A stretch of 64,000 nt of DNA from Minisyncoccota bacterium (GTDB lineage Bacteria; Patescibacteriota; Minisyncoccia; Phycocordibacterales; UBA918), in assembly GCA_021734905.1 (NCBI GenBank), contig JAIPIB010000003.1:1334-65333 (forward strand). Reading direction: 5' to 3'. Below, one piece after another: positions 1 through 64,000 of this stretch. Below the pieces are notes generated by a model. That model ran no database searches and was not told the origin of the DNA. It saw nothing but the letters and a program-made list of their open reading frames with translations. Within the stretch, counting starts at the first letter, position 1, and the number at the start of each line of letters is the position of its first letter. The translations under genes were made by a program, and so were the position numbers.

Positions 1-60
1 AAAGATTGTGAAAGTCAAACTAAAAAGAAATTTTTCATGATTGGTATAAAAGCTATATTG

Positions 61-774
61 TTATTGTTGTGAAGGCTTAGATTTTAATAAAATCTGTAGT
101 GCTTGAGCCTCTGGTGTGTTTGTCTCTAAAAAAACTTTTAATTCAGACTCATCAAGGTAGTGTGATTCTTCTTTAGTGATGATCGAATCATAAATACTCT
201 CAGATGAAGGTGCTGCATTATGATTGGCATAAAAAACATTTATACTTACTTGAGAACTACTTGATGTGAAAAAAATACTTTCTGTAATATTAATAACCAT
301 ATAATCTTCTCCATTTGTCGAATACAAAAGAGATGACTGATTATTTTCGTATGCATTAGAAAGTTCCCAGGCATTTTCATAAAGGAAATCCTTATATATA
401 TCATAATTTTCTTTAACGCTTTTAGCAGAATCGAAAGTTATGCTAAGTTGTAGCCTGTCTGGATATTCAAGACTATAGCTTTCTATTAAACTCATTCCAC
501 TCTCAATTGGAACATCTGTTGGAAAATCCGTTGGTGTATCTGACCCGAAATCAGTTCTTTTACCCTCTATCTCCAGTAAATTTGGTACATTAGTATCAAA
601 AGATTTAGTATCGTTAATAAAATCAACTTGTTTTGGTGCAAAAAAATAATCTTTACCAAGGAAGATATAAGAAGCAATACAAATTAATATTAAAGTTCCA
701 ATAAATGTGGCAATGACAAATTTAATGCTAATTTTACGTTTTAAAATTTTAACTACGTTAATCTGTATGTCCAT
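61..774 (-). CDS. hypothetical N-terminally membrane-anchored protein
   Basis: 237-aa ORF with one N-terminal TM helix (IATFIGTLILICIASYIFL); no recognisable catalytic motif. Confidence 0.4.
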   Translation of the reverse strand: MDIQINVVKILKRKISIKFVIATFIGTLILICIASYIFLGKDYFFAPKQVDFINDTKSFDTNVPNLLEIEGKRTDFGSDTPTDFPTDVPIESGMSLIESYSLEYPDRLQLSITFDSAKSVKENYDIYKDFLYENAWELSNAYENNQSSLLYSTNGEDYMVINITESIFFTSSSSQVSINVFYANHNAAPSSESIYDSIITKEESHYLDESELKVFLETNTPEAQALQILLKSKPSQQ

Positions 775-860
775 ATAAATTATTCATAAGTATTTCACTA
801 AGTTTACTACACAAAATGAATATAAATGCGCTTTATATTGCATAAGTATAAGTTCTGGTA

Positions 861-2084
861 TTAAATTTTTCTCTTTTTTCTGTGAAAAGCTATAGCGAAT
901 CGATGTGCTTCTGCATTTGTGAGAAGAATTGAATCTTTATGCTCTGCAATAAGTTTTCTAGATCCTAAAATATTTTTTGGTTTGTGTTTTTCATCCTTCA
1001 CAACTCCTACAACGGGGATATTATGGCTTAGTTTTTTAAGAAGTCTTTCTGCAACATTAGTTTGAATAGTATTACCATCGACCACAATAAGATTAGGAAG
1101 TGACCATTCATTATGTGCAAGTCTGCGTTCAAGCGTCTCACTTAGAGCCTTGGGATCATTTGGACCGTCACATGTAGTGATAATAAATTTCCGGTAACTT
1201 GCCTTCTCGAGTTCACCACCAATACAAACGGTCATTGCACTAACCATGCTACCACCAGACAAATGTGCTACATCATAAGCTTCGATACGAAAGTTCTTTG
1301 AATCTTGGTATAGCTTTTTGTCATCCGTCACAAGCGCAACATCTTGAATGTGTTTAAGAGCAAAAATTTTCTTCTTGTGTACAGCTGCAATTTCAAATTT
1401 TTCAGATTTTGCAGCCTTCATCATTGCTTTTTCAAGTTCTTTAATAATCTGTTCTTTTTTTCCTTCAAAAAATAATCGTATATGGCGAATTGTTCGATTG
1501 TATTGAATCCTACTTTGCACTTCAGGATATAAACCTATTTGTCTATTGAAATCTACCTGTCCGTTTGCCATTTTAGACCTGATTTTATTAAGCGGTTTAC
1601 TCGTATCGTAAAATTGAAATAACTTACGAACTATTTTTAACGCAGCTCTAAAGAGAGTTCCATTTGGAAAGGGTCCGAAAATATATTTAAATTCGTTTGC
1701 AGTATATTTATCAGACAAGTCTTTACTACGAACAACTAATACACGTGGGAATTCTTCGTTTGTTATTACTAAATTATTGTAACTCTTATCGTCCTTTGAT
1801 CTAGTATTAAAATATGGTCTGTGGGTGCGAATAAGATTCACCTCAAGGAGCATAGCTTCGAGTACTGAGTCTGTTGCTGTCCATTCAACAGTTCTTGCAT
1901 CGTCTACCATTTTTTCAATAAGTACACTTCGTTTTTCAGCAATATTATCATCAAAATAACTTTTAATACGCTGTGCGAGTGACGTTGCTTTTCCAATATA
2001 TAAAATCTCTTTATGTTTTCCTAGAAAAAAATACACACCTGGTGACCCTGGTAATATATTTTTTACGAGGTCTTCTTTTTTCAT
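861..2084 (-). CDS. uvrC: excinuclease ABC subunit C, compact form (GIY-YIG + UVR motif + RNaseH-like endonuclease domain, no C-terminal HhH)
   Basis: N-terminal GIY-YIG (PGSPGVYFFLGKHKEILYIGKA), YIFGPFPNGT and UVR-like FEIAAVHKKKIFAL blocks, endonuclease block IEAYDVAHLSGG. At 407 aa it is shorter than classical UvrC. Confidence 0.8.
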   Translation of the reverse strand: MKKEDLVKNILPGSPGVYFFLGKHKEILYIGKATSLAQRIKSYFDDNIAEKRSVLIEKMVDDARTVEWTATDSVLEAMLLEVNLIRTHRPYFNTRSKDDKSYNNLVITNEEFPRVLVVRSKDLSDKYTANEFKYIFGPFPNGTLFRAALKIVRKLFQFYDTSKPLNKIRSKMANGQVDFNRQIGLYPEVQSRIQYNRTIRHIRLFFEGKKEQIIKELEKAMMKAAKSEKFEIAAVHKKKIFALKHIQDVALVTDDKKLYQDSKNFRIEAYDVAHLSGGSMVSAMTVCIGGELEKASYRKFIITTCDGPNDPKALSETLERRLAHNEWSLPNLIVVDGNTIQTNVAERLLKKLSHNIPVVGVVKDEKHKPKNILGSRKLIAEHKDSILLTNAEAHRFAIAFHRKKRKI

Positions 2085-2112
2085 AAAATTCTATTGGTAA
2101 ATAAACTAGAAA

Positions 2113-4755
2113 TTACCGTCCGTAAAGTGATTTTTTAAGGTATTGCCCTGTAAATGATTTTGAATTTTCTGCAACCTCTTCAGGAGTTCCCTTTGCAACA
2201 AGTGTTCCACCTTTCTCTCCCCCCTCAGGTCCAATATCAATGACGTAATCAGCACATTTAATTAAATCAAGATTGTGTTCAATGACCATAACGGTGTTTC
2301 CCTTGTCGACAAGCTCTTGGAGAATCTCAATTAACTTTTTGACGTCCTCATAATGCAAACCAATTGTTGGTTCATCGAGTAGATAGAGCGTCTTTTGTGT
2401 GTGTGGTCTATAGAGCTCCGATGCAATCTTCACTCTCTGAGCCTCACCCCCAGAGAGTGTCGTAGCACTTTGCCCAAGTTCAAGATAACTAAGTCCGACA
2501 TCCAATAATGATTTCATCCTCTCATGGATTGCGGGTATGTCTAAAAAGAATGCGTCCGCTTCCTCAATGGTCATATGAAGCACATCATCAATGTTTTTAC
2601 CTTTGTAATAAACTTCGAGTGTTTCTTTTGTAAATCGCTTCCCATCACAGACATCACACGTTACGTAGACTGTTGGCAAAAAATGCATTTCTACAGCAAT
2701 TTCACCATTTCCTTGACACGCCTCACACCGTCCACCCTTGACATTAAATGAAAAACGACCTGGTTTCCATCCACGCGCCCGCGCTTCTCCTGATGCGGCA
2801 AAGAGGTCCCGCACGTGTGAAAATGCACCTGTATATGTTGCAGGATTCGATCGTGGAGTCCTTCCGATAGGAGACTGGTCGATAAGTATCGACCGACCCA
2901 AATATTCAGTTCCTGTTACACTTGTTGCATTATAGGTGCGTGCATTCCTATATTTTTTATCAAGACGAGAACGTAGATTTCTATGCAAAATTTCATACAT
3001 AAATGTAGATTTACCACTTCCTGAAACTCCAGTGATCGCCGTAAGTCGTCCGAGAGGAATATCTACGTTTAAATTATTAATATTGAACGCCTTCCCTCCC
3101 TTAATTTTTATTGATCCTTTTTCGCCACTTCTTCGCTCTTTAGGTATTTCTATAGCTTTGTCACCACGAAGGTAATCAAGTGTTATTGATTTTGAAATAT
3201 TTTTTTCTTCTGCCAGAAGTTTTGGTAGGTAATCCGCTACAACCACGTGTCCCCCATGAATCCCTGCACCTGGTCCGATATCTACAAGATAATCAGCAGC
3301 AAAAATAGTGTCCTCATCGTGTTCTACAATAATTATTGTATTTCCAAGATCACGAAGTTCAGTCAGTGTTTTTATGAGTCGATCATTATCTCTTTGGTGT
3401 AGTCCAATTGTAGGCTCATCAAGAACATACATAGCACCAACAAGTCCAGAACCAAGCTGTGATGCAAGTCGTATTCGTTGAGCCTCTCCTCCTGACAATG
3501 TGTTCGCTCGCCTACCCAAAGTCAGATATTCAATCCCAACGTTATTCATGAATTCAAGTCGCTCAATAATCTCTCGTAAAGCTGGCCATGCTATGTCCTG
3601 ATCTTTTTTCGAAAGCTTCAGTTCAGAAATAAATTGTGCCGCTTCACCAATCGTCATGTTTGTAAAATCGACAATATTCTTGCCAAGGTTTTTTCCTCCA
3701 TCTCCTCCAAGGTATACGCGAAGCGCCTCTTTTCTTAATCGCGCCCCGTTACATGCTGAGCAAACATCAATATTAAAGATCCCTGCCGTACCCAGCCCAT
3801 TACATTCTGGACATGCACCATAAGGTGAATTGAACGAAAAAAGACGTGGTTCAACTTCAGGAAATGAGGAACCGTCGATTGGACAAATAAATTTTGCTGA
3901 TAGCAGTCGCTCATCTCCATCTGGTGTTCGGACCTTGACAAGCCCTTTTGATTCACGAAGTGCTAATTCAACCGCCTCAGATAGACGTTCTTTAGCGTTT
4001 TTAGGAGAGTTGATAAATTCACTAACATAGATCTCATCTACAAGAACGTCAATATCATGACGTTTTGTTTTTGATAAAACAATTTTTTCCCGCAACTGTT
4101 TGATTTCACCATCAATTTTCACAACTTCGTATCCTTTTCCAAGAAGGTCATAAAGCATTTGATAATATTCCCCCTTCCTTCCAACAACGAGTGGTGAAAA
4201 AATCGCTACTCTTGCGGAGCTTACTTCGACACCTAAAATATTTTTTGTGTCATTTTTAATTTTCTTAATTTCTCTATCCTCGATTGATTTTTGGATAATA
4301 GATAAAATTTCATCTTGTGATAATTTTTGGATTGGGACATCTGTATCAATACAGTATGGCTGACCTATTCGTGCATACAAAATTCTAAGATAGTCATATA
4401 TTTCCGTTATTGTTGCAACCGTTGACCGAGGGTTCCTTGAAGCAGATTTTTGATCAATAGAAATTGCTGGGGAAAGTCCACTGATTTCATCAACATCTGG
4501 CTTTTGCATCTGCTTCAAAAACTGTCGTGCATATGATGACAGCGACTCGATGTATCGTCTCTGACCCTCCGCAAAGATTGTATCAAATGCGAGGGATGAT
4601 TTTCCACTTCCAGAAAGACCCGTAAATATAACCATTTTGTTCCGAGGTAACTCAACTGATATGTTTTTGAGATTATGCGTCCGCGCACCACGAATAATGA
4701 TTTTTCTATCACCAGGGTCCTCCCATTCTGTTTTTTTCTCTTTTTTGGTTGCCAT
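2113..4755 (-). CDS. uvrA: excinuclease ABC subunit A
   Basis: 880 aa; two ABC ATPase modules ([14 protein letters not shown]; [10 protein letters not shown]), Zn-finger Cys clusters, LSGGE signatures. Confidence 0.95.
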
Positions 4756-4831
4756 ACATTCACCCCTTACGATGGTGCGTAAGGTTTATAAAAACATTAT
4801 ACAGTGATAGACAGTGTTTGGAAACTACGCA

Positions 4832-6169
4832 TTACTTAGGTAATGTAACGACAATATGAGTTCCAACATCACGAATTGACTCAACACCAATAGATCCATC
4901 CATTAGTTCAATGAGTTGTTTTGTAATCCACATTCCAAGTCCTGTCCCAACAGTCTGACTAACCTCGTCTGAACCTACCCTAAAAAATGGAGAAAACAGA
5001 CTTTTTTGATTTTCGGCACTTATACCAGTCCCTGTGTCTTTGACTCGAATTTCAATTCTATCAGTGCGCTGATCAAGCGATACAGTAATACTTCCTGCAG
5101 GAGTGTACTTAATTGAATTACTGACAAGGTTTGTCAACGCCTGAAAAAGTCGTTTCTCGTCAACCATAATAAATAAATCATCACGAATGCCTTCTTGAGA
5201 CAAATTAATATTTTTCTCCTGTGCAGGTCCCTGCATTGCATCAATAACATCGTGAATAGTGCGCTGAATATTTGTACTTGTCTTCTTAACAGAAAGTTTA
5301 CCCGAATGTATCCTTGCAACATCAAGTAGATCACTCACCACAAGAACAAGACGTCCTGCAGCATCCTCAATTTTTTTGGCATGCTCTCGGACATCTTCTT
5401 TTGTATCTTTGCTTTCCCTTATTAAACTAGCGTAGCCTCGCATTGCAGTAAGTGGCGCCCTGAGCTCATGTGCAATCATATTTGTGAACATGTCCTTCAT
5501 CTCATTCGCTTTTTTTGTTTCTCTATACAGATATGCATAGTCAATCAGACGTACATGCCGAATCAAAAGAAACATGACAACACAAAGAATTCCAATGAGC
5601 CAGTAGTAGGCAGTCATAATTCTTGATGCAAAAAGAATATCGATATGTTCAAGTGAAGTCTCAGTAAAAATGTAATAGTCATTATTTCCAGCTGCCTGTA
5701 CCAACCTAACACTTTGCCAATGGCGAACACCTTTGTACGCCATTGGTGTTATGATTGATTCATTAGGATGAACCGCTGCAAATCTAAATGAATTCTCATC
5801 ATGAGCAAGTGTATCAACAAGCTCAGTATCTTGAGATGCAATAATTCGGATAGTTGCACCTTCTTCCTTCGCTACAATGAATTTGATAATGTCAGGGTTA
5901 AGCTCATGGAGATGAGTAATCTCACCCTGGATTCTTTCAGGCTCAAAGTCTACAGCGCTAAGAAAAGAAGCAAAAACGTCATGCACTATCCCGATTCTAT
6001 CCTTTTCAAGTCGTTCTTGATTTTGCTGCGCAGCCTTCAAGAACTGCTGCCCACTTAAAAGAAAAGCTACCGGTATAACAATGATGAGCATGAACGTCAT
6101 CAGAAACTGAGGGTTTTTTCTTACATACCCGTAGCCACTTCTAAGTACGTGTGTTAGTGGGACTTTCAT
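4832..6169 (-). CDS. sensor histidine kinase (orphan; no response regulator nearby)
   Basis: N-terminal TM, H-box HELRAPLTAMRGY, N-box NLVSNSIKYT, G-boxes DTGTGIS and GTGLGMWI. Confidence 0.8.
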   Translation of the reverse strand: MKVPLTHVLRSGYGYVRKNPQFLMTFMLIIVIPVAFLLSGQQFLKAAQQNQERLEKDRIGIVHDVFASFLSAVDFEPERIQGEITHLHELNPDIIKFIVAKEEGATIRIIASQDTELVDTLAHDENSFRFAAVHPNESIITPMAYKGVRHWQSVRLVQAAGNNDYYIFTETSLEHIDILFASRIMTAYYWLIGILCVVMFLLIRHVRLIDYAYLYRETKKANEMKDMFTNMIAHELRAPLTAMRGYASLIRESKDTKEDVREHAKKIEDAAGRLVLVVSDLLDVARIHSGKLSVKKTSTNIQRTIHDVIDAMQGPAQEKNINLSQEGIRDDLFIMVDEKRLFQALTNLVSNSIKYTPAGSITVSLDQRTDRIEIRVKDTGTGISAENQKSLFSPFFRVGSDEVSQTVGTGLGMWITKQLIELMDGSIGVESIRDVGTHIVVTLPK

Positions 6170-6174
6170 AGAAT

Positions 6175-8991
6175 TTAGAGACGAGCAAGAACAGACTCTT
6201 CCTCTCTAACATGCAAACCAAGGAGAAGGAGGACGAGACCAATGGCCGCTATCGCAATCGACGCTATAGCAAAGAGAGCGTTTGTTCTGAAAAATGACGG
6301 ATCTGCTTGAACGGTAATTTTTTCAGTTACTGCCGCATTGGTATACGCCTCAGCTGTCTTAACAAATGGAAGTGGGTTACTTCGCGCCACAACATATCCG
6401 GCGTTGTCCGTTATTCCTGCATACACCTCATGTGTACCATTCTCAAGTTCTTTATCAAGAATGTAACTCCATCCACCATCACTATCTGTTCGTACTGTCA
6501 CAACAATTGGAGTACTATAGATATAAAGCGTAACAAAACTATTTGGTAAAGCTCGCCCTGAAATAATTGCCCGTTTTGGAGTTTCGAGGCCTGTGAGATC
6601 AACGTTGTCTGATAACGCTGTTATCGACTCAACAACAAGAAGATCCTCACGAGTAATTCCTGAATCTTTCGGTGACTCGTAGACTACAAGCGCCTCACTG
6701 CTGCTGTCGTGTGGATTATAGCCCCGTGCGATTTCTGAACCATCCGTAAAACCATCCCCATCCGTGTCAGCAGAAAATGGATTCGTATTATATAGATTTA
6801 CTTCGTCGTAATCAGAAATCTCATCCTTATCTGAGTCCAGTATGACAGCATCTCCAATTCGTTCTTTAAGTATTGCTTCATTTTTTATTGTTACTTCTTC
6901 AAGTTGCGCAGTAACTTGAGAAATGTATGAATTAACATCATTAGCAACACTTTTTCGCTCGTCTTCTTGATTAAAATTTCTTAGTGCATCCTGTTGTATT
7001 TCCTTGATACTCTCCTTAACGCGCTGGCGCTCGTTTTCACTACCAGATCGTTCCGCTTTTGCAAGATCATTAAGCTTACTGTGAAGTGACGACCTGTAGT
7101 CAGTCAAAATTGTTTGGATTTCTGACTTTATCTCATCATCTGCTTCAACAGAATTTATAAATGAATTGACAGCTTGTACATACACTACTTTTGGTGGAGC
7201 TGACTGATCATTATTAGTGACTGAAATGATTTCTGATGCGACTTTAGCTTGTGATTCATCTTTAAATGAAATAAGGGAATCGTCAGCTTTTGTTAGAGTT
7301 TCGATTTTTAATTCCTGCTCAGGAGTAAACGTAGACATCAGCTCATTGTGTACTGTAACCTGACTTTTGCTACCTTCTATAAAGCCATACGGAGATTTAA
7401 CACGTGCGTAGACATCATAATCGCCGTTTGGTGACTCTTTTGTAATCCAAGTATATTTCCATTCTGATGAAGAGACTCTTCTTGCTAGGCCAAGAAATTG
7501 TGCCGTCAATGAACTTCTTGGTTTTGCAAAAATCTCTACTGAATCAACCCTAGGAGCAGTTACAATAATATCAACATAGCCTGAAAACGGACTTTTTTTA
7601 GAGAAATCAATTCCAACACTAGGTTTTAAAAAATCAGTTGAGCTAGAAACTTTTTGCACATACTTCTCCTCGGGCTTTACAATCTCTGTAAGGGTAACAA
7701 CAGGTGACAAAGCCTCAATTTCATTCTTGACAATTACTGTCTTAAGAAGACTCTGGCGAGACTCGTTATTAACAACAGCATGTGCAGTTATCTCAAAACG
7801 TCCGTTTGGAACCTTCTTTGTATTCCAAGTTAAGTGCCAATAATCAGTATCGGAACGAGTGGCAGAGCCTACAAAGTAAGGCGTTCGCGTCTTTTCTCCC
7901 CGAGCATATACTTTTATCTCAGATGCCTCATTAGCCAATATCTTCAAAAGGATACTATTAGAAAGATACCTATCGTTGGGCAAAATAAGGAGAACTTGGT
8001 CTTTATGTTCATTTATTTCAGGGACCATCAAAGGTTCATCATTTTCAACTTGTTTAGTGCCTCCATCGTCATAATTCTGCGTTGTTGTTGCAATTTTCTC
8101 TATTGAATCATCAGTGATTTTTACTAATTCAGAATTAATTTTGTCCTGATTCGTATTGTCCATAATACCATTCTCATCTTTAGGCTCCTCTCTAGGGGAA
8201 ATAATTTCAGGAAGCTTATTCGCCACTGAATATATTGCCGAATCAATCTGCTCATATGAACCATGTAAATTTTTTATAACAGTTCTGAGATTATATTCAC
8301 CATTATCATACTGTCGAGTATCCCAAAGTGATTTCCAATTATTATTATCAATCCGCACCGCAGAGCCAACAGGAATCAAACGGCCATCCTTTTTTCTTTC
8401 TGCAATAAGTTTTACCTCACTTGCGTTACCTACGGAAACAGTAACAGGGACGACATTTGCAAACGGAGTGCCTGTCCCTGGTGAAAGCCTTACAGCAGGT
8501 TGTGTCTCAGTATTCAAGATTCTTGAGGTATCAATGATACCAATAAAATTTGCCTGCTGTGCAGTCCGCGTATAATTCGCACCACTCATGCGACTTTCGG
8601 TTGTTACTTCGGGATCAACAATGTACTGAAGATTCAAAAGTGAAAAAAAGGTCCCTGCGAGTACAAAAAATACACCTGCTATTCTTGCTGCAAGAGCAAC
8701 TGTTTTTGTGTTAAGAGATGGGAATCTGTAAGGCGACAAACAAACAATTTGTAACTGTGCCTTTGTAATCAATTTTTCCTTACTCTTCTTAACAGAGTTA
8801 TCAGTAATTACAATTTTAGGATTCTGTGTACTTTTTAAAAGTTTTACATTAATTTTTTTCTTTGTCTTGACCTTAGCAACATCAATTTTAACCGAAGCAG
8901 TACTTTCTTTTTTTCGAGTTTTTTTCGCCCGCGTTGGCACAGTTTTCGTAATTGCACGTACTGCGGGGCCTTTCTTAGCTTTTACAACCAT
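6175..8991 (-). CDS. large membrane protein with basic N-terminal tail, extracytoplasmic region and thrombospondin-type-3-like Ca-binding repeat
   Basis: 938 aa; KK/RK-rich N-terminus then TM; DTDGDGFTDGSEIARGYNP motif; C-terminal TM (ALFAIASIAIAAIGLVLLLLGL). Confidence 0.5.
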   Translation of the reverse strand: MVVKAKKGPAVRAITKTVPTRAKKTRKKESTASVKIDVAKVKTKKKINVKLLKSTQNPKIVITDNSVKKSKEKLITKAQLQIVCLSPYRFPSLNTKTVALAARIAGVFFVLAGTFFSLLNLQYIVDPEVTTESRMSGANYTRTAQQANFIGIIDTSRILNTETQPAVRLSPGTGTPFANVVPVTVSVGNASEVKLIAERKKDGRLIPVGSAVRIDNNNWKSLWDTRQYDNGEYNLRTVIKNLHGSYEQIDSAIYSVANKLPEIISPREEPKDENGIMDNTNQDKINSELVKITDDSIEKIATTTQNYDDGGTKQVENDEPLMVPEINEHKDQVLLILPNDRYLSNSILLKILANEASEIKVYARGEKTRTPYFVGSATRSDTDYWHLTWNTKKVPNGRFEITAHAVVNNESRQSLLKTVIVKNEIEALSPVVTLTEIVKPEEKYVQKVSSSTDFLKPSVGIDFSKKSPFSGYVDIIVTAPRVDSVEIFAKPRSSLTAQFLGLARRVSSSEWKYTWITKESPNGDYDVYARVKSPYGFIEGSKSQVTVHNELMSTFTPEQELKIETLTKADDSLISFKDESQAKVASEIISVTNNDQSAPPKVVYVQAVNSFINSVEADDEIKSEIQTILTDYRSSLHSKLNDLAKAERSGSENERQRVKESIKEIQQDALRNFNQEDERKSVANDVNSYISQVTAQLEEVTIKNEAILKERIGDAVILDSDKDEISDYDEVNLYNTNPFSADTDGDGFTDGSEIARGYNPHDSSSEALVVYESPKDSGITREDLLVVESITALSDNVDLTGLETPKRAIISGRALPNSFVTLYIYSTPIVVTVRTDSDGGWSYILDKELENGTHEVYAGITDNAGYVVARSNPLPFVKTAEAYTNAAVTEKITVQADPSFFRTNALFAIASIAIAAIGLVLLLLGLHVREEESVLARL

Positions 8992-9045
8992 TGTTATCCA
9001 TTATATAGAAAAAACTGAAGACTTCACCCCTATCAGTGTCAATAA

Positions 9046-11070
9046 CTATTTTAGTGAGTGGCTTTCTAGTGCTTGAATCTCATCACGAAGAATGGCGGCG
9101 GTCTCAAAATCAAGAATTTCAACAGCTTTTTCCATCTGATCTCGTTTATCTTTAATTGTTCCTTTTGGATCCTTTTTATAGAGATCGAGGTCAACAGAAA
9201 GAAGTAGAGATATAGTTTTATCGTGCTCAGTTTTTAGATGTTCAGTTATATCTTTGATTTCCTTAACGATTGTTTGTGGCGTAATCCCATGTTTTACATT
9301 GTGAGCAAGTTGTATATCTCTTCTTCTCTGTGTCTCCTCTACTGCTCGTGTCAATGACTTTGTCATTTGATCAGCATACAGAATGACTCTACCATCAAGG
9401 TTCCTTGCAGCGCGTCCAATTGTTTGAATAAGCGCCGTTTCAGAACGAAGAAAACCTTCTTTATCAGCATCAAGAATTGCTACCAATTGCACCTCAGGGA
9501 GGTCCAGTCCTTCTCGTAACAGATTCACTCCAACCAAGCAATCAAAAACGCCTTTTCGAAATTCTGTAAGAATTTGAATCCTCTCCATAGTTTTAATGTC
9601 ACTATGAATGTATTTAGATTGAATTCCACGCTCAGTAAGAAATTCTGAAAGATCTTCTGCCATTTGCTTTGTGAGTGTTGTTACGAGAACACGTGCGTTA
9701 TTTGCAATTACCTTTACCGATTCCTCAATAAAGTCCTTAACTTGCCCTGGATACCCCCCTCTTTCAGTAATAGGTCGAATATCAATAATTGGATCCACGA
9801 GACCTGTTGGTCTAATTATTTGCTCTATAATTTGACCTTCATCTGTCTCAGCGTGTGTAAATTCATAGGTACCTGGTGTTGCTGATGTGTAAAGACGTTG
9901 CCCAACACGATCCTCAAACTCTGCAAAATTAAGTGGTCGATTATCAATTGCGCTTGGAAGCCTAAAACCATGTTCCACAAGTGTCAGTTTTCTCGATCTG
10001 TCACCGGCATACATACCGCCAATTTGTGGAATAGTGACGTGTGATTCGTCAATGACAGTGAAGAAATCCGGTTTACCGTCTTTTGTGTGCGGAAAGTATG
10101 AAAGCAAAGTGAAGGGCGCTTCACCTTCAACACGTCTATCAAAATGGCGTGAGTAATTTTCTATACCATTGCAATACCCGATCTCACGTATTAAAGCAAG
10201 ATCATGGTCGGTTCGCCTTTTTAAGCGTTGAGCTTCTAGAAGTTTTTCTTCCTTTTCAAATTTTTTCAACTGGACGTCAAGCTCTTTTTTAATATCAACC
10301 ATTGCGTGCTTGCGCTCGGCTTCAGGTGTTACAAAGTGTTTTGCTGGAAAAAGAAAAAAAACTTCACTTTCTTCAATTATTGTTCTTGAAATTGCATCAA
10401 TTTTTGTAATTTCTGTAACTGTGTCTTCGTTAAAGCTTAACCGATATATTACACGCTCATTTGTCGGCATGATCTCGACGGTGTTACCTACCGCTCTAAA
10501 ATGACCTGGAAGTAAGTCTGCATTAGTTCGTTCAAAATACATTCCAACAAGAAGCCTGAGCATCTCAGACCGACTGCTTTTATAACCTTTTTCAATTTTT
10601 TTATGTACTTTTTCGTATTCAATCGGCGAACCGAGCCCATAGATACACGATACTGAGGCTACAATGATTACGTCTTTTCTTGTGAGTAGTGCTTGTGTTG
10701 AGGCGTGGCGAAGGCGATCAATCTCTTCATTGATCATTGCCTCCTTTTCTATATATGTATCCGAGATAGGCATGTATGCCTCTGGTTGATAGTAATCGTA
10801 ATATGAAACAAAATAATGTACTGCATTATTAGGAAAAAAATCCTTATACTCTTGAGCAAGTTGTGCAGCAAGCGTTTTGTTGTGAGCAATAACGAGTGTT
10901 GGCTTTTGTAACTGCGCAATAACATTGGCAGCAGTAAAGGTCTTTCCTGAGCCTGTTACTCCAAACAATGTCTGATGCTTCATTCCTGCTTTACATCCAT
11001 CAACAATTTTTTTAATTGCTTTTGGTTGATCACCAGCAGGTGTTTTTTCTGTTGAAAGCTCGAAATTCAT
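9046..11070 (-). CDS. uvrB: excinuclease ABC subunit B
   Basis: 674 aa; Walker A GVTGSGKTFT, helicase motifs, C-terminal UVR coiled coil. Confidence 0.95.
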   Translation of the reverse strand: MNFELSTEKTPAGDQPKAIKKIVDGCKAGMKHQTLFGVTGSGKTFTAANVIAQLQKPTLVIAHNKTLAAQLAQEYKDFFPNNAVHYFVSYYDYYQPEAYMPISDTYIEKEAMINEEIDRLRHASTQALLTRKDVIIVASVSCIYGLGSPIEYEKVHKKIEKGYKSSRSEMLRLLVGMYFERTNADLLPGHFRAVGNTVEIMPTNERVIYRLSFNEDTVTEITKIDAISRTIIEESEVFFLFPAKHFVTPEAERKHAMVDIKKELDVQLKKFEKEEKLLEAQRLKRRTDHDLALIREIGYCNGIENYSRHFDRRVEGEAPFTLLSYFPHTKDGKPDFFTVIDESHVTIPQIGGMYAGDRSRKLTLVEHGFRLPSAIDNRPLNFAEFEDRVGQRLYTSATPGTYEFTHAETDEGQIIEQIIRPTGLVDPIIDIRPITERGGYPGQVKDFIEESVKVIANNARVLVTTLTKQMAEDLSEFLTERGIQSKYIHSDIKTMERIQILTEFRKGVFDCLVGVNLLREGLDLPEVQLVAILDADKEGFLRSETALIQTIGRAARNLDGRVILYADQMTKSLTRAVEETQRRRDIQLAHNVKHGITPQTIVKEIKDITEHLKTEHDKTISLLLSVDLDLYKKDPKGTIKDKRDQMEKAVEILDFETAAILRDEIQALESHSLK

Positions 11071-11135
11071 AACGTGAGTATACAGTTCACTGGTAAATAA
11101 AAAAAGCCCCGTGGTCCAAAAGGAAGACCACGGTA

Positions 11136-11786
11136 CTAAAATTTAATCGTCTGCTGATTTGAGGAATCATTCCATGATCGCTCCACCTTTTGAAGTGCGG
11201 CGAGAATTTCTCGATACAAAATTGAAAATCGTCGTGCAAGTGGTAAATAAACATTGTATGTCTCATCAACTTTTCGTTTTTGAGACTCAATATCCATTGC
11301 CCACAAAGTCATGAGATTGTCGAGACGATCTGGAAGTTTAAGAATTTGAGCTTCCCGTGGTGCTTCACTTAGCTTGCAGTGGAACTCAAAGTCTCGCATA
11401 CGTTTATCTTCGTTATAGTATGCAAGATCCTCCTCAGATACCCAGAAAACCAGCTGTGCAACATCACTATTGAATCTCTGCGCAAGACGGTCCTGTGTCC
11501 ATCCGGGGATATCTTCCATAATGTCATGGAGAATAGCACCAACGATGATGTTTACATCCCGGACACCCAGGTAAAGAACGATGATCAAAACGACGCGGCG
11601 GAGGTGTTCAAAATATCTTTCGCCTCTTACTCGATACTTATCACGAAACTCCTTTTTTGCCGTATTGTATGCGAACTCTATCAGATGGAACTCATGACTA
11701 TGCCTTGGAAAGATCCGACCTATCACCGAGAAAAACGTTGTACGATCTGGGTGTACTTGAATGAGCTGCTCTATCGTCTCAAGCAT
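11136..11786 (-). CDS. HD-domain protein resembling the RelA/SpoT hydrolase domain (small alarmone hydrolase-like)
   Basis: 216 aa; HLRRVVLI...AILHDIMEDI matches the RSH hydrolase HD motif; no synthetase domain. Confidence 0.6.
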   Translation of the reverse strand: MLETIEQLIQVHPDRTTFFSVIGRIFPRHSHEFHLIEFAYNTAKKEFRDKYRVRGERYFEHLRRVVLIIVLYLGVRDVNIIVGAILHDIMEDIPGWTQDRLAQRFNSDVAQLVFWVSEEDLAYYNEDKRMRDFEFHCKLSEAPREAQILKLPDRLDNLMTLWAMDIESQKRKVDETYNVYLPLARRFSILYREILAALQKVERSWNDSSNQQTIKF

Positions 11787-11837
11787 TTCTTTCTCCTTGC
11801 TTAAGTTAAAGTGTCACCACTGTACCAGATACGTTTC

Positions 11838-13094
11838 TTATGTAAAGGTGCTATTTACAAGAATGCTTTCACGCAGCTTTTTTGTAAAATTAACTATGAA
11901 GTGGAGGTTGTGAATTGATGCTAGGTGTGGACCGAGAATTTCACCAGCTCTAAAAAGATGCGCTACATATGCTTTTGTATAATGCTGTGCAACATATCCA
12001 TCTGAAAGTGAGTCAAGTAGAGAATAATCTGTTGTAAATTTTTCGTTGCGAATATTTATTTTTTTTGTTTCGGGATACATAAAAGTTCCACATGGTGTTT
12101 CCTTCGTAAGTCCCGTGTATACATAAATGCTACCTGTTCTTCCTATCCGCGTAGGTGCAACACAGTCAAACGTATCGCACCCCTGGAGAACACCCTGAAC
12201 AATATCCTCTGGTTCACCAATTCCTAAAAGATGTCGTGGTTTATCTCCTGGCAATATCCCATTTACGATTTTCAGTGATTCTCCCAGATCTTCTTTACTA
12301 AAAGAACCGCCAATTCCAAATCCATCAAAATCCATTGCTGAAAGAGCTTTTGCACTTTCTTCTCGCAAGTCCATATAGCGCCCCCCTTGTACAACCCCAT
12401 ATAAACCTTGAGTTCTTAATGCTTCAAAATTTCGCTTATGAGCCAAAACTGAACGCTTTGCCCAACGATGTGTACGCTCCATTGCTTCCTTTTGATATTC
12501 ATAAGGGGCAGTTGGTGAAGTGCACTCATCGAAAGCAACAATGATGTCTGCGCCTATCGCATGTTGAATTTCAATTGATCTCTCAGCAGTAAAGCGATGC
12601 ATCGATCCATCAATATGTGATGTGAATGTTACACCATCTTCATCAACTATACATAACTTTCCATGATCTTCAGCCTGCTTCTTACTGTAAAGGTTTAATT
12701 CTGATTTAACTGGGACAGAGGTATCACTTTCTACATCACCTTTTGCAAATTTCGTTACCCCCTTTCCAAACGCAGCACCAAGTGAGAAAACCTGGAAGCC
12801 ACCAGAATCAGTCATTGTTGGCATATTCCAGTTTGCAAATGAGTGAATCCCCCCTGCATCTTTGATAATTTTGTGTCCAGGTTGCAAAAAAAGATGATAG
12901 GTATTTGCAAGAGTGACTTGATTACCTACATACTGAGTAAGATCTTCACTCATAAGACTCTTTACACTTCCTTTTGTGCCAACCACTACGAATGCCGGTG
13001 TTTCAATATCACCATGAATTGTATGTATGACACCAGCCCTTGCGAGGGTACCTGACTGATGTTTAATCACCTCAAATCGGACAGGAAGATCCAT
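11838..13094 (-). CDS. tgt: queuine tRNA-ribosyltransferase (tRNA-guanine transglycosylase)
   Basis: 418 aa; TDSGGFQV, AFDECT and LGIGEPEDI Tgt signature blocks; C-terminal extension. Confidence 0.85.
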   Translation of the reverse strand: MDLPVRFEVIKHQSGTLARAGVIHTIHGDIETPAFVVVGTKGSVKSLMSEDLTQYVGNQVTLANTYHLFLQPGHKIIKDAGGIHSFANWNMPTMTDSGGFQVFSLGAAFGKGVTKFAKGDVESDTSVPVKSELNLYSKKQAEDHGKLCIVDEDGVTFTSHIDGSMHRFTAERSIEIQHAIGADIIVAFDECTSPTAPYEYQKEAMERTHRWAKRSVLAHKRNFEALRTQGLYGVVQGGRYMDLREESAKALSAMDFDGFGIGGSFSKEDLGESLKIVNGILPGDKPRHLLGIGEPEDIVQGVLQGCDTFDCVAPTRIGRTGSIYVYTGLTKETPCGTFMYPETKKINIRNEKFTTDYSLLDSLSDGYVAQHYTKAYVAHLFRAGEILGPHLASIHNLHFIVNFTKKLRESILVNSTFT

Positions 13095-13684
13095 TACTTA
13101 ACACTAAGAAGTTCTACAGAAAATATGAGCGTTGAGTTTGGAGGAATCGAACCAATCTGGCGATTTCCGTACGCCATATCACTTGGAATCACGAGGATAC
13201 GCTCACCACCTATTTTCATACCAATCAATCCTTTCTCCCACCCTTGGATAACTTTCCCGGCACCGACAGTGAATGTAAACGGTGTGCCCCTTTCATATGA
13301 GCTGTCAAAACGAACACCGTCCTGTGTAGTGCCGATATAATTTACCGTAACAGAATCCCCATTCTTTACCCCTTCACCGGAACCGATCTTAACATCATCA
13401 ATAACAAGTTTAACTAATTCACCCTCACCCGTTGAAGCATCTCTAAGTGCATTCTCAAGCTCCTTGCTGCTCAGTGGCTTTTCTTGAGCAACTGCAACAA
13501 CAGCGCTCTGTGTCTCAGGTTTTATTGAATCATTCAATGCCAGTGTATTCCCTTGTGTATTGAGTATAGTTAAGACAAGTGCCATGAGGCCTATACTAAG
13601 TAATATACCAACTGCCTCATATTTATTAAATAGATTCATGTAATTTATAGTTATTGGACTATCATAGCTGGGTTCGCAAAACAT
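13094..13684 (-). CDS. FKBP-type peptidyl-prolyl cis-trans isomerase, membrane-anchored
   Basis: N-terminal TM; FKBP domain GDSVTVNYIGTTQDGVRFDSSYERGTPFTFTVGAGKVIQGWEKGL. Confidence 0.8.
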   Translation of the reverse strand: MFCEPSYDSPITINYMNLFNKYEAVGILLSIGLMALVLTILNTQGNTLALNDSIKPETQSAVVAVAQEKPLSSKELENALRDASTGEGELVKLVIDDVKIGSGEGVKNGDSVTVNYIGTTQDGVRFDSSYERGTPFTFTVGAGKVIQGWEKGLIGMKIGGERILVIPSDMAYGNRQIGSIPPNSTLIFSVELLSVK

Positions 13685-13690
13685 GCAACC

Positions 13691-14749
13691 CTACGACTCT
13701 ATATTCACGTTTATGAGACCTTCTGATTGATTTACTTGAAATTCGCTTTTAATGCCACTGAGAATTCGTTTAAATAAAGCTTTAGCGTCTTCATCAGTTG
13801 AAATTCTTGGTTGGCTTTTGCTTTTTAAACTTGAAAATGGTAGAAGTCTATATTCAAGACCTGTATCATGTATTGTCATTTCAACACCAAGACCTTCCTG
13901 AACTTCTTGACTAAAATATTGATCAAAAACAAAATTTCCTAGTGAGTAAAAAATAGGTTTTCCTTTATACAAACCGACGTCTTGGACAACGTGTGGGTGA
14001 TGCCCAATAACAGCATCAACACCATGATCAATTAATAACATTGCGAGCGCCTCCTGGTCATCATTATGAACTAATTGGTACTCATCTCCCCAATGAATAA
14101 AAACAATTTGAACGTCGCTTTCAGTTGCAACAGCCTCAAGCACCTCCTCTAAATGACTTGTATCAATCTTCTGAAAAATTGTATTAAGAAATACGAAACC
14201 AATTTTTTTCTCTTCTAAAGACTTGAATGCAATTGAATATTCATCAAGAGCATTTGGTGTACCTACACATACGAGTAAAAGATCTGAACAGTACTCCCTT
14301 GTGTAGGAGAGTGCTTCATTTCCAAAATCAAGACTGTGGTTATTTGCGAGTGAAACAACATCAAACCCAATATCCTTCAGGTGACTAAGATTTTCTTTTT
14401 CTATTGAAAAACGAAAACTGCCACTTGGTGTCTGGAAATGATCTTTACTAACTATTCCTTCAAAATTACCAACGGTGAGGTCTGCAGAAAAAAGCAAGTC
14501 GACAACATGATCGAATGGGTACATCAGACCCTTATTCTTTGTAAGTGTTTCAACAAAACGACCCAACATAATATCACCAACAAAAAGAATTGTTGGTGAT
14601 ATTTTTTCTGTTTTAGTTGTTTCTGATACAACCACTTCAGGCAGCGCTTGTTCGTATACGGTGTGAGGAATTTTACCGACCACAGGCTGAACAGCGAGCG
14701 CTGACAAGACGACAACGCTATATAAAGTTCGATTACTCAATAAACCCAT
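13691..14749 (-). CDS. CapA/PGA-cap family metallophosphatase
   Basis: ILFVGDIMLGR and ANNHSLDFG calcineurin-like motifs typical of CapA. Confidence 0.75.
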   Translation of the reverse strand: MGLLSNRTLYSVVVLSALAVQPVVGKIPHTVYEQALPEVVVSETTKTEKISPTILFVGDIMLGRFVETLTKNKGLMYPFDHVVDLLFSADLTVGNFEGIVSKDHFQTPSGSFRFSIEKENLSHLKDIGFDVVSLANNHSLDFGNEALSYTREYCSDLLLVCVGTPNALDEYSIAFKSLEEKKIGFVFLNTIFQKIDTSHLEEVLEAVATESDVQIVFIHWGDEYQLVHNDDQEALAMLLIDHGVDAVIGHHPHVVQDVGLYKGKPIFYSLGNFVFDQYFSQEVQEGLGVEMTIHDTGLEYRLLPFSSLKSKSQPRISTDEDAKALFKRILSGIKSEFQVNQSEGLINVNIES

Positions 14750-14769
14750 TTTGATATTTGATACTAACC

Positions 14770-15810
14770 CTAAAGTTCATTACTATGCACATTGTAAAGT
14801 TCTAGGAAAACAAGGAAAAGACTTAGGATCACTGGACCAATAATAAATCCCACAGGGCCAAATAGTACAATTCCGCCCAAGACTGACATAAGAAGCAAGA
14901 ATGGATGAACTTTGTTGCCCCGACTCATTACATATGGTCCAAGTAGATTATCAATGAGTCCAACTGCAAGTGCGCCCCATAGAGCGAGCGCTACAGCAGA
15001 CAGATGCTCCCCTGTTGCAAATAGATAAATAATAGACGGCACGAATACAATTGTTGTTCCAACACCAGGAATAAGAGCACCGAAAGCTGCAATACAACCC
15101 CAAAGGATGGCACGATCAAAACCGAAAATTGAGAGACCCACCGCAGTAAGGACACCTTGAACAATAGCGATAAAAACGCTCCCGAGTGCAACTGATCGCA
15201 CTGCAACTGCTAGTCGTCTTAGTATAAGCTCATCGTCAATATCTTTGAGAGGACTTAGGTACACTAAGTACGTAGTGAAAACTTTTCCATCTCTGAAGAA
15301 ATAGTATGCCGCGACAAGTGTTATAAAAAAAAGAAATATTGTAGATGCAGTTCCAGCAAAAATACTAACCAGGTTACTTGCTACAAAACTAGCGGCTTGT
15401 TGAACTACATCAGTAGTACCGAATGTAAATGTTGGGATTATTTTCTGCAGAAAAAGCTCTGCTTGTGAAAGAAAACCAAGAAAAGAAACACTACTGCTAA
15501 CATTAACGAGTTCATATATGGAAAGTGCTTCACGTAAAATAAATGAAGCTAGAAAAATAAGGGGGAGAAAAATAACCACAACAATCATCACAAGAGAAAG
15601 CAGGGCCGCAAGTGTCGTGCTGTGGTTTGGAATAACATGAATTATTCTTTCATACAGTGGGTAACATATCGTTACAATTATTGCAGCAAGCGCAATAGCT
15701 CCCATAAACGGTGAAAAAAGTTTCCAAACTAAATATCCCGATGCAAAAAGTACTACAAAAAAGAATGTGTGTTCAAGAAATTTTCTAGAAGAAGGACTCA
15801 TACTGAACAT
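14770..15810 (-). CDS. AI-2E family (PerM/UPF0118) membrane transporter
   Basis: 346 aa polytopic membrane protein with AI-2E-like TM topology and conserved Gly-rich C-terminal TM region. Confidence 0.65.
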   Translation of the reverse strand: MFSMSPSSRKFLEHTFFFVVLFASGYLVWKLFSPFMGAIALAAIIVTICYPLYERIIHVIPNHSTTLAALLSLVMIVVVIFLPLIFLASFILREALSIYELVNVSSSVSFLGFLSQAELFLQKIIPTFTFGTTDVVQQAASFVASNLVSIFAGTASTIFLFFITLVAAYYFFRDGKVFTTYLVYLSPLKDIDDELILRRLAVAVRSVALGSVFIAIVQGVLTAVGLSIFGFDRAILWGCIAAFGALIPGVGTTIVFVPSIIYLFATGEHLSAVALALWGALAVGLIDNLLGPYVMSRGNKVHPFLLLMSVLGGIVLFGPVGFIIGPVILSLFLVFLELYNVHSNEL

Positions 15811-16167
15811 TGTATACTGAATTTTAAAATCAACAAAGGCCGGAAAACGAATTCCGGCCTGTGAGTTTATTTCTCAAATTGTTTTTGAGATTGGACTGCT
15901 GCTGATTCTACTGCTTGAAATGATGCAGTGAGTGCGCTATCCAATGCTAAAAACGACTGAGAGAAGAGTGATGACAAATACCAAAGTATGAGTAGCACTC
16001 CAATTGCTCTAAACATAGCTTGAACTATTACAACCTTTACTACGAACGACTGATTCGTAGCCCAAATATTTCTGGTGGTCGCAACTGTCAAACCTCTCCT
16101 TTTATATTATACCATAATTCTTTTATTTTTCAAAATAATCTATCTCCAACAACTTTTATATCCCGCT

Positions 16168-16737
16168 CTACCTCAAGATTAATTCAACGTATTCTTGCAG
16201 TTCATCGTTTGATAGAACTCCCCTTTTGTGTCCAACAAGTATCCCATCTCTGTTATAGAACAGTGTCTCTGGCATTGCATATCCTTCGACTGCCTTATAG
16301 AAATGGTCGCTTTGATCAGCTATAACAACAAGCCCTTCAGGAGTACCAATGAAAGCAAGATACGCTTTCATTGTACTGAGACTCTCCATTCTATTTATTG
16401 CTAAAATCTCGACAGACTCACCTTTTTTCTTCTTCACTTCTGACAAAAGGAGTAACTCAGACTGCGAAAATGGAATCCAGCTTGCCCACGAATTAATGAT
16501 AAGTGGCTTTCCCTTGAAACTAACTAGTTCAATTATTTCACCGTTAATATCTGTATATGGAGAAGCAACGTCGGGATCAATCATCTTAAGGTCATCTGAC
16601 AGACCTGAAAAAATACCTCGTGAAGTCGTATATGAATAGGTTAGATAGCCCGTAATTATAAGAATTCCAACAAGTAAGGAGAGTGTCTTCCAATTATCTT
16701 TAAGTTTCTCTTGCATATCAGGAAACAAGTGCCTCAA
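16168..16737 (-). CDS. thioredoxin-fold TlpA/ResA-like protein lacking the CXXC active site
   Basis: N-terminal TM; GKPLIINSWASWIPFSQSEL occupies the position of the FWASWCxPC motif but both Cys are replaced (I and S). Confidence 0.55.
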   Translation of the reverse strand: MRHLFPDMQEKLKDNWKTLSLLVGILIITGYLTYSYTTSRGIFSGLSDDLKMIDPDVASPYTDINGEIIELVSFKGKPLIINSWASWIPFSQSELLLLSEVKKKKGESVEILAINRMESLSTMKAYLAFIGTPEGLVVIADQSDHFYKAVEGYAMPETLFYNRDGILVGHKRGVLSNDELQEYVELILR

Positions 16738-17285
16738 CCTTTAATAAATAATTCAAAATCCTCTGGAACTTCTCCTTGTAAGGCAGGGACAAGATTGAGG
16801 TCAACAGTTCGTCCATTGAAAGTTGCAGTTATGAGAGCATCCTCATCAGCATCAAATGGAACACTGAAACGCTGAGGTGTAATGACGTCTGCGCAAGATT
16901 CAGCATGATTGATTACCTCAAAGTCAACAGTTACTTGATTTGAGACGACTCCTCCACTTCGAGTAGACCAATTGAGGAGATCACAAGGTGTGGGCATAAT
17001 AATTTCACCAACAATTGTATGCCTTGGAGTAATATAGTAGTGCTTTGCATCAATTCGGGTAATATTTTTATATGGAGAATCACTATCGACAACTTCCGTA
17101 ATTTGAGTTGGCTTCGCTTCTTCAATTTCTGCACGCTTTAAAAATGCAAACACAAACATTCCTGTAATAATAAGTGCTAATACAACCACTGAAGCAACAA
17201 TGCCTTTATGTTCCATAATAATATTTTTAGATAAATAATAAGTTAGTTCATTATACCACCAACAAGCTTGATCCACTGAATACAA
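16734..17285 (-). CDS. hypothetical membrane-anchored protein (true start probably at the internal MEHKGIVA)
   Basis: single N-terminal TM (IVASVVVLALIITGMFVFAFL), extracytoplasmic C-terminal domain with 2 Cys. Confidence 0.4.
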   Translation of the reverse strand: MYSVDQACWWYNELTYYLSKNIIMEHKGIVASVVVLALIITGMFVFAFLKRAEIEEAKPTQITEVVDSDSPYKNITRIDAKHYYITPRHTIVGEIIMPTPCDLLNWSTRSGGVVSNQVTVDFEVINHAESCADVITPQRFSVPFDADEDALITATFNGRTVDLNLVPALQGEVPEDFELFIKG

Positions 17286-17286
17286 T

Positions 17287-18597
17287 CTATTCTACTACAG
17301 ATCCGTCCTTTATTGTCGTTTCGACGTCTCCGTTGTTAATAATAACTTTATAGTTATCGTGTTTCTCTGTAGCTTTTCCGATGTATAGGGTTGCCGTAAT
17401 AAATATTCCAATAAGGATACAGATAGAGATGAAGAACATTTTATATTTCAAAACAAATTCAACAATAATTCTAACTACTCCTTTTGACTCATCCATTTTA
17501 CGAAGTTGCTGGCGTAGGTCCAAGACACCATCATGAATAGGTGCTGCCATGCGGCGATAAAAAATTCTTTCATTTCGGTTCTCAAATTTATTGTCAGTAC
17601 CAATACTCAATTCTGATTGTTTATGGCCCACATCCACACCAGCCAAGGTAAGCATCCGCCGTACATAGGCCTTAACCATCCAAACAATGAGCGCAACAAA
17701 TAATGCAATAATGGCCAGCGTAAGTAACGTTATTTTCACGGGGATAACCCAAAAATATGCTATCGATGTGACACTCATTATCTCATCTACTCCATACGCA
17801 AGTGTCGCGACGGCCTTATATCTTCCTATATCTGTAATGTTGAACTGGCTTTCCCAGGTAAATTGAAATTCACGGATACTTTGCGGTAAAACATTTCCAA
17901 AATGCGTCTGGTAATTTATGGGAATTATTCCTCGTTGGGTCCCCCACATATTAGTTATAATAATGTCGCCACGGGGCTGTAAATGTACATTGCCTTTATT
18001 TTCAAATCTCAAGATGAAATCTGTCTTTGGCTTCTCGATAAAGGTGTCGATTGCTCGAAATTCTCTTATATTTCCAAGCTCGGATACATCTCCCTCAATT
18101 CGTAAAAAAAATAATGTCGTTACCGCTTGTGATGTTCGCACAGCCATTTTTTGACCATCAGATGCGGGGGGTTCTGTCGAAATCAGTATTGCAGCATAGT
18201 GCCCACCAGGTGGTGCGTCTGGGGGAATCTCTACGAAAAATGAAATTTCTTTGCTTTGCTCAGGTTCAATAACTTGCGGATCTTTTGATATTTGAATCCA
18301 TGATGCAAAACTTGTCCTTGTTAAGTCTTCATCAATGAGTGGAACAAACTTACCTTCCCCATTTTCCCCCGTTGCCTTAAAATTTACAACTTCTGCATAA
18401 ACTGTAAGTGGATATGAATTTCCATTCACCACCTTTACGCTACTCTGCCAAATATCTCCAGGGAGTGCTGAAAGTTGAAAAAGTGGCGGAGTGACGCTTA
18501 AAATTTGGCTTTCTTGTGCAAACACACTAATCACAGGAAATAATGTCGCCGTAAGCGCAAGTGTGAAAATTGAAATTTGAAGTATAGATGTACGCAT
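17287..18597 (-). CDS. secreted/cell-surface protein, paralogue of 18597..19664, with extra C-terminal TM segments
   Basis: signal peptide; C-terminal block FWVIPVKITLLTLAIIALFVALIVWMVKAY matches FYVFPIKLILTILSIVILIVGAFAWYSHKRY of its neighbour; DUF916/DUF3324-like architecture (tentative). Confidence 0.5.
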   Translation of the reverse strand: MRTSILQISIFTLALTATLFPVISVFAQESQILSVTPPLFQLSALPGDIWQSSVKVVNGNSYPLTVYAEVVNFKATGENGEGKFVPLIDEDLTRTSFASWIQISKDPQVIEPEQSKEISFFVEIPPDAPPGGHYAAILISTEPPASDGQKMAVRTSQAVTTLFFLRIEGDVSELGNIREFRAIDTFIEKPKTDFILRFENKGNVHLQPRGDIIITNMWGTQRGIIPINYQTHFGNVLPQSIREFQFTWESQFNITDIGRYKAVATLAYGVDEIMSVTSIAYFWVIPVKITLLTLAIIALFVALIVWMVKAYVRRMLTLAGVDVGHKQSELSIGTDNKFENRNERIFYRRMAAPIHDGVLDLRQQLRKMDESKGVVRIIVEFVLKYKMFFISICILIGIFITATLYIGKATEKHDNYKVIINNGDVETTIKDGSVVE

Positions 18598-19664
18598 TAT
18601 TTTTTCTTTAAATCTATATCGTGATCTTTTGCTTCACTTAACGAACCTCTAACATGGACCATTAAATGTTCGCTATCATCTATAGACTCCGAATCAAAAT
18701 ATCTTTTGTGAGAATACCATGCAAAGGCACCCACGATAAGAATTACAATCGAAAGTATGGTCAAGATTAACTTAATTGGAAATACATAAAAGTAACTTGT
18801 ATCCTGCAGTGATGCCCGAGGAGACGAACCGTACTCTACGGTAAGAAATGCTTTGTATTTACCAAACATGCCCTCTGTTGGGACATTCGACACAAAATCA
18901 TATGCACCTCCTGGTGGAATCGTTACATTTTCATCATTAATTGTGAGCGATGCGACCTCCTGCCCCTTTCCATCATAGATAATGATTTCACCAGTTGGTG
19001 TAAGAACTTGATCACCTGGATTCTTAAAAGAATATAGAGCAGCCTCATTATCAGCCTTAGTTACAAAACGATTTATGAAAAATTTTGAAAGTTTTAAAAA
19101 TTCTACTTTCTTTTCACGAATTGTCACCGTGACCACAGTACCTGGAGCTTGTCCGTTTTTTACTTGTTTCTCAGCTTCATTACGATTGTCACCATTACCA
19201 AAACCGATAAATGCATGGTAGGTGCCTGGAACTGCCTGGGGATTGATCCTAAGAGTGAGATCGATTACCTCAACTTTTCCTCGAGGAAGATCAATCCCCT
19301 TTCTACTAATCTCTATCCATGACGCAAGTGACTGCGTACGATCGCTTTCAACTGGTGATAAAAATTCTTCTATGGCACCTTCCTCGCTACGCGAAATATT
19401 GTTAACTGTTGGATAAATAGTCACCGGTTCTCCTCCAATATTTGTGATCGTAATTGCTTTTTTGATTATATCGCGTGACTCGACTATTGAGTCAATCACG
19501 AGAGGTGTTACAGAATACTCTGGAGCCGCCTGTATATGTGCATGCGGAATAGAAAAAATGACTACGCAAGAAATAAATATTTTTTTAAGAAGGCTGTAAA
19601 TCATATCTACATTAAAACATTGGGACGGAGATATATCTAATATTATTCTCATACAAACCCGCAT
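18597..19664 (-). CDS. secreted/cell-surface protein with C-terminal TM anchor and charged tail (DUF916/DUF3324-like, tentative)
   Basis: signal peptide MRIILDISPSQ...AHIQA, beta-rich ectodomain, C-terminal TM + KK tail; paralogue of the upstream gene. Confidence 0.5.
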   Translation of the reverse strand: MRVCMRIILDISPSQCFNVDMIYSLLKKIFISCVVIFSIPHAHIQAAPEYSVTPLVIDSIVESRDIIKKAITITNIGGEPVTIYPTVNNISRSEEGAIEEFLSPVESDRTQSLASWIEISRKGIDLPRGKVEVIDLTLRINPQAVPGTYHAFIGFGNGDNRNEAEKQVKNGQAPGTVVTVTIREKKVEFLKLSKFFINRFVTKADNEAALYSFKNPGDQVLTPTGEIIIYDGKGQEVASLTINDENVTIPPGGAYDFVSNVPTEGMFGKYKAFLTVEYGSSPRASLQDTSYFYVFPIKLILTILSIVILIVGAFAWYSHKRYFDSESIDDSEHLMVHVRGSLSEAKDHDIDLKKK

Positions 19665-21099
19665 CTTGCAAATCTCTTACTAAGATGCGGAAGACAATAT
19701 CTGTCGTTTCACCAGTAACTGGTTGAGAACTATATGACACTTCTTCTGGCGTTGTTGTGCTCAAACGAGCGTACGTGTCAATTGCCGAAAACCTCGTTGC
19801 GTCTCCTTGAAGGGTAGCATCTGTCGTATGATAACCAAAACAGCTTGTTGAAGATGCGTGACAGGCGGCACTCCATGCAGATGGTGCTGCGTTAGTACTG
19901 GAAATTTGTTTTATAACTACTCCTGACGAACTAACCAGATCACCATCCATCGCCATAAGTATTTGATGCCCTTGCGTTCCGTTTGAATCAACGACCAAAC
20001 GATGAGCGCCTTCTACAAAAGTATTAAGTGGAACCTTACCAAATGGTACGGATGTTGGTGTCGTATCGATATCAAGTGTTACTCCAGCAATTACCGTTGA
20101 CGAGGCCACAGCATCCATTGTAAATTGCAAACTCGCTCCCTCTGTTGCAAGAGACGGGTACGATTCTCCTGAATTTGTAAAGACAGGAATATCCTGAGCG
20201 AGACCGTACAGCCTGAAATAGTAGATTTGGTTAACTCGAGGTCCTGCTGACTTAATTGTGAATTCATACTCAGTTGATGCACCTCCTTTGTGTCTAAATC
20301 CTGTGAGATTATCTGATGATTCATTATGAGTTCCACATCCATCACCTATTCCTGAAGCACAGCTGTCAGCATCAGAAATAACTTTTGTAGAGATGACAGC
20401 ATTATCAACACCTCCTCCATCTGCATAACACCAAGTTGATGTAGCGAGGCACGTTGATGAAGCGACGACGTCAAATGGTATAGAGAAATTAGCATACTCT
20501 GAGTACTGAAGTTTGAAACGAACATCGTCACGAGAAATATTTTCCGTCTCCTTAACTGTTACCCTCAATTTCACGATTTGTCCATTTGTAATATCAACCG
20601 GGGTTACATTCTCATTGGCAAGTGGGGTACTTGGTGTCTCATTTGTTTCGTCATCGTAAAACCTCCAATTCTGTGATTTTGGTGTAAAACTAGAAGTACG
20701 TATTTGAGGGTAGTTTGAGTAGATGTCGAGTTTTGTCCCATCCACATCCACCATTCTAAAGCAGTAGTATGTCTCAGCTGTTGCGCCATAGATAGCAGCA
20801 ACGACAATTGAACGATCTTTCGGAGTAACCGAACGATCAACAACAAGGACATCCCCGTCAAATATTTTTGCACCTTGCATAGAATCACCTTCTACGCGCA
20901 CGAAAAACGTTGATGCTGGATGTTTGACGACCAGATCATTAATATCCAAGACCTTTTCAATCAAATCATCGCCAGGGGCAGGAAAACCTGCCTGCGGTCT
21001 AGAACTAAACAATGGAAGCTCTAAATCACTATCTTGAATACCAATTCCTTCAAGTACCACAACATTTGCCTCGTGCCTTTTTATGCTTTTTTCTTTCAT
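19612..21099 (-). CDS. fusion protein: N-terminal LexA/UmuD-type S24 peptidase domain + ~360-aa Thr/Ser/Gly-rich C-terminal domain
   Basis: AGFPAPGDD...HPASTFFVRVEGDSMQGAKIFDGDVLVVDRS aligns with the UmuD/LexA S24 core (GFPSPA...GDSM...DGD). No signal peptide. Continuous 495-aa ORF overlapping the downstream gene by ~50 nt. Confidence 0.6.
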   Translation of the reverse strand: MKEKSIKRHEANVVVLEGIGIQDSDLELPLFSSRPQAGFPAPGDDLIEKVLDINDLVVKHPASTFFVRVEGDSMQGAKIFDGDVLVVDRSVTPKDRSIVVAAIYGATAETYYCFRMVDVDGTKLDIYSNYPQIRTSSFTPKSQNWRFYDDETNETPSTPLANENVTPVDITNGQIVKLRVTVKETENISRDDVRFKLQYSEYANFSIPFDVVASSTCLATSTWCYADGGGVDNAVISTKVISDADSCASGIGDGCGTHNESSDNLTGFRHKGGASTEYEFTIKSAGPRVNQIYYFRLYGLAQDIPVFTNSGESYPSLATEGASLQFTMDAVASSTVIAGVTLDIDTTPTSVPFGKVPLNTFVEGAHRLVVDSNGTQGHQILMAMDGDLVSSSGVVIKQISSTNAAPSAWSAACHASSTSCFGYHTTDATLQGDATRFSAIDTYARLSTTTPEEVSYSSQPVTGETTDIVFRILVRDLQDAGLYENNIRYISVPMF

Positions 21100-21743
21100 A
21101 TCTTATGAGGCTTCATTCTAGCAGACTTCTTCTTATCCCAATCGGCAATATCTGCAGATTTTCTCTCAAGCATCTGCGCATTGCGGATATATTTCTTATT
21201 TTGATGTGGAATTACCTTTAGATATGGAGTATCGTATATTCTTTCAGCAATACTCCATAAATCTTGCTTTGCGAAAATCCATTGTTTTCCAAAACGATTC
21301 AAATTAATCGGTTTTGTATAACCAAGAAGTGTTTTCTCGCCATTCTTTACAAGAAAATATTCATGAAAATATGACATAACAAGCTCCCTCAGAGTTCGGT
21401 ATACTGGATCACGATATCTTAAGACAGCATGATTCGTCTTACTAATTGCGCCGTAGTATCCATTTCTACGAAAAATCGTAACTACATGATCATAATCATC
21501 CTTTGAGGAAACTTTTAAATTAACCACGAGTGGTTTTTCACCCTGAAGAAGTAAACATACTCCAGCAAACATTGCTCCTTCAATACAGTGGGCCTTATTT
21601 TCTCTCAGGACTCTAAGTGGCGACAAGCACGTTTCACCGCTCAACTCGTGATTAAAAGGTATTTTCTCAAGAAATGTTTGAATTTTATCTGGAGTATTCA
21701 GTGTTTGCAGTAATTTATAATCATTGTTTTTATCTAGAAACAT
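21096..21743 (-). CDS. papain-fold (transglutaminase/C39-like) putative cysteine peptidase domain protein; start set to the internal Met
   Basis: Cys...His...Asp arrangement (AHCIEGAMFAGVCL, YDHVVTIF, NGYYG). The longer ORF to 21983 adds a poly-Ser low-complexity N-terminus, so ATG at 21741-21743 is preferred. Confidence 0.45.
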   Translation of the reverse strand: MFLDKNNDYKLLQTLNTPDKIQTFLEKIPFNHELSGETCLSPLRVLRENKAHCIEGAMFAGVCLLLQGEKPLVVNLKVSSKDDYDHVVTIFRRNGYYGAISKTNHAVLRYRDPVYRTLRELVMSYFHEYFLVKNGEKTLLGYTKPINLNRFGKQWIFAKQDLWSIAERIYDTPYLKVIPHQNKKYIRNAQMLERKSADIADWDKKKSARMKPHKI

Positions 21744-22073
21744 ATTAACAATAAGTATACCAGCAAGTCTCCTAAAGACTCCTGGTATTGCAAAGAAAGT
21801 TGAACTGAGGGTAAAGGAAGGTTGTAATAAATCTGGCGATGCAAAAGGTGTGCTCTGTACTAAATTACGAATAAAGTACGAGGATGGAAAGTTTGAAATA
21901 AAAGATAAAAAGAAAATAATGGATAATAGTGATGATGAAGATGAAGATGGTTCAGACACAAGCACAAGTACGTCCAACAGCAACTAGTCACAAAATATAT
22001 AAAACTGCCTTACCATAAGGCAGTTTTATATATATCGCCATTAGTATATAATTCATCTCTAATCTAGATAAAT

Positions 22074-22574
22074 ATGAACTATAAAAAATTACTAATTTTC
22101 TCAATCACTGCGATAATTATTTTCTTTCCAAACAATCAATCATCTGCATATTTCACAACTGCACAGAATGAAATCTTGCTCAATGATGGATCTGGTCTTT
22201 TTCTCATTGAATATTCTTTCAGTAATAAGAAAAACGATATCTCAATGCCTATTCTTGCACAAGAATCAAATTCAAAAAATCGTTCCTTTCTTGAGTATTC
22301 TATTTTCAACAGTCAAGGAGAGACTGTTTCTGGTAAAACAACAGCCATTGTCCTCAGCAATGCACAGATTTTGGATTCGAGATTATATAAAATACCAAAA
22401 GGAACTTTCGGAACATTTACTCTAGCTGTTGTCTTTACTCCAGAAATAAAAGATAAAAAAGAGAAATATCGACTTGAGGTGACCAGTCTCCCTTTTGATT
22501 TTATAGGGCAGGCTCAGCTACAACTAAACCCAAGCGAGCTCCAATACTACACGACGAAATTTCTTCGACTCTAA
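22074..22574 (+). CDS. hypothetical secreted protein
   Basis: 166 aa; signal peptide MNYKKLLIFSITAIIIFFPNNQSSA. Confidence 0.45.
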   Translation: MNYKKLLIFSITAIIIFFPNNQSSAYFTTAQNEILLNDGSGLFLIEYSFSNKKNDISMPILAQESNSKNRSFLEYSIFNSQGETVSGKTTAIVLSNAQILDSRLYKIPKGTFGTFTLAVVFTPEIKDKKEKYRLEVTSLPFDFIGQAQLQLNPSELQYYTTKFLRL

Positions 22575-22593
22575 TCTTAGAGAAATTAGAATT

Positions 22594-23850
22594 TTAGCCT
22601 TTCCCAACATTATCTCCAGCAACCCACCCTGTCGTCCAACAAAGCTGTAATGAATACCCTCCAGAAGGTCTTGCTATATGTAAAACATCTCCTACAACGT
22701 AGAGATTAGTATGCAGTTTTGACCGCATGGTTTTTGTATCTAGTTCCTCAAGGTCCACACCACCATCAGAGACGACAGCCCAGTCATACCCCATTGTCCC
22801 CGTCACTGTAAGTGGAATACCCTTCATTCTGTCTACAATGGCGTTGCGGACAGTTTTTTCAAGACTGTGAGCCTTGCATATCTTTACATCATGAGAAAAT
22901 GATTCCAAGACAGCATCAACAATTCCTTTCTCAAACCATTCTCTAAGCGCATTAGCTAAAGTTTTATTTTGATGCTTTTTAAGAATATCCTGAAGCTTAT
23001 CGCGAACAGCACCGACGTCATCTTTTGGAAAGAGATCAACTACCCCGGTTACTACGCCATTTTTTAGCATTTCTTTAACCTCCAGTGCACTATTTAAAAT
23101 TAATGGGCCAGAGAGACCAAAATGCGTACATAAAACATTGCCTGACTTTGATATTTTTTTTGTTTCTTGTCTGAAAACCACTCCAACATTCTTGAGTGTT
23201 GTCCCTGAGATTCGTCGTACCCACACATCATCAACAACAAGAGGTACGAGATTCGGATTTGATTCATGAACAGTGTGGCCAATTTGAGAAAGCCATGAAA
23301 TTCCCTCACCCGTTGAGCCAGTTTCAGTGTGCGACTTTCCACCACTCGCAACTATATATGATTTGGCAATAAATGTACCTTGTTTTGTTATGATTCCAAC
23401 AATTTTTCCATTAAGCATTTTAAAGCCATCTACGCACGTATCAATGAGTACAGTCACATTATTTTTTTTAATGTACTCAATCATGGTTTGCGTAACATCC
23501 GATGCTTTCTGCGTCTCAGGAAATGCGCGCTTTCTATCTTCAATAATTAGTGGCAATTTTTTGTCTGTAAAAAACTTAAATGTTCTTTGAACGTCAAATT
23601 GTGAAAACGGTGAGTATAAGAATTGCTCTGCATCACCATAATGCCTGAGAAGTTCCCGAATGTTAAACTCAGCGTTAGTTATATTGCACCTACCACCGCC
23701 TGTAATTGAAAGTTTTTTTCCCAAAACAGCATTTTTCTCAATCAGAAGAACATGAAGTCCACGTTCCGCAGCACGCCCAGCAGCCATCATCCCTGCAGGA
23801 CCACCACCGATGACAATAACATCATATGTGTTAATGATTGACATAATCAC
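22594..23850 (-). CDS. HI0933/YhiN-family FAD-dependent flavoprotein
   Basis: DVIVIGGGPAGMMAAGRAA Rossmann motif plus ITGGGRCNITN signature. Confidence 0.8.
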   Translation of the reverse strand: MIMSIINTYDVIVIGGGPAGMMAAGRAAERGLHVLLIEKNAVLGKKLSITGGGRCNITNAEFNIRELLRHYGDAEQFLYSPFSQFDVQRTFKFFTDKKLPLIIEDRKRAFPETQKASDVTQTMIEYIKKNNVTVLIDTCVDGFKMLNGKIVGIITKQGTFIAKSYIVASGGKSHTETGSTGEGISWLSQIGHTVHESNPNLVPLVVDDVWVRRISGTTLKNVGVVFRQETKKISKSGNVLCTHFGLSGPLILNSALEVKEMLKNGVVTGVVDLFPKDDVGAVRDKLQDILKKHQNKTLANALREWFEKGIVDAVLESFSHDVKICKAHSLEKTVRNAIVDRMKGIPLTVTGTMGYDWAVVSDGGVDLEELDTKTMRSKLHTNLYVVGDVLHIARPSGGYSLQLCWTTGWVAGDNVGKG

Positions 23851-23887
23851 GAAATAATAGCATAATCAACCCTCAAATAAAAGAACT

Positions 23888-24601
23888 ATGGAATTCCCCA
23901 TGCGTATCAATAAGTTTCTTGCCCACCAAGGCTATGCCACCCGCAGAAGTGCGGATGCACTTATTGAAAAAGGACGAGTTTTTATAAACGGAAAACCATC
24001 AACTCTCGGACAAAAAGTCACTGAGAAAGATCTTGTTGAAATCAAAGATTTCGATTCAACTAAATTTCGGTATATCCTCTATTATAAACCTCGAGGTGTT
24101 ATCACACACTCACCTGAGGAAGGCGAAATTGATATTATTACTCGTATTCGCAAGGATCACAGCATAACGAATGTCTTCCCCATTGGACGCCTTGATAAGG
24201 ACTCTGAGGGCCTCATACTGCTTACCAATGACGGTAGGGTCACTGAACGTATACTCAATCCTGAACTTGGCCATGAACGAGAATACGAAGTAACCGTAGA
24301 CAAGCGGGTCACACAGAGTCTTCTCAATCGTCTTGCAAAAGGTGTTCTCATAGAGGGATATCTGACAAAACCTGCAAAAGCACTACCTAATAAAGGCAAC
24401 GATCATGCTTTTATCATTACCCTGACTGAAGGAAAAAAACATCAAGTGAGACGCATGTGTGCGGCATTTGGATACCAGGTACAATCTCTCAAAAGAACAA
24501 GGATGCTTGATTTTGAACTGAGATCACTTCGACCGGGGGCGAAATATGAACTAACCTCAAGAGAAGCAAAAACCTTCCAGACCACACTTGGTCTACATTA
24601 G
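23888..24601 (+). CDS. rRNA pseudouridine synthase (RsuA/RluB family) with S4 domain
   Basis: S4 RNA-binding N-terminus (RINKFLAHQGYATRRSADALIEKGRVFINGK), catalytic GRLDKDSEGLILLTNDG. Confidence 0.85.
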   Translation: MEFPMRINKFLAHQGYATRRSADALIEKGRVFINGKPSTLGQKVTEKDLVEIKDFDSTKFRYILYYKPRGVITHSPEEGEIDIITRIRKDHSITNVFPIGRLDKDSEGLILLTNDGRVTERILNPELGHEREYEVTVDKRVTQSLLNRLAKGVLIEGYLTKPAKALPNKGNDHAFIITLTEGKKHQVRRMCAAFGYQVQSLKRTRMLDFELRSLRPGAKYELTSREAKTFQTTLGLH

Positions 24602-25077
24602 TCTTTTGAAGTATTATCTTTACAGTAATCTGCATTAATAACTTTAAACGTTTTGTGGAAGAAGAGATACGCGACAAGGTTTGCGAAAGCAAAAGTTGCA
24701 AAAAGAGCATTAACTTCGAGTGTGTAATTTCGGGAGTTGAAAATTATCTCAATCGTTGGTGCAATAATGGCTATTTCAACAAGAAATTTAATATTAATAT
24801 GTCGTGTTTCTGCATATGAAACAAGAATTTTATAGGCCTTTACGAGGACAATAGTAAACGCAATTGTATGCAGTAACCCTAGCTCGAGCACACTACGTTC
24901 AGGTGCAGAAAGTATAACCTTGGCTGAAGATGATATATCAAAAATTCCAGTAACAAGAGCAAGTACTCCAGCAACAAGAGAACTCACCATATAGAGGACG
25001 AGTGTCAGAGCAACAAAATACACATACCCAGACACGACATAATTCATTACTTCAGCAACAAGACTTTCTTTTTTCAT
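24598..25077 (-). CDS. hypothetical polytopic membrane protein
   Basis: 159 aa, ~4 predicted TM helices. Confidence 0.4.
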   Translation of the reverse strand: MKKESLVAEVMNYVVSGYVYFVALTLVLYMVSSLVAGVLALVTGIFDISSSAKVILSAPERSVLELGLLHTIAFTIVLVKAYKILVSYAETRHINIKFLVEIAIIAPTIEIIFNSRNYTLEVNALFATFAFANLVAYLFFHKTFKVINADYCKDNTSKD

Positions 25078-25217
25078 ACTACATTAATTAATATTAACTC
25101 TTACAAACAAACTTTATATAAATGACGTGGTCGATATGCCAAATCCATTAAAAAACTGCAAATTGGTTAATAGAATTATAATCATACAGGAGATTAATAT
25201 CTAGAGAGTTTGTACAC

Positions 25218-25249
25218 AAAAACCGCATGACCAGAGGTCATGCGGTTTT
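25218..25249. terminator. stem-loop terminator downstream of cspA (bidirectional A-run/T-run)
   Basis: AAAACCGCATGACC-AGAG-GGTCATGCGGTTTT. Confidence 0.6.
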
Positions 25250-25263
25250 ATAAGTGATTTGGT

Positions 25264-25467
25264 TTATGCGAGCTGTACATTGACAGCAGCAAGTCCCTTA
25301 TCTCCTTCCTCAACTTCATATGTCACAGCATCACCTTCTTTAAGTGAATCGTACATAAGTCCGTCGGCGAGTGATCGCGCGTGGAAGAAAAGATCCTTGT
25401 CGCCTCCCTCATCGGGAGTGATGAAACCAAATCCTCGGTCAGTAAGACGAGCGATTTTTCCCTTCAT
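25264..25467 (-). CDS. cspA: cold-shock protein (CspA family)
   Basis: 67 aa; RGFGFITPDEGGDKDLFFH cold-shock domain RNP motifs. Confidence 0.9.
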   Translation of the reverse strand: MKGKIARLTDRGFGFITPDEGGDKDLFFHARSLADGLMYDSLKEGDAVTYEVEEGDKGLAAVNVQLA

Positions 25468-25626
25468 TGATCTATCATTTATTGAATAATCAAAACCGTT
25501 GTGCTACTGATCCGACTAGCTCAGGCCCCTGTTTTGTACCGACTATATTACCACACAATAATAAATTGTCGATATTAAACAGCAATACTGGGGATTACTT
25601 CTGTTTCTTATCGTGCTATTGACTTT

Positions 25627-26121
25627 TTGACACATTGCTGTATAATGAAAGAGATAGTTCCCTCTTTAGTTCTAGCCCCAAAGTATGTCATGTCAGGCAG
25701 TGCCCATTATACTTTGTATAATATTATCTTTATGAATAAAGCCTTTTTCTATCTATCAATACATACAGCTCTTCTAGCTGTGCTATTCACAGTGCCGACA
25801 GCAACATTTGCAGACGAAACGTTTAATGTAGGTACCGTAATGACCACTGCAACATTTAGATTTAACAATGAAAATTGGTTTACTGTAGAACATCCCAAAA
25901 TTGCCACATTTACCATACAGGACGACGGAAGTTCGTATGGGATGACAGAGACAGGAATTTCATTTATCCAATACAATGTTCCAAATCAAATTGGCGCCAG
26001 GATCCAGAGATTTGAAATCCAGGACCACTATCACTATATTGTTGATGGAACCATTACGTACTCTCTTGGAGATTTCTCTGTGCAGCTTGCACAAGCATAT
26101 TCAAAATCACTTTCAACATAG
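25627..26121 (+). CDS. hypothetical secreted protein (probable start at the internal MNKAFF)
   Basis: signal peptide FYLSIHTALLAVLFTVPTATFA. Confidence 0.4.
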   Translation: MTHCCIMKEIVPSLVLAPKYVMSGSAHYTLYNIIFMNKAFFYLSIHTALLAVLFTVPTATFADETFNVGTVMTTATFRFNNENWFTVEHPKIATFTIQDDGSSYGMTETGISFIQYNVPNQIGARIQRFEIQDHYHYIVDGTITYSLGDFSVQLAQAYSKSLST

Positions 26122-26179
26122 TTTATGGTCAAAAAATCACTGGTTCCCAGTGATTTTTTTGACCCAGCACTCAATACTG

Positions 26180-26767
26180 CTAGATACTTTTTACGTAACC
26201 GAGCATCGTGTCAGCATCACTCACTTCAAATGGGTCTGATTCACAGTTATCGCTGAATCCCGGCTCAATAAATACTTTTTTTATTTCACCGTTATCAACA
26301 AACATACTGTATCTCCATGACCGACTGCCAAATCCTAGATTATCTTTTTTTACGAGCATCCCAACTTTTTCAGTAAATTCGAATGAACCATCTGGAATAA
26401 GCTGTACTTTGGTAACTCCTTGCCCCCTACCCCACTCATACATGACAAATGGATCGTTGACGCTCACACAGTAAATTGCATCAATACCAAGTGCTTTAAA
26501 TTCCTCAAACTTGGATTCATAGCCTGGAAGATGCGTTGATGAACATGTAGGTGTATATGCTCCTGGCAAAGCAAAGACAATTACCTTCTTTCCAGAGAAC
26601 ATTTCGTCTGTGGTTAACTCTCCCCACTCTGCATCAATAGCTGAACAGAGACCTGTTTGAACTTCGTGTGGCACACGAACCTTAAAAGTAACTTCTGGTA
26701 CCTGCTTTACAAAATTTTCTTCTGTCATATTTTCAATAAATATTATTGTGGGTAAATCAAATTTCAA
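26180..26767 (-). CDS. peroxiredoxin, Prx5 subfamily
   Basis: VIVFALPGAYTPTCSSTHLPGY peroxidatic Cys motif. Confidence 0.8.
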   Translation of the reverse strand: MKFDLPTIIFIENMTEENFVKQVPEVTFKVRVPHEVQTGLCSAIDAEWGELTTDEMFSGKKVIVFALPGAYTPTCSSTHLPGYESKFEEFKALGIDAIYCVSVNDPFVMYEWGRGQGVTKVQLIPDGSFEFTEKVGMLVKKDNLGFGSRSWRYSMFVDNGEIKKVFIEPGFSDNCESDPFEVSDADTMLGYVKSI

Positions 26768-26860
26768 TCAAATCTGAGCTTTTCATTTTATACTATTTTT
26801 CCAATCCAACAAATATGACCAAATTGGTGGATTATTAAACACAACAAACACACGGATAAT

Positions 26861-27526
26861 CTAGAAGCGCAAATAAGTATTTCCAAAATTAGTCTTTATT
26901 CTAATAATTCCTAGTAATCCTAGAAATGTAACAAAAGCTATACCGCGAGAAGTTTTTGATCTAAAGAGGTCTCTATAAAAATTTTGTATAGATTCTGAAA
27001 AACCTTGAAAATCTCCAGCAATAACACTTGCAATCATGGATGGAATTTTTTGTTTGTCTTTATGTCCGTTCTCTCGATCATCATTCTTCTTTTCGTTCTG
27101 ACCTTCATCGATATTTTCTTTCTTCAAATCATCCTCAACAGCAATTTTCTTTATTGGCTTTATCAATGCATCTGTAGCAATCTTTTTGTACGGTGACTCA
27201 GAAACCTCGCTATAAATAAATGGCCGTGCATCAACTGTCGTTGTTGCTTGTGTCGATTTTTTTGAGCTACTTTGAGTATTACTGGTTGACACTGTCGGTG
27301 AAACAGGCGATGTCTGTACATACGTCTTGCCATTATTTGCCGTAAGCTTAAAATTTATAGAAGACATCCCGACGTTTTTTGATACGCCAACTGTATGTTG
27401 CGTAAGTGTGAAATTTGTACTTGAAAGTACTGCATGGACAGTGTGATATGGAATACTTACCAAACACAAAAGACCAAATGCGGCTCCCAATAAACCTTTT
27501 ATTCTATATTCGCTGCCCTGAAACAT
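26861..27526 (-). CDS. Ser/Thr-rich secreted protein with C-terminal TM anchor
   Basis: signal peptide, STSNTQSSSKKSTQATTT tract, C-terminal hydrophobic segment. Confidence 0.4.
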   Translation of the reverse strand: MFQGSEYRIKGLLGAAFGLLCLVSIPYHTVHAVLSSTNFTLTQHTVGVSKNVGMSSINFKLTANNGKTYVQTSPVSPTVSTSNTQSSSKKSTQATTTVDARPFIYSEVSESPYKKIATDALIKPIKKIAVEDDLKKENIDEGQNEKKNDDRENGHKDKQKIPSMIASVIAGDFQGFSESIQNFYRDLFRSKTSRGIAFVTFLGLLGIIRIKTNFGNTYLRF

Positions 27527-27527
27527 A

Positions 27528-29612
27528 TTATATGTTTAGATTTTCAGACGCCGCCTCATCCACAACTTCATTCTCAGCATTCACTGTCTGCACTTCTTCA
27601 ATAACTTCCTCCACAACTACTTCCTGAAGATATGTATCTTCTATACTCTCTTCATCACTTAGAGCATCTTCAGATACCTCTAAAACCTCTTCAATTTCCT
27701 GAACAGGTTCACTGCTTGCCGCAGGAACCTCCTCTTTCATCTTCTCTATAAGATTTCGATCTTCTTGATGCAGTTTCTTGAGATTTTCAATTTCATTTCT
27801 AAGTATGCGCACATCGTTTTCAAGTCTTTCGGTTCGTGCAAAATAATTTTCTACTTTTGCATTGAGTTCTTTAATTGCTTCAACAACAACAGCGATAATA
27901 TTTCGTGTGTTAACTGAAAGATACTGACCACCGTCACGGACGACCTCAGGAAGTATCAATTGGAGTTCTTGTGCAATAAATCCAATTTCCGTTTGTTCAC
28001 CAAATCGTTCTTTGTCCCTCCACTCATAGCGGACTCCGCGAAGTTTTAAGACGGTATCAAGCGCATTATCAATACCGTGAATATTTTTCTTAAGATTTTC
28101 ATCTGATGGATCTCGTATAATATTTCCATTTGCATCCGTTGTAAGATTTGTCGCGCCTCCCTCAAGATCTGAGGACTGTATTGAACCACGCACAGTTAAC
28201 GTTGGAATTCCGAAATTAATATCACCAGTATTAATGCTCACATCAGGATCATTGAAACTATCTCCATTATTCGTGGTAAATCTAAGGTCTGCAGGAGTCG
28301 TGAGGCTCACGTACATTTCATCCGTTCCAAGCCCCTGCAAATCAAACGTTAAATCATTGGGTAGAGAGGAGTCATAGAGAAGTGACAAGACATCTTCGTC
28401 TGTTCCAAAGCTGAAACCGGAAGTATCTCCAACCTTTAGTCCAGCCTCAAAATATGAAACATCTCCACTCTCAACATAAAATGCCCCTGCAAAAGAATTA
28501 ATTGTATCTTCTAAGTTCGTAAAGCTTGATGCACTAATTTCTCCACTTGAAACAGTAAGCCCACCTGAGAGGACCTGCACACCACTTAACATATTAATAT
28601 TGAAAAATTGGTCAAATCCTTCGCCCAGAGCAGTACTTGTAAGTGTCACATTCCCTATTCCACCAGATCCACCAAGTAAAAATGATGGGCCGTTTAACGG
28701 GTCATCTCCCTCAACGCCGACAGCATTTGCAATAAGCTTGAGTGAACCGGGAGTTTTAATATTCACAACATTATTTACTATGGCGTTGCCGTACATTCCA
28801 ATCATAAGGTCATTCATTCCGAGGTTTTCGTCAGCGGTGTTTGTAAAAAGAGAAAGCCCCCCTGTGGTGGTTCCAAATAATACCCCCTTTCCATCTGCAA
28901 ATTGAATATTCCCAGCAAAATACGAGTTCTCAGGGCTGAGCATTTTGAACACCCCATTATTAAGCACAGAGAGCATTTGCGTACCTCCGCTCACTATATT
29001 AAGAAGATCCCCTTCACCTTGCTGATTGAGTGTAAAGAGTGTACTAGCACTAGAAGTGCTCAGATTAAAAAGATGCCCAGCACGTAAAAATGCTGATGCT
29101 TGAAGACCGTCTAAGAGATCACTATTAATTGCATATCCAGACGAACCAAGACGCTCTCGTGGTGTCATTTCAGTGTCACTTCCAACTTTCATTCCGAGAT
29201 AATAAGTGTCATCATTAAAATCAAGATCATCGAACTCATTCCCAATACCTGACCCAAGCATCACCTGAAACGAACCATTGGACACATCTACGGAAGGGTA
29301 AATACCCTCCCACAAAACAGTACCTGTTGCAGCTTCGTCATATATTTTAAATACCATATCATACGACCCTGTAAGTTGTGATCCACTAGAATTAGCTAAA
29401 GTTCCTGAAAAAGGAATCTGTGCATTTATACCAACACCTGCAAATGTACTACTCGGAAATATGAAAACAAGAAAACCAAGAATGAGAAAAATGAGCACGC
29501 GATGTAAATCAAAAGACTGTGCTGGCATACTACTATCATACGACTCGCCACAATAAAGACAAGAATTATCTCTGTGGTGTAACCTTTGATCAGGTATGTC
29601 AATGCCAGTCAT
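27528..29612 (-). CDS. cell-surface fibre protein with C-terminal peptidase-S74 intramolecular chaperone auto-processing domain and acidic coiled-coil tail
   Basis: N-terminal TM/signal; Gly-rich fibre region; SDENLKKNIHGIDN...LRGVRYEWRD...GFIAQELQLILPEVV matches the S74/endosialidase-chaperone catalytic Ser-Lys motif (SDxxLKxNI). Confidence 0.7.
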   Translation of the reverse strand: MTGIDIPDQRLHHRDNSCLYCGESYDSSMPAQSFDLHRVLIFLILGFLVFIFPSSTFAGVGINAQIPFSGTLANSSGSQLTGSYDMVFKIYDEAATGTVLWEGIYPSVDVSNGSFQVMLGSGIGNEFDDLDFNDDTYYLGMKVGSDTEMTPRERLGSSGYAINSDLLDGLQASAFLRAGHLFNLSTSSASTLFTLNQQGEGDLLNIVSGGTQMLSVLNNGVFKMLSPENSYFAGNIQFADGKGVLFGTTTGGLSLFTNTADENLGMNDLMIGMYGNAIVNNVVNIKTPGSLKLIANAVGVEGDDPLNGPSFLLGGSGGIGNVTLTSTALGEGFDQFFNINMLSGVQVLSGGLTVSSGEISASSFTNLEDTINSFAGAFYVESGDVSYFEAGLKVGDTSGFSFGTDEDVLSLLYDSSLPNDLTFDLQGLGTDEMYVSLTTPADLRFTTNNGDSFNDPDVSINTGDINFGIPTLTVRGSIQSSDLEGGATNLTTDANGNIIRDPSDENLKKNIHGIDNALDTVLKLRGVRYEWRDKERFGEQTEIGFIAQELQLILPEVVRDGGQYLSVNTRNIIAVVVEAIKELNAKVENYFARTERLENDVRILRNEIENLKKLHQEDRNLIEKMKEEVPAASSEPVQEIEEVLEVSEDALSDEESIEDTYLQEVVVEEVIEEVQTVNAENEVVDEAASENLNI

Positions 29613-29655
29613 TCTGCATTCTATGACTAAAAACTGACCTCTGCTCAGGCGATCC

Positions 29656-30273
29656 CTAATACCAAACTGGCGTACAACTAACAGATCTCTGGTTAAAGCA
29701 ACCGCATCCAGAACACCACGAGCTTGAGCCCGCTATCGATTCATTACAATAATTTATCGAGGACTGATTGCCCGTACACGGAAAGCTTGAAACACAACCT
29801 GATTGAAGATTGGGACATTGGTAATGCCTAAGTGTTGGCGGCGGCGCTGGAGGAAACGATGTGTAACATGTCGATCCAATGCAAAAACGTGATGCCGTCA
29901 CACTATTTACACCAGAAATACTATTCCCGTTCATATTCAAATTCATAGTTGCAGTATGGTTCCCAAGATTATCAGTCCCTCCCCCTAATTCACTCATCCA
30001 CTTACCAGCTACCGTTGAATAAATATCATTCGCCGTTACATTACCTGCAGTGGTAAGACTTCCTGCAGTAAAATCACCAGTCTTCGTCTGTGCAGTTGCA
30101 CTTGTGTTAATTGGCGCACTCACATTACCACTGGGCGGTGGAAGATTTGGTGGTGTCCACGTGGTAGCAAACACATATGAAATACTGAATGCAAATATAA
30201 GAACTATTGCTGAGACGAATGATGTTTTGTGGGGTTTATTGAGCATAATCATTTTCAAAAACTTGGATCTCAC
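29656..30273 (-). CDS. secreted protein with Cys-rich C-terminal module (13 Cys in the last ~70 aa)
   Basis: signal peptide (FVSAIVLIFAFSISYVFA), Pro-rich linker, then FCIGSTCYTS...CPNLQSGCVSSFPCTGN...CNESIAGSSSWCSGCGCFNQRSVSC. Confidence 0.45.
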   Translation of the reverse strand: MRSKFLKMIMLNKPHKTSFVSAIVLIFAFSISYVFATTWTPPNLPPPSGNVSAPINTSATAQTKTGDFTAGSLTTAGNVTANDIYSTVAGKWMSELGGGTDNLGNHTATMNLNMNGNSISGVNSVTASRFCIGSTCYTSFPPAPPPTLRHYQCPNLQSGCVSSFPCTGNQSSINYCNESIAGSSSWCSGCGCFNQRSVSCTPVWY

Positions 30274-30847
30274 TTGCAGTGAATTCCTTTATATCTTTTA
30301 TATTTTCAATTGCTGTAATCGTAATGAGATTGCCGACTTGTATATTGCTAACTTCAGTAGGAATCAGTGAAAACGGTGTTGGTGGAGTTGGGAGAGATGT
30401 TGCTCCTATACTTGATGTGGCAACTGCAAAAGCTTCCATCTCTGCTCGCATAACCTCCTGACTTTTTTGTACGAGTGCCAGAATTTTCGTATTAGGGCCG
30501 ATAACAATAATACGCTCATTGAGTTCTGGATCTTCAAAAGGACTTAGAGAATTTACCCGTACTGAAATAAGGTTCTCCTTAATCTCAGTGACATTCCCAG
30601 AAACCGACCGAATATCATCAGAAGTAATGAACACACTGCCGAGATTGCTGTCTAAAACTCTTTTCTTTGCAGCGTCAAAACCTTCTTGATAATAGGATTC
30701 GGGTGAACGAGATTCTTCCTGTTGAAGAGGAGGCTCTTTGAAGTATAAAAACGTTAAACCTATGCCTATGATGAGGCCAAGAAACACTAGTAATATGTTA
30801 AAAAACATATGGTACGGGTGCGTATGTACATCCTGTTGATTCAACAT
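30236..30847 (-). CDS. hypothetical membrane-anchored protein; first gene of the fibre operon
   Basis: N-terminal TM (FFNILLVFLGLIIGIGLTFLYF), 203 aa. Confidence 0.4.
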   Translation of the reverse strand: MLNQQDVHTHPYHMFFNILLVFLGLIIGIGLTFLYFKEPPLQQEESRSPESYYQEGFDAAKKRVLDSNLGSVFITSDDIRSVSGNVTEIKENLISVRVNSLSPFEDPELNERIIVIGPNTKILALVQKSQEVMRAEMEAFAVATSSIGATSLPTPPTPFSLIPTEVSNIQVGNLITITAIENIKDIKEFTASEIQVFENDYAQ

Positions 30848-30997
30848 ATTTCTATTATGTATAGTATAACTTTAATATCCTTAAATATACTAAAATGTTG
30901 TTGATAAAAATCAGTCCGTCGGCGTATATCGTGTAGTTTGCTATTTTTATATTTTTGTGGTAAAAAATAATCCCACCAACCGTTTTGGGAGAAGAAA

Positions 30998-31345
30998 TTG
31001 CATAAAGACAAGCGTGAGTTGAATCAATTGAAAAACATAGCCGGCAGAATCTTGTGCGCACTTGAAAGCACTGGAGGATCGGCCGCAACAAAGCTCTTGC
31101 AGCGGCGACTGCATGAGCGAAACGGCAAAGACTACAGTCTAATCGAAATCGATCGTGCCTGCACAGTACTTGCGCAGGAGTCCCTTATCACGACGGAAGA
31201 TTCCTCAATGCATACGCTGACTGATTCAGGCAGGCGTGTTGTATCTGAAATCATAATTCTGTCGGAGAAGAGGCCCTCCCCACACAGGAGATTCACTCGA
31301 CAAACCTACAGTCCGTCCCAGGTACAAGTATCCGCAAGTCCTTAA
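30998..31345 (+). CDS. hypothetical protein, possible winged-helix DNA-binding fold; TTG start
   Basis: ORF begins at TTG with a GGGAGAAG RBS-like run upstream; weak similarity only. Confidence 0.3.
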   Translation: MHKDKRELNQLKNIAGRILCALESTGGSAATKLLQRRLHERNGKDYSLIEIDRACTVLAQESLITTEDSSMHTLTDSGRRVVSEIIILSEKRPSPHRRFTRQTYSPSQVQVSASP

Positions 31346-31506
31346 ATGGACACACCTGATACACCGGCGCATCCTCGGATGCGCTGTTTTTATTCACTCA
31401 AATTACTAAATACACGACACACTATTGCTATTTCCTTATTTTTTGGCACAATCAATGAGTTCTAATTCTGTAGAGTAGCGATAGATGAATGAATAAGGTG
31501 TACCAT

Positions 31507-31577
31507 TGCCCGATCGTCTAATGGTAGGACACATGGTTTTGGTCCATGGAATCGAGGTTCGAGCCCTTGTCGGGCAG
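31507..31577 (+). tRNA. tRNA-Gln (anticodon TTG)
   Basis: cloverleaf folded by hand: acceptor TGCCCGA/TCGGGCA with U1-A72 (typical of bacterial tRNA-Gln), anticodon stem CATGG/CCATG, loop TTTTGGT, T-arm CGAGG-TTCGAGC-CCTTG; no encoded CCA. Confidence 0.85.
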
Positions 31578-31585
31578 CAGTTAGT

Positions 31586-31651
31586 AAAAATCCGCAACAA
31601 GCGGATTTTTGCGTTACTGCTGCAACGACAGAACAGTCTGGGAGACTGTTC
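31586..31651 (+). terminator. two consecutive perfect stem-loops after tRNA-Gln
   Basis: AAAAATCCGC-AACAA-GCGGATTTTT (31586-31610) and GAACAGTCT-GGG-AGACTGTTC (31631-31651). Confidence 0.6.
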
Positions 31652-31840
31652 GAAAGGGCTCGAAGACCTTGCCAGATATTTTATGACGTAAGGAAATAAA
31701 ATATCGACAAGATATACTACCTATGTAATGGGAGAGACCTTTTGTCAGGCAGCAATGCATAGAAATTACGAAATTTCTGTTTCATACTCACAACTCTGTA
31801 CGATGTAGGCTTCTTCATCTTATTAATTTGATATACTTTT

Positions 31841-32467
31841 ATGATGAAATTATTTAAACAGTTTTCACTATCAAATTTAAGTCTTACGGTTCGATTTCTT
31901 ACTGTATCTGATGCAGTTCTTTCAGTTGGTCTCGGACTCTTCGGTCCTATTTTTGCTATCTATATCACTCAACAAATTGAAACCGAAAATATATTAGGTG
32001 TCATTGGTATAGGAACTTCAATATATCTTTTTATGCGGAGTATTGGTCAAATGCCGCTAGCGATAATTATTGATAAAATCAAAGGCGAAAAAGATGATTT
32101 TTACGTTCTTTTAACTGGAAGCATTATTTTTATCATTGTGCCTATACTGTACATATTTATTTCTGAAGTATGGCATCTTTTTGCTATACAATTTATTTAC
32201 GGACTAGGAGCAGCGTTAGTATCACCAACATGGCTTGCGATATTTACGCGACATATCGACAAAGGAAAAGAAGGTCTTGAATGGGGTATATATCAAACCA
32301 CTGTCGATATGTCAGGAGCAATTGCTGCGCCAATAGGTGGTTTCATTGCATCATTGTACGGGTTTACAGCTGTTATGATTTCTGCGTCTATAATTGCAAC
32401 AATCAGTAGTATATTTATTTTTGCAATACGAGACGATCTGCGCTTAAAAAATAAACCAAATAAATAA
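31841..32467 (+). CDS. 6-TM membrane protein resembling the C-terminal half of an MFS transporter (half-size or truncated)
   Basis: 208 aa, six hydrophobic helices, MFS-like loop GQMPLAIIIDKIKGEKDD; no N-terminal six-helix half. Confidence 0.5.
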   Translation: MMKLFKQFSLSNLSLTVRFLTVSDAVLSVGLGLFGPIFAIYITQQIETENILGVIGIGTSIYLFMRSIGQMPLAIIIDKIKGEKDDFYVLLTGSIIFIIVPILYIFISEVWHLFAIQFIYGLGAALVSPTWLAIFTRHIDKGKEGLEWGIYQTTVDMSGAIAAPIGGFIASLYGFTAVMISASIIATISSIFIFAIRDDLRLKNKPNK

Positions 32468-32525
32468 TCAGATCTGTGTCTAATACTATTGTAGTAGGAC
32501 GAGAATCTTACTACGTATCTTAATT

Positions 32526-33251
32526 ATGAACCCAAAATTACTGCCAATTACTGCAATTACAAAAAAGGATATCCTAATTCTGGAAGACGCCTCGGCACCA
32601 TTAGTAATTAGTCTTCCTGTACACGACATAATTGATGCAACATGGGTTCGTCTTACGTCAGAAAATAAAAATTTATATGAGGCACCACTGGTACGCTTTA
32701 TAGATTTTGTGGAAGATGATTATGAAATCCGTTTACGCACAGCAACCGACATAACCTACAAACATGTAGTTGGTCTTCGTAATACAGTTGATTTTTTAGA
32801 TAAAATTCCAAAAGAACAACTCTTTCAAGCTCTAACGGCTATTGCTATAGTAAAAACTAGTGATAATTTCACTATACTTGTAGAACGGGATACTGGTGAC
32901 TGGCCACACTCACTTGAACTTCCAGGTACATTCATTCGAACACATATTTACGAAAAAGGTCTTTACGAATCAACGTTGGATTTTTTACACGGTGACCTTG
33001 GAATTGCAAAAATGGACATCAAAAATCATTCTTTGATTGGAATTCTTGATTACATTTCAATTTGCGAAATGATGCTTGTGTATCAAATCAATCTATCCAT
33101 ATCTTTTAATGAACTCACTAAACTGTCACCAAAAAACATCTTTTCCTTACCAAAAGGTTACACCACCGAGAAGCATCTGAGCTTCTTTGAACTCCCTCTG
33201 CATGTACCTACACAGACAGTGCTCAATACTAACTTTAACCACCAATTTTAA
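32526..33251 (+). CDS. hypothetical protein
   Basis: 241-aa ORF, no confident motif. Confidence 0.4.
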   Translation: MNPKLLPITAITKKDILILEDASAPLVISLPVHDIIDATWVRLTSENKNLYEAPLVRFIDFVEDDYEIRLRTATDITYKHVVGLRNTVDFLDKIPKEQLFQALTAIAIVKTSDNFTILVERDTGDWPHSLELPGTFIRTHIYEKGLYESTLDFLHGDLGIAKMDIKNHSLIGILDYISICEMMLVYQINLSISFNELTKLSPKNIFSLPKGYTTEKHLSFFELPLHVPTQTVLNTNFNHQF

Positions 33252-33276
33252 TACTTCCGCGTATTTATTGCCTCCT

Positions 33277-33402
33277 ACAGGTCCGACCTGTTTAGTGTCC
33301 ACAGTCTGCGTAAAACTTTAGTTTTTTACTAAGGTCTGACCTTTGTAGTGACCAATTCTAAATTTTTAGAATACTTATCTAGTTTCCACAGGTCCGACCT
33401 GT
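33277..33402. promoter_or_regulatory. cluster of operator-like inverted repeats upstream of the HD-domain gene
   Basis: ACAGGTCCGACCTGT at 33277-33291 and again (as CACAGGTCCGACCTGTG) at 33387-33403; related AAGGTCTGACCTT at 33331-33343; TTCTAAATTTTTAGAA palindrome at ~33355-33371. Confidence 0.55.
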
Positions 33403-33446
33403 GCAGGATTCTCTAATATCTCGCTGTTTGTTGCCGTTGATATACT

Positions 33447-33478
33447 TAAAGTTCAAAATAGTCTCTCAAGTGCTATAA
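33447..33478 (+). promoter_or_regulatory. sigma70-like promoter with extended -10 (TGcTATAAT) for the 33509 gene
   Basis: TTCAAA-N16/17-TGCTATAAT about 30 nt upstream of the ATG; followed by a TACTGTA direct repeat. Confidence 0.5.
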
Positions 33479-33508
33479 TTACTGTATTACTGTAGTAACA
33501 TATGGTCT

Positions 33509-34252
33509 ATGTTCCGAGAATCACTAAAATTAGTTAAGAATGAGAAGGAAGAAAAAAATGAGCTTGCAGCACTTATGGAAAGGCGTGAGGTTCTTTTTCA
33601 TGAACTACTCCAACTGCCTGCGGTAAAGGAAGCATCTCTGCTCTTAGATAAATTACCTAAGCTTGTATATCACACAAAAGAACACACTTTCGGTGAAGAT
33701 GGTGTCATTGCTGAAACAATTCTCTTCGGTCTCGCTGACAACATTTCACGCGGAGCACTAGAGCAACAAGTTATCGCAGCTGCATGGCACGATGTTGGAT
33801 ACCTTGAGCAATACACAAACAATGAACCTGTTGCAATAAAACTTTTCACAGAAAGTGAGGCCTACAAGCAACTTGGTCCAGACATTCGCGATGAAATTGC
33901 TGCAAATATTGCAGATACAGCAATGGTCTTTAAGGATACTGGACCACACCTGCACATGTCACACAGCACCCTTGGATACATGATGGATGCAGATGTAAGT
34001 AATTTTGGAAGAACTGATTTTGAAGAGTGTAAGAAAAAAATAGCTCTTGAGACTGGCGTTGATCTTAGTGACCCAGCGCAGGAAGAAAAAATGGACAGAT
34101 TTGTTATTAACTTACTTGAGAACCACACATGGCACACCGAAGGTGCTCGAAAACTACGTGAAGAACAGAAACAAAAAAATCTTACATCTTTACGTTCTAA
34201 GTATCCAGATCTTAAGTCTGGATATGAAATCAAAGAAAGAAAAGCCGCGTAA
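33509..34252 (+). CDS. HD-domain phosphohydrolase
   Basis: H...H...HD arrangement (YHTKEHTFGEDG...AAAWHDVGY). Confidence 0.55.
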   Translation: MFRESLKLVKNEKEEKNELAALMERREVLFHELLQLPAVKEASLLLDKLPKLVYHTKEHTFGEDGVIAETILFGLADNISRGALEQQVIAAAWHDVGYLEQYTNNEPVAIKLFTESEAYKQLGPDIRDEIAANIADTAMVFKDTGPHLHMSHSTLGYMMDADVSNFGRTDFEECKKKIALETGVDLSDPAQEEKMDRFVINLLENHTWHTEGARKLREEQKQKNLTSLRSKYPDLKSGYEIKERKAA

Positions 34253-34356
34253 TCTTGATTTGAAAACACCAGCACCCAATCACAACAAAGAATACTCTCT
34301 TTGATGTTTGGTAAAGTTATCTTTACACACACATAAACACGCTATAGAATGCAAAT

Positions 34357-34569
34357 ATGCAAGAAAGTATACAAAATGAGGTGTCTCAATATCGAGCAAA
34401 CTTAAACGTAACGCAAGAAGAACTTGCGTGCGCTGTTGGGGTAAGTCGACAAACCATCATTGCGCTCGAGAAAGGTAATTATACGCCATCAATTCTTCTT
34501 GCACTTAAAATTTCACATTTTTTTAATATCCCAATCGAAACTTTATTTTCAATATCATATGAAAAATAA
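34357..34569 (+). CDS. XRE-family (Cro/C1-type) HTH transcriptional regulator
   Basis: 70 aa; [30 protein letters not shown] helix-turn-helix. Confidence 0.8.
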
Positions 34570-34921
34570 TTTACTTGAGATACTCACCACACTTTGTTTG
34601 ATCATTATTGCTATATTGCTTCTTAATCCTTTTGATTTTTGGATGCCTGACATGATGGTACTAGGAATGCTTGCCGGAGCACTCGTCCTTTTTGGTATCT
34701 TCGCAAGCTTCATTCTTCGTGAAAAAACTATCGATGAACGTGACGCAATGCATGAGACACTCGCTGGAAGAAATGCTTTTCTTGCTGGTTCAACAGTTCT
34801 TATACTAGGTACAGTAGTTCAAGGATATACACACTCAGTCGATCCTTGGCTCGTTATTGCACTTATTACCATGATTGTTGCAAAATTCATGTCAAGAATG
34901 TGGAGTGATACAAACCTGTAA
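34558..34921 (+). CDS. small membrane protein translationally coupled to the XRE regulator
   Basis: ATG at 34558 overlaps the XRE stop by 12 nt; 121 aa, 3-4 TM helices; XRE + small membrane protein pairs are common. Confidence 0.5.
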
Positions 34922-34936
34922 CTCAACTATCCCCAA

Positions 34937-36613
34937 TTGAAATGTAAAGTTAACTTTACATTTCAAACTATCCAAACTATACTGGCATACATGCATGTAT
35001 ACAAAAAAATCTTTTTGATAAGTACTCTTATATTATTACTTGGGTTTTGCTACTACATTTTTTCGCCTTTATTTATAAAAATATCTATTAATGATGTTTT
35101 GCCTGTTGAACGGACCACGAGCTCCACTGACACTGCAATAATCCCTGACGTTACACGATACCCGATTACTGGAACATCTGGACATCCAGCACAAGGAACT
35201 GTTCAGCTTATTACTACTGATACGGAAAGGGTTATCCGCTATGAAGATTTTAAAACAATCAATGGACCTGATTTATTTGTCTATCTTAGTAAAGATATTG
35301 ATGGAAAGGAATTTATTAATCTAGGAGAAATTAAGGGAACTGAAGGCAACATTAACTATCTTATCCCTTCTGATGTTGACCTAGCAACATACCACTACGT
35401 TCTAACCTGGTGCAAACAATTTGGCGTCCTCTTTAACTACGCAGATATTATGTCTAACTCATCATCAACAGAAATTACGCAAACAACTTCAACCGACAAC
35501 ACTTCTACACAAACTTCGAGTGAAGTATCACCTTCAATTACGGTGCCCCCAGCTGCACCTGTTATAAAAAAGACAGCTCTTCTTGCGAACGGATGCTTCT
35601 GGTGTGTTGAAAATGACCTAAAAAAAGTCACTGGTGTCATTGATGTAATTTCTGGGTATGCAGGGGGCAACACTGAATCGCCGACATATAAAAATTATAC
35701 AGAAGGCGGACATCGTGAAGTTGTACTTGTTACTTATAACGCCTCAGAAATTACCTTCGCAAATTTAGTTGAACACATAATTAAGCATGGCGACCCAACA
35801 GATTCTCAAGGATCATTTAATGATAGAGGGGAGGAATATGCTCCTGCAATTTACTACGAGAATAGTACTGAAAAAGCAGAGGCCGAACGTGTTATTCAAG
35901 CAATTGATATGCTCGGGATTTTTAATAATCCACTCCCCCTTCCTGTATTACCACGAGCAATCTTTTGGCCAGCAGAGGATTACCATCAAGATTATGCAAC
36001 GAAGAACCCTATCAGATATACCTATTATAGAAGTGCTTCAGGCAGAGATAGTTTTATTAAAAAATACTGGAGCGGTTCAGAAAATACATTTGTCGTACCG
36101 AAGCTTGAAGTTGAGTCTGGTGCAATATTACCCAGTGATGTCATTTCGAAAGAAGAATCTTGGACACAATTTTTAAAACCTTCAAATGACATTCTCCAGT
36201 CACTTCTTACTCCACTTCAATATAAAGTGACTCAAAAAGACGGAACTGAAAGCCCTTACACAAATATCTACGACAAACTTTATGATGATGGAGTTTATGT
36301 AGATATTGTTTCTGGTGAGCCTCTCTACCTATCAAAAGACAAGTACGATTCTGGAACTGGATGGCCTTCCTTTGTTAAACCCATTTCTCTAGAGGCGGTA
36401 ACACTCAAGGAAGATAACGGTTTGTTCTCGAAAAGAACTGAGGTTCGATCAAAATATGCTGACTCACACCTTGGACACGTCTTTGACGATGGGCCTGCTG
36501 ATCGTGGTGGAAAGCGCTACTGTATGAACTCAGCAGCATTACGATTTATACCTCGCGATATGATGGAACAAGAAGGCTATGCTTATATCTTTCCACTTAT
36601 GGATACCGAATAA
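34937..36613 (+). CDS. msrAB: membrane-anchored DM13 domain + peptide-methionine sulfoxide reductase MsrA + MsrB tri-domain protein
   Basis: N-terminal TM; DM13 block (GHPAQGTVQLI...FKTINGPDLFVYLS...YHYVLTWCKQFGVLF); MsrA GCFWCVE active site; MsrB RYCMNSAALRF/HLGHVFDDGP motifs. Confidence 0.85.
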   Translation: MKCKVNFTFQTIQTILAYMHVYKKIFLISTLILLLGFCYYIFSPLFIKISINDVLPVERTTSSTDTAIIPDVTRYPITGTSGHPAQGTVQLITTDTERVIRYEDFKTINGPDLFVYLSKDIDGKEFINLGEIKGTEGNINYLIPSDVDLATYHYVLTWCKQFGVLFNYADIMSNSSSTEITQTTSTDNTSTQTSSEVSPSITVPPAAPVIKKTALLANGCFWCVENDLKKVTGVIDVISGYAGGNTESPTYKNYTEGGHREVVLVTYNASEITFANLVEHIIKHGDPTDSQGSFNDRGEEYAPAIYYENSTEKAEAERVIQAIDMLGIFNNPLPLPVLPRAIFWPAEDYHQDYATKNPIRYTYYRSASGRDSFIKKYWSGSENTFVVPKLEVESGAILPSDVISKEESWTQFLKPSNDILQSLLTPLQYKVTQKDGTESPYTNIYDKLYDDGVYVDIVSGEPLYLSKDKYDSGTGWPSFVKPISLEAVTLKEDNGLFSKRTEVRSKYADSHLGHVFDDGPADRGGKRYCMNSAALRFIPRDMMEQEGYAYIFPLMDTE

Positions 36614-36627
36614 TATATAATTCTTAT

Positions 36628-36999
36628 ATGAGTAAAATACTTGAGTTACTAAAAATAACAGGAATACCAGTTGTACTCGCATCACTGTGTTGCCTATCCC
36701 CTATTATTCTCGTTCTTTTAGGTGTTTCAACAGTGAGCTTCGCATCTTCGCTTTCTGATACATTTTATGGTGATTATAAATGGGCCTTTAGACTCGTTGG
36801 CCTTCTAGCATTACTTCTATCTCTTGCCTATTATCTCCGTCGTAAAAAAGGAATTTGTACCATAGACGACGTTAAACGAAGACGCAATGAAGTTATAAAT
36901 TACCTCGCGCTAACTGTCGTGGGAGGTGTCCTTGGATATATCTTTTTTCTCTATGTCGTTGTTCACTATACAGGCGTCTGGCTTACACTTTGGAAGTGA
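36628..36999 (+). CDS. small 3-TM membrane protein with MerT-like CC motif in TM1
   Basis: LASLCCLSPIILVLLG resembles the MerT TM1 motif (ASACCLGPLVL); additional Cys in the loop (KKGICT). Confidence 0.5.
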   Translation: MSKILELLKITGIPVVLASLCCLSPIILVLLGVSTVSFASSLSDTFYGDYKWAFRLVGLLALLLSLAYYLRRKKGICTIDDVKRRRNEVINYLALTVVGGVLGYIFFLYVVVHYTGVWLTLWK

Positions 37000-37040
37000 T
37001 CAAGTATTCAAATAGTTAAACTGATGTCTCGTGTCTGTAA

Positions 37041-37463
37041 CTATTTCCAAAAGACAGTTACAAAAACTCCAAGTGTTACAAGCATCCCTCCAACCACATT
37101 TCCCATAGTCGGTTTTTCAGCAAGGAAGACAAATGCCAAGACTATTGTGAGTGCAATACTTATCTTATCAATTGGGGCGACTCGCGAAACTTCTCCGAGC
37201 TGTAACGCTTTGTAGTAGAAAAGCCATGAGACTCCTGTTGCAAGTGCAGAAAGAAAAATGAAAATATAGGAGTATCTTGATATTTTAAACATATCTGAGG
37301 CATTGCCCTGAATAAAAACAATCGTCCATGCGAAAAACACAATGACAATAGTTCTGAGTGCAACGGCAAGATTACTATCGACGCCCTTAATGCCAATTTT
37401 TCCAAAAATAGCAACGAGAGAAGCGAAGAACGCAGACAGGAGTGCATAAATTGCCCAGTTCAT
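37041..37463 (-). CDS. EamA-like (DMT superfamily) 4-TM small membrane protein
   Basis: 140 aa; YKALQLGEVSRVAPIDKISIALTIVLAFVFL EamA signature. Confidence 0.6.
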   Translation of the reverse strand: MNWAIYALLSAFFASLVAIFGKIGIKGVDSNLAVALRTIVIVFFAWTIVFIQGNASDMFKISRYSYIFIFLSALATGVSWLFYYKALQLGEVSRVAPIDKISIALTIVLAFVFLAEKPTMGNVVGGMLVTLGVFVTVFWK

Positions 37464-37478
37464 ATACGAATTATTATA

Positions 37479-38123
37479 TCATTCTTGCACTCCTGTCTGC
37501 CTTCTTGCTCTCATATACAATACAAATATTCCGATGAGGACGACGAGAGCGACTGAGATTTCAATGTAAGTTTCGACTTGTGATGATTGTTCAATAAGTA
37601 TCATTAGTGCCTCCAACCCAATATAGCCAGCATAGAGATAGAAACTATCTCTAAAAATTGTTCCTATAAATGTCGATACAACAAATACACGAAGTGGAAT
37701 CTTGAGAAGACCAGCACCAACAGAAAGAAGAACACTTGGAACAAATGGGAGTGCTCTAAAGATTGTGAGTAAAACGTAGTCCTTAAATCCGTTTCCGAGT
37801 TTACTACCAAGGAGATCAACGTCGTTTTGTGTCACATTGAAAAATCGACCAAATTTATTAATAACAAAATCTTCAGATTTGCTCGCAATCGCATAGACGA
37901 CAAGTGCACCAAGAGTCTTCCCACAGGCACCAATAAGAACAAGTGGAACAAGTGCATACAAAGTACGCTCCTGCACTGCAGCAAAAGACCCAAGGACAAC
38001 CATAACAGTTGGAGATGGTATAGGGGCAACAACTTCTTCAACAAATGAAGCAAAGAAAGCAAACGCCTCGAGTGAGAGTGTATGAATAGTCGAAATAAGG
38101 ATTTCTTCCAGATATAAAAACAT
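37479..38123 (-). CDS. DedA/VTT (SNARE-associated) family membrane protein
   Basis: 214 aa; conserved DedA core (GACGKTLGALVVYAI...RALPFVPSVLLSVGAGLLKIP). Confidence 0.75.
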   Translation of the reverse strand: MFLYLEEILISTIHTLSLEAFAFFASFVEEVVAPIPSPTVMVVLGSFAAVQERTLYALVPLVLIGACGKTLGALVVYAIASKSEDFVINKFGRFFNVTQNDVDLLGSKLGNGFKDYVLLTIFRALPFVPSVLLSVGAGLLKIPLRVFVVSTFIGTIFRDSFYLYAGYIGLEALMILIEQSSQVETYIEISVALVVLIGIFVLYMRARRQTGVQE

Positions 38124-38161
38124 AGTGACTCAAGTATATCAACTACGACAGTAAATGTGTA

Positions 38162-39214
38162 TTACTTTCCACTTCCATAATATTCCTTCAATAATTTCAC
38201 ATGACCTTCATACGTTGACGAACAGTGAAATCCGGCCTGTTTATCATGAAAATAAAACATACAATCAGTCTTTCGTGGATTAAGGGCAGCCAAGATTGAG
38301 TCAATTGATGGATTCGCTATAGGAGATGGAGGGAGACCGGAGTTTTTGTAGGTATTATATACTGATGCAATATATTTATCTGAGGGAACAACTTTCGGCC
38401 ACCATGTAGCCACATCTTTACTCCCCTTTGCATACTGGAGCGTTGCATCAATTTGCAAATTCATATCGATAAATAACCTATTCCAGATAACTCCAGAGAT
38501 AAGTCGCATATCAACAAAATCATACGCTTCACGCTCAAGCATAGATGCTATGGTTAATATATCTGCAAGAGGAACCTGTTTCTCAGTATCATCTCCATAT
38601 CGAGAAAATACCTCATCATCAAATCTTTTAATGATCAGTGTTGAAACATCATTCGGTGTTGCACCACGAGCCACTGTGTATGTGCCTGGGAAAAATTTAC
38701 CATCTGGGATTTCTGGAGCTGTATTAATAATTTGATCCAAAAATTCCTGCTTCGATGACGTATCCCATTTTAGAATTTCTGCAAAATGGTCTGCTATTTG
38801 TTCTTTCCGTTCACCTGGCTCTATAACAAGGAGTCTGCTGGAGAGTGAGGCAATATTCTGGTACAACCCCACGAGTGCAAGTTTTCCAAGTGCATGTTCA
38901 ATCCAACCTGTCTTCGACGCAACAATTCCTTCCTTTAACATACGATCTTCAAAATATAACTCTACCAGCGGACTCTCAATAATTTCTTTCCGTATTGGGT
39001 AAACTCCAACTGGAAATTTTTGAGTAAATTTCTGCATTTCATCAAAGGCTATACCTCCAGTATCAGGGATGTATTCTTGTGCCTTTTGCTTCCCTAAAAG
39101 GACAAAAAATACAACACTTACAGCGAATAGAATCAGTACAAGGATACTTAGAAAATATACTGTTTTATATACGATTTTTTTATTTGCACAGGTTTTTAAC
39201 TTAGATAAATGCAT
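38162..39214 (-). CDS. mltG: endolytic murein transglycosylase MltG (YceG family)
   Basis: N-terminal TM, YceG-like domain with NRLFIDMNLQIDATLQYAKG and SPIANPSIDSILAALNP blocks. Confidence 0.75.
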   Translation of the reverse strand: MHLSKLKTCANKKIVYKTVYFLSILVLILFAVSVVFFVLLGKQKAQEYIPDTGGIAFDEMQKFTQKFPVGVYPIRKEIIESPLVELYFEDRMLKEGIVASKTGWIEHALGKLALVGLYQNIASLSSRLLVIEPGERKEQIADHFAEILKWDTSSKQEFLDQIINTAPEIPDGKFFPGTYTVARGATPNDVSTLIIKRFDDEVFSRYGDDTEKQVPLADILTIASMLEREAYDFVDMRLISGVIWNRLFIDMNLQIDATLQYAKGSKDVATWWPKVVPSDKYIASVYNTYKNSGLPPSPIANPSIDSILAALNPRKTDCMFYFHDKQAGFHCSSTYEGHVKLLKEYYGSGK

Positions 39215-39223
39215 ATTCTTTTA

Positions 39224-39859
39224 CTATTTCATATCCATTTCAACAAGCTTCCAACCACACGTGCCACCTTGTGTCTTCCCAACATATTCCAGATGCGCAA
39301 CACCAGCATTTTTCATTCGTTTAACATACAGAAATGTAAACATAAGATCACGGATACTTAGCATCCTGTTGTCACACATATATGAAATCATGAGATTAAT
39401 AAATATTGTATGTGACACAACAATGACCGATTCGTACGTACCTTGCAACGACTCAAGATATCTAAGTGCTTTTTTGGCACGTCCACTTATATCAAACGGA
39501 TTTTCGGCATCCTCATATCTCCACGAAGGATCATTTCTATGAAGTACTGAGAGCACAATATACCAAAATGTACCTGGGCCAAAATGAGATTTTCCAGACA
39601 ATTTTGAAGGTCTCATTATTTCATAAAAAAGATTATCTTGTTTTGCAGACAATCCAACACAAGAGCCGATTATTTTTGCTGATTCAACTGCGCGAGTATA
39701 TTCACTCGTTAGGAGCAAATCTGGATTTACCCCCCTTAAAAGCTCTCCTGTCGTCAGTACAGCTTCCTTTCCACCCTCTGATAATCCGGTATTTGGTGTT
39801 TGATGAATATGTTTTTTATTTAACTCAGTCTCACCATGGCGTACGAAATAAACATGCAT
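39224..39859 (-). CDS. histidine phosphatase family protein (phosphoglycerate-mutase-like)
   Basis: VYFVRHGETELN catalytic RHG motif, second His in C-terminal part. Confidence 0.7.
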   Translation of the reverse strand: MHVYFVRHGETELNKKHIHQTPNTGLSEGGKEAVLTTGELLRGVNPDLLLTSEYTRAVESAKIIGSCVGLSAKQDNLFYEIMRPSKLSGKSHFGPGTFWYIVLSVLHRNDPSWRYEDAENPFDISGRAKKALRYLESLQGTYESVIVVSHTIFINLMISYMCDNRMLSIRDLMFTFLYVKRMKNAGVAHLEYVGKTQGGTCGWKLVEMDMK

Positions 39860-39870
39860 AAAAAATAAAA

Positions 39871-40914
39871 CTACACTAACTCCTTACAATGTTCCACGAG
39901 GAGCAACTCAAGCGGCAACTCAGGTACAGAGCATCTATTGATATAATCGCCCATATCAAGTGCTTTTATCATAAGATGCGAATTAATTGAAGTAACAGAA
40001 TCAGCAGCATACTCAGAGATGAATGCCATATCTTCAACACCATATTGTTCAGTGCATGTCTTCAAGCTCCCTGGATTATGTCGCAATATGATAATACTCC
40101 GGAACCTTTCAAGAAGAAGCGTATAAAAAAGTTTCATATCTGCATGAGCCTCGTGTGCTTTCGCTAACGCTTGAAGGCCTTTTTCGACATCCTTTGTTGC
40201 AAAAGCAGTAAGTACTTCTTGCAATAAAATATTTTTAGGTGCACCAACAACTTGAGACACCTCATCAGTTGTCAAAGATGTATCTGTTGAGGCCATCATC
40301 ACTTTCTGGGTAATTCCGAGAGCATCCCTATATGAACCGTCGGCAGCGAGTGCAATGACGTCAGCAGCGCTCGAATCAAGTGAAAATTTTTCTTTTTTGG
40401 CGACACTCAAGATTACTTCCCGAAGTTCTGCACGGGTAGGGGCACGGAACTCAAAAACCTGACATCGTGATGTAATCGTATCAAGGAGTTTATCTTTTTC
40501 TGTAGTAGCAAGGATGAAAATAACATGTGACGGTGGCTCTTCAAGTGTCTTCAAAAGCGCATTGAACGCTTCTTTAGTAAGCATATGAACCTCATCAATA
40601 ATATATACCTTGTACGGTGATTCATAAGGCAGTGTATGAACTGATTCCTTAAGTTCACGAATATCATCAATACCACGGTTTGATGCAGCGTCTATCTCAT
40701 AGGTATCAACATCATGTGCTCCAACTGCTCTAGCAAAAATTCGAGCAACAGACGTCTTCCCTGTCCCTCGTGATCCAGTAAAAAGCAGTGCATGGGGAAT
40801 CATGCCTTTTTCAAGAGAACCCGCTAAAACATTAACAATATGGTCCTGATTACAGACATCCTCGAATGTCTCGGGCCTGTACTTTCTATACAGTGCGAGT
40901 GAAATATCGGTCAT
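39871..40914 (-). CDS. dnaX: DNA polymerase III subunit gamma/tau (short form, domains I-III)
   Basis: RPETFEDVCNQDHIV...LLFTGSRGTGKTSVARIFA AAA+ clamp-loader motifs, SRC/sensor blocks. Confidence 0.85.
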   Translation of the reverse strand: MTDISLALYRKYRPETFEDVCNQDHIVNVLAGSLEKGMIPHALLFTGSRGTGKTSVARIFARAVGAHDVDTYEIDAASNRGIDDIRELKESVHTLPYESPYKVYIIDEVHMLTKEAFNALLKTLEEPPSHVIFILATTEKDKLLDTITSRCQVFEFRAPTRAELREVILSVAKKEKFSLDSSAADVIALAADGSYRDALGITQKVMMASTDTSLTTDEVSQVVGAPKNILLQEVLTAFATKDVEKGLQALAKAHEAHADMKLFYTLLLERFRSIIILRHNPGSLKTCTEQYGVEDMAFISEYAADSVTSINSHLMIKALDMGDYINRCSVPELPLELLLVEHCKELV

Positions 40915-40934
40915 ACTAACAGTATATCAGAATC

Positions 40935-41768
40935 TTACTGAACATCATCCCAAGCTTCAAGGATTGCCAAAACATCATGTTCCAAACTCGAACTCTTGAG
41001 TATTGCTATTCCAACATCAGATCGCGCACCACTGCTCTCAAAGGCTCCGACGAAAGTATATTTTGCCTCGTCAGTGTATCCCTGTTTGCCTCCTATAAAC
41101 CGCTTATTTTTCTGAAGAGGATTGTTATTCACATAGCCTGTCCTTGCGTCAATATATGTATTCAGTTTCGTAATATCCAAAATAAGTGGTACAGATTCTT
41201 TAATACGCGAATAAAACAGAGCTAAATCTGTAATTGTAGAAACATTCTTAGGACTCAGTCCTGTTGGTTCAGAAATCAATGTATCGCGAAGCCCGATCTC
41301 TCCAACAAGCGATGTCATCAATAAATCAAATTCAGATCCAAAAAATCTCTCTATAGCAACTCCTGCGTCGTTCGATGATTCAATAAGTAAAGGAAAGAGA
41401 AGTTCGTGTGGCGTCGTATCCATTCCTACAATAAGTTTGCCGGATCTCCCCTCAGCATAAGTGTCATTTGCTAAAATAATGAATTTTTCGTCTTTTTTCA
41501 CACTTTTCATGACCAATGCACCTGTAAAGAGCTTTGTGATTGAGGCAATTGGATGTATCTCACCGAGATTTCTTCCGTCAAGAACTACTCCTGTTTCTGG
41601 GTCAAAAACAGCCCACGTATCTGTTGTGAGTTCTGACGGTAAAATTTGGTAGTTTCTTTCTCCATCCTCAGCATGAGTAACCTCAGTTTTTTCTAACGGC
41701 ACCATCATGAGGCTCATCATTATGATACCTACAGTAACAACACTAAAGAAAAATAATTTCTGTATCAT
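40935..41768 (-). CDS. D-alanyl-D-alanine carboxypeptidase (peptidase S11)
   Basis: signal/TM; SITK (SxxK) and SND (SxN) motifs. Confidence 0.75.
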   Translation of the reverse strand: MIQKLFFFSVVTVGIIMMSLMMVPLEKTEVTHAEDGERNYQILPSELTTDTWAVFDPETGVVLDGRNLGEIHPIASITKLFTGALVMKSVKKDEKFIILANDTYAEGRSGKLIVGMDTTPHELLFPLLIESSNDAGVAIERFFGSEFDLLMTSLVGEIGLRDTLISEPTGLSPKNVSTITDLALFYSRIKESVPLILDITKLNTYIDARTGYVNNNPLQKNKRFIGGKQGYTDEAKYTFVGAFESSGARSDVGIAILKSSSLEHDVLAILEAWDDVQ

Positions 41769-41809
41769 AATTAAACTGTTGACTAAACCGCCCTAAAGAT
41801 GTTTGGGAA

Positions 41810-42313
41810 CTATTTTTTAGTCTTTACTGCTGGTTTTACAACAGCTTTCTTTACCGGAGCTTTTTTCTGAGCTACTTTCTTTGGAGCAGACTTAGCAACA
41901 ACCTTTTGCGCTTGCTTTGCAATGCTTTTTTTTGCTGTGTCCAAAACCTTCTTAACTGTTTTACTCTTTTGAAGTTTTGCCCAATGATCACCCATTTCCT
42001 TCTTAAAATCTTTTACTTCACCTGCAGTAGCGTTTTTAACAGTTCCATATGCACCACTTGCAGCCTCAACAAGAGCTCGGTATTCTTCTTCAGTAATAGT
42101 CTCAGCTTTTTCAAGAGCTTCAAGTACTTCGCCCTTTGCTTTCAATACCCACCCTTTTACTTTCTTTCTATTCTGTTTTGATTCCTTACTCCCATACAGA
42201 AAATATGCACCTGCCGCTGTTACTGCAGCTGCAGTAAGTCCAAAACCAATACCAACCTTTGTTGCTGTGCTCATATCCTTACCCTTTACGGTTTTTACTT
42301 TTTTTTGTGCCAT
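41810..42313 (-). CDS. Lys/Ala-rich basic protein with N-terminal TM and histone-H1-like KKAxK C-terminal repeats
   Basis: 167 aa; TM (VGIGFGLTAAAVTAAGAYFLY); C-terminus AKQAQKVVAKSAPKKVAQKKAPVKKAVVKPAVKTKK. Confidence 0.45.
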   Translation of the reverse strand: MAQKKVKTVKGKDMSTATKVGIGFGLTAAAVTAAGAYFLYGSKESKQNRKKVKGWVLKAKGEVLEALEKAETITEEEYRALVEAASGAYGTVKNATAGEVKDFKKEMGDHWAKLQKSKTVKKVLDTAKKSIAKQAQKVVAKSAPKKVAQKKAPVKKAVVKPAVKTKK

Positions 42314-42323
42314 ATTATTTATA

Positions 42324-42644
42324 TTATTCTTTTATTGTTAATTCTGTTCTTCTCTTTTCAGATTTTTTAGTTGACCTTCCTCCATGTTCTGTATGCCAAG
42401 GAGATGCTCCTAATATACTCTTTAGAAGCCTCTTAATAAAGCCATCTTCAGTGAAATATGCCCTAAACTGACCAATGTCTTCAGCAATAATCTCAGTCCC
42501 CTCCTCAATACGGTTCAAGATACGTCGTAATGACTTAATAGCTTTAATGACATGGAAAAGGACAATGCAGAGAAGTGCTGTAAACACGATGACAGCAATA
42601 CCTGTGATGAAGAAAAAAATATTCGCATGTAATACATCACTCAT
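42324..42644 (-). CDS. small membrane-anchored protein (DUF948-like, tentative)
   Basis: 106 aa, N-terminal TM followed by charged helical region. Confidence 0.4.
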   Translation of the reverse strand: MSDVLHANIFFFITGIAVIVFTALLCIVLFHVIKAIKSLRRILNRIEEGTEIIAEDIGQFRAYFTEDGFIKRLLKSILGASPWHTEHGGRSTKKSEKRRTELTIKE

Positions 42645-42678
42645 AGGTATAGTATATCAGACTCTGGACAGCTCCTCC

Positions 42679-43707
42679 TCAGTTTGTTTTAAGAAAGTTG
42701 TTTACAACCTCCTCAATCTCACCACTTGATTCTTTATCCATGAGCAGAGCGCGCAGCTCTTTTGCACCATCAAAATCGTTCACGTACGCTTTGTAATGTT
42801 TCTTCATCAAAGAAAAGTTTTTGAACGGAAGAATTTGTTCAAATAATCTTGTATGTTCAATCATTACCTTGAGGCGTGTAGTGATATCTATCTTTCTAAC
42901 TTCCTGTCCTGGATTAAAAAGCCACGGGTTACCGAAAATTGCTCGCCCGAGCATAACTCCATCTGCGCCAAACTCATTAGCCTTCAAATATGCGTCTTCA
43001 AGCGACATGACATCGCCATTGCCCAAAATAAGTGTCTTTTCTTTACCCTTGTTTACCGATCTCCACGCATCATTCTGTATCTCATTGCGTATGTGCACAG
43101 CTTCACGAATATGTTCCCATCGGGCCGGAACCTTGGACATTTCCTTTCGTGTTCGTACATGAATCGTGATAGCTGCTGGGTTCTCGCTCAGTAGTGCTGG
43201 AAGCCATGTCTCGAGCTCATTCTTATTGTAGCCAATACGTGTCTTAACTGAGACTGGGAGCCCACCCGCACCTCGTTTTGCAGCACAAATAATCTCTCTT
43301 GCAAGATCTGGTTTTCGTATCATTGCAGAGCCACACCCCTGTTTTTCAATTGTTCGATCTGGACATCCCATATTAATATCAATTCCATCAAATCCAAGCT
43401 TTAAACAGAGAGCAGCCGCTTGTTCCATATACTCAGGATGTGAAGAAAAAAGTTGGGCAACTATCGGTCGCTCGGCTTCTATATATAACAAATCTGCCAT
43501 GAGTTTTTCTTTTCCTTCCTCTGAGGCACGAATAAGACCATCTGCTGACACGAATTCTGTCCACATTACATCAGGACCTCCAACCGTTCCATCATGACGT
43601 ACATGAGATGAATACTTTGCAATAATTTGTCGAAACGACGCATCGGTAACATTAGCTAACGGCGCAAGTACTATGATCGGTTTTTTTAATCTGTTCCAAA
43701 ATGACAT
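42679..43707 (-). CDS. dus: tRNA-dihydrouridine synthase
   Basis: LAPLANVTDASFRQI and DINMGCP Dus motifs. Confidence 0.85.
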   Translation of the reverse strand: MSFWNRLKKPIIVLAPLANVTDASFRQIIAKYSSHVRHDGTVGGPDVMWTEFVSADGLIRASEEGKEKLMADLLYIEAERPIVAQLFSSHPEYMEQAAALCLKLGFDGIDINMGCPDRTIEKQGCGSAMIRKPDLAREIICAAKRGAGGLPVSVKTRIGYNKNELETWLPALLSENPAAITIHVRTRKEMSKVPARWEHIREAVHIRNEIQNDAWRSVNKGKEKTLILGNGDVMSLEDAYLKANEFGADGVMLGRAIFGNPWLFNPGQEVRKIDITTRLKVMIEHTRLFEQILPFKNFSLMKKHYKAYVNDFDGAKELRALLMDKESSGEIEEVVNNFLKTN

Positions 43708-43710
43708 ATA

Positions 43711-44574
43711 TTATTCTTCATTCTGCTCTATAGACTCTTCATGCACATCCAATTCCTCATTTACAAAAATTTTGTTGTTGAATCGTGCGTCAATGTAGTT
43801 AAAATTACCTGGTTTAATGTGAGCAAATTCCTTTGCTGAAAGGACTGATTGAAGATTATCAAATGACTGGTTGAGGTCTTTCCATTTTGCAACGTAAATC
43901 ATACCGCCGCCATTAACAAAAAATTTGATATCTCCAACACCTGTATGTACAAGAGATGTAATACGAAAACCTAGTTCTTTATTCGCTCGTGCAATAAAAT
44001 TATCGATGTCAGACAGCACAGCTTCTTCAATAACCGAACCCGACATAATTGAATCTATATCTTCAACATAATGGCGAACAAGAGTCCCTCCATGGAGAAG
44101 TGGCGCAGTTGCAAAGGCATAGCCTTTAACATCAATAAAATAGCAGGGCTCGTCATCTTTCTCATATATGCACCACAGTGCATGAGGCGCAAATTCTTCA
44201 AACGAAACTTCTAGCGTCTTGTTTGATGGATGTGTGATTTCAATATTATGAATTCGAGGAGTCTTTTCAATTACTTCAACAATCCGGTCGTGTGGGTAAA
44301 AATACACAAAGCGCTTCGGAACAACCAAGTAGTAAGCACCCTGAAGCTCACCATTAACACTATTTCTAATTTCATCATGCGAGATAGTCTCACCTCCACG
44401 AATGACAACATCGTTGATTGTAAAAAATTCAAGTCGAGTAACGTACCAAATAAGAACAATCCCTAATACAACAAGAAGTAGCTTCAGAACTCCAAAGAAA
44501 ATTTGACGCGCGAATGAAGTCTTCTCTTTTGCGCGTATTCTTCCTCGCGTTTTTTTTCTTTCAAAAAATCCCAC
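43711..44574 (-). CDS. ftsQ: cell division protein FtsQ/DivIB-like (POTRA domain)
   Basis: basic N-terminus, single TM, POTRA-like region (FTINDVVIRGGETISHDEI...EFAPHALWC). Confidence 0.65.
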   Translation of the reverse strand: MGFFERKKTRGRIRAKEKTSFARQIFFGVLKLLLVVLGIVLIWYVTRLEFFTINDVVIRGGETISHDEIRNSVNGELQGAYYLVVPKRFVYFYPHDRIVEVIEKTPRIHNIEITHPSNKTLEVSFEEFAPHALWCIYEKDDEPCYFIDVKGYAFATAPLLHGGTLVRHYVEDIDSIMSGSVIEEAVLSDIDNFIARANKELGFRITSLVHTGVGDIKFFVNGGGMIYVAKWKDLNQSFDNLQSVLSAKEFAHIKPGNFNYIDARFNNKIFVNEELDVHEESIEQNEE

Positions 44575-44576
44575 AT

Positions 44577-45839
44577 CTATTGAATTACATCTGTTCCCAT
44601 AAATGGAATAAGTACATCAGGAACTTTTACAGTTCCATCTTCTTGTTGAAAGTTTTCGACAAGTGAGACAAGAATTCGTGGAGTTGGAATGGCTGTACAA
44701 TTTAAGGAGTGCGCATACCGTAGCTTTCCTTCCGTATCCTTATAGCGAATGTTAAATCGACGTGTCTGGAAATCATGGAAGTATGATGCGGAACTAATCT
44801 CACGGTATTTTTCTTCACCTGGAACCCAAAGCTCAATATCATATTTTTTCACCTGTCCCTGCCCAAGATCACCTCCACAGTTAATGACCGTACGGTACGG
44901 AATGCCCAGTGACTCAATAAATTCCTCAGTATTTTTATTCAACCACTCGTGCCACTTTACTGATTCCTCATGACTTGCTTCGCAAAGAAGTACTTGCTCG
45001 AGCTTATAAAATTCATGCACGCGAATAAGTCCCTTTGTATCTTTCCCGTGACTTCCTGCTTCACGACGAAAACATGGAGAGAACGAAAGCCATTTGATTG
45101 GGAGATCACTTTTTTCGATAATGTCATCAGCATAATACCCCATCGTCGAAACCTCTGCCGTTCCCACAAGATAATCCTCGTCTTGCGTTTTATAAACATC
45201 TTCAGCGTCATTAGGAAGATGTCCTGTTCCATACAGATTACTCTTACGAACAATTGCCGGAACAATGAGTGGATCAAAACCTCGGTCTAAAAAGAATTTT
45301 TGTGCATAATTCCAAATTGCCCACGATAGGCGTGCACCATTCTTTTGGAGGTAGTACCCACGAAATCCATGAACCTTTGTACCACGCTCAAAATCAACCA
45401 TTTTAAGAGCTGTCATGATGTCTGTGTGACTTTTTGGAGTAAACGGAAATACTGTCTTTTCTCCCCATGTCTTTATCTCCTTGTTATCAGAATCATCCTT
45501 TCCTACTGGTACTGACATGTCAGGAATATTCGGGACCTGCAACATCAGCTCTTGCCATTTTTGCATAACTTCCTTTAGCTCTTCCTCTTCTTTTTGAATC
45601 TCATCCTTCAAAATCTTCATCTCAGCAATAAGTTGTGCTCGTACAGACTCATCGGTGGCAAGTGCAACCTCACGAGAAACGGTATTCTGTTCTGCTTTCT
45701 TTGCCTCTACTGACAATAGCATTTGTTTACGTGTGTCATCGAGTGCAACAAGACCATCAAGATCAACAGTCATACACTTCTTAGCAGCACCCATTTTGAT
45801 AAGGTCAAGATTCTCTCGTATGAATTTTATATCCAACAT
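44577..45839 (-). CDS. serS: seryl-tRNA synthetase
   Basis: 420 aa; N-terminal coiled coil, class II motifs (FRREAGSHGKDTKGLIRVHEF; GTAIPTPRIL). Confidence 0.95.
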   Translation of the reverse strand: MLDIKFIRENLDLIKMGAAKKCMTVDLDGLVALDDTRKQMLLSVEAKKAEQNTVSREVALATDESVRAQLIAEMKILKDEIQKEEEELKEVMQKWQELMLQVPNIPDMSVPVGKDDSDNKEIKTWGEKTVFPFTPKSHTDIMTALKMVDFERGTKVHGFRGYYLQKNGARLSWAIWNYAQKFFLDRGFDPLIVPAIVRKSNLYGTGHLPNDAEDVYKTQDEDYLVGTAEVSTMGYYADDIIEKSDLPIKWLSFSPCFRREAGSHGKDTKGLIRVHEFYKLEQVLLCEASHEESVKWHEWLNKNTEEFIESLGIPYRTVINCGGDLGQGQVKKYDIELWVPGEEKYREISSASYFHDFQTRRFNIRYKDTEGKLRYAHSLNCTAIPTPRILVSLVENFQQEDGTVKVPDVLIPFMGTDVIQ

Positions 45840-45890
45840 ATTATTGAAACTAGTCTTTTATTATACGCATCTTTAAAAATTACTCAAAAA

Positions 45891-45916
45891 ACAGCAACGT
45901 GTGTGCGTTGCTGTTT
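45891..45916. terminator. stem-loop terminator between the 123-aa ORF and serS
   Basis: AACAGCAACG-TGTGTG-CGTTGCTGTT flanked by A/T runs. Confidence 0.5.
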
Positions 45917-45929
45917 TCAGTGAGCGCGC

Positions 45930-46301
45930 TCACTGTCGCCTTTCCTTCTCAACAAAAACAAAACCCTGTCTTCCGTTACAATCAAGAAGTAATTCGGTAC
46001 ACCATGCTTCCGGAATCGGAGTCTCGCCGTCCTTTCCAAGTGTACTGATCTGAAGCATTCCTTCCACACCATCCACATACTGAACCAGTGACACATAATC
46101 CAAATCATTGGAAAGTAGCGGCATTAATCTTGAAGTGAAATTCTCAAGATCTCCAGATTGAAATGGAAAATATTTGAGACTTTCGAGATAGGAAAGAAAT
46201 GCATTCAGATCAATTAAATTTGACTCTGGTATTACAAGAACACACGCAACATTGTTGATTAGTATACTTCTTGAAAAGAAGTTAACTTCATGCGGTACCA
46301 T
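45930..46301 (-). CDS. hypothetical protein
   Basis: 123-aa ORF; no confident motif. Confidence 0.3.
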   Translation of the reverse strand: MVPHEVNFFSRSILINNVACVLVIPESNLIDLNAFLSYLESLKYFPFQSGDLENFTSRLMPLLSNDLDYVSLVQYVDGVEGMLQISTLGKDGETPIPEAWCTELLLDCNGRQGFVFVEKERRQ

Positions 46302-46398
46302 TTTGCTCTCCCAAGGAACATAAATTTAAATGAACAATAAGACCTTCGGTGTAAAATGTCAAAGAGGATAGTCCACGGCGTGATACACTTTTTTAAGT

Positions 46399-47259
46399 AT
46401 GGATTACCCTATCCAAAAACTCACAGTAGACGAATTCCCTCCTCTACTTTGTGAAATTCCTAAACCTCCTAAAGAACTATATCTTAAAGGGACCCTACCA
46501 CCGCAAGGCACTTCGTGCCTTGCGGTGGTAGGGTCCCGTAATTACACAAATTATGGAAAGCAAGTAGTTGAATACCTCATCAGCGGACTTCGAGGATATC
46601 CTATTTCAATAATTTCTGGACTCGCACTCGGTATTGACTCCCTTGCACACACAGCAGCTCTAAGTACAGGTCTCCATACACTAGCGGTGCCTGGATCAGG
46701 AATAGATGATACGGTCATTTACCCACGCAGAAACCTTACTCTTGCACAACAAATACTTGGGCAAGGTGGTGGCCTTCTCAGTGAATTTGAACCGACCTTC
46801 AGAGCAACACCATGGTCTTTTCCACAACGCAACCGAATTATGGCTGGATTGTCTCACGCAGTCTTACTCATTGAAGCAAGCGAACGTTCAGGCACGCTTA
46901 TTACCGCTCGACTCACTGCAGACTATAACCGAGAACTACTTGTCGTCCCCGGTAACATTTTTTCAGAAAATAGTGCAGGCAGTCATCAATTCCTTAAACT
47001 CGGCGCAACCCCAGTAACAACTCCCGAGGATATTTTGATCGCCCTTAATATTGATGAAAAAATTGAAACACAAACACAAAATCAGCTCTTCACTGAGGAA
47101 GAGCTAACCATCCTCAACCTCCTCTCCGAACCAAAGGACAGCGATACGATAATTCGTCTCTTTCCTTCATCACCACAAGAAACAGTCACACTCCTCATGC
47201 ACATGGAACTCAATGGACTCATTACCGAACAGAACGGGGTGTTTTATCGTACTACTTAG
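46399..47259 (+). CDS. dprA: DNA processing protein DprA (Smf)
   Basis: LAVVGSRNYTNYGKQVVEYL...ISGLALGIDSLAHTAAL Rossmann-like DprA core. Confidence 0.85.
   Translation: MDYPIQKLTVDEFPPLLCEIPKPPKELYLKGTLPPQGTSCLAVVGSRNYTNYGKQVVEYLISGLRGYPISIISGLALGIDSLAHTAALSTGLHTLAVPGSGIDDTVIYPRRNLTLAQQILGQGGGLLSEFEPTFRATPWSFPQRNRIMAGLSHAVLLIEASERSGTLITARLTADYNRELLVVPGNIFSENSAGSHQFLKLGATPVTTPEDILIALNIDEKIETQTQNQLFTEEELTILNLLSEPKDSDTIIRLFPSSPQETVTLLMHMELNGLITEQNGVFYRTT
46489..46537. repeat. perfect inverted repeat (23-bp arms, 3-nt loop) inside the dprA coding sequence
   Basis: GGGACCCTACCACCGCAAGGCAC-TTC-GTGCCTTGCGGTGGTAGGGTCCC; GC-rich against an AT-rich background; in-frame, encodes GTLPPQGTSCLAVVGS. Confidence 0.9.
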
Positions 47260-47267
47260 CTACTTCT

Positions 47268-48098
47268 TTATATCACCCTCCTGAGTGTCCCATCTTCCTG
47301 CATTTCCACAGCCTCAACATTTTTGATGCTATGGTCTCCGGTATCTTTCTCTAGTGCGACGCTCATGTAGTTTTCATGTCCAAATGCAAGAATATTGACT
47401 CGTTTATCTCCACTCGCTTTCTCTCTCGCAAACTCTGCGAGACGTTTCATGTTCTTAAACTGTGTCTCGTAGAGCTCTTCCGATGTCACAATTGATGGGT
47501 CAATTTTCTTTGCCTCTTCAGCATGCGCGTCGAAGTTTGCTCCCCACGAGCCCTTGTCATCCTTCGAAACAATTTCTTTAATCTTCTCAAACATTCGTCT
47601 TGTTTCATTTCCTACCTTTTCCCAATTTACTTTGGGAAGATATGCGGGTGAGTTGAATGCACTCAGAATGAGTTGATTCTTGCTTCCAAGAGATAATGTA
47701 TCGAGTGTGCGAACATATCCTTCACCAACTTTCGTCGCTAGCTCCATGCCAGTCTTTTCATGAAGAACAACTTCAATACCTCGTGCCTTTGCAATATCAA
47801 CGTATATCTTCGCTGTTTCGAGCGCGCGCATCTGTGTACTTGAAACCGCATACACTACATCTTCATCAGCACTAAATGTCTCAAAGAACTTCTCAGCTTC
47901 CCTCTGTGCGAGCTCAACTCCGGCTGGTGGCAAGTCAGGAACCTGTTCCTCTAGATTCATATCTGCCTCAGGATTTTCGGAAGCAAACGCTTCTGCGTAA
48001 CTTGCATAGGTGGCTTTTGAATGCCTAATAAAAAAGACTCTCATCCTTTTCTCTATCTCAACACTTTCATTACTTTTTCCTTGCTCAAAACCAAACAT
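47268..48098 (-). CDS. divergent histidine-phosphatase-superfamily-like protein
   Basis: FFIRHSKATY (RHG-like) near the N-terminus and ILAFGHENYM near the C-terminus; weak. Confidence 0.4.
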   Translation of the reverse strand: MFGFEQGKSNESVEIEKRMRVFFIRHSKATYASYAEAFASENPEADMNLEEQVPDLPPAGVELAQREAEKFFETFSADEDVVYAVSSTQMRALETAKIYVDIAKARGIEVVLHEKTGMELATKVGEGYVRTLDTLSLGSKNQLILSAFNSPAYLPKVNWEKVGNETRRMFEKIKEIVSKDDKGSWGANFDAHAEEAKKIDPSIVTSEELYETQFKNMKRLAEFAREKASGDKRVNILAFGHENYMSVALEKDTGDHSIKNVEAVEMQEDGTLRRVI

Positions 48099-48107
48099 AT
48101 AAAATAA

Positions 48108-51100
48108 TTATTTTCTTTTAATCACCCACACTACCCCATTATCTGCATCCACCTCGACAAGGTCGCCGTCTTTGAGGACTTGCGTGGCTATTTTTGTGCC
48201 CACCACACAGGGTATCCCGAGCTCACGGGAAACTATTGCAGCGTGACACACCACCCCGCCTTCATCGGTCACGATTCCTGAACACTTTTTCATTGCAGGG
48301 ACATAGTCTGGTGACGTTGCATACGTGATCATAATGTCACCTTCAGCAACATGAGCGAGATCTGCTTTTACAAGTACCATCTTCACTCTCCCCTGTACCC
48401 TTCCCGTTGATGCTGATGCCCCTTTAATTTCTTCAGTGTCACTCACTTCCAGTGATGCAAGTTGTATCCCAAATTCTTTAAGCATCTCTTCCGTTACCGC
48501 TGTGGGAGAAAAATGGGTATTCCCCTGTATTGTAAGGAGTCCACATCCGCTACTACGACGTTCTATTTCTGCAATCTCTTCTGGCGAAAGTGTTTCTCCT
48601 CTATATGCCTCTTCGGGGGTCATGAGGTGTGCTATCTGCCCAAGATTTGGAAGTGTTCGTGTGATGTATTCGAGATACACCCTATCACCCTCATCTGAGT
48701 ATTCCTGTGTCTCCTTGCGCACCTTGAGAGCTTTCACACGCAAATCCTCTGGCATACCCTCCCTGTCAGGAATGACAAAAATATATGCCATCGGCCCCCA
48801 CCACCGCATGTAGTGGGTATAGAATGATTTCAAATCTCCTGACGATGAGATATGCTTCTCTCCATTCAAATATGGAAGAAGTTCTTTCCAGTGTGTATAA
48901 AAATCTTCAATGACAGTATCGAGAATAGAAGGATTATCAATAATCCCTTTCACAATACGGTCAAAGATAGTCTTGAGTTCATCGAGGTCGTAGTACACAT
49001 CGAGAACCCCTCGCTCGTTACGCACAAAAAGCATGTTCTTGATATTGGTGTCGTGAATATACTCATCAAAACAATCTCTGTTTGATTCATTCCAAACATG
49101 AGCATAAAACATCGAATGCTCGCGACTCATGTATTTTGAAAGAACAATTTCTTTTTCCTCCGCTCTCTTCAACACCCGCACCACCCCATTATCCGCATCT
49201 ACCTCGACAAGGTCGCCGTCTTTGAAGGTTTTTGTTCCAAATTTTGTACCAATAACACAAGGCTTTTTTAGTTCGCGCGCAACAATGGCTGCGTGACAAA
49301 GCAGACCACCTCCATCAGTCACAATGGCCCCCGCTTTCTTCATAAGTGGAACAAAATTTGGATCGGTCATTCCAGTGACAAGAATTTCACCCTCAGCAAT
49401 CTCTGCACTTTTGTAGTTTTTAATAACACGACATACACCTGTGACCTTACCTGGAAAAGCTGAATTTCCTTTCAGTACTCCTTCTCCAGAAGCTTTGCTC
49501 CATTCTGTCTCAATATCATCGGCAATTTGCTCATCGAGGATCTGATATCCATTTTCATCAGCATACACCCCGCATCTTTTGTATCGATTCTGTAAAACTT
49601 CTGGTGAGATTTTTGTTATTCCATTTACAATGTCGTATGCCTCGTAGCTGAGTGCAAACATGAGTTGTTCCTTCGTGTACCTGTCCTTAATATCATCAAT
49701 AACACGCATTATGATTGCATCAATATCGAGAAAAAGTGTTTCAGAATAACGGCGGGCATCTTCAAATTCCCTAAAGATGACTTGCTCTTCTTTCCCCGAA
49801 AGAAAATTTGAAGCAGTCTTAGAAGCAACCTGACATGCAGTATAAAAATCATAAAGCTTTTTCAGCTCATTAAGATGATCAAAAAAATTCGCCGCATCCA
49901 GATTTTTTGACATCTCACGTATTGCATCTGCAGTATCTTTAAATTTTTGAATCCAGGTCGTCCTAAAAATCTCATCTTTTGCTCTTCCGGCTAGATACAA
50001 TCCAAGCTCTTCATATTCATTTGAAGGCAGATATGCTGTCGCTGCACCGTCATGATATGAAATATATACGAAGCTTAAATTCTTTCCAAAAAAATCATTG
50101 AAAGTCTTGAAATACCCGTTTGCCGCAATCGAGTAATGAAGCAGAGAAAAAGGACCAGCCCAGTCAATCTGACAATCTGTTAGCTTGAGTTTCTTGACAA
50201 TGTCCGTATCTGCCAAATTACTGTTAGACTCAGAAATGTCTGAAAGGGTCGTAATCGGCCGACTCTGCACGATGTAGAACTTCCCCGCCCGCCCACCTTC
50301 GGCATTCGGACATGCCTCATACGCCCATTCAATGTCACAGGGAAAACCGTAGTGATTCTCTATGTGTAAAATAAGCTCTGATAGTTCAAGAATTTGTGAC
50401 TCGGTAAGTACCTGTGACGATGCCTTTGGCTCAGGGATTGTTTGCCACTCGTTTCCCCCCGCTTCACCGACTCTATAGAGGGCACGTGTCTGTGTGCTCA
50501 CGTTGATATCAATAATCTCTCGTGGACTCTTCCCCACGACATAGCTATCGGGAGTGACTTGTCCGGAGACAATGGCTTCACCGAGACCAAAACCCGCTTC
50601 GATGATGAGCTGGTTTCTGTCTTCGGTGACCGGATGCACTGAGAAGGTAATGCCAGAGACTTCACTCTCCACCATTTTCTGCACCACCACCGCAACTGAT
50701 ATTTTAGAATCGTGGAGTCCTTGTTCAAATCGATAGAAGATTGCCGAGGGGTGAAGAGTGATGCCCAACAGCGCTGTACGTTCTCAAGGAGTGTTGCTCC
50801 GGTTGTATTGAGAAAACTATCGAGTTGTCCTGCCCACGCCGCGCTCGCAGAGTCCTCTGCAGTTGCACTTGATCGGACAGCGACGAATGGAGTATTGAGA
50901 CTTGCAAATGAGGTGTTGACGAGGAGGGCAATATCTTCTGGCATTTTTGCCTCAAGAATGAGTTTCTGGATTGTCTCTGAAGCATACTCAGTCGTGTGCA
51001 TTGCTTTTGTATCAACACCGTGGAGAATTGAGTCAATTTCCACATTGAGGTCTGTCTCTTCAAGGAAACGCTCAAAAGCGCTTGAGAGCACAACAAAACC

Positions 51101-51229
51101 AGGGGGGACGGGGATTCCTGCTTGGGTCATTTCTCCAAGGGAGGCGCCTTTACCGCCCGCAATTCCTGCGTCGTGTCTGCCTAGCTCCCCGAATACTCGT
51201 ATGAGTTCCATAGGCTCAAATTGTATCAC
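48108..51229 (-). pseudogene. PEP-utilising enzyme (PPDK_N ATP-grasp domain + two tandem helical/swivel-His mobile-domain modules), interrupted by a frameshift near 50745-50752
   Basis: ORF 50498..51229 encodes the ATP-grasp N-terminus (GGKGASLGEM...VAVRSSATAEDS...CWASLFT). ORF 48108..50768 continues in another frame (AIFYRFEQGLHD...) and carries two PEP-utilisers motifs (TDGGGLLCHAAIVARELKKPCVIG and TDEGGVVCHAAIVSRELGIPCVVG). The junction lies at a CCCC homopolymer. Confidence 0.6.
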
Positions 51230-51316
51230 AGAAATTAATAACTTTCACCAATGCCCTAGACTTTACTTAAAATGTTACTTTTCTTACCCTACTCAAGAGC
51301 AGAAAAGCTCTAATGA

Positions 51317-51943
51317 ATGTATAATAACAAACATGATCTTGAGTTATTTAAAAAACAATTTATCCGGGAAGAACTTGGTATCACCGACGAATACGGAAGC
51401 ATTTTCACATTTATAGACTTCGGAAATGTGAATAAGAAGTTAGAAATCAATATCGCTCTGCTTAAAGACTTTTCATATTATTTTTCATTAAGTACTCGTT
51501 TTTATTACGGACACGACCCAGCGAATATAGGTTCAATGGGGTTTTTAAGAAAGACAAGGGATATTTTTGGAAAGAGCAAGGTTTTTACAAAACCACTCCA
51601 AAAGGTTAGACATCATCTCAAAGACAACGAAAGAGAAACGAACACGCGGAACCTTTTTCATGATACTGACGGTGACTACATTTTGCTTCCTAAATGTAAT
51701 TTTGATGTTGAAATTTCAGTTGATGCAATAAAGCTTTCAGAACACTATGATACATTTTGCCTTTTCTCGGGTGATGCCGATTTTGTATACTTAAATAGCT
51801 ACCTTAGGAATAAAGGAAAGAAAATAATTTTGATTAAAGGAGGGCACATAACTGATAATCTTCGTAAATCTGCAGACAAGGTAATTAATGCTCAGAACAT
51901 TAAAAAATATATTACGCAAACAAAGCAAAAACCTGGCGGTTAG
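51317..51943 (+). CDS. NYN-domain (LabA-like/PIN-like) protein
   Basis: FIDFGNV...CNFDVEISVDAIKL...FCLFSGDADFVYL...KKIILI NYN motifs. Confidence 0.7.
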   Translation: MYNNKHDLELFKKQFIREELGITDEYGSIFTFIDFGNVNKKLEINIALLKDFSYYFSLSTRFYYGHDPANIGSMGFLRKTRDIFGKSKVFTKPLQKVRHHLKDNERETNTRNLFHDTDGDYILLPKCNFDVEISVDAIKLSEHYDTFCLFSGDADFVYLNSYLRNKGKKIILIKGGHITDNLRKSADKVINAQNIKKYITQTKQKPGG

Positions 51944-51953
51944 CCAGGTTTTG
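51927..51953 (+). terminator. rho-independent terminator overlapping the NYN gene stop
   Basis: AAAACCTGGC-GGTTA-GCCAGGTTTTG. Confidence 0.65.
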
Positions 51954-52060
51954 CGGATTGTAAACCCGAATCCTCGGGCAGGTATATACACTATATATAA
52001 GATATGCCGAAATGCAAATGACTTATGGTGGTAATCTGTAGCGTTTCTGACACTTCTTAT

Positions 52061-52089
52061 TTGACACAATAGCTATTACCTAGTATCTA
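52061..52089 (+). promoter_or_regulatory. sigma70-like promoter of topA
   Basis: TTGACA-N17-TATCTA ending 9 nt before the topA ATG. Confidence 0.5.
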
Positions 52090-52097
52090 TTGAGTGC

Positions 52098-54458
52098 ATG
52101 AGCCAAACACTCGTTATTGTTGAATCACCAGCAAAAGCTAAGACTATCGAAAAATACCTTGGTAAAGGCTATACCGTTCGTGCGTCTGTTGGTCACGTTC
52201 GTGACCTTCCTAAAAGTAATAAGGATGCCGTAGATATAGAAGGTGGTTTTATTCCACACTATATTCAATCTTCAGGAAAAGAGAAGGTTATTAAAGAACT
52301 TCGTGCAGAAGCAGGAAAAGCTGACTCTGTTCTCCTTGCAACTGACCCCGACCGTGAGGGCGAGGCAATTGCATGGCACGTTGCGGAACTCATTAAGGAT
52401 GCAAACAAAAATCAGAAGCGTATCGTTTTCCATGAAATCACCGAACCTGCAGTAAATGAAGCTCTAAAACATCCACGCGACATTGACATGCACCTCAAGG
52501 AAGCTCAGGAGGCACGAAGAGTGCTCGACAGACTCGTAGGCTACGATCTCTCTGGCTTAATTTGGAAAAAAGTTCGTTACGGTCTTTCTGCTGGACGAGT
52601 ACAATCACCTGCGCTCCGTATCATTATGGAACGTGAGCGTGAAATCCGTGCATTTATACCAGAAAGTTACTTTGTATTATCTGCTCTTACAAAGACACCC
52701 AGTAAAACCGACCTAGCACTTACTTGTTCTATTGAACCACGAGAAAAAGATGAAGCGGAGCGCATTGTGAAAATTGGAGAGACACATCCATGGGAAATTA
52801 AAAACATAAAGGAAACTGAACAAAAAAGAACTCCACGACCTCCCTTCACGACATCAACACTTCAACAAGTCGCCTCAACGCGCCTTGGCTTTTCTCCTTC
52901 ACGGACAATGGGAGCGGCTCAGAAATTATATGAATCTGGACACATTACATACATGCGTACTGATTCAACAACAATGAGTGCGCTTGCCCAAAAAGAAATA
53001 CTCTCCCTTCTCACGAAGGAATACGGAAAAGAATATGTCACCGCGAGAACATACAAAACAAAAAGTAAATCTGCTCAAGAGGCCCATGAAGCTGTGCGTC
53101 CAAGTAACTTCTCAAAGCGATCTGCTGGAATGACTGACGATCAGAAAAAACTTTATACATTAATATGGGAGCGTGCGGTTTCATCTCAAATGGCAGATGC
53201 TATCGTCAAGCGCACAAAAATAATTGCAAATGTTACCGAATGTTCAGAGACTATTCCTGATTTTTCTACAAACGGTTCACGAATTATGTTCCCCGGATGG
53301 CTTGCTGTAGACACACGTGCGCGCGGAGAAGACACTGAAGTGCCAAAGCTTAATACTGGCGACAAACTCTCACTCACTGAAATGCTTTCAGAAGGAAAAG
53401 AAACTCAGCCACCGAGCCGATATACAGAAGCCGGACTTATCAAAGAACTTGAGAAACGAGGCATTGGAAGACCGTCAACGTATGCATCTATCATGAAGAC
53501 AATTATTGATCGTGGCTACGTAGAGAAAGTTGGAAAGACACTTACTCCAACAGACACTGGCGATCTAGTCTCTTCATTTCTTGAAGAACACTTCGCAAAA
53601 TATATTGGTGATGATTTTACAAGCGAAATGGAAAACGAGCTCGACGAGATCGCAAACGGTACGCGTGGCTACACCGAAACACTCACTGAATTTTATACTC
53701 CTTTTAGTGCTGCTGTGGCTGCCAAAGAACACATTGATAAAATTACAAATCTCGGCGCAGGTCCGGAGGAATTCCCCTGCCCGACATGCGGAAGTGGAAT
53801 GGTCATCAAGCTTGGACGTGGCGGTAAATTTCTTTCATGCGATACCTACCCAGTATGTGACGGAGCAAGAATGATTGATGGTTCTCAAATAAAAGATGAC
53901 GAGCCACTTGGAAGACATCCAGAAACTGGTGAAGATATCTTTCTTCTCAATGGACGCTTCGGTCCGTATGTACAACTGGGACCTACTCCAGAAAAAATAA
54001 AAGGTAAAAAGTCCATAACGCCAAAGCGAGCGAGTGTTCCAAAAGAAAAATCTGTTGCTGATGTCACTCTTGAAGATGCGGTTCATTATCTAATCTTGCC
54101 TCGTGAACTCGGTCTTCATCCAGAAACACAAGAACCCATCATTGCAAATACTGGACGCTTCGGTCCATACATTGGCCATGTTGGCGATTTTCGTTCACTG
54201 AAAGGTGATGATACGCCATATATCATCAGTTTCGAACGTGCTCTAGAAATACTTAAGGAACCGAAGAAAATGCGCTCCGGCGAAAAACTACTCAAGGAAG
54301 TAGGGCTTCATCCAAAAACAAAGAAAATGTTGAAGGTTTTTGAATCAAAGTCAGGACGATATATGAAACGTGGTTTTGCTCGAATATGGCTCCCTGACGA
54401 AACAGATGTCGCCAAATTTTCTGTTGAAGATGCACTAGCTCTTCTTACTAAAAAATAG
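52098..54458 (+). CDS. topA: DNA topoisomerase I
   Basis: 786 aa; Toprim N-terminus (LVIVESPAKAKTIEKYLG), catalytic Tyr region, C-terminal Zn-ribbon (CPTCGSG...CDTYPVCDG). Confidence 0.95.
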   Translation: MSQTLVIVESPAKAKTIEKYLGKGYTVRASVGHVRDLPKSNKDAVDIEGGFIPHYIQSSGKEKVIKELRAEAGKADSVLLATDPDREGEAIAWHVAELIKDANKNQKRIVFHEITEPAVNEALKHPRDIDMHLKEAQEARRVLDRLVGYDLSGLIWKKVRYGLSAGRVQSPALRIIMEREREIRAFIPESYFVLSALTKTPSKTDLALTCSIEPREKDEAERIVKIGETHPWEIKNIKETEQKRTPRPPFTTSTLQQVASTRLGFSPSRTMGAAQKLYESGHITYMRTDSTTMSALAQKEILSLLTKEYGKEYVTARTYKTKSKSAQEAHEAVRPSNFSKRSAGMTDDQKKLYTLIWERAVSSQMADAIVKRTKIIANVTECSETIPDFSTNGSRIMFPGWLAVDTRARGEDTEVPKLNTGDKLSLTEMLSEGKETQPPSRYTEAGLIKELEKRGIGRPSTYASIMKTIIDRGYVEKVGKTLTPTDTGDLVSSFLEEHFAKYIGDDFTSEMENELDEIANGTRGYTETLTEFYTPFSAAVAAKEHIDKITNLGAGPEEFPCPTCGSGMVIKLGRGGKFLSCDTYPVCDGARMIDGSQIKDDEPLGRHPETGEDIFLLNGRFGPYVQLGPTPEKIKGKKSITPKRASVPKEKSVADVTLEDAVHYLILPRELGLHPETQEPIIANTGRFGPYIGHVGDFRSLKGDDTPYIISFERALEILKEPKKMRSGEKLLKEVGLHPKTKKMLKVFESKSGRYMKRGFARIWLPDETDVAKFSVEDALALLTKK

Positions 54459-54490
54459 AGACGTTTGTTATCTTTGCAACTGGATGTAGA

Positions 54491-56077
54491 ATGGGTTACA
54501 TGACTACCGAAGATGTTCAAAAAATCACTCAGCACATGTACTCACCGAGTACTGCAGATATTGAACTAATCACAAAAGCATATGATGTTGCTGAGCAAGC
54601 GCACGAAGGACGGTTTCGATACTCGGGTAAGCCCTATTTGTCTCATTTAACTGAGACAGCTCGAATGCTTGCAGAAATTGGTATGGGGGCGCACACCATT
54701 GCAGCTGGACTTCTTCATGACACTATCGAAGATACCGACCTAACTCCTGAAGAACTTCAAAAGGAATTCGGAGATGAAATATTTTTCCTTGTTCAAGGAG
54801 TAACAAAGCTTGGTTCTGTTCGTTATTACGGAAGCGACCGTCACAACGAGAGTTTACGTAAACTCTTTGTAGCAACGAGTCAAGACATTCGTGTTTTAAT
54901 TATCAAACTCATAGATCGTCTGCATAACATGCAGACGCTCCAGTATGTACCAAAAGAAAAACAACTCCGTATAGCGAGAGAAACTCTGGAAATCTATGTC
55001 CCCGTAACACACCGACTAGGAATGGGTCGAATCCGAAAAGAACTTGAGGATTTAGCATTTCCCTATGTATACCCCGAAGAATTCAAGAAGATTACTGACC
55101 TCACAAAGCATATTGTAAAGAAGAGTGAGGTTGACCTTGAAAAATCACGAAAAACATTACAAAAGAGACTTGCTGAGGCTGGCATTCGCGATTTTCATAC
55201 CTCATACCGTGCAAAGGGAATGTATAGCCTCTACCAAAAACTCAAGCGAAGGGAGTGGGACATGGACAATATCCATGATTTTTTAGCAATCCGCATCGTT
55301 GTTCCAAGCATTGAGCAGTGCTATCAAGTACTTGGTATTGTCCATGAATTATGGAGACCTCTTCCGCAGCGTGTAAAAGATTATATTGCTTTTCCAAAAC
55401 CTAACGGTTACCAGTCTCTTCATACAACTGTCATTACTACAAATAGTACGATTCTCGAGGTGCAAATTCGTACAAAAGCTATGCATAGTGAGGCTGAATA
55501 TGGGATTGCATCTCATATTATGTACAAAAATATCCAACAAGGAAAAAAAGAAACAATATCAGGAGGTGCTAAATCTTGGTTTAGCACACTTGTACCATCA
55601 CTTTTTCGTCCTTTTATATGGAGAGCCTCGAAGAATGCTGAAACACAAACGCAAATGATTAAGGAGGAACACGAGCACAAACAAAAAATTCCTCATTGGA
55701 TACAAGAAATTGCAAGTGCTCACACGACAAATGACAGCTCAAACGAATTTTTTGATGGACTTAAGGATGATTTTTTCTCCTATCGGATATTCGTATTCAC
55801 TCCTGAAGGAGATGTTGTCGACCTCCCTGTTGGCGCTTCACCAATTGATTTTGCGTATGCTATTCATTCAGACATTGGTGACCACACTTCAGGAGCAAAG
55901 GTGAACAATAAACTTGTTGAACTTGATACAAAACTTAATAATGGTGACATCGTAGAAATTATTAAAAATAAATCAAACAAGCCAACCCAAAAATGGCTTT
56001 CATATGCCAAAACATCACTTGCACGCAGGAGAATTCGCACAGCTCTCACCTCACAAAATGAGGTTCATCATAAGTAA
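54491..56077 (+). CDS. rel: short bifunctional RelA/SpoT homologue (HD hydrolase + synthetase + TGS; no ACT/RRM)
   Basis: HD (AAGLLHDTIEDT), synthetase core (YRAKGMYSLYQKL...LAIRIVV...GYQSLHTTV), TGS (IFVFTPEGDVVDLPVGASPIDFAYAIHSDIG). Confidence 0.85.
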   Translation: MGYMTTEDVQKITQHMYSPSTADIELITKAYDVAEQAHEGRFRYSGKPYLSHLTETARMLAEIGMGAHTIAAGLLHDTIEDTDLTPEELQKEFGDEIFFLVQGVTKLGSVRYYGSDRHNESLRKLFVATSQDIRVLIIKLIDRLHNMQTLQYVPKEKQLRIARETLEIYVPVTHRLGMGRIRKELEDLAFPYVYPEEFKKITDLTKHIVKKSEVDLEKSRKTLQKRLAEAGIRDFHTSYRAKGMYSLYQKLKRREWDMDNIHDFLAIRIVVPSIEQCYQVLGIVHELWRPLPQRVKDYIAFPKPNGYQSLHTTVITTNSTILEVQIRTKAMHSEAEYGIASHIMYKNIQQGKKETISGGAKSWFSTLVPSLFRPFIWRASKNAETQTQMIKEEHEHKQKIPHWIQEIASAHTTNDSSNEFFDGLKDDFFSYRIFVFTPEGDVVDLPVGASPIDFAYAIHSDIGDHTSGAKVNNKLVELDTKLNNGDIVEIIKNKSNKPTQKWLSYAKTSLARRRIRTALTSQNEVHHK

Positions 56078-56298
56078 AAAAATGAGCTGCGTACCAAAAT
56101 CGATTAGAACTCCCATACAACCTCCTTTTAATGTTTGTCCGCACCGCCAACCAATTGCTTGAGTGCAAGATATTTTATATGAATCACATTAAAAATGTTT
56201 TTCCTTAGCCACACAGATGATGTGGCACTTCAAAGAACTTCACACATTATGCATAAATTATTGAATAACTCAATTATTTACCAGTATCCGACTTTTTA

Positions 56299-57507
56299 CT
56301 ATAGTGAAAAATTCTTTATAGAATACATATCTGAAGAGTCATCTTCTTCTGATTGTGCCTGGATGGTTTGAGGGTTACTTTCTTCAATTCTTTGATTTTG
56401 AACTGCTTGCTGAATAGGTTCCGACTCTGTCAATTGATATTCTGTTTCAATCAAATCATCTTCTATTTCAGTACCTTCTGGGACCTCAAGTGTGTCATGT
56501 CGAGTATACACATCCTCATCAACTGGAGCCTCTGCAAGTAATTCTTCTTCAGGATTATTAAGTACTGGTATTTCATCATTGGGTTTAATTTCCGGAGTCG
56601 GGACTTCATCTGCACTCACAAGTGGCGTTGCTGCTGTGACATGCGCAAGAATTTTTCTATCAGTATTTCCATTAGCAGATTCAGCTTTATGCACCATTTC
56701 AAGTAACTTTCGAAGATCCTCTGGTGCAAAGTAGTCAATAGTAAGTTTACCGCCAAAATCAGTTTTAAGAATTTGTACTCGTGTTCCGAATGTTTCTGTA
56801 AATTGTCTTTCAATTTCGATAAGTTCTGGATCAGAATTTTGCCAGTCCTTCTTCCGAACTTTATCAGATGCTATTTTTCGAGTAATACGCTCCACCTCAC
56901 GCACAGAAAGTTTTTTGAGTAGAATCTCTCGAAAAACAACATCTTGTTCTACTTGTCTATCGTTAAGCATAAGTAGCGTTCTTGCGTGTCCGTCAGAGAT
57001 ATCGTTCACTCGTAATGCGTTTAGAATCACTTCCGGAAGTCCGAGAAGTCGGATTGAGTTAGATACATATTCACGACTACGTCCAACCTTTTGTGCAACT
57101 TGTGCATGTGAGAGGCCGAATTTTTCAGAAAGTTGCTTAAACGCGAGAGCGCGGTCGACCGCATTAAGATCCTCTCGTTGTAAATTCTCGATAATTGCAA
57201 GCTCAAGCTTCATGAGCTGCGACTCCTCACCAGAACGGATAATAACCGGCACTTGAGCAAGGCCAGCTAGTTTTGAAGCTCGAAGTCTCCGTTCTCCAGC
57301 AATAAGTTCATACTCAGTAGAAAAAGCTCCGTTCTCGGCCATTATCTCCCGGCGAGTTACAACGAGTGGTTGCAAGATCCCGTACATTCGAATCGATTCA
57401 GAGAGCTCCTGAAGTTTATTTGGATCAAATTCACGACGTGGTTGGAATGGATTTGGAACAACTTTTTCCACCTCAATCCAAAAAATTGAATTACTTTCGT
57501 ATGCCAT
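56299..57507 (-). CDS. ParB/Spo0J-like protein with long acidic C-terminal tail (orphan; no parA adjacent)
   Basis: ParB box FQPRREF...GILQPLVV...YELIAGERRLRASKLAG, HTH LSHAQVAQKVGRSREYVSNSIRLL. Start set to the internal Met at 57507 because the longer ORF overlaps the tRNA-like element. Confidence 0.7.
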   Translation of the reverse strand: MAYESNSIFWIEVEKVVPNPFQPRREFDPNKLQELSESIRMYGILQPLVVTRREIMAENGAFSTEYELIAGERRLRASKLAGLAQVPVIIRSGEESQLMKLELAIIENLQREDLNAVDRALAFKQLSEKFGLSHAQVAQKVGRSREYVSNSIRLLGLPEVILNALRVNDISDGHARTLLMLNDRQVEQDVVFREILLKKLSVREVERITRKIASDKVRKKDWQNSDPELIEIERQFTETFGTRVQILKTDFGGKLTIDYFAPEDLRKLLEMVHKAESANGNTDRKILAHVTAATPLVSADEVPTPEIKPNDEIPVLNNPEEELLAEAPVDEDVYTRHDTLEVPEGTEIEDDLIETEYQLTESEPIQQAVQNQRIEESNPQTIQAQSEEDDSSDMYSIKNFSL

Positions 57508-57583
57508 AGCGACATTGTAGCATATGATATATTCCCAGCCTGTGTATAATTTGATACACTTCGGATGACGTTCTTCCCAGTGT

Positions 57584-57713
57584 GCCGGGATGGCGGAATT
57601 GGTATACCGTGAATCAGTGCCCCGCACTGATTCACCAACTCAAAATCGTGTATCGAAAGGTTTGAGGGCTGAAACAATATGGGGTATTGTTTCAGGAGGT
57701 TGTCGAGATTTTA
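57584..57713 (+). other. degenerate partial copy of tRNA-Leu (5' two-thirds) interrupted by two perfect 27-nt hairpins, ending in conserved AGGAGGTTGTCGAGATTT
   Basis: GCCGGGATGGCGGAATTGGTATAC matches tRNA-Leu positions 1-24 (21/24); AACTCAAAATCGTGT matches the anticodon loop region; AAGGTTTGAGGG matches variable/T-stem; hairpins at 57609-57635 and 57669-57695; no 3' acceptor complement found. Confidence 0.7.
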
Positions 57714-57730
57714 TTATTCGTGTTCATAGT

Positions 57731-57812
57731 GCTGGAGTGGCGGAATTGGTATACGCGCGCGACTCAAAATCGCGTTCCGCAAGGATTGAGGGTTCAAGTC
57801 CCTCCTCCAGCA
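57731..57812 (+). tRNA. tRNA-Leu (anticodon CAA), type II
   Basis: acceptor GCTGGAG/CTCCAGC, D-arm GCGGAATTGGTATACGC, anticodon stem CGCGA/TCGCG with loop CTCAAAA, 13-nt variable arm, T-arm GAGGG-TTCAAGT-CCCTC, discriminator A. Confidence 0.85.
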
Positions 57813-57963
57813 CTGTGAACGAGAATTAAAAAAAATTATACAACCTGAACAGAATTCGTAGAATTCAAGTCCCTCTCCCGGCACAGCGCTTCTTAACTAA
57901 GTATCTATCCCTGAATACAAAAAACCCGTCGTAAAGTACGGGTTTTTCGTACTGCGACGGATT

Positions 57964-58569
57964 CTACCTTCTGCAAAGCATGTTATATGTTTGAGCTGAC
58001 TTTCTCTCCCTAAGCCATGTACCAACGGACTCATTGCCGACAGCAATTTCATTAGTGGTCGCCCAATCCAAACCAGTTTTGCCATGACGAAAAAGACAAT
58101 GGCCAAAACGTGCAACATCAAACTTGCCGTCACAAGGCTCAACAACTTTCTCAATTGCAAAATATGGCTGAAAGCTATTTCGGCGATATCGCAGCTTGAG
58201 GGTAATTTCCGAAAGAACAGGGACAAGGACCTTATTTGGAGTGACGGTATAGATGAGCTCTGTTCCTCCTTTTTCCTCGGGAACTTCTTCAATCTGACCG
58301 TCAGCAATACGGGCAACAGAAACCCAATGCACGGTCTCTGCTACCATCTCTGACCCATGAGCAAAGCTATGAAAGCCACTTGGGACTTTAGAGATGAATT
58401 TGTGATACGCAAGAATAAGTTCCCCAGAAAATTTACGCACAGCGGGTGCAAAAACAGTTCGAACCAATCTTCTCTGAAGTCCGTCGCGCAATCCTGCGAT
58501 AGGCTTTTCCGCAGAGTCCCAAATTTGTTTTAAGACGAGTACTTCTGGCGTACTTGTTGTGATAATCAC
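57964..58569 (-). CDS. hypothetical protein
   Basis: 201-aa ORF divergent from miaA; not confidently assigned. Confidence 0.4.
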   Translation of the reverse strand: MIITTSTPEVLVLKQIWDSAEKPIAGLRDGLQRRLVRTVFAPAVRKFSGELILAYHKFISKVPSGFHSFAHGSEMVAETVHWVSVARIADGQIEEVPEEKGGTELIYTVTPNKVLVPVLSEITLKLRYRRNSFQPYFAIEKVVEPCDGKFDVARFGHCLFRHGKTGLDWATTNEIAVGNESVGTWLRERKSAQTYNMLCRR

Positions 58570-58705
58570 GGATCACCTCCATTTGTTTAATTTGAGAAAT
58601 AGCAAGACCTCAATCCAAGTCAAATCCTACGCTATCCGTGTACAAATGCAAATTCATCCTCACACACGCGTTACAAGCACACCTAAATATGATATACCTG
58701 CACTC

Positions 58706-59596
58706 ATGAGCAAGTCAAAAGTATTAGTTATAGTAGGACCTACAGCATCGGGGAAGACTTCCCTTTCTATATCTCTCGCCAAAAAATTTGACGGTGAGAT
58801 TACTTCTGCTGACTCACGACAAGTTTATAAGGGGCTTGATATAGGAACTGGCAAGGTTACTAAGGGTGAAATGGAGGGTGTTCCACATCATCTTCTTGAT
58901 GTAGTATGCCCTGAAGAAACCTATACCGTCGCGGACTTCGTCCGCGACGGTCGAAATGCCATTACTGACATACACTCTCGTGGGAGACTTCCCATAATTG
59001 TCGGTGGAACATTTTTTTATGTTGATGCTCTTTTGGGTAAAATTGTTACACCAGAAGTTCCACCAAATCAAAAACTGCGAGCTGAGCTAGAGGATTGCTC
59101 GAATGAAGATCTTTTTTTAAGATTACAAGAAAAAGATCCTAAGCGGTCAAAAAACATTGACCAGCACAACGGCCGGAGACTCATCCGTGCACTTGAGATC
59201 GTGGATTCGCTAGGCTCTGTCCCAAAGATCCATGTTGAAGAACTTTATGATGTGCTCACGCTTGGTATCGCGATTAATCGCGATACCCTCAAAGAAAATA
59301 TCCACACTCGTCTTGCTGACCGATTAAAAACAGGAATGCTTGAGGAAGTTACTGAGCTACATAAGGCAGGACTTTCATACGAAAGACTTTCAGAGCTTGG
59401 AATTGAATATCAATACCTCAGTAAATTTATACAAGGAAATATTTCAGAAGATGAAATGCGACAACAAATTGAAACAAAAAGTTGGCAATACGCAAAACGT
59501 CAAATGATGTGGCTAAAGCGAGACAAGACGATACAATGGGTGAAATTGGATGAATTGGAAAAAATTGATACGTTAGTAAATAAATTTTTAAGATAG
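58706..59596 (+). CDS. miaA: tRNA dimethylallyltransferase
   Basis: P-loop VLVIVGPTASGKTSLSISLA then DSRQVYKGLDIGT. The ORF-track start at 58559 is an upstream in-frame extension; Met at 58706 is the likely start. Confidence 0.85.
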   Translation: MSKSKVLVIVGPTASGKTSLSISLAKKFDGEITSADSRQVYKGLDIGTGKVTKGEMEGVPHHLLDVVCPEETYTVADFVRDGRNAITDIHSRGRLPIIVGGTFFYVDALLGKIVTPEVPPNQKLRAELEDCSNEDLFLRLQEKDPKRSKNIDQHNGRRLIRALEIVDSLGSVPKIHVEELYDVLTLGIAINRDTLKENIHTRLADRLKTGMLEEVTELHKAGLSYERLSELGIEYQYLSKFIQGNISEDEMRQQIETKSWQYAKRQMMWLKRDKTIQWVKLDELEKIDTLVNKFLR

Positions 59597-59710
59597 ATGT
59601 TTTTTTAATACACTCTACGTCACGAGTTGCTAAACAAATTGCTTCGCAAACCTGTAATTTGTTAAGCACTCTCGACCCCGACTCGCTTGCCTACCGGCAT
59701 CGCTTCGTCT

Positions 59711-59772
59711 CCCGCAGAGGTAAAAGAAAAAGAGCATGCAAATGCATGCTCTTTTTCTTTTACCTCTGCGGG
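59711..59772. terminator. 62-nt perfect palindrome (29-bp arms) abutting and overlapping the 3' end of tRNA-Trp; bidirectional terminator candidate between miaA and tRNA-Trp
   Basis: CCCGCAGAGGTAAAAGAAAAAGAGCATGC-AAAT-GCATGCTCTTTTTCTTTTACCTCTGCGGG; last 4 nt overlap the tRNA acceptor 3' end. Confidence 0.7.
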
Positions 59773-59839
59773 CCCACGTGGAATCGAACCACGGCCACTG
59801 GTTTTGGAGACCAGCATTCTACCTCTAAACTATAGGCCC
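59769..59839 (-). tRNA. tRNA-Trp (anticodon CCA)
   Basis: minus-strand cloverleaf: acceptor GGGCCTA/TGGGCCC, anticodon stem CTGGT/ACCAG with loop CTCCAAA, T-arm CGTGG-TTCGATT-CCACG, discriminator G. Confidence 0.8.
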
Positions 59840-59889
59840 AGACGTCAACCATAGTACGGGAAACGGATACTATGGTCAACGGAAGACTC

Positions 59890-60744
59890 CTAGCTCCTTA
59901 CCAGAACATCCCAATGATCTCCCTCTTGCGCATAAATAGTTCCATCAGGCGCTGTATACATAGTGGCTCCGTCACTCCTAACTCCAGAATTTTTATAGTT
60001 TGTGATTATATATGTATTAAGCTTTGGGTTCATGCGAGCATCATATTTATACCCATTTCCATGACTTGTTGCTCCTGCGGCATGACCACCTGTGGACTCT
60101 GTTCCTCCGGTAATTGTTACATCACAATTACAATCTCTTTTAAGGTCAATTGCATCTTTAATAGTGGCGTCTCTTATCCCTTGAAGTGACGTACATCCTG
60201 ACGTTCCACTGCAATCAGCTTGTACTTTTCCTCCTGAACTAGTGACCGAAACATTTGCTGCTGTAAGACGATTGACAGCGTCATCTTGTGACAATCCACC
60301 TCCCTTTCCGACTGAAGCAACAGAGGGGGCTTGTGAAGACTGAGATGTTGCACTTGGAATTCCTGGTACACATTGAATTTCATTCCAAGGACCAAGGAGA
60401 GCTCCTTCGTTAAGGAGAAGTTTGAGTGCAGTATCAACGATAAGGTATCCAGAGAGAAGAATAACAAAACCAACCACTGAATTCGTCATCGTCGTACGCG
60501 CCTGAGATATTGCTTCAGTTGAACCACCAGACATAACCATTTTCATCCCTCCGAACGCAAACATGAGTGCGATAATGGTCGCCATAATTCCAATAAACCA
60601 TGAAATGAGTTTTTGTCCGAGCTCAACAAAATCACACGCTTGACAATCTGGACCATCACAAGGAACAATCCCTTCTCCAGCAAACGTCAACGCAGGAACT
60701 GATATAAGTAGTGCAAGAAAGACTACGAGTAAGGTGCGTTTCAT
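59890..60744 (-). CDS. fusion of Patescibacteria-type T4SS pilin-like (TrbC/VirB2-like) domain with C-terminal LAS-type (M15-like) zinc peptidase-like domain
   Basis: signal peptide, IVPCDGPDCQACDFVELGQKLISWFIGIMATIIALMFAFGGMKMVMSGG + second TM (pilin-like pattern); C-terminus TSHGNGYKYD (SxHxxGxAxD-like) and EGDHWD (ExxH-like). Start taken at MKRTLLVV (GGTGAG RBS); ORF-track 5' extension to 60990 rejected. Confidence 0.55.
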   Translation of the reverse strand: MKRTLLVVFLALLISVPALTFAGEGIVPCDGPDCQACDFVELGQKLISWFIGIMATIIALMFAFGGMKMVMSGGSTEAISQARTTMTNSVVGFVILLSGYLIVDTALKLLLNEGALLGPWNEIQCVPGIPSATSQSSQAPSVASVGKGGGLSQDDAVNRLTAANVSVTSSGGKVQADCSGTSGCTSLQGIRDATIKDAIDLKRDCNCDVTITGGTESTGGHAAGATSHGNGYKYDARMNPKLNTYIITNYKNSGVRSDGATMYTAPDGTIYAQEGDHWDVLVRS

Positions 60745-60836
60745 ACTCACCATCTTATCATGTTCCTTTGTAACACTTTTACTAAACAGTGAATTGTGGT
60801 ACTTTATAACCTGTCTCTCGGGACATTCAGATACAT

Positions 60837-60893
60837 GCGTCGGTGGCAGAGTGAGAAAGTCTGGTAGACTTTCGCAAGAGGTTGTCGATATTT
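60837..60893 (+). other. 17-nt exact copy of the tRNA-Tyr 5' end followed by a hairpin and conserved AAGAGGTTGTCGATATTT, ~140 nt upstream of tRNA-Tyr
   Basis: GCGTCGGTGGCAGAGTG identical to tRNA-Tyr positions 1-17; hairpin GAAAGTCT-GGT-AGACTTTC (60855-60873); motif shared with the tRNA-Leu upstream element. Confidence 0.7.
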
Positions 60894-60993
60894 CGTTGAG
60901 AAATATCATACAATCTGAACAGCGCCTGTAAGGCGGTAACGAAGTCAAATGCCTGTTATAATCAAAGCGTCTTTGATGACAGGTCAACATAAT

Positions 60994-61076
60994 GCGTCGG
61001 TGGCAGAGTGGTCAATTGCAGGAGACTGTAAATCTCCCGGATTTATCCTACGCAGGTTCAAATCCTGCCCGGCGCA
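60994..61076 (+). tRNA. tRNA-Tyr (anticodon GTA), type II
   Basis: acceptor GCGTCGG/CCGGCGC, anticodon stem GGAGA/TCTCC with loop CTGTAAA, long variable arm, T-arm GCAGG-TTCAAAT-CCTGC, discriminator A. Confidence 0.85.
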
Positions 61077-61085
61077 CATTTTAAG

Positions 61086-61106
61086 GCACCCCATTTGGGT
61101 GCTTTT
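61086..61106 (+). terminator. stem-loop plus T-run immediately after tRNA-Tyr
   Basis: GCACCC-CATTT-GGGTGC-TTTT. Confidence 0.5.
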
Positions 61107-61226
61107 AAAATGTGTGACAGGAGGAAGACACTCAATGTGTCTTCCGTCAGGATTTGAAAAGGTTGCCAGCGATTTTGAAGAATGAAAAATCGTGGCAACC
61201 TGTACCGGTCATGTAATGACCAAAAT

Positions 61227-61242
61227 TCCTGCCCGGCGCACA
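61227..61242 (+). repeat. 16-nt direct repeat of the tRNA-Tyr 3' end (att-like)
   Basis: TCCTGCCCGGCGCACA occurs at 61063-61078 (tRNA 3' end) and again at 61227-61242; the intervening ~150 nt contains three hairpins. Confidence 0.8.
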
Positions 61243-61246
61243 AAAC

Positions 61247-61276
61247 TTGACAATACGCCATTTTCAGTGCAATATA
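61247..61276 (+). promoter_or_regulatory. sigma70-like promoter for the 77-aa ORF
   Basis: TTGACA-N17-CAATAT(A) immediately after the att-like repeat; strong GAGGAG RBS before the ATG at 61314. Confidence 0.5.
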
Positions 61277-61313
61277 TTTTTAGTTAGCCCTTATCACAAC
61301 CTGAGGAGATATA

Positions 61314-61547
61314 ATGAATACTGCCACTGAGGAACTGTTCCAGATGGACACTTTGCAAGCAAAGCTCATGCAAGAATCCATGCGGGATCTTCAAATCACA
61401 AGTGGTGATGTTGGAAAGGTATTTGTCTTGAGAAACGGAGAGCAGGCCGGTGAGATAATTACTCGCGAATCTTTCGCCACCATCCCCGTCTTCGAAATAC
61501 ATGCGTGGGTTGTAGTCAGCGAATTTGACATTAATACGTTGGACTAA
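61314..61547 (+). CDS. small hypothetical protein (77 aa)
   Basis: good promoter, GAGGAG RBS, and strong downstream terminator. Confidence 0.5.
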   Translation: MNTATEELFQMDTLQAKLMQESMRDLQITSGDVGKVFVLRNGEQAGEIITRESFATIPVFEIHAWVVVSEFDINTLD

Positions 61548-61569
61548 ACCGCTGTAACCAGGTCAACCA

Positions 61570-61629
61570 AGCTCCAGCGGGGAAAACAACCACAGTTGTC
61601 TTCCCCGCTGGAGCTGTTTTCTTTTTCTG
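61570..61629 (+). terminator. long rho-independent terminator
   Basis: AGCTCCAGCGGGGAA...TTCCCCGCTGGAGCT (15-bp stem with inner ACAAC/GTTGT) followed by GTTTTCTTTTTCT. Confidence 0.7.
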
Positions 61630-61859
61630 ATATAAAAAAGGCCAGCGGGATTGCTGGCCATTGGTATGGTTACCAAACTTCGGTAAACCTTTTAATTTTT
61701 TAGGTTTTCTGGGTCCTTCACATGAAACTCGTTCTGATCGCCGCCTTTTTAATCGTCATCCAAAGATGAAGCAGAGCGAACTCCTGGGCGTCGATAATAA
61801 TTTTTGTACTCAACTCTGAATCCTAGTGTAGAAACTAGATACAAAAGTTTGAGATTCTT

Positions 61860-62426
61860 TCACAGATACTTTAGTCGAAGTCCTTCATTTTTTAAGTCAC
61901 ACAATGAATCGTATATGTCATGCATTACAACCCGCAACATCCGAAAATGTGTAAAGTTGTGTGCCACACACCCGTCTGCAATGAAGTTGTGCTCACCCTG
62001 TGTATACAGGTTAAACACTGGTTCAGTTGTTCCGGTTGGCGCAATACTCTTGATACAAGAATGTGCCGCTTTTGACGAACTGATGCGCATGATGCTGTCA
62101 CCTGGACTGAGCTTTTTAATCGACTGATATCCTTTATCAGTCATAAAGCTATGGCCCAAAGTACAGATCATTCCAACATCATCTGATTCAAAAGTTACAT
62201 TGACCAGTGGTGCTGGTTCGTGAACCAACTTGCGAGTGATTCGTCTTGGGACCAAAATGCCCTTTTTGTATGACAGAACCATTTCCCCTTCGGACAAATC
62301 TCCGATAGGAATTTTGCCACTCGGTGTTTCTATAAGTGTAGACTTGGGGAAACAATCCCAAGAATATTCAATACCTCTGGTACCTGCGCCTGGCAAATCA
62401 TTATCTACGTCAGAGTGCTTACCCAT
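61860..62426 (-). CDS. free-standing Hint/mini-intein-like (bacterial intein-like) domain protein
   Basis: block A CFPKSTLIETPSGKIPIGDL after a 24-aa leader; block B TLGHSFMT; blocks F/G EPVFNLYTQGEHNFIADGCVAHN; 31-aa tail after the HN beginning with Phe, not Cys/Ser/Thr. Confidence 0.7.
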   Translation of the reverse strand: MGKHSDVDNDLPGAGTRGIEYSWDCFPKSTLIETPSGKIPIGDLSEGEMVLSYKKGILVPRRITRKLVHEPAPLVNVTFESDDVGMICTLGHSFMTDKGYQSIKKLSPGDSIMRISSSKAAHSCIKSIAPTGTTEPVFNLYTQGEHNFIADGCVAHNFTHFRMLRVVMHDIYDSLCDLKNEGLRLKYL

Positions 62427-62652
62427 GATTGTTTCCTTTCAAAGAACAGTCTAGACCGTTTTATGAAGCCGGTCAAAACGCTTCACGATGAAACAGAAAC
62501 ATTTCTATCTCACCGATAGTTTGACAATACCACTTTTTACTGTTTTGTCAAAATACTATCAGCTCATTTTATTAAAAATATATTGTAGAAATTCAGTGTA
62601 TTTTCTTTCTATATAAATCTAATCTATCGGTCAAGATCGATCTTCAACCAAC

Positions 62653-63825
62653 CTACTCTGCAACGTTACCATCAATTACTTCAGGAACATTTTTAGTCGT
62701 TGTTGGCATATCAAATTTACCATCACTATCCAAAATAATATTGTAGTGACGTTGAAATTTAATATCTGAATGTTGTATTTCATCAGACAAAGATGGGTCA
62801 CTTATTATACCAAGTGCACCAGATAATGTTATTGCGACAATCCATACAACTCCCAGACTAAGTGCTTTTATTGCAGTGAAAAGATTTCTTCCAGCAAGAA
62901 GGCTTCCTCCAGCTACAATGAGAACAATCAACGGGATCAACGCAGAAACAATGACCGCACATAAAAAGACATATCCAAACGGATCCGATAATATGATATG
63001 CGATACTTCTTTGATACTTGGATCAGTCCATCTACTATCAGCCATCCATAACATACTCGAAGTAACTACGAGCCCAGCCAGACTGATGGCCCCAACAAGC
63101 ACCAAGGCAAATCCAACGACATACCTAATGACCACGGCCAATGTACGGACGACAACACCAAGAAGATTGAAAATCTTCGTAAGGACTGGATAAATGCCTC
63201 CCCATGTATTTTTAACTCCAGCTTTCAAATTATTAGTATCAACCTCATCTACCTTTTTTTTTACTCGCTCAGTAATCTCCTTAAGAGTCATTTTTTCACC
63301 ACGCATTGCATATTTCTGTGTTGTTGTTTCTGCAGCAGGAACAACAAGCCAAAGAATAATATATGCAAGAATACCGAACCCACTAATGAATACTGAAAAG
63401 ATAAAGATGAGTCGGACAATGACCGGATCAATTTCAAAATATCGGGCGACTCCAGAAGCGACTCCAGCAACAACAACATCATCAGTATCACGGTAAAGAC
63501 GTTTCTTTGTGTCAGTTGTATTTAACTGTACACTTTCGTTACGTGAACCAGCATTTTCTCCTTCTTCATCAAAATCGTTGGGGCTACCCATTTCTGCAGT
63601 TACTTGCATGACATCACTACTCGTTACAGCACTTTTCTCACTACGCTTTCGTGCAGTAAATTTCTCAGCAATTGCACCCTCCATATCTTCAACAATTTCA
63701 CTAAGATCATTAGTTCTTGCTAGTTTTTGTCTAATAGCTTCAAGATATATCGAGAGAGTGTCAAACGCGTCTTGCTCTATTGCAAAGACAGAATTTCCAA
63801 GTGTTATATTAATTACTTTTTTCAT
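62653..63825 (-). CDS. PspC-domain membrane protein
   Basis: YRDTDDVVVAGVASGVARYFEIDPVIVRLIFIFSVFISGFGILAYIILWLVVP PspC domain, then several TM segments. Confidence 0.75.
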   Translation of the reverse strand: MKKVINITLGNSVFAIEQDAFDTLSIYLEAIRQKLARTNDLSEIVEDMEGAIAEKFTARKRSEKSAVTSSDVMQVTAEMGSPNDFDEEGENAGSRNESVQLNTTDTKKRLYRDTDDVVVAGVASGVARYFEIDPVIVRLIFIFSVFISGFGILAYIILWLVVPAAETTTQKYAMRGEKMTLKEITERVKKKVDEVDTNNLKAGVKNTWGGIYPVLTKIFNLLGVVVRTLAVVIRYVVGFALVLVGAISLAGLVVTSSMLWMADSRWTDPSIKEVSHIILSDPFGYVFLCAVIVSALIPLIVLIVAGGSLLAGRNLFTAIKALSLGVVWIVAITLSGALGIISDPSLSDEIQHSDIKFQRHYNIILDSDGKFDMPTTTKNVPEVIDGNVAE

Positions 63826-64000
63826 AATGTTTTATTAAGGTGTTAACAGATGTGTCGAGTGTTTTCCATGAATCCCCAAGTGTTGATAATACTAAATGTC
63901 CTTCTTTTGTTATGACGTACATTTTTCGTGGAGGTCCACTCTTACTTTCTTCCCACGAATACGAGACCAACCCATATCGTCTTAACCTAGAAAGTAATGG
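63809..64000 (-). CDS. PadR-family transcriptional regulator, C-terminal part only (5' end beyond window edge)
   Basis: manual minus-strand translation gives ...LSRLRRYGLVSYSWEESKSGPPRKMYVITKEGHLVLSTLGDSWKTLDTSVNTLIKHYEKSN*, matching the PadR wing/helix consensus; stop overlaps the PspC-gene start by ~17 nt. Confidence 0.65.
   Translation of the reverse strand, partial: PLLSRLRRYGLVSYSWEESKSGPPRKMYVITKEGHLVLSTLGDSWKTLDTSVNTLIKHYEKSN

What the first reader, a model, noticed from the sequence alone, without database searches (positions are those of the whole stretch)
26861..30847. Cell-surface fibre operon: membrane-anchored fibre with peptidase-S74 intramolecular chaperone, plus Cys-rich secreted partner
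The 694-aa protein has an N-terminal anchor, a long Gly/Ser/Thr-rich beta region and a C-terminal module containing SDENLKKNIHGIDNALDTVLKLRGVRYEWRD...GFIAQELQLILPEVV. This is essentially the canonical catalytic Ser-Lys motif and downstream blocks of the endosialidase/tail-fibre intramolecular chaperone (peptidase S74). An acidic coiled-coil tail follows. S74 domains normally mature trimeric phage tail fibres; here the protein is host-membrane anchored. It is flanked by a membrane-anchored unknown, a secreted protein with a 13-Cys C-terminal module and a Ser/Thr-rich anchored protein, with no other phage genes in view. It is a candidate attachment-fibre system (plausible for an episymbiont) or a domesticated phage fibre.
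Basis: partly seen in the sequence, partly recalled or inferred. Interest (0 to 1): 0.65.

Follow-up and report, generated by a model that had tools for sequence, protein, structure and literature searches.

The report
Bdellovibrio-type surface fibre in an ultrasmall bacterium
A chromosomal gene of a candidate-phyla-radiation (Patescibacteria) bacterium encodes a secreted, phage-tail-fibre-like protein built like the prey-binding "MAT" fibres of the predator Bdellovibrio, always followed by a small membrane protein that may tether it to the cell.

Summary
The core observation holds. The ORF 27528-29612(-) carries a genuine Peptidase_S74 chaperone domain (Pfam E 2.8e-17) with an invariant SDxxxK Ser-Lys motif. 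No phage gene lies anywhere in the 64 kb.

The interpretation needs three corrections.
1. The N-terminal hydrophobic stretch looks like a cleavable Sec signal peptide, not an anchor. The likely start is M29, giving 666 aa.
2. The first ~120 mature residues form a conserved beta-sandwich domain. It is homologous to the N-terminal domain of Bdellovibrio "mosaic adhesive trimer" (MAT) fibres, though below NCBI's curated cut-off. The domain has 18,836 relatives (50%-identity cluster representatives), with mosaic tips, and none was found in phages.
3. The four genes are not a conserved operon. Only the fibre and the downstream 221-aa gene travel together. They are adjacent, 11 nt overlap to 46 nt gap, in 11 loci, eight of them orthologous chromosomal loci. 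The Cys-rich gene (10 Cys, not 13) and the 203-aa gene are specific to this genome.

The partner has a signal peptide, a doubled SSTN(F/Y)xL strand motif at its mature N-terminus, an acidic linker and a C-terminal membrane helix.

Best reading: a vertically inherited, secreted trimeric adhesion fibre matured by S74 self-cleavage. Tethering by the partner is inferred, not shown.

The parts
27528..29528 (-). Fibre gene, probable true extent (666 aa from M29; the mechanical ORF runs to 29612)
   Evidence: ORF list. An identical 666-aa database protein, P0001, is named 'tail fiber domain-containing protein, Candidatus Pacebacteria'. Homologue N-termini align to M29.
29439..29528 (-). Predicted Sec signal peptide (MPAQSFDLHRVLIFLILGFLVFIFPSSTFA | GVGIN)
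   Evidence: Among relatives, position -4 relative to the I of the conserved IN dipeptide is Ala in 91 of 122. Position -6 is A/V/T/S. 121 of 122 have a (-3,-1) site within 4 residues of the domain start. This is inferred from sequence; no signal-peptide predictor was available.
29073..29438 (-). Conserved N-terminal beta-sandwich domain (MAT-N-like) at the mature N-terminus
   Evidence: Mean pairwise identity among 16 orthologues is 61%, against 25% for the shaft. It hits NCBIfam NF053851 Bdello_MAT_N at E 4.2e-5 and 23 bits, below the cut-off of 60. 37 of 63 relatives hit the same model, best E 2.7e-10. There are 18,836 cluster representatives with E<=1e-3, nearly all with the domain at about residues 25-160. 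The AlphaFold2 model is a beta-sandwich with pLDDT 80 and pTM 0.73. There is no close PDB or viral fold match.
28107..29072 (-). Variable Gly/Ser/Thr/Asn-rich beta shaft and tip (presumed trimeric)
   Evidence: 43% G+S+T+N and 25% identity among orthologues with large insertions and deletions. Residues 294-588 align at under 30% identity to phage L-shaped and other tail fibres. The monomer AlphaFold2 model is poor here. I expected that for an obligate trimer, but did not test it.
27759..28106 (-). S74 intramolecular chaperone / self-cleaving domain with C-terminal helix. Catalytic Ser503 is at 28104-28106 and Lys508 at 28089-28091.
   Evidence: Pfam PF13884. S/D/K are invariant. Sequence matches to solved chaperone domains: tail fibres 8jov and 6f45, and the myelin regulatory factor domain 7dc3, at profile E 1e-10. 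A helix is predicted at residues 541-599 of the 666-aa form.
27531..27758 (-). Acidic, poorly conserved C-terminal tail (would be released with the chaperone domain)
   Evidence: 25 D/E against 3 K/R in 76 residues. 16% identity among orthologues, but a tail of this kind is present in all.
26861..27526 (-). Partner gene (221 aa): signal peptide, doubled SSTN(F/Y)xL motif (27329-27430), acidic or low-complexity linker, C-terminal membrane helix plus basic tail (26864-26947)
   Evidence: It starts 1 nt after the fibre stop codon. Homologues lie immediately downstream of the fibre gene in L001, L003, L004, L005, L006, L008, L009, L021, L023 and L024. Profile E-values run from 1e-90 to 4e-11. Hydrophobic segments occur only at the two ends.
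29535..29562 (-). Promoter-like site (TTGTCT-16-TATGAT) ending 7 nt before the M29 ATG
   Evidence: Consensus scan only, and the number of sites in the region is no higher than in shuffles. If real, the fibre-partner pair has its own promoter and a nearly leaderless mRNA.
29656..30273 (-). Neighbour, not part of the conserved module: secreted 205-aa protein with a 10-Cys C-terminal module
   Evidence: Absent from all related loci. No Pfam, PHROG or NCBIfam hit and no phage hit. Its N-terminal module is shared with a 590-aa fibre-like CPR protein in L018.
30236..30847 (-). Neighbour, not part of the conserved module: 203-aa protein with one N-terminal membrane helix
   Evidence: No family hit. 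Absent from related loci.

Best explanation
The locus is a two-gene chromosomal module of a Patescibacteria (CPR) bacterium. It encodes a MAT-type (mosaic adhesive trimer) surface fibre and a dedicated membrane partner.

Proposed sequence of events:
1. The fibre precursor is exported by Sec and its signal peptide is removed. This is inferred from the family-wide A-x-A site.
2. Outside the membrane, the C-terminal S74 domain drives trimerisation of the beta-rich shaft. It then cuts itself off at Ser503 using Lys508, releasing the chaperone domain together with its coiled coil and acidic tail. This follows from established S74 biochemistry (endosialidase, phage T5 fibre, Bdellovibrio Bd3182); the motif is present, but cleavage was not tested here.
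3. The variable distal end is thereby exposed as the binding tip. The conserved N-terminal beta-sandwich stays near the cell.
4. The partner is a type-I membrane protein with a C-terminal membrane helix, a long flexible acidic linker and two conserved beta-strand motifs at its mature N-terminus. I propose it holds the fibre's N-domain and so tethers the fibre through the cell wall. The mechanism could be strand complementation, as proposed for PamR in CPR Pam pili. This step is inferred from gene linkage and architecture only.

The likely role is contact with, or recognition of, the host cell or another surface. This is an inference from the MAT precedent and from the episymbiotic lifestyle of cultivated Patescibacteria.
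For: S74 domain and dyad.

Cellular and vertically inherited:
- The order (methyltransferase)-fibre-partner-peroxiredoxin-small ORF-cold-shock protein-161 aa-RsuA-HI0933 flavoprotein recurs in eight genomes, at 40-57% fibre identity.
- The whole 64-kb window is housekeeping.

MAT-type architecture:
- Signal peptide followed directly by the conserved ~120-aa beta-rich domain.
- A significant hit to Bdello_MAT_N for this protein and for 37 of 63 relatives.
- Relatives carry mosaic tips: 23 of 63 have S74, others collagen, Ig-like, CBM, GDSL or propeller domains.

Partner linkage:
- It is adjacent in all 11 loci examined that contain it, spaced from an 11-nt overlap to a 46-nt gap.
- The pair recurs with different neighbours in L021. 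There it sits next to a PilB-like ATPase, TsaE and PolA.
- L023 and L024 differ only partly from the orthologous arrangement.
- The conserved parts of the partner are its N-terminal motif and its membrane helix. The conserved parts of the fibre are the N-domain and S74.

Precedent for an N-terminal strand plus C-terminal helix tether in CPR: PamR (bioRxiv 10.64898/2026.03.03.709456).
Against: - The N-domain score against the curated Bdellovibrio model is 23 bits, well below the 60-bit cut-off, and covers only profile positions 13-76 of 162. Homology is therefore at superfamily level.
- Trimerisation, cleavage, surface display and any fibre-partner contact are untested. The full-length monomer model is poor (pLDDT 48.6), and no multimer prediction was possible.
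- The partner was not detected beside two more distant N-domain proteins (L013, L014). It is rare in the 5.8-billion-protein database (five hits). It therefore cannot be a general MAT anchor.
- Most of the 11 loci are orthologous, so adjacency there could partly reflect shared ancestry.
- Signal-peptide cleavage is inferred from sequence rules, not from a trained predictor.
Confidence: 0.6

Rival explanations
1. The fibre is exported and matured as above but is not tethered by the partner. The partner would be an assembly or export helper, a cell-wall spacer or an unrelated envelope protein. The fibre would bind another surface element, such as cell wall or a Pam-type or type IV pilus, or be released.
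For: - In Bdellovibrio the surface element that holds MAT N-domains is unknown, and pili were suggested as candidates.
- The window has a Pam-pilus-like cluster 6-10 kb away.
- A preprint reports a 'tail fibre-like protein' co-localising with pam operons across CPR.
- The partner is absent next to distant N-domain proteins.
Against: - The pair is tightly spaced in all 11 loci, including L021 with different flanks.
- The partner's topology is what a tether needs: an N-terminal extracellular motif, a long linker and a C-terminal membrane helix.
Confidence: 0.25
2. One reading: the fibre is anchored in the cell's own membrane by its uncleaved N-terminal helix (a signal anchor).
For: The hydrophobic stretch is long, about 17 residues (VLIFLILGFLVFIFPSS). 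No signal-peptide predictor could be run.
Against: A small-residue signal-peptidase site directly precedes the conserved domain in 121 of 122 relatives, and Ala is at position -4 in 91 of 122. Bdellovibrio MATs are described as carrying signal peptides.
Confidence: 0.08
3. A remnant phage, tailocin or prophage tail fibre that happens to sit in the chromosome.
For: S74 and the shaft resemble phage fibres. NCBI's pipeline names it 'tail fiber domain-containing protein'.
Against: - No phage gene in 64 kb.
- Composition at the locus (GC 0.37-0.42) is within the window's range.
- The same housekeeping synteny recurs in eight genomes.
- The N-domain has no match in 50,697 phage genomes, in 2.9 million viral contigs (a pattern-based scan) or in viral structure models.
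- A Sec signal peptide is not a feature of virion fibres (general knowledge).
Confidence: 0.03
4. A secreted enzyme, such as a polysaccharide depolymerase in the manner of endosialidase, rather than an adhesin.
For: S74 domains mature endosialidases and other tailspike depolymerases (established knowledge). One distant S74 homologue, P0017, carries a pectate-lyase-like domain.
Against: No catalytic domain is detected in this protein or its 15 close homologues. The shaft is short and highly variable.
Confidence: 0.04

Closest known systems
Bdellovibrio bacteriovorus MAT (mosaic adhesive trimer) fibres, S74 subgroup, e.g. Bd3182 (Caulton et al. 2024, PMC10769870)
   Same: - Signal peptide, then a conserved ~120-130-aa beta-rich N-terminal domain, then a variable beta shaft, then C-terminal S74 with SDxxxK.
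- The N-domain has no close solved structural homologue.
- The wider family has swapped tip domains.
- The genes are chromosomal, in a bacterium that lives on other bacteria.
   Different: - The N-domain is only distantly related (23 bits against a 60-bit cut-off).
- The fibre is about half the length (about 445 mature residues against about 1,000).
- The host is a Patescibacteria bacterium, expected to lack an outer membrane (general knowledge). This phylum is not among those listed for MATs.
- Only one copy lies in this 64-kb window, against 21 in the HD100 genome.
- An extra acidic tail follows the chaperone domain.
- There is a dedicated adjacent partner gene, which the paper does not describe.
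Phage tail fibres and tailspikes with a C-terminal intramolecular chaperone (K1F endosialidase, T5 pb1, T4-like distal fibre subunits; PDB 8jov, 6f45)
   Same: The S74 domain, the Ser-Lys dyad and a beta-rich shaft immediately upstream.
   Different: There is no virion-attachment N-terminus. Instead there is a Sec signal peptide and a bacterial N-domain absent from phages. There is no phage gene context.
Myelin regulatory factor (MYRF) ICA domain (PDB 7dc3)
   Same: A non-viral use of the same self-cleaving trimerisation domain (profile E 1.4e-10).
   Different: MYRF is a eukaryotic membrane-bound transcription factor, and its cleavage releases the N-terminal part from a C-terminal membrane helix. 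Here there is no hydrophobic segment after S74.
PamR of the CPR Pam pilus (bioRxiv 10.64898/2026.03.03.709456)
   Same: The comparison concerns the partner only. Both have a signal peptide, an extra N-terminal beta-strand proposed to insert into the neighbouring subunit, and a C-terminal membrane helix proposed to tether an extracellular filament in a cell without an outer membrane.
   Different: PamR has two FnIII-like domains. The partner here is mostly low-complexity linker with no detectable domain and no sequence similarity to any family. The resemblance is in logic, not homology.

Membership tests
Peptidase S74 / C-terminal intramolecular chaperone domain | Profile match above the curated threshold | tested here: met
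   PF13884, 63.2 bits against a cut-off of 22, E 2.8e-17, full-length match 1-58/58.
Peptidase S74 / C-terminal intramolecular chaperone domain | Catalytic Ser and Lys five residues apart (SDxxxK) | tested here: met
   SDENLK at residues 503-508. S, D and K are invariant in 16 homologues. They align to the equivalent positions of 8jov and MYRF 7dc3.
Peptidase S74 / C-terminal intramolecular chaperone domain | Located C-terminal to a beta-rich fibre and followed by a helical (coiled-coil) segment | tested here: met
   Domain order. A helix is predicted at residues 541-599 of the 666-aa form with pLDDT 64-80. The family profile matches a GCN4-type coiled coil.
Peptidase S74 / C-terminal intramolecular chaperone domain | Trimerisation-dependent autoproteolysis | not testable with these tools
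   Needs expression of the C-terminal fragment with and without S503A, as done for Bd3182.
MAT (mosaic adhesive trimer) fibre family | Signal peptide directly followed by the conserved ~130-aa beta-rich N-terminal domain | tested here: met
   An A-x-A-type site lies 3-4 residues before the domain in 121 of 122 relatives. The domain sits at about residues 25-160 in almost all of the best 150 hits. The AlphaFold2 model is a beta-sandwich.
MAT (mosaic adhesive trimer) fibre family | N-domain homologous to that of Bdellovibrio MATs (NCBIfam NF053851 Bdello_MAT_N) | tested here: inconclusive
   The hit is significant but below the cut-off: E 4.2e-5, 23.4 bits against 60, profile positions 13-76 of 162. 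37 of 63 relatives also hit, best E 2.7e-10, and none was shown to reach the cut-off. This supports superfamily-level homology, not membership of the curated Bdellovibrio subfamily.
MAT (mosaic adhesive trimer) fibre family | Mosaic design: conserved proximal end with interchangeable distal tips, S74 or other | tested here: met
   Of 63 N-domain relatives, 23 end in S74. Others carry collagen, Ig-like, CBM, GDSL-lipase, LVIVD or propeller domains. Lengths range from 119 to 6,031 aa.
MAT (mosaic adhesive trimer) fibre family | Trimeric fibre displayed on the cell surface and involved in contact with another bacterium | not testable with these tools
   No multimer prediction or experiment was available. 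The monomer model of the shaft is unreliable.
Phage or prophage tail fibre | Encoded among virion structural or lysis genes of a (pro)phage | tested here: not met
   No phage gene in 64 kb. Housekeeping synteny is conserved in eight genomes.
Phage or prophage tail fibre | N-terminal part related to phage fibre or baseplate attachment regions | tested here: not met
   Phage matches cover only residues 294-588. The N-domain alone gives no match in phage genomes, none in the pattern-based scan of viral contigs, and no significant viral fold match.
Pam pilus anchor PamR (for the partner) | Tandem FnIII / RbmA-like fold | tested here: not met
   No domain was detected in the partner by Pfam, NCBIfam or PHROGs. 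The region between the motif and the membrane helix is low-complexity and 12% conserved.
Pam pilus anchor PamR (for the partner) | Extra N-terminal beta-strand plus C-terminal membrane helix | tested here: met
   The mature N-terminus carries two SSTN(F/Y)xL strand-like motifs. The only other hydrophobic segment is C-terminal, followed by basic residues, in most of the 11 homologues. That these motifs form strands is inferred.

The most novel reading that the evidence does not exclude
The 221-aa partner family is the membrane tether of a MAT-type fibre. Its doubled N-terminal SSTN(F/Y)xL strands would dock into or complete the fibre's N-terminal beta-sandwich. Its C-terminal helix would fix the complex in the cytoplasmic membrane of a cell that has no outer membrane. 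This would be the first identified surface receptor for the conserved MAT N-domain, which is unknown even in Bdellovibrio. It would also define a host-contact organelle of Patescibacteria distinct from type IV and Pam pili.
Probability: 0.3. Interest if true: 0.7.

Novelty: new variant of a known kind. Interest (0 to 1): 0.5.

Why it matters
How ultrasmall episymbiotic bacteria recognise and hold their hosts is largely unknown. So far only type IV pili and the newly described Pam pili have been implicated.

This locus points to a lineage of Patescibacteria that keeps, as a stable chromosomal gene pair, a fibre built like those Bdellovibrio uses to recognise prey. That suggests a shared toolkit among bacteria that live on other bacteria.

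The N-terminal domain family is very large: 18,836 representatives of clusters at 50% identity. It is absent from Pfam and has no solved structure. The element that holds it on the cell is unknown.

The always-adjacent partner gene gives a concrete, testable candidate for that element in this lineage.

Tried and rejected
**Prophage or tailocin.** Rejected after annotating about 50 ORFs across the window and after seeing the conserved synteny.

**Four-gene operon.** Rejected. The Cys-rich and 203-aa proteins have no homologue in any related locus. The methyltransferase found upstream elsewhere is absent from the window.

**Full-length AlphaFold2 model.** Unusable apart from the N-domain and the helix (pLDDT 48.6). 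No fold search was run on it.

**Partner searches.**
- As a single sequence it found only itself.
- As a six-sequence profile it found five proteins. The family is small or evolves too fast for word-seeded search.

**Scans with the N-domain.**
- The genome-collection scan returned only 8 loci because it relies on exact peptide patterns. The organism labels there ('Saccharibacteria', 'Gammaproteobacteria' for an 886-kb chromosome) look unreliable.
- The viral-contig scan found nothing.

**Bdellovibrio 'capping loop' motif.** A strict regular expression did not match the 16 close homologues. Looser VGIGxxxPxxxLxV-type motifs are visible in some orthologues but not at that position in the window protein, so nothing rests on this.

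**Cluster-member look-up.** It gave almost no names.

**Literature.** No paper in the held library links S74 or MAT fibres to Patescibacteria.

Full report
**1. What is there**

Four minus-strand ORFs occupy 26861-30847. The 694-aa ORF (27528-29612) matches Pfam Peptidase_S74 at residues 503-559, with E 2.8e-17 and 63 bits against a cut-off of 22. It also matches the C-terminal ends of more than 30 PHROG tail-fibre families.

The motif SDENLK (28089-28106) supplies the Ser-Lys pair. Ser, Asp and Lys are invariant in 16 homologues. They align with the equivalent positions of a solved tail fibre (8jov) and of the myelin regulatory factor self-cleaving domain (7dc3).

A long helix follows, and then a 76-residue tail with 25 acidic and 3 basic residues. 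The core observation is therefore correct.

Three details need correction:
- The database copy starts at M29 and is 666 aa. NCBI names it 'tail fiber domain-containing protein, Candidatus Pacebacteria'. Homologue N-termini support that start.
- The Cys-rich neighbour has 10 cysteines, not 13.
- The 'anchor' is probably not an anchor (section 3).

**2. It is cellular, not phage**

About 50 ORFs across the 64 kb were annotated. They are housekeeping or envelope genes: UvrA, UvrB, Tgt, FKBP, SerRS, Dus, DprA, the DNA polymerase III clamp-loader subunit, topoisomerase I, RelA/SpoT, peroxiredoxins, a cold-shock protein, RsuA, MsrAB and others. The window also holds four tRNA genes. None of the ORFs is a phage gene. 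GC content at the locus is unremarkable.

The close homologues are 495-856 aa and 40-57% identical over the alignment. They sit in the same chromosomal neighbourhood in seven other metagenome-assembled genomes. The gene order is methyltransferase, fibre, ~200-aa partner, peroxiredoxin, small ORF, cold-shock protein, ~161-aa ORF, RsuA, HI0933-type flavoprotein. The gene is therefore vertically inherited in a lineage of Patescibacteria. Source labels name Pacebacteria and Minisyncoccia, and in the genome scan also Saccharibacteria and Kaiserbacteria.

**3. The N-terminus: a signal peptide followed by a MAT-type domain**

The first ~120 mature residues (GINAQIPFxGTL...YYLG...EMTPRERLG...) are the best-conserved part of the protein together with S74. 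Identity is 61% and 65% respectively, against 25% for the shaft.

A full HMMER scan of 1.84 billion cluster representatives with this segment gave 18,836 hits at E<=1e-3 and 3,140 at E<=1e-10. In nearly all of the best 150 the domain lies at about residues 25-160, in proteins of 119 to 6,031 aa.

In 122 relatives where the start of the domain could be located, position -4 relative to the conserved Ile is Ala in 91, and position -6 is A/V/T/S. 121 have a (-3,-1) signal-peptidase site within four residues. The window protein reads T-F-A|G-V-G-I-N. The hydrophobic segment is therefore most simply a cleaved Sec signal peptide, and the conserved domain is the mature N-terminus.

The only family model that recognises this domain is NCBIfam NF053851, 'Bdello_MAT_N, mosaic adhesive trimer family chimeric fiber protein'. 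The hit has E 4.2e-5 and 23 bits against a cut-off of 60, over profile positions 13-76 of 162. Of 63 relatives, 37 hit the same model, best E 2.7e-10.

Of those 63, 23 end in S74. The others end in collagen, Ig-like, carbohydrate-binding, GDSL-lipase or propeller domains.

This is the architecture published for Bdellovibrio MAT fibres. They have a signal peptide, a conserved ~130-aa beta-rich domain, a trimeric shaft, and S74 (13 of 21) or other tips. The N-domain there has no PDB homologue and is proposed to bind an unidentified element on the predator surface (PMC10769870). That paper lists MAT-like proteins in Oligoflexia, PVC, Alpha- and Deltaproteobacteria, the FCB group and Omnitrophica, but not in Patescibacteria.

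The domain also has no relative in 50,697 phage genomes, and a pattern-based scan of 2.9 million viral contigs found none. Phage similarity of the whole protein is confined to residues 294-588 at under 30% identity.

**4. The real partner**

The 221-aa gene starts 1 nt after the fibre stop codon. A homologue lies directly downstream of the fibre gene in every related locus. Spacing ranges from an 11-nt overlap to a 46-nt gap.

More distant versions follow S74 fibres in three further loci:
- L021 (P0175, 368 aa) has different neighbours: a PilB-like ATPase, TsaE and PolA.
- L023 (357 aa) keeps RsuA immediately downstream of the pair.
- L024 (210 aa) keeps the methyltransferase, peroxiredoxin, cold-shock protein and RsuA, with extra genes inserted.

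All 11 partners match the partner profile at E 1e-90 to 4e-11. They share one plan:
- a signal peptide;
- two strand-like motifs at the mature N-terminus, [LM][ST]S[TS][NQ][YF]x[LIV] ... G ... [ST]S[TS][NQ][FY]x[LV];
- an acidic or Gly/Ser-rich linker, which in two loci also holds a middle domain;
- a C-terminal hydrophobic helix followed by basic residues.

The motif and the helix are the conserved parts.

By contrast, the Cys-rich 205-aa and the 203-aa genes have no counterpart in any related locus. The methyltransferase found upstream elsewhere is missing from the window. The conserved unit is therefore two genes, not four.

A promoter-like site ends 7 nt before the M29 ATG. This is weak evidence, but it is consistent with the pair being transcribed on its own.

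**5. How it most likely works**

Shown by sequence:
- the domain order;
- the catalytic motif;
- the family-wide signal-peptidase site;
- the gene linkage.

From established S74 biochemistry (endosialidase, T5 fibre, Bd3182): after export, the C-terminal domain nucleates trimer folding of the shaft and then cleaves at Ser503. It leaves together with the coiled coil and the acidic tail. The mature fibre would be about 445 residues per chain, with the variable end distal.

Inferred:
- The conserved N-domain is the proximal end.
- The partner is a type-I membrane protein with a long flexible linker and would hold the N-domain by its N-terminal strands.

A CPR precedent for this logic is PamR. It has an extra N-terminal strand predicted to insert into the last pilin, and a C-terminal helix proposed to tether the filament in a cell without an outer membrane.

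By analogy with MATs, and given that cultivated Patescibacteria are obligate episymbionts, the fibre would mediate contact with a host cell.

**6. Rivals**

- The partner has another role and the fibre binds something else. Candidates are the wall or a pilus. The window has a Pam-like cluster nearby, and a preprint notes a 'tail fibre-like protein' co-localising with pam operons.
- The N-terminal helix is an uncleaved anchor. This is disfavoured.
- A phage remnant. This is disfavoured by sections 2 and 3.
- A depolymerase. No catalytic domain was found.

**7. Comparison and novelty**

The protein works like a MAT fibre of the S74 subgroup and is a distant homologue of that group. It fails the curated cut-off of the Bdellovibrio-specific model, so I do not file it in that subfamily.

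What is new:
- the phylum;
- the short form with an acidic tail after the chaperone domain;
- the stable single-copy syntenic locus;
- above all, the dedicated partner gene.

No paper in the held library connects S74 or MAT fibres with Patescibacteria.

I rate it a new variant of a known kind, with moderate interest (0.5). The identity of the fibre is well supported. The tether hypothesis is attractive but untested.

Noticed in passing
window 16734-21099 (minus strand): Possible Pam-pilus-like cluster. ORFs 17287-18597 (436 aa) and 18597-19664 (355 aa) each have a signal peptide, a beta-rich ectodomain and a C-terminal membrane helix, like the membrane-anchored PapD-like chaperones PamC and PamD of the 2026 CPR pilus preprint. 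The last 147 residues of ORF 19612-21099 weakly hit NCBIfam CPR_Pam_pilin_C (E 0.0012, 19 bits against 55). That preprint reports a 'tail fibre-like protein' co-localising with pam operons in CPR genomes.
   Followed up: partly
window 19612-21099 (minus strand): This 495-aa ORF begins as a UmuD-like S24 peptidase (residues 36-105, E 2.5e-26). It then breaks off and continues in frame into the pilin-like beta-rich region, with no signal peptide of its own. One syntenic relative, L004, has an intact 156-aa UmuD plus UmuC a few genes beyond RsuA. This suggests an insertion into umuDC, a gene fusion or an assembly join.
   Followed up: no
window 29656-30273 (minus strand); L018 5007-6779: The Cys-rich 205-aa protein shares its N-terminal module (signal peptide plus xPPxxPPPxxNxxAPINxSxTAQTKTGDF) with a 590-aa fibre-like CPR protein. 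That protein has repeated NVGIGTxxP motifs and a different C-terminal domain. This hints at a second mosaic family of surface proteins with a constant N-terminal module and swapped tips. Its likely start is an ATG at 30252 or 30246, which reduces the 38-nt overlap with the upstream ORF to 17 or 11 nt.
   Followed up: partly
L001, L004, L005, L006, L008, L009, L024 (gene upstream of, or near, the fibre): A class I SAM-dependent methyltransferase gene immediately precedes the fibre gene in six related genomes and lies one gene further upstream in L024. It is absent from L003. It is also absent from the whole 64-kb window, where the 203-aa and Cys-rich genes take its place. Whether it acts on the fibre is unknown.
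   Followed up: partly
P0024 (629 aa; sequence start): A distant S74 protein begins with a type IV pilin-like N-terminus (MRKLILNQNGISLVEVMVAAGISS...). That would be an S74-terminated fibre fused to a pilin-type leader, another non-phage way of mounting such fibres.
   Followed up: no
L014 4821-7406 and 482-4108 (886-kb chromosome OZ246416.1, labelled 'uncultured Gammaproteobacteria'): An N-domain protein with dozens of NYGGYF repeats and a non-S74 C-terminal domain sits next to a 1,208-aa paralogue-like repeat protein. The small closed chromosome and these proteins suggest that the taxonomic label is wrong and that this is a CPR-type genome.
   Followed up: no
window 6175-8991 (minus strand): A 938-aa protein with bacterial Ig-like (Big_13, Big_7) and TSP3 repeats, which is another candidate surface adhesin in the same window.
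   Followed up: no

Follow-up and report, generated by a model that had tools for sequence, protein, structure and literature searches.

A putative MerT-superfamily thiol relay associated with surface methionine sulfoxide reductases in an operon of CPR bacteria

An operon of Candidatus Pacebacteria (CPR), found in the 64-kb stretch of DNA analyzed here (the window), would repair oxidized methionine outside the cell. In the reading that we favor by a little over even chances, this operon is controlled by an XRE/DUF2178 pair, a thiol relay of the MerT superfamily feeds a surface MsrAB protein, and the DM13 domain is an optional part. As judged from sequence comparisons, the most likely role of the MerT-like protein is to bring reducing power across the membrane to the surface MsrAB.

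Exported methionine sulfoxide reductases (Msr) matter both for virulence and for the survival of oxidative stress. To our knowledge, the sole accepted electron supply of these enzymes is thioredoxin (Trx) via CcdA/DsbD, with quinol via MsrPQ for the molybdoenzymes. CPR bacteria have very small genomes, live attached to the cells of their hosts and in most cases possess no respiratory chain, and a conserved, regulated surface-repair module would be informative on the stresses that they face. If the proposed relay exists, it would be a second and much smaller membrane thiol relay, i.e., a new way of moving reducing equivalents across the membrane. It would also provide a function for a family now labelled 'MerT' or 'hypothetical' in >1000 CPR sequences, and would suggest that mercury transport and redox relays are evolutionarily connected. 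The hypothesis is directly testable because the system offers a defined operator and regulator, natural fusions and three invariant Cys residues.

The Anchored DM13-MsrA-MsrB Protein

The exported, membrane-anchored DM13-MsrA-MsrB protein is encoded at 34991–36613 of the forward strand. The listed TTG start at 34937 falls inside a non-coding 30-bp palindrome (34937–34966); the true start is the ATG at 34991, which gives a 540-aa product identical to the NCBI call (P0391). In Pfam searches with the 558-aa mechanical ORF (34937–36613), to which the following residue numbers refer, DM13 (PF10517; aa 81–170, 55.9 bits, cutoff 25), PMSR/MsrA (PF01625; aa 213–362, 155.5 bits) and SelR/MsrB (PF01641; aa 424–539, 150.5 bits) were all matched. 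The sequence-only reading had proposed these three domains in one membrane-anchored protein, and apart from the start codon it is confirmed. On the DNA, the TM anchor (about 35000–35070) is followed by DM13 (35177–35446), an S/T-rich linker, MsrA (35573–36022) and MsrB (36206–36553).

The window MsrA has the catalytic GCFWC motif with the resolving Cys at +3. The window MsrB contains RYCMN, has another residue in place of the resolving Cys (GTGWPSF) and has no Zn-binding CxxC, indicating a 1-Cys, Zn-less form. The N-terminus consists of KK followed by the TM anchor. From this terminus, the position of TM segments before the catalytic domains and the topology of related fusions (see below), we infer that the window MsrAB is extracytoplasmic.

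The MerT-Like Membrane Protein

The next gene (36628–36999, forward strand) encodes a 123-aa MerT-superfamily protein with three TM segments and an N-in/C-out topology. It begins 14 nt past the msrAB stop codon, and this short gap suggests that the two genes are probably co-transcribed; no terminator-like site was seen between them. The score of the protein against MerT (PF02411) is 28.7 bits (E 1.5e-6), under the Pfam cutoff of 32.9, and that against NCBIfam MerT (NF010314) is 31.3 bits, far short of the cutoff of 150. These sub-cutoff scores suggest a member of the MerT superfamily rather than a MerT equivalog. Homology was found to MerT, MerTP and MerF only; a PDB sequence search gave only MerF (E 0.024), and a fold search of PDB with the AF2 model, which is of moderate quality (pLDDT 72), gave no meaningful match. 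With three TM segments and no match to DsbD_TM, the protein does not belong to CcdA/DsbD (PF02683/PF13386); it may act like CcdA without being a member of that family.

Of the three hydrophobic helices, helix 1 carries C21 and C22, and C77 lies in the basic loop RRKKGICTIDDVKRRRNE. The MerT-like Cys pair in the first helix and the loop Cys noted in the sequence-only reading are therefore both present, in a protein whose MerT score is below the cutoff. The vicinal pair, within LASLCCLSP, is invariant in 34 relatives; across this set, which extends down to 28% identity, no alignment column other than those of C21, C22 and C77 is invariant. The CPR proteins themselves form a very tight, CPR-specific clade (75–87% identity). 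In MerT, the cytoplasmic TM2–TM3 loop bears a second pair of Cys residues. This second pair is absent from the whole clade, in which the single C77 occurs (G[IV]CT[IL]D); loop Cys pairs are kept only in distant, true-MerT-like relatives (P0236 and P0244). Loop 2 contains eight K/R residues versus three D/E residues, suggesting that this loop is cytoplasmic and that the C-terminus, with any MsrAB or Trx fused to it, is outside.

Linkage to Exported Msr

Of 80 species-level CPR loci with a MerT-like gene, 51 have an Msr gene directly beside it: upstream in 26 loci, downstream in 13, divergent in eight, and fused in four as a single MerT-like~MsrA~MsrB ORF (L027, L029, L033, L034; Pfam run on L027). 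Random placement in genomes of about 1000 genes would yield well under one adjacency, and the number of loci, the four arrangements and the fusions rule out chance. In the fusions, MsrAB follows an odd number (three) of TM helices, and the basic loop 2 is cytoplasmic. In addition, a MerT-like~Trx fusion (P0130, WCPTC) occurs on seven contigs, and its Trx resembles the anchored Trx of Msr operons (3.9e-22).

A TM segment precedes the catalytic domains in 51 of the 54 Msr ORFs of these loci, suggesting that nearly all are exported. The exported enzymes all share a signature: GCFWC in MsrA (51/51) and GTGWPSF, without the resolving Cys, in MsrB (57/57); cytoplasmic paralogues differ, with GCFWG in MsrA and a Zn-type MsrB. 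Enzymes with the exported signature would need an external reductant. The extracytoplasmic location of the Msr domains and their pairing with the MerT-like gene, both put forward in the sequence-only reading, agree with the wider set of loci.

In the remaining 29 of the 80 loci, no redox gene lies beside the MerT-like gene and no consistent redox neighbor was found; the neighborhoods showed nothing more than fusA synteny, pilins and ABC-F genes, and in L005 the two preceding genes encode one LRR protein and one membrane protein resembling hydrolases. Among 20 distant MerT-like representatives, Pfam analysis revealed no cytoplasmic donor domain in the N-terminal extensions, and the only domains identified were Trx (P0130) and HMA (true MerTP). 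The gene contexts of two distant relatives (P0142 and P0133) were uninformative. A literature search found no paper tying MerT or DM13 to Msr and nothing relevant on Msr in Patescibacteria.

Proposed Mechanism of Electron Transfer

In the proposed mechanism, each turnover would oxidize the surface enzyme, forming a disulfide in MsrA (C-F-W-C) and a sulfenate at the lone Cys of MsrB; the MerT-like protein would then re-reduce MsrAB by thiol-disulfide exchange. C77 on the cytoplasmic loop would be reduced by cytoplasmic thioredoxin, or by a flavoprotein disulfide reductase, and electrons would then pass from C77 to the membrane-embedded pair C21–C22. This pair, to which the outer loop, itself invariant, and the polar position H113 would give access, might reduce MsrAB directly; alternatively, where an exported Trx is encoded, electrons might pass from C21–C22 to this Trx and then to MsrAB. 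The MerT-like protein would thereby do the job of CcdA/DsbD known from streptococci, Fusobacterium and Neisseria, and across CPR genomes it would occur alone, beside CcdA/Trx, or replaced by CcdA/Trx. DM13 would belong to the same stress regulon as an optional surface module and would not be needed as an electron carrier. Counting against such a relay, C21–C22 lies just 8–9 residues deep in TM1 as measured from the cytoplasm, and none of the Cys residues is exposed to the outside; a cavity or a conformational change would be needed.

Generalized to the family, this reading is somewhat more tentative, and we put it slightly below even chances: the CPR MerT-like proteins would be an unrecognized class of transmembrane electron transporters that work by thiol-disulfide exchange, are minimal in size (three TM segments, about 123 aa) and have no relationship to CcdA/DsbD; they would use the loop Cys and the vicinal pair to power surface MsrAB and thioredoxins. 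MerT and MerF would then be metal-handling relatives, and DM13 would be a surface domain with a degenerate Cu,Zn-SOD fold and part of the same oxidative-damage regulon.

CcdA and Thioredoxin in Related Operons

In about 10 of the 80 loci, CcdA and two thioredoxins are found alongside the MerT-like gene in one operon. The conduit could therefore be another protein, with the MerT-like protein in some complementary role. XRE-led operons with anchored Trx, CcdA and the MerT-like gene include L008, L011, L013, L015, L022, L069, L042 and L044, among others. The MerT-like protein might accordingly be an Msr accessory, i.e., a docking or assembly partner or a resolving thiol for the 1-Cys MsrB, while electrons would cross the membrane via CcdA, whose gene might lie in the operon or at another genomic site. 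We regard this as unlikely, although it deserves the most serious consideration among the alternatives. It is consistent with the uniform loss of the resolving Cys from the linked MsrB proteins, with the location of the CC pair in the inner third of TM1, and with the invariant outer loop (VSFASSLxDTLYGDYKW), which suggests a docking surface. However, a purely external role hardly explains the invariant cytoplasmic C77. Also, the MerT-like fusions parallel those of CcdA, which is fused to a TlpA-like protein in L008 and to MsrAB in L042/L044; CcdA and MerT-like proteins thus have the same two kinds of fusion partner (thioredoxin-fold and MsrAB). The true CcdA homologues in the related loci are encoded by genes separate from the MerT-like gene.

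The distribution of the genes further argues against an accessory role. The MerT-like gene is the sole membrane redox candidate in the operons of the window, L001, L021 and L096 and in most two-gene modules. Conversely, L095, in which DM13-MsrAB is accompanied by CcdA and two thioredoxins, has no MerT-like gene within 4 kb. DM13-MsrAB has the MerT-like gene as its only such partner in the window, L001 and L096, and CcdA/Trx alone in L095. Within the 64-kb window, no CcdA or exported Trx was found. The only thioredoxin-fold ORF found there (26180–26767) encodes a cytosolic Prx5-type peroxiredoxin, not an exported Trx, and the neighboring 221-aa ORF is not CcdA.

The transmembrane relay remains our preferred reading, and its proposed status as an undescribed route distinct from the CcdA–thioredoxin pathway holds in part: no description of such a route was found in the literature search, but the shared operons of about 10 loci and the CcdA/Trx set of L095 show that the two systems are not strictly separate.

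Comparison With Known Systems

Fused MsrA-MsrB proteins supplied by CcdA/DsbD and a surface thioredoxin are known from Streptococcus pneumoniae, where CcdA1/2, Etrx1/2 and MsrAB2 work together (PMC3914529), and from S. gordonii (PMC7034828) and F. nucleatum (PMC9239216); Neisseria PilB works with DsbD (table in PMC13488963). A 2026 review gives Trx with DsbD/CcdA as the only partners of exported MsrAB. Like these CcdA/DsbD–Etrx/TlpA–MsrAB systems, the CPR modules place an anchored or exported MsrA-MsrB fusion and a small, Cys-bearing integral membrane protein in one operon, include thioredoxin-fold proteins in related loci, are probably induced by oxidative stress, and have the same logical need for cytoplasmic reducing power. 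Unlike CcdA, which has six TM segments and one Cys in each of two repeats, the constant partner here has three TM segments in 123 aa, with a vicinal CC and one loop Cys. The window operon also differs in lacking thioredoxin, in having an extra DM13 domain and the XRE/DUF2178 regulator pair, and in belonging to a CPR bacterium. The MsrPQ system likewise repairs methionine sulfoxide outside the cytoplasm, but its molybdopterin/heme chemistry and proteins are wholly different; neither a Mo enzyme nor a heme b membrane subunit is present here.

MerT, MerF and MerTP (PF02411; MerF structures 2M67 and 2MOZ) share with the MerT-like protein detectable homology over TM1–TM3, CC-x-x-P in TM1, the 3-TM N-in arrangement, a Cys-bearing basic cytoplasmic loop and the concept of a thiol relay. 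This likeness raises the possibility that the protein is a genuine transporter of thiophilic metals (Hg, Cu, Ag, Cd), linked to Msr only through a common thiol-stress regulon, a possibility that we consider improbable. The restriction of homology to the Mer proteins is in its favor, as is the agreement of the TM1 motif CC[LF]xP with the Hg-binding pair; MerA homologues have also been reported in some CPR bacteria (PMC8261052), and in L078 a MerA-like gene (CVNVGCVPSK, C-terminal CC) adjoins the MerT-like gene. This is, however, the only ORF with the MerA redox motif across 87 loci and the window. No MerP-type gene adjoins a MerT-like gene, the few HMA-motif ORFs being large P-type ATPases or lying elsewhere in the locus, and no MerR-type regulator was seen in these loci; the genes of a mer operon are thus not assembled here. 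The scores below both curated MerT cutoffs and the replacement of the second cytoplasmic Cys pair by the single invariant C77 also disfavor a metal transporter, and in-frame fusions to MsrAB and thioredoxin would make no sense for a metal importer. As a general reading, a mercury operon is rejected, the neighbors being Msr, Trx, CcdA and XRE genes.

The DM13 Domain

An electron-transfer role of DM13 was reportedly proposed on computational grounds by Iyer et al. in 2007. The window domain scores above the Pfam threshold and has the single conserved Cys of the family, like DM13 of the Skeletor/Knickkopf type (PF10517); unlike the latter, it is bacterial, TM-anchored, without DOMON and fused to MsrAB. 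If DM13 were an extracytoplasmic redox partner, its Cys might shuttle electrons between the MerT-like protein and MsrAB, in place of the thioredoxin domain of Neisseria PilB. In support of this, 22 DM13 homologues have one invariant Cys (WC(K/R)xF, WCKQF), one invariant His and an invariant TM anchor motif (YYxISPLF). Fusions also recur: all three domains of DM13-MsrA-MsrB are present in about 60 of 120 proteins among the matches listed, each representing one 90%-identity cluster, and DM13 genes adjoin the module in L037, L064 and L081.

Other observations make this role improbable. Most linked MsrAB proteins have no DM13: in the 80-locus set the domain occurs in none of them, and a separate DM13 gene lies within about 5 kb in only five loci. 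DM13 is mostly a stand-alone anchored protein in contexts that are usually unrelated (L088, L090), and the L087 operon combines it with MsrA and MsrB enzymes that are cytoplasmic. The domain is predicted to fold like Cu,Zn-SOD, not like thioredoxin, although the SOD metal ligand set is missing and DM13 is not a member of the Cu,Zn superoxide dismutases. Furthermore, DM13-MsrAB in L095 is paired with two thioredoxins anyway. DM13 is a facultative add-on of the module and not an obligate part; the earlier suggestion that it is a redox partner in the electron route is not supported by these comparisons.

Regulator, Operator and Upstream Genes

The module lies downstream of a 70-aa XRE-family HTH regulator (34357–34569, forward strand; Pfam HTH_3, 49.8 bits), as previously noted; an HD hydrolase proposed farther upstream (33509–34252) had no Pfam match even at E<=1 and was not confirmed. 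The XRE protein is the presumed repressor of the module, and homologues lead the same operon in L001, L008, L011, L013, L015, L020–L023, L042, L044, L069, L087 and L094–L096. Between the XRE gene and msrAB lies a gene missing from the sequence-only reading (34559–34921, forward strand), which overlaps the XRE stop by 11 nt and encodes a 120-aa, DUF2178-like protein with three TM segments. The window protein itself has no significant Pfam match; its homologue in L087 is PF09946 (DUF2178). The DUF2178-like gene is always paired with XRE, and its product may be a membrane sensor or a partner of the regulator.

A perfect 30-bp palindrome (34937–34966) made of two 15-nt halves, TTGAAATGTAAAGTT and AACTTTACATTTCAA, is a putative operator. 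It overlaps a promoter-like site consisting of TTTACA at 34955, a 17-nt spacer and TATACT (end at 34983, 8 nt from the ATG of msrAB). The control region, which had been described as palindrome-rich, contains this one perfect operator-like palindrome and one degenerate copy, TGGTAAAGTTATCTTTACAC (34309–34328), and no more than these. The degenerate copy is located just 5' of the XRE gene and overlaps a promoter-like TTTACA-17-TAGAAT (34322–34350); an equivalent operator-like site lies 5' of XRE in L001, L008, L011, L013, L015, L020, L023, L069 and L087. The operator core ATGTAAAG-N4-CTTTACAT is kept at the same place as the perfect palindrome in L001, L021, L022, L042, L044 and L087. This conserved putative operator would link the module to the upstream XRE/DUF2178 pair. 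In total, 19 operator sites were found in the loci, versus 0.6 in shuffled sequences.

Organization of the redox module

The module, from a Candidatus Pacebacteria MAG (CPR/Patescibacteria), comprises four co-oriented genes in the window. The first (34357-34569) encodes the XRE-type HTH regulator (HTH_3, 49.8 bits) that the sequence-only reading had placed upstream of the module. The second (34559-34921), which overlaps the XRE stop, encodes a 120-aa three-helix membrane protein without a significant Pfam match, the homologue of which in the related CPR locus L087 is recorded as DUF2178. The third (34991-36613) encodes a 540-aa DM13-MsrA-MsrB protein, and the fourth (36628-36999), starting 14 nt past the preceding stop with no terminator-like site found in between, a 123-aa MerT-like protein. 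The mechanical ORF of the large protein begins at TTG 34937, inside a perfect 15+15-nt palindrome (34937-34966) overlapped by a promoter-like TTTACA-17-TATACT site; ATG 34991 yields the 540-aa protein, the same as the NCBI call (P0391, 100% identity). The ORF at 33509-34252 (247 aa), proposed to be an HD hydrolase, contains AAWHDVGY; this assignment is unconfirmed. Neither it nor the ORF at 32526-33251 (241 aa) has a Pfam match even at E<=1.

DM13 (55.9 bits), PMSR (155.5 bits) and SelR (150.5 bits) are all matched by Pfam in the large protein, as had been claimed, and NCBIfam agrees in assigning MsrA and MsrB. Its N-terminus consists of KK and a single hydrophobic helix, and a Ser/Thr-rich linker sets DM13 apart from MsrA. 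In the numbering of the 540-aa protein, Cys residues are located in the anchor (C20), DM13 (C141, WCKQF), MsrA (C202/C205, GCFWC) and MsrB (C511, RYCMN); the MsrB has GTGWPSF where the resolving-Cys motif would be and is devoid of the Zn-binding CxxC. The first observation, DM13-MsrAB with a MerT-like gene, is confirmed, and its interpretation as a whole is partly supported.

The MerT-like protein

The 123-aa protein matches MerT weakly (Pfam, 28.7 bits versus a cutoff of 32.9; NCBIfam MerT, 31 versus 150), and the proposed Cys pair in the first helix and loop Cys are present (C21-C22 and C77). By sequence, MerF is its sole solved relative (E 0.024); the AlphaFold model, of moderate confidence (pLDDT 72), consists of three long helices, and Foldseek gave no match to it. 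Loop 2 (RRKKGICTIDDVKRRRNE) contains eight K/R versus three D/E, predicting a cytoplasmic loop 2 and thus an N-in/C-out topology. C21-C22 sit in the inner third of TM1, and the protein has no outward-facing Cys.

The family is large, unusually conserved, yet compact: it has 1099 matches, the best 120 at 73-87% identity (the window's own protein excepted), and just 244 matches at E<=1e-3 among 1.84 billion 50%-identity cluster representatives. C21, C22 and C77 are the sole invariant columns in an alignment including relatives down to 28% identity; in the core clade, invariance extends to H113 and the external loop VSFASSLxDTLYGDYKW. In distant relatives (P0141, 598 aa; P0131, P0133 and P0143), a fourth TM helix is added after a GLPWA motif, and the N-terminal portion of P0141 is a 447-aa multi-TM domain without a Pfam match.

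Linkage to exported Msr

A scan with one genome per species gave 80 loci with a MerT-like gene, labelled CPR-type MAGs throughout, and their six-frame ORFs were searched with the window's domains to place Msr. On the same strand, Msr is upstream of the MerT-like gene in 26 loci and downstream in 13; it is divergent in eight, fused with MerT-like in one ORF in four (L027, L029, L033 and L034), and absent within about 6 kb in 29, where no redox neighbour recurs beside the MerT-like gene. Pfam resolves the L027 fusion into MerT (weak), PMSR and SelR. A hydrophobic segment precedes the catalytic domains in 51 of the 54 Msr ORFs, and exactly three such segments precede Msr in the fusion proteins, indicating that these enzymes are exported or anchored outside. 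There is strong support, in line with the original proposal, for a partnership of the MerT-like protein with Msr and for the location of Msr outside.

Cys signatures differ between exported and cytoplasmic Msr: the exported enzymes have GCFWC in 51/51 MsrA and GTGWPSF in 57/57 MsrB, whereas GCFWG MsrA and Zn-type MsrB characterize the cytoplasmic paralogues (L001 and L087). These cytoplasmic-size paralogues (L001, 3062-3589, minus strand; L087, 4096-4975) adjoin the XRE/DUF2178 module.

A putative thiol relay and the CcdA/thioredoxin system

In known exported MsrAB systems, thioredoxin-fold partners are fed by CcdA or DsbD (PMC3914529; PMC7034828; PMC9239216), and a 2026 review tabulates only thioredoxin-fold/CcdA/DsbD partners for exported MsrAB (PMC13488963). 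A literature search found no paper tying MerT-family or DM13 proteins to Msr. In the protein P0130 (258 aa, seven contigs), a thioredoxin domain (WCPTC) that matches the anchored thioredoxin of Msr operons at 3.9e-22 lies C-terminal to a MerT-like domain. Like CcdA, the MerT-like domain is thus fused N-terminally to a thioredoxin-fold domain and to MsrAB; topology would place both partners outside. These shared fusion partners, together with the invariance of the membrane Cys pair and of the cytoplasmic Cys, make it plausible that the MerT-like protein acts as a transmembrane thiol-disulfide relay. The P0130 gene stands alone beside an RND efflux operon (L091-L093, 6001-6777).

The relay had been claimed to be independent of CcdA/thioredoxin, which is unsupported as a general claim. 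The L008 operon encodes, in order, XRE, DUF2178, a TM-anchored thioredoxin (WCPTC), a CcdA~TlpA-like fusion (DsbD_TM, 44 bits, and Redoxin), MsrAB and the MerT-like protein; this layout is also present in L011, L013, L015, L022 and L069, and partially in L014 and L065. In L042 and L044, an anchored thioredoxin gene precedes a CcdA-like domain fused directly to MsrAB, and then the MerT-like gene. In L052 and L078, Trx-CcdA lies 1-1.7 kb from the MerT-like gene. The natural fusions are CcdA~TlpA-like thioredoxin of 420 aa (L008, 3481-4743) and CcdA-like~MsrA~MsrB of 616 aa (L042, 4135-5985; also L044). In L008, L010, L011, L013, L015, L065 and L069, the stretch of MsrAB from the TM anchor to MsrA includes a conserved segment with a Cys, KIPSIPKQSCLEHNxEKHMKKTQ; these are Moranbacteria-type operons also carrying CcdA/Trx.

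The reverse approach, starting from DM13-MsrAB proteins, gave L094, L095 and L096. The expected co-occurrence with a MerT-like gene holds for L096, which has the same four-gene operon as the window; it does not for L094, where none was found within 4 kb, or for L095 (XRE, DUF2178, Trx, CcdA, Redoxin and DM13-MsrAB). Given this varied operon make-up, MerT-like and CcdA/Trx components are found singly or jointly.

A predicted XRE regulon

The 64-kb window contains two copies of the operator core ATGTAAAG-N4-CTTTACAT, one ahead of XRE (34309-34328, three mismatches) and a perfect one ahead of msrAB (34937-34966). The loci contain 19 sites with <=1 mismatch, versus 0.6 in shuffles, nearly all of which immediately precede either XRE or the first redox gene past DUF2178. 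One or both positions are occupied in L001, L003, L008, L011, L013, L015, L020-L023, L042, L044, L069 and L087, the site in L003 being ahead of a SOUL-MsrAB-MerT-like operon. The sites and their positions define a predicted autoregulated XRE regulon, which would extend across CPR lineages and combine Trx, CcdA, MsrAB, DM13 and MerT-like genes differently from locus to locus.

The role of DM13

Nearly all of the nearest homologues of the window DM13 part (336 matches) stand alone as proteins of about 150 aa, and the anchor motif YYxISPLF, a single Cys and a single His are invariant among the homologues. The tri-domain form is also recurrent: about 60 among the 120 large-protein matches listed, each representing one 90%-identity cluster, contain DM13, MsrA and MsrB and share 49-66% identity with the window protein, and many are on contigs equal in size to contigs with MerT-like matches. 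Separate DM13 genes directly adjoin the module in L037, L064 and L081, and occur in unrelated contexts in L088 and L090; in L087, the XRE/DUF2178 pair and the same operator are followed by cytoplasmic-size MsrB and MsrA and then DM13. This distribution makes DM13 look like a non-obligatory surface member of the same stress regulon. A redox or electron-carrier role, as suggested initially, is neither supported as a general claim nor needed.

Mercury-related and other genes

No MerP-type gene was found beside the MerT-like gene in the loci; HMA-motif ORFs are few and are large P-type ATPases or located elsewhere in the locus, and true MerT-HMA fusions are confined to the most distant matches of the MerT-like search. 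Some CPR are reported to have MerA homologues (PMC8261052). Across 87 loci and the window, the MerA redox motif is present in one ORF only, a 468-aa MerA-like flavoprotein disulfide reductase (CVNVGCVPSK, C-terminal CC) in L078, a Peregrinibacteria MAG locus (6404-7807, minus strand), convergent with the MerT-like gene. A related Pyr_redox_2 gene (6204-7637) closes the DM13-MsrAB operon of L095. These two proteins could be cytoplasmic reductases for the putative relay, or true mercury genes.

Elsewhere in the window, all on the minus strand, are a cytosolic Prx5-type peroxiredoxin gene (26180-26767; Redoxin, 90.5 bits; PGAYTPTCS), a 366-aa ORF (59890-60990) with a T4SS_pilin match (28.2 bits), similar to a T4SS_pilin gene in L088, and a 188-aa ORF (61860-62426) with matches to Hint_2 (30 bits) and, below the cutoff, to Intein_splicing (29 bits), which could be either an intein or a free-standing Hint domain.

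Follow-up and report, generated by a model that had tools for sequence, protein, structure and literature searches.

A perfect 49-nt palindrome in the dprA coding sequence of a Paceibacteria subclade, probably made and kept by template switching between its arms

The dprA gene and its palindrome

The window (the whole 64-kb stretch of DNA that was analysed) carries on its plus strand a dprA gene whose 286-aa product matches the Pfam family DNA_processg_A (PF02481, E=8e-64) and is 100% identical to a protein annotated as DprA in a Candidatus Pacebacteria MAG. A perfect palindrome of 49 nt, GGGACCCTACCACCGCAAGGCAC-TTC-GTGCCTTGCGGTGGTAGGGTCCC, begins 90 nt into this CDS (window 46489-46537, CDS positions 91-139) and consists of two 23-nt arms around a 3-nt spacer. 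It is in frame with dprA, occupies codons 31-47 and codes for residues G31 to S46 and the first base of R47. The features of the locus are:

46399..47259, plus strand: dprA CDS of 286 aa, host of the palindrome (ORF list; Pfam PF02481)
46489..46511, plus strand: left arm, codons G31-T38 (GTLPPQGT), read from the sequence; clade-specific residues
46512..46514, plus strand: spacer TTC, made up of base 3 of T38 and bases 1 and 2 of S39
46515..46537, plus strand: right arm, formed by the third base of S39, codons C40-S46 and the first base of R47

A preliminary description of this DNA had reported a flawless hairpin with 23-bp arms, lying in frame within dprA and not representing an insertion. The sequence at 46489-46537 is exactly as it was described, and the reading frame (46399..47259, plus strand, with its PF02481 match at E=8e-64) is confirmed. 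Since the 17-codon segment is of constant length in 140 orthologous loci drawn from genomes and metagenomes, most of which lack the palindrome, nothing has been inserted here. The same description had contrasted a GC-rich repeat with an AT-rich gene, and the second part of this contrast holds only mildly: dprA has a GC content of 45%, in a window of 32-43% GC in 2-kb bins (mostly about 40%).

Pairing beyond chance and beyond the encoded peptide

In the palindrome, position i pairs with position 50-i, so that the first position of each codon faces the first position of another, and the second position faces a wobble base of the other arm. The peptide GTLPPQGT-S-CLAVVGSR is complementary in its first codon positions at 8 of 8 pairs (G/R, T/S, L/G, P/V, P/V, Q/A, G/L and T/C). 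The peptide alone contributes part of the complementarity in this way, and raises the baseline.

Perfect pairing lies far above that baseline. When the peptide was held fixed and codons were resampled according to the gene's own usage, 11.4±1.8 pairs were obtained, with a maximum of 19 in 20,000 trials, as compared to the 23 observed. Exact enumeration gives only 16 perfect recodings out of 3.3e10, a probability of 1.2e-10 under the codon usage of the gene, and shuffling of the window yielded 0 matches in 100 shuffles. The earlier claim that such a stem is highly improbable by chance is upheld by all of these procedures, and the perfect palindrome is neither a chance event nor a consequence of the peptide. 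The predicted folds are correspondingly extreme (MFE of -53.7 kcal/mol, z=-10.7, as RNA; -34.6 kcal/mol, z=-12.2, as DNA). The 16 perfect recodings have identical arms and differ only in the silent third position of T38 and in the wobble base of R47. Given the peptide, perfect pairing permits a single arm sequence, and lineages that reach perfection must therefore converge on the same nucleotides.

A genuine feature present in a single copy

The identical palindrome is present in a separate Logan assembly of SRR12088351, and near-perfect hairpins are found at the same codons in many independent metagenomes, from different datasets and different assemblers. Both observations contradict the suggestion of an assembly artefact made in the preliminary description; the palindrome is real and has long persisted in the dprA DNA of one Paceibacteria subclade (CPR/Parcubacteria). 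No second copy with up to 3 mismatches was found in the 64-kb window, nor any sub-word of the arms of at least 12 nt elsewhere in it, and a scan of viral contigs for the core palindrome gave 0 matches. A mobile or repeated element (DUS/USS, REP, MITE or RPE) was rejected on the grounds that the sequence is single-copy in the 64 kb and involves no insertion relative to the 140 orthologues.

The other long hairpins of the window are intergenic (I1, 59711-59772; I5, 61570-61615) or located at gene boundaries (I2 and I4), and the dprA palindrome is the only long one within coding sequence in the 64 kb. Given their location, these other hairpins were rejected as evidence of a genome-wide phenomenon affecting coding regions. 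A literature search on a dprA hairpin in Patescibacteria found nothing relevant.

Distribution among relatives

The subclade is represented by 16 DNA sequences, including the window, which encode the peptide G-[NT]-L-P-P-x-G-T-x-C-L-A-V-V-G-S-R. Watson-Crick pairs in the stem, out of 23, are distributed as follows:

Window: 23
L082: 22
L166: 21
L168 and L004: 19 each
L169 and L002: 18 each
L170, L163 and L172: 17 each
L003: 15
L162, L164, L165 and L171: 13 each
L173: 12

A further sequence, L167, groups with L166 among the homologous hairpins of 15-22 Watson-Crick pairs. Compared with its own synonymous recodings, the segment folds with z-scores of -3.4 to -10.4 in 12 of the 15 clade members tested, and marginally in L162, L164 and L165 (z -1.1 to -1.7). 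The signal is confined to the subclade. Seven nearer outgroups have fold z-scores of about 0, four distant loci whose pair counts are slightly raised (L057, L058, L073 and L079) have values of 0.0 to -1.1, and the 125 more distant orthologues show no hairpin signal. Across all 140 loci, the median pair-count z is -0.1, and orthologues at 66% protein identity or less are at background pairing.

Within the subclade, the comparison of orthologous codons that had been proposed earlier gives a divided answer. The palindrome is kept at the nucleotide level in L082, L166, L168, L004 and L002, and L162, L164, L165 and L173 encode nearly the same peptide with non-complementary codons. The stem is largely lost in the latter four sequences (12-13 pairs), so that retention does not extend to essentially all clade members, and their dprA reading frames are intact. 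The hairpin is non-essential: some lineages let the palindrome decay and keep an intact dprA.

Renewal of complementarity and compensatory changes

Elsewhere in dprA, codon identity at identical residues is only 0.37-0.51, i.e. near saturation. In the alignment of 15 sequences, 82% of the cells expected to pair do so, versus 37-51% when partners are slid. Because synonymous sites in the rest of the gene are close to saturation, the complementarity of the arms has been actively renewed. Codon sharing within the hairpin does not follow relatedness. The window has 4 of 13 codons in common with L162, its nearest relative (83% amino acid identity), as compared to 13 of 15 with L166 (71% amino acid identity). 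Inheritance of the shared wobble bases from a common ancestor was rejected for this reason. Nor need the 49-mer have passed horizontally between the window and L166, as the convergence of their codons is expected once peptide and perfect pairing together fix the arm sequence uniquely.

Both sides have changed in 7 stem pairs, as compared to 2.2±1.1 in shuffled data (0 of 500 shuffles reached this value) and at most 4 in slid controls. Covariation of this kind is also known to arise from template switching in the absence of selection (PMC8794818, PMC8604942). The individual compensations, with residues numbered within the 17-codon segment (as in A12V or P5), are:

Q6R (CAA->CGA), compensated by L11 CTT->CTC, in many sequences
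A12V (LAVVGSR->LVVVGSR), compensated by silent P5 CCG->CCA, in L168
C10F, compensated by silent G7 GGC->GGA, in L171
G7D, compensated by silent C10 TGC->TGT, in L172
GT.C->EA.L (GGCAC/GTGCC->GAAGC/GCTTC), both arms together, in L002
N2T, compensated by silent G15 GGT->GGG, in the window itself

The last of these, together with silent changes at G15, G1 and S16, is specific to the window and lengthens its stem to 23 bp. Such a compensatory pattern is predicted by template switching and by selection alike.

In one pair of close relatives, homogenisation of the arms can be seen at short evolutionary distance. L163, which carries Ser at the centre of the hairpin, and L173, which carries Lys, are about 85% identical at the nucleotide level, and their hairpin differences form a clustered block. 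In L163, the left arm carries CCGCAAGGCAC at its 11 apical positions, which matches exactly the reverse complement of GTGCCTTGCGG, a right-arm segment that both sequences have in common; the left arm of L173 has CCAGCGGGCGC instead. A single copying event from the right arm would account for the PAGA/PQGT difference between the two proteins. Clustered, arm-homogenising differences are seen here by pairwise comparison, i.e. without ancestral reconstruction. The 15 differences in 49 positions between L163 and L173 had raised the possibility of a hot spot of divergence, which was dropped: over all close pairs the divergence of the hairpin is 0.20 versus 0.17, and with rank 155 of 600 windows it is about average for the gene.

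Inversion of the spacer and the identity of residue 39

The spacer provides a second type of signature. It reads TTC in 7 of 7 sequences with Ser at residue 39, being contained in the codons ..T TCG or, in L172, ..T TCC, which encode T/A-S. In the nine sequences with Lys or Arg at this residue it is GAA in 3, AAA in 5 and AAG in 1. TTC and GAA (the latter encoding T-K) are exact reverse complements of each other, and the arms are alike in both groups: GGCAC-GAA-GTGCC is found in L082, L003 and L004, and GGCAC-TTC-GTGCC in the window, L163, L166 and L168. The silent third base of codon 38 is T in 7 of 7 Ser-types and in 0 of 9 Lys/Arg-types (Fisher p=8.7e-5, uncorrected for shared ancestry), and ACT makes up only 20% of the Thr codons elsewhere in these genes. 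This silent base tracks the neighbouring residue. Selection at the protein level therefore fails as an explanation, and tracking is what inversion predicts.

In a set of 117 homologous proteins, 71 have K and 15 have S at residue 39. Changes between S and non-S number approximately 11 (11-13 in bootstraps), an estimate based on a weakly resolved neighbour-joining tree from which the hairpin segment was masked. Some Ser-39 proteins have Lys-type proteins as their nearest neighbours, at 91-93% identity. We firmly conclude that several spacer flips have occurred independently. Programmed inversion of the invertase type was rejected, since an invertible segment of 3 nt is without precedent in the literature listing consulted and there is no adjacent recombinase gene.

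Protein structure at the hairpin

In the AlphaFold model of DprA (mean pLDDT 83, about 90 around the hairpin segment), residues 27-31 form a strand, 32-38 a loop and 39-45 a second strand. The left arm encodes the end of the first strand and the surface loop, and the right arm encodes CLAVVGS, the conserved beta-1 strand in the Rossmann fold, where L41, V44, G45, S46 and R47 are invariant among 44 homologues. Model and invariance fit with a variable left arm that has repeatedly been rewritten as the complement of a constrained right arm.

Template switching as the probable origin of the palindrome

Taken together, the footprint in these sequences makes it probable that the palindrome is a self-perpetuating DNA feature, made and kept near-perfect by template switching between its arms rather than through some dedicated role, with the mRNA hairpin as a by-product. 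It is best read as having been seeded by the naturally quasi-palindromic peptide G-x-L-P…V-V-G-S-R. Given the codon register, the widely conserved DprA peptide G-x-L-P...L-A-V-V-G-S-R already supplies a quasi-palindrome. During DNA synthesis, one arm would then occasionally be copied from the other (quasi-palindrome correction), rendering wobble bases and sometimes amino acids complementary, and only those conversions tolerated by the protein would survive. In this manner, the left arm, mostly a surface loop, may have been moulded onto the constrained beta-1 strand. Switching between strands, or recombination between arms, may also invert the spacer between GAA and TTC, a change that is apparent as a pattern in the sequences and would have switched residue 39 back and forth between Lys and Ser on many independent occasions. 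In some lineages, such as those described above, the palindrome has decayed without damage to dprA. As for the mRNA hairpin, which is very stable (about -50 kcal/mol), it may reduce or modulate the expression of DprA, and would not be required.

The locus displays all of the sequence-level defining features of template-switch coding inverted repeats, and it is from this footprint that we infer the mechanism itself. The phylogenetic basis consists of neighbour-joining trees without strong support, and the DNA comparison within the clade covers 16 sequences. Arm homogenisation and spacer inversion by template switching were absent from the candidates listed in the preliminary description. One of those candidates, a regulatory or pausing hairpin in the mRNA, is a less probable reading.

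A related alternative has to be considered in detail, namely that the palindrome is a cis-acting stem-loop under selection, in the dprA mRNA or in single-stranded DNA, with template switching merely supplying the mutations. Examples would be a substrate of RNase III, or a throttle on translation that keeps DprA low. We regard this alternative as doubtful, and still more so its narrower version, that of a cis-regulatory mRNA stem or single-stranded DNA hairpin tuning the recombination mediator DprA and repaired by template switching, which we hold to be unlikely. Several observations favour selection on structure: the strong covariation and the stability beyond synonymous nulls in 12 of 15 members, the pairing kept despite amino acid changes in the conserved beta-1 strand, and the G:U pairs that rescue the fold and contribute much of its stability in L170 and L169. 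Some of the evidence for a selected structure also represents points against template switching. The stem has been maintained through saturated synonymous divergence, and such persistence across lineages is equally expected from purifying selection. It is the only long palindrome in coding sequence in the 64-kb window, and a purely mutational process might have been expected to hit more sites. Rare codons (CCG at P5, TCG at S9) are retained, TCG representing 14% of the Ser codons elsewhere. Finally, mismatches are more often G:T than A:C (26 versus 10, as compared to 38:32 under the null), which hints at a constraint on sense-strand RNA. This asymmetry was set aside as a decisive discriminator between RNA and DNA, being weakly significant (binomial p of about 0.03) and uncorrected for phylogeny.

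Other observations argue against selection on an RNA or single-stranded DNA structure. Three to four lineages, including the nearest relatives of the window, retain an intact dprA after losing most of the stem, and the hairpin evolves at about the average rate of the gene (rank 155 of 600 windows). A perfect stem of 23 Watson-Crick pairs that is free of G:U in the best copies exceeds what an RNA usually needs and is typical of DNA copying. The intact hairpins of L082, L166, L002 and the window are purely Watson-Crick, with 0 G:T among 84 pairs, as a DNA-copying process predicts. No Rfam family corresponds to the hairpin, the best match being a generic hairpin with 22 bits as compared to a gathering score of 53.1. 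There is no U-run, nor a conserved slippery site upstream, and recurrent exact inversion of the spacer is without rationale at the RNA level.

Two specific RNA functions were also considered and rejected. A terminator or attenuator lacks the T-run, as the hairpin is followed by GTAATTACACAA on the plus strand and by TTTAAGATATAG on the minus strand, neither of which is conserved as a T-run. A stimulator of -1 frameshifting lacks an X_XXY_YYZ heptamer at the right spacing, and the bases upstream are unconserved (CTTAAA, CTAAGG, GTGCGC). CPR bacteria are not known to possess the established competence regulators. If functional, the hairpin would provide a first handle on the regulation of dprA in these bacteria and, as a selected element, the first conserved regulatory structure described for the CPR machinery of competence or DNA scavenging.

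A recognition site at the level of DNA, such as a palindromic operator, a site for a recombinase or nuclease, or an uptake or recombination signal in a competence gene, is very improbable. The perfect dyad, located in a transformation-pathway gene, would suit such a site, and a co-evolving dimeric binder would formally be compatible with the symmetric changes of the two half-sites. Nevertheless, the sequence occurs once in 64 kb and has no match on viral contigs, it lies 90 nt inside the CDS rather than at a promoter, it has been lost in some lineages, and it varies while pairing is kept (e.g. GGCAC/GTGCC versus GAAGC/GCTTC). The uptake or recombination signal suggested earlier is unsupported, there being no second copy and no arm sub-word of at least 12 nt in the 64 kb. 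The protein-binding palindrome that had also been suggested is unlikely, because the changes seen in relatives keep the pairing and not the sequence itself. Last, an artefact of assembly or amplification (a chimeric palindrome), or pairing that follows by chance from the peptide, has a negligible probability: palindromic junctions can form in amplified or mis-assembled metagenomic DNA, and the peptide alone gives 8 complementary first-position pairs, but the reading frame is uninterrupted and has the normal length, a second assembly contains the same sequence, homologous hairpins occur across independent datasets and assemblers, and the probability given the peptide is about 1e-10.

Significance and comparison with known systems

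If template switching is at work between the arms, dprA illustrates cleanly, in a natural bacterial setting and over deep evolutionary time, how protein sequence can be written by the copying of DNA. Reverse-complement copying, and not selection on the protein, best explains the clade-specific residues P35, Q/R36, G37, T38 and C40 as well as the recurrent Lys/Ser polymorphism. Our observations also call for caution with methods that take covariation or parallel amino acid change as proof of selection, as covariation not matched in 500 shuffles and approximately 11 parallel K/S switches can both arise without it.

Palindromes that insert in frame into genes are known from the Rickettsia palindromic elements and mitochondrial GC clusters, which are multi-copy, mobile and lengthen the protein. 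Like these elements, the dprA palindrome is GC-rich and translated within a protein. Unlike them, it is single-copy and involves no change of length relative to the 140 orthologues. Minute inversions associated with hairpins in chloroplast non-coding DNA, reportedly described by Kelchner and Wendel in 1996, offer a parallel for the spacer, with recurrent and homoplasious flips of short loops between stable inverted-repeat arms. Those inversions are non-coding and organellar, whereas each flip in dprA changes an amino acid. As for the arms, quasi-palindromes are said to have been recognised as mutational hotspots by Ripley in 1982.

Template switching is known from E. coli to convert quasi-palindromes into perfect or improved palindromes (PMC7202029). 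The dprA palindrome resembles the hotspots of E. coli and phage T4 (thyA, lacZ QP reporters; PMC7202029) in that the other arm would serve as template for the nascent strand. Those hotspots represent laboratory events over generations, whereas dprA displays only the evolutionary outcome, from which the mechanism is deduced. For RNA genes, hairpin stems have been proposed to originate and persist through template switching, complete inversions of the loop being rare (Monttinen & Loytynoja 2022, PMC8794818). The one-step, multi-base compensations of the stem and the occasional complete loop inversions in that work have their counterparts in dprA. The stems in question are functional and located in RNA genes, whereas the dprA stem is in a coding region, with amino acid constraints on both arms.

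A close likeness exists to coding genes of yeast, in which template switching at short inverted repeats leads to homogenisation of arms and to inversion of spacers of 2-5 nt (Abraham & Hazkani-Covo 2021, PMC8604942). In YPS1, inversion of the spacer from ttc to gaa causes a change from S to K, and repeated flips occur at one site (PMC8604942). The dprA palindrome shares with these cases an inverted repeat within a CDS, a short spacer and multi-nucleotide changes that make the arms complementary, as well as exact spacer inversions, including ttc<->gaa and S<->K, with parallel flips at the same site. The yeast cases have arms of 10-16 bp and represent recent events within a species (PMC8604942), whereas the dprA arms reach 23 bp, in a CPR host. 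Also unlike in yeast, the dprA palindrome persists across a clade despite synonymous saturation, with many lineages having their own compensated versions. We regard the dprA palindrome as a further instance of a mutational phenomenon that is already known.

Long inverted repeats in the window

Besides the dprA palindrome (the perfect 49-nt hairpin in frame within dprA), a perfect palindrome with even longer arms is located in the intergenic space between miaA and tRNA-Trp, where it overlaps 5 nt of the 3′ end of the tRNA gene.

58559-59596, miaA (Pfam IPPT)
59711-59772, perfect palindrome, 30-nt arms and 2-nt spacer (CCCGCAGAGGTAAAAGAAAAAGAGCATGCA-AA-...)
59768-59839 (-), tRNA-Trp

No clean T-run follows this palindrome on either strand. 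It could represent a bidirectional terminator, or a second repeat perfected by template switching, i.e. by copying of one arm from the other during DNA synthesis, the origin favoured for the dprA palindrome. Other long inverted repeats are less perfect.

21983-22045, AT-rich imperfect repeat, 30-nt arms (83%)
37426-37506, imperfect repeat, 26-nt arms (88%), 29-nt spacer
61570-61615, hairpin, 21-nt arms at 95% complementarity, then TTTTCTTTTTC

The last of these looks like an ordinary intrinsic terminator. The AT-rich repeat may be an operator because of its position between divergent ORFs (21096-21983 (-) and 22074-22574 (+)), and the repeat at 37426-37506 straddles the junction of two - strand ORFs. 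Directly 3′ of the dprA palindrome (46538-46556), a small AU-rich hairpin of 6 bp is predicted within the conserved N-Y-T-N-Y codons (GTAATTACACAAATTAT), probably a trivial outcome of repeated Asn-Tyr codons.

Other ORFs

59890-60990 (-), 366-aa ORF adjoining the Trp and Tyr tRNA genes, T4SS_pilin match (PF18895, E=2e-6)
61860-62426 (-), 188-aa ORF, matches to Hint_2 (E=8e-7) and, under the Pfam cut-off, Intein_splicing (E=1e-6)

The product of the second ORF, which begins C...TLIETP and ends ...HNF, is apparently a stand-alone protein with a Hint/intein-like domain.

Orientation and gene order of dprA

GC skew is negative in nearly all 2-kb bins of the window (1-64000), so that cumulative skew drops steadily across it. 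Since dprA lies on the + strand, whereas the majority of neighbouring genes lie on the - strand, its transcription may run head-on against replication, an orientation which, if true, could bear on the frequency of template switching.

Synteny was compared between positions 45930-48098 and the dprA loci of relatives in the Paceibacteria subclade (L164-L166, L168 and L171-L173), and the local gene order differs from theirs. In several relatives serS and dprA are divergent and approximately 80 bp apart; here an additional 123-aa ORF, with no Pfam match, lies between them. Downstream of dprA, the place of topA, which is found there in four relatives (L164, L165, L166 and L168), is taken by a 276-aa ORF, whose weak His_Phos_1 match falls under the Pfam cut-off, and by a PEP-utilising enzyme, both on the opposite strand.
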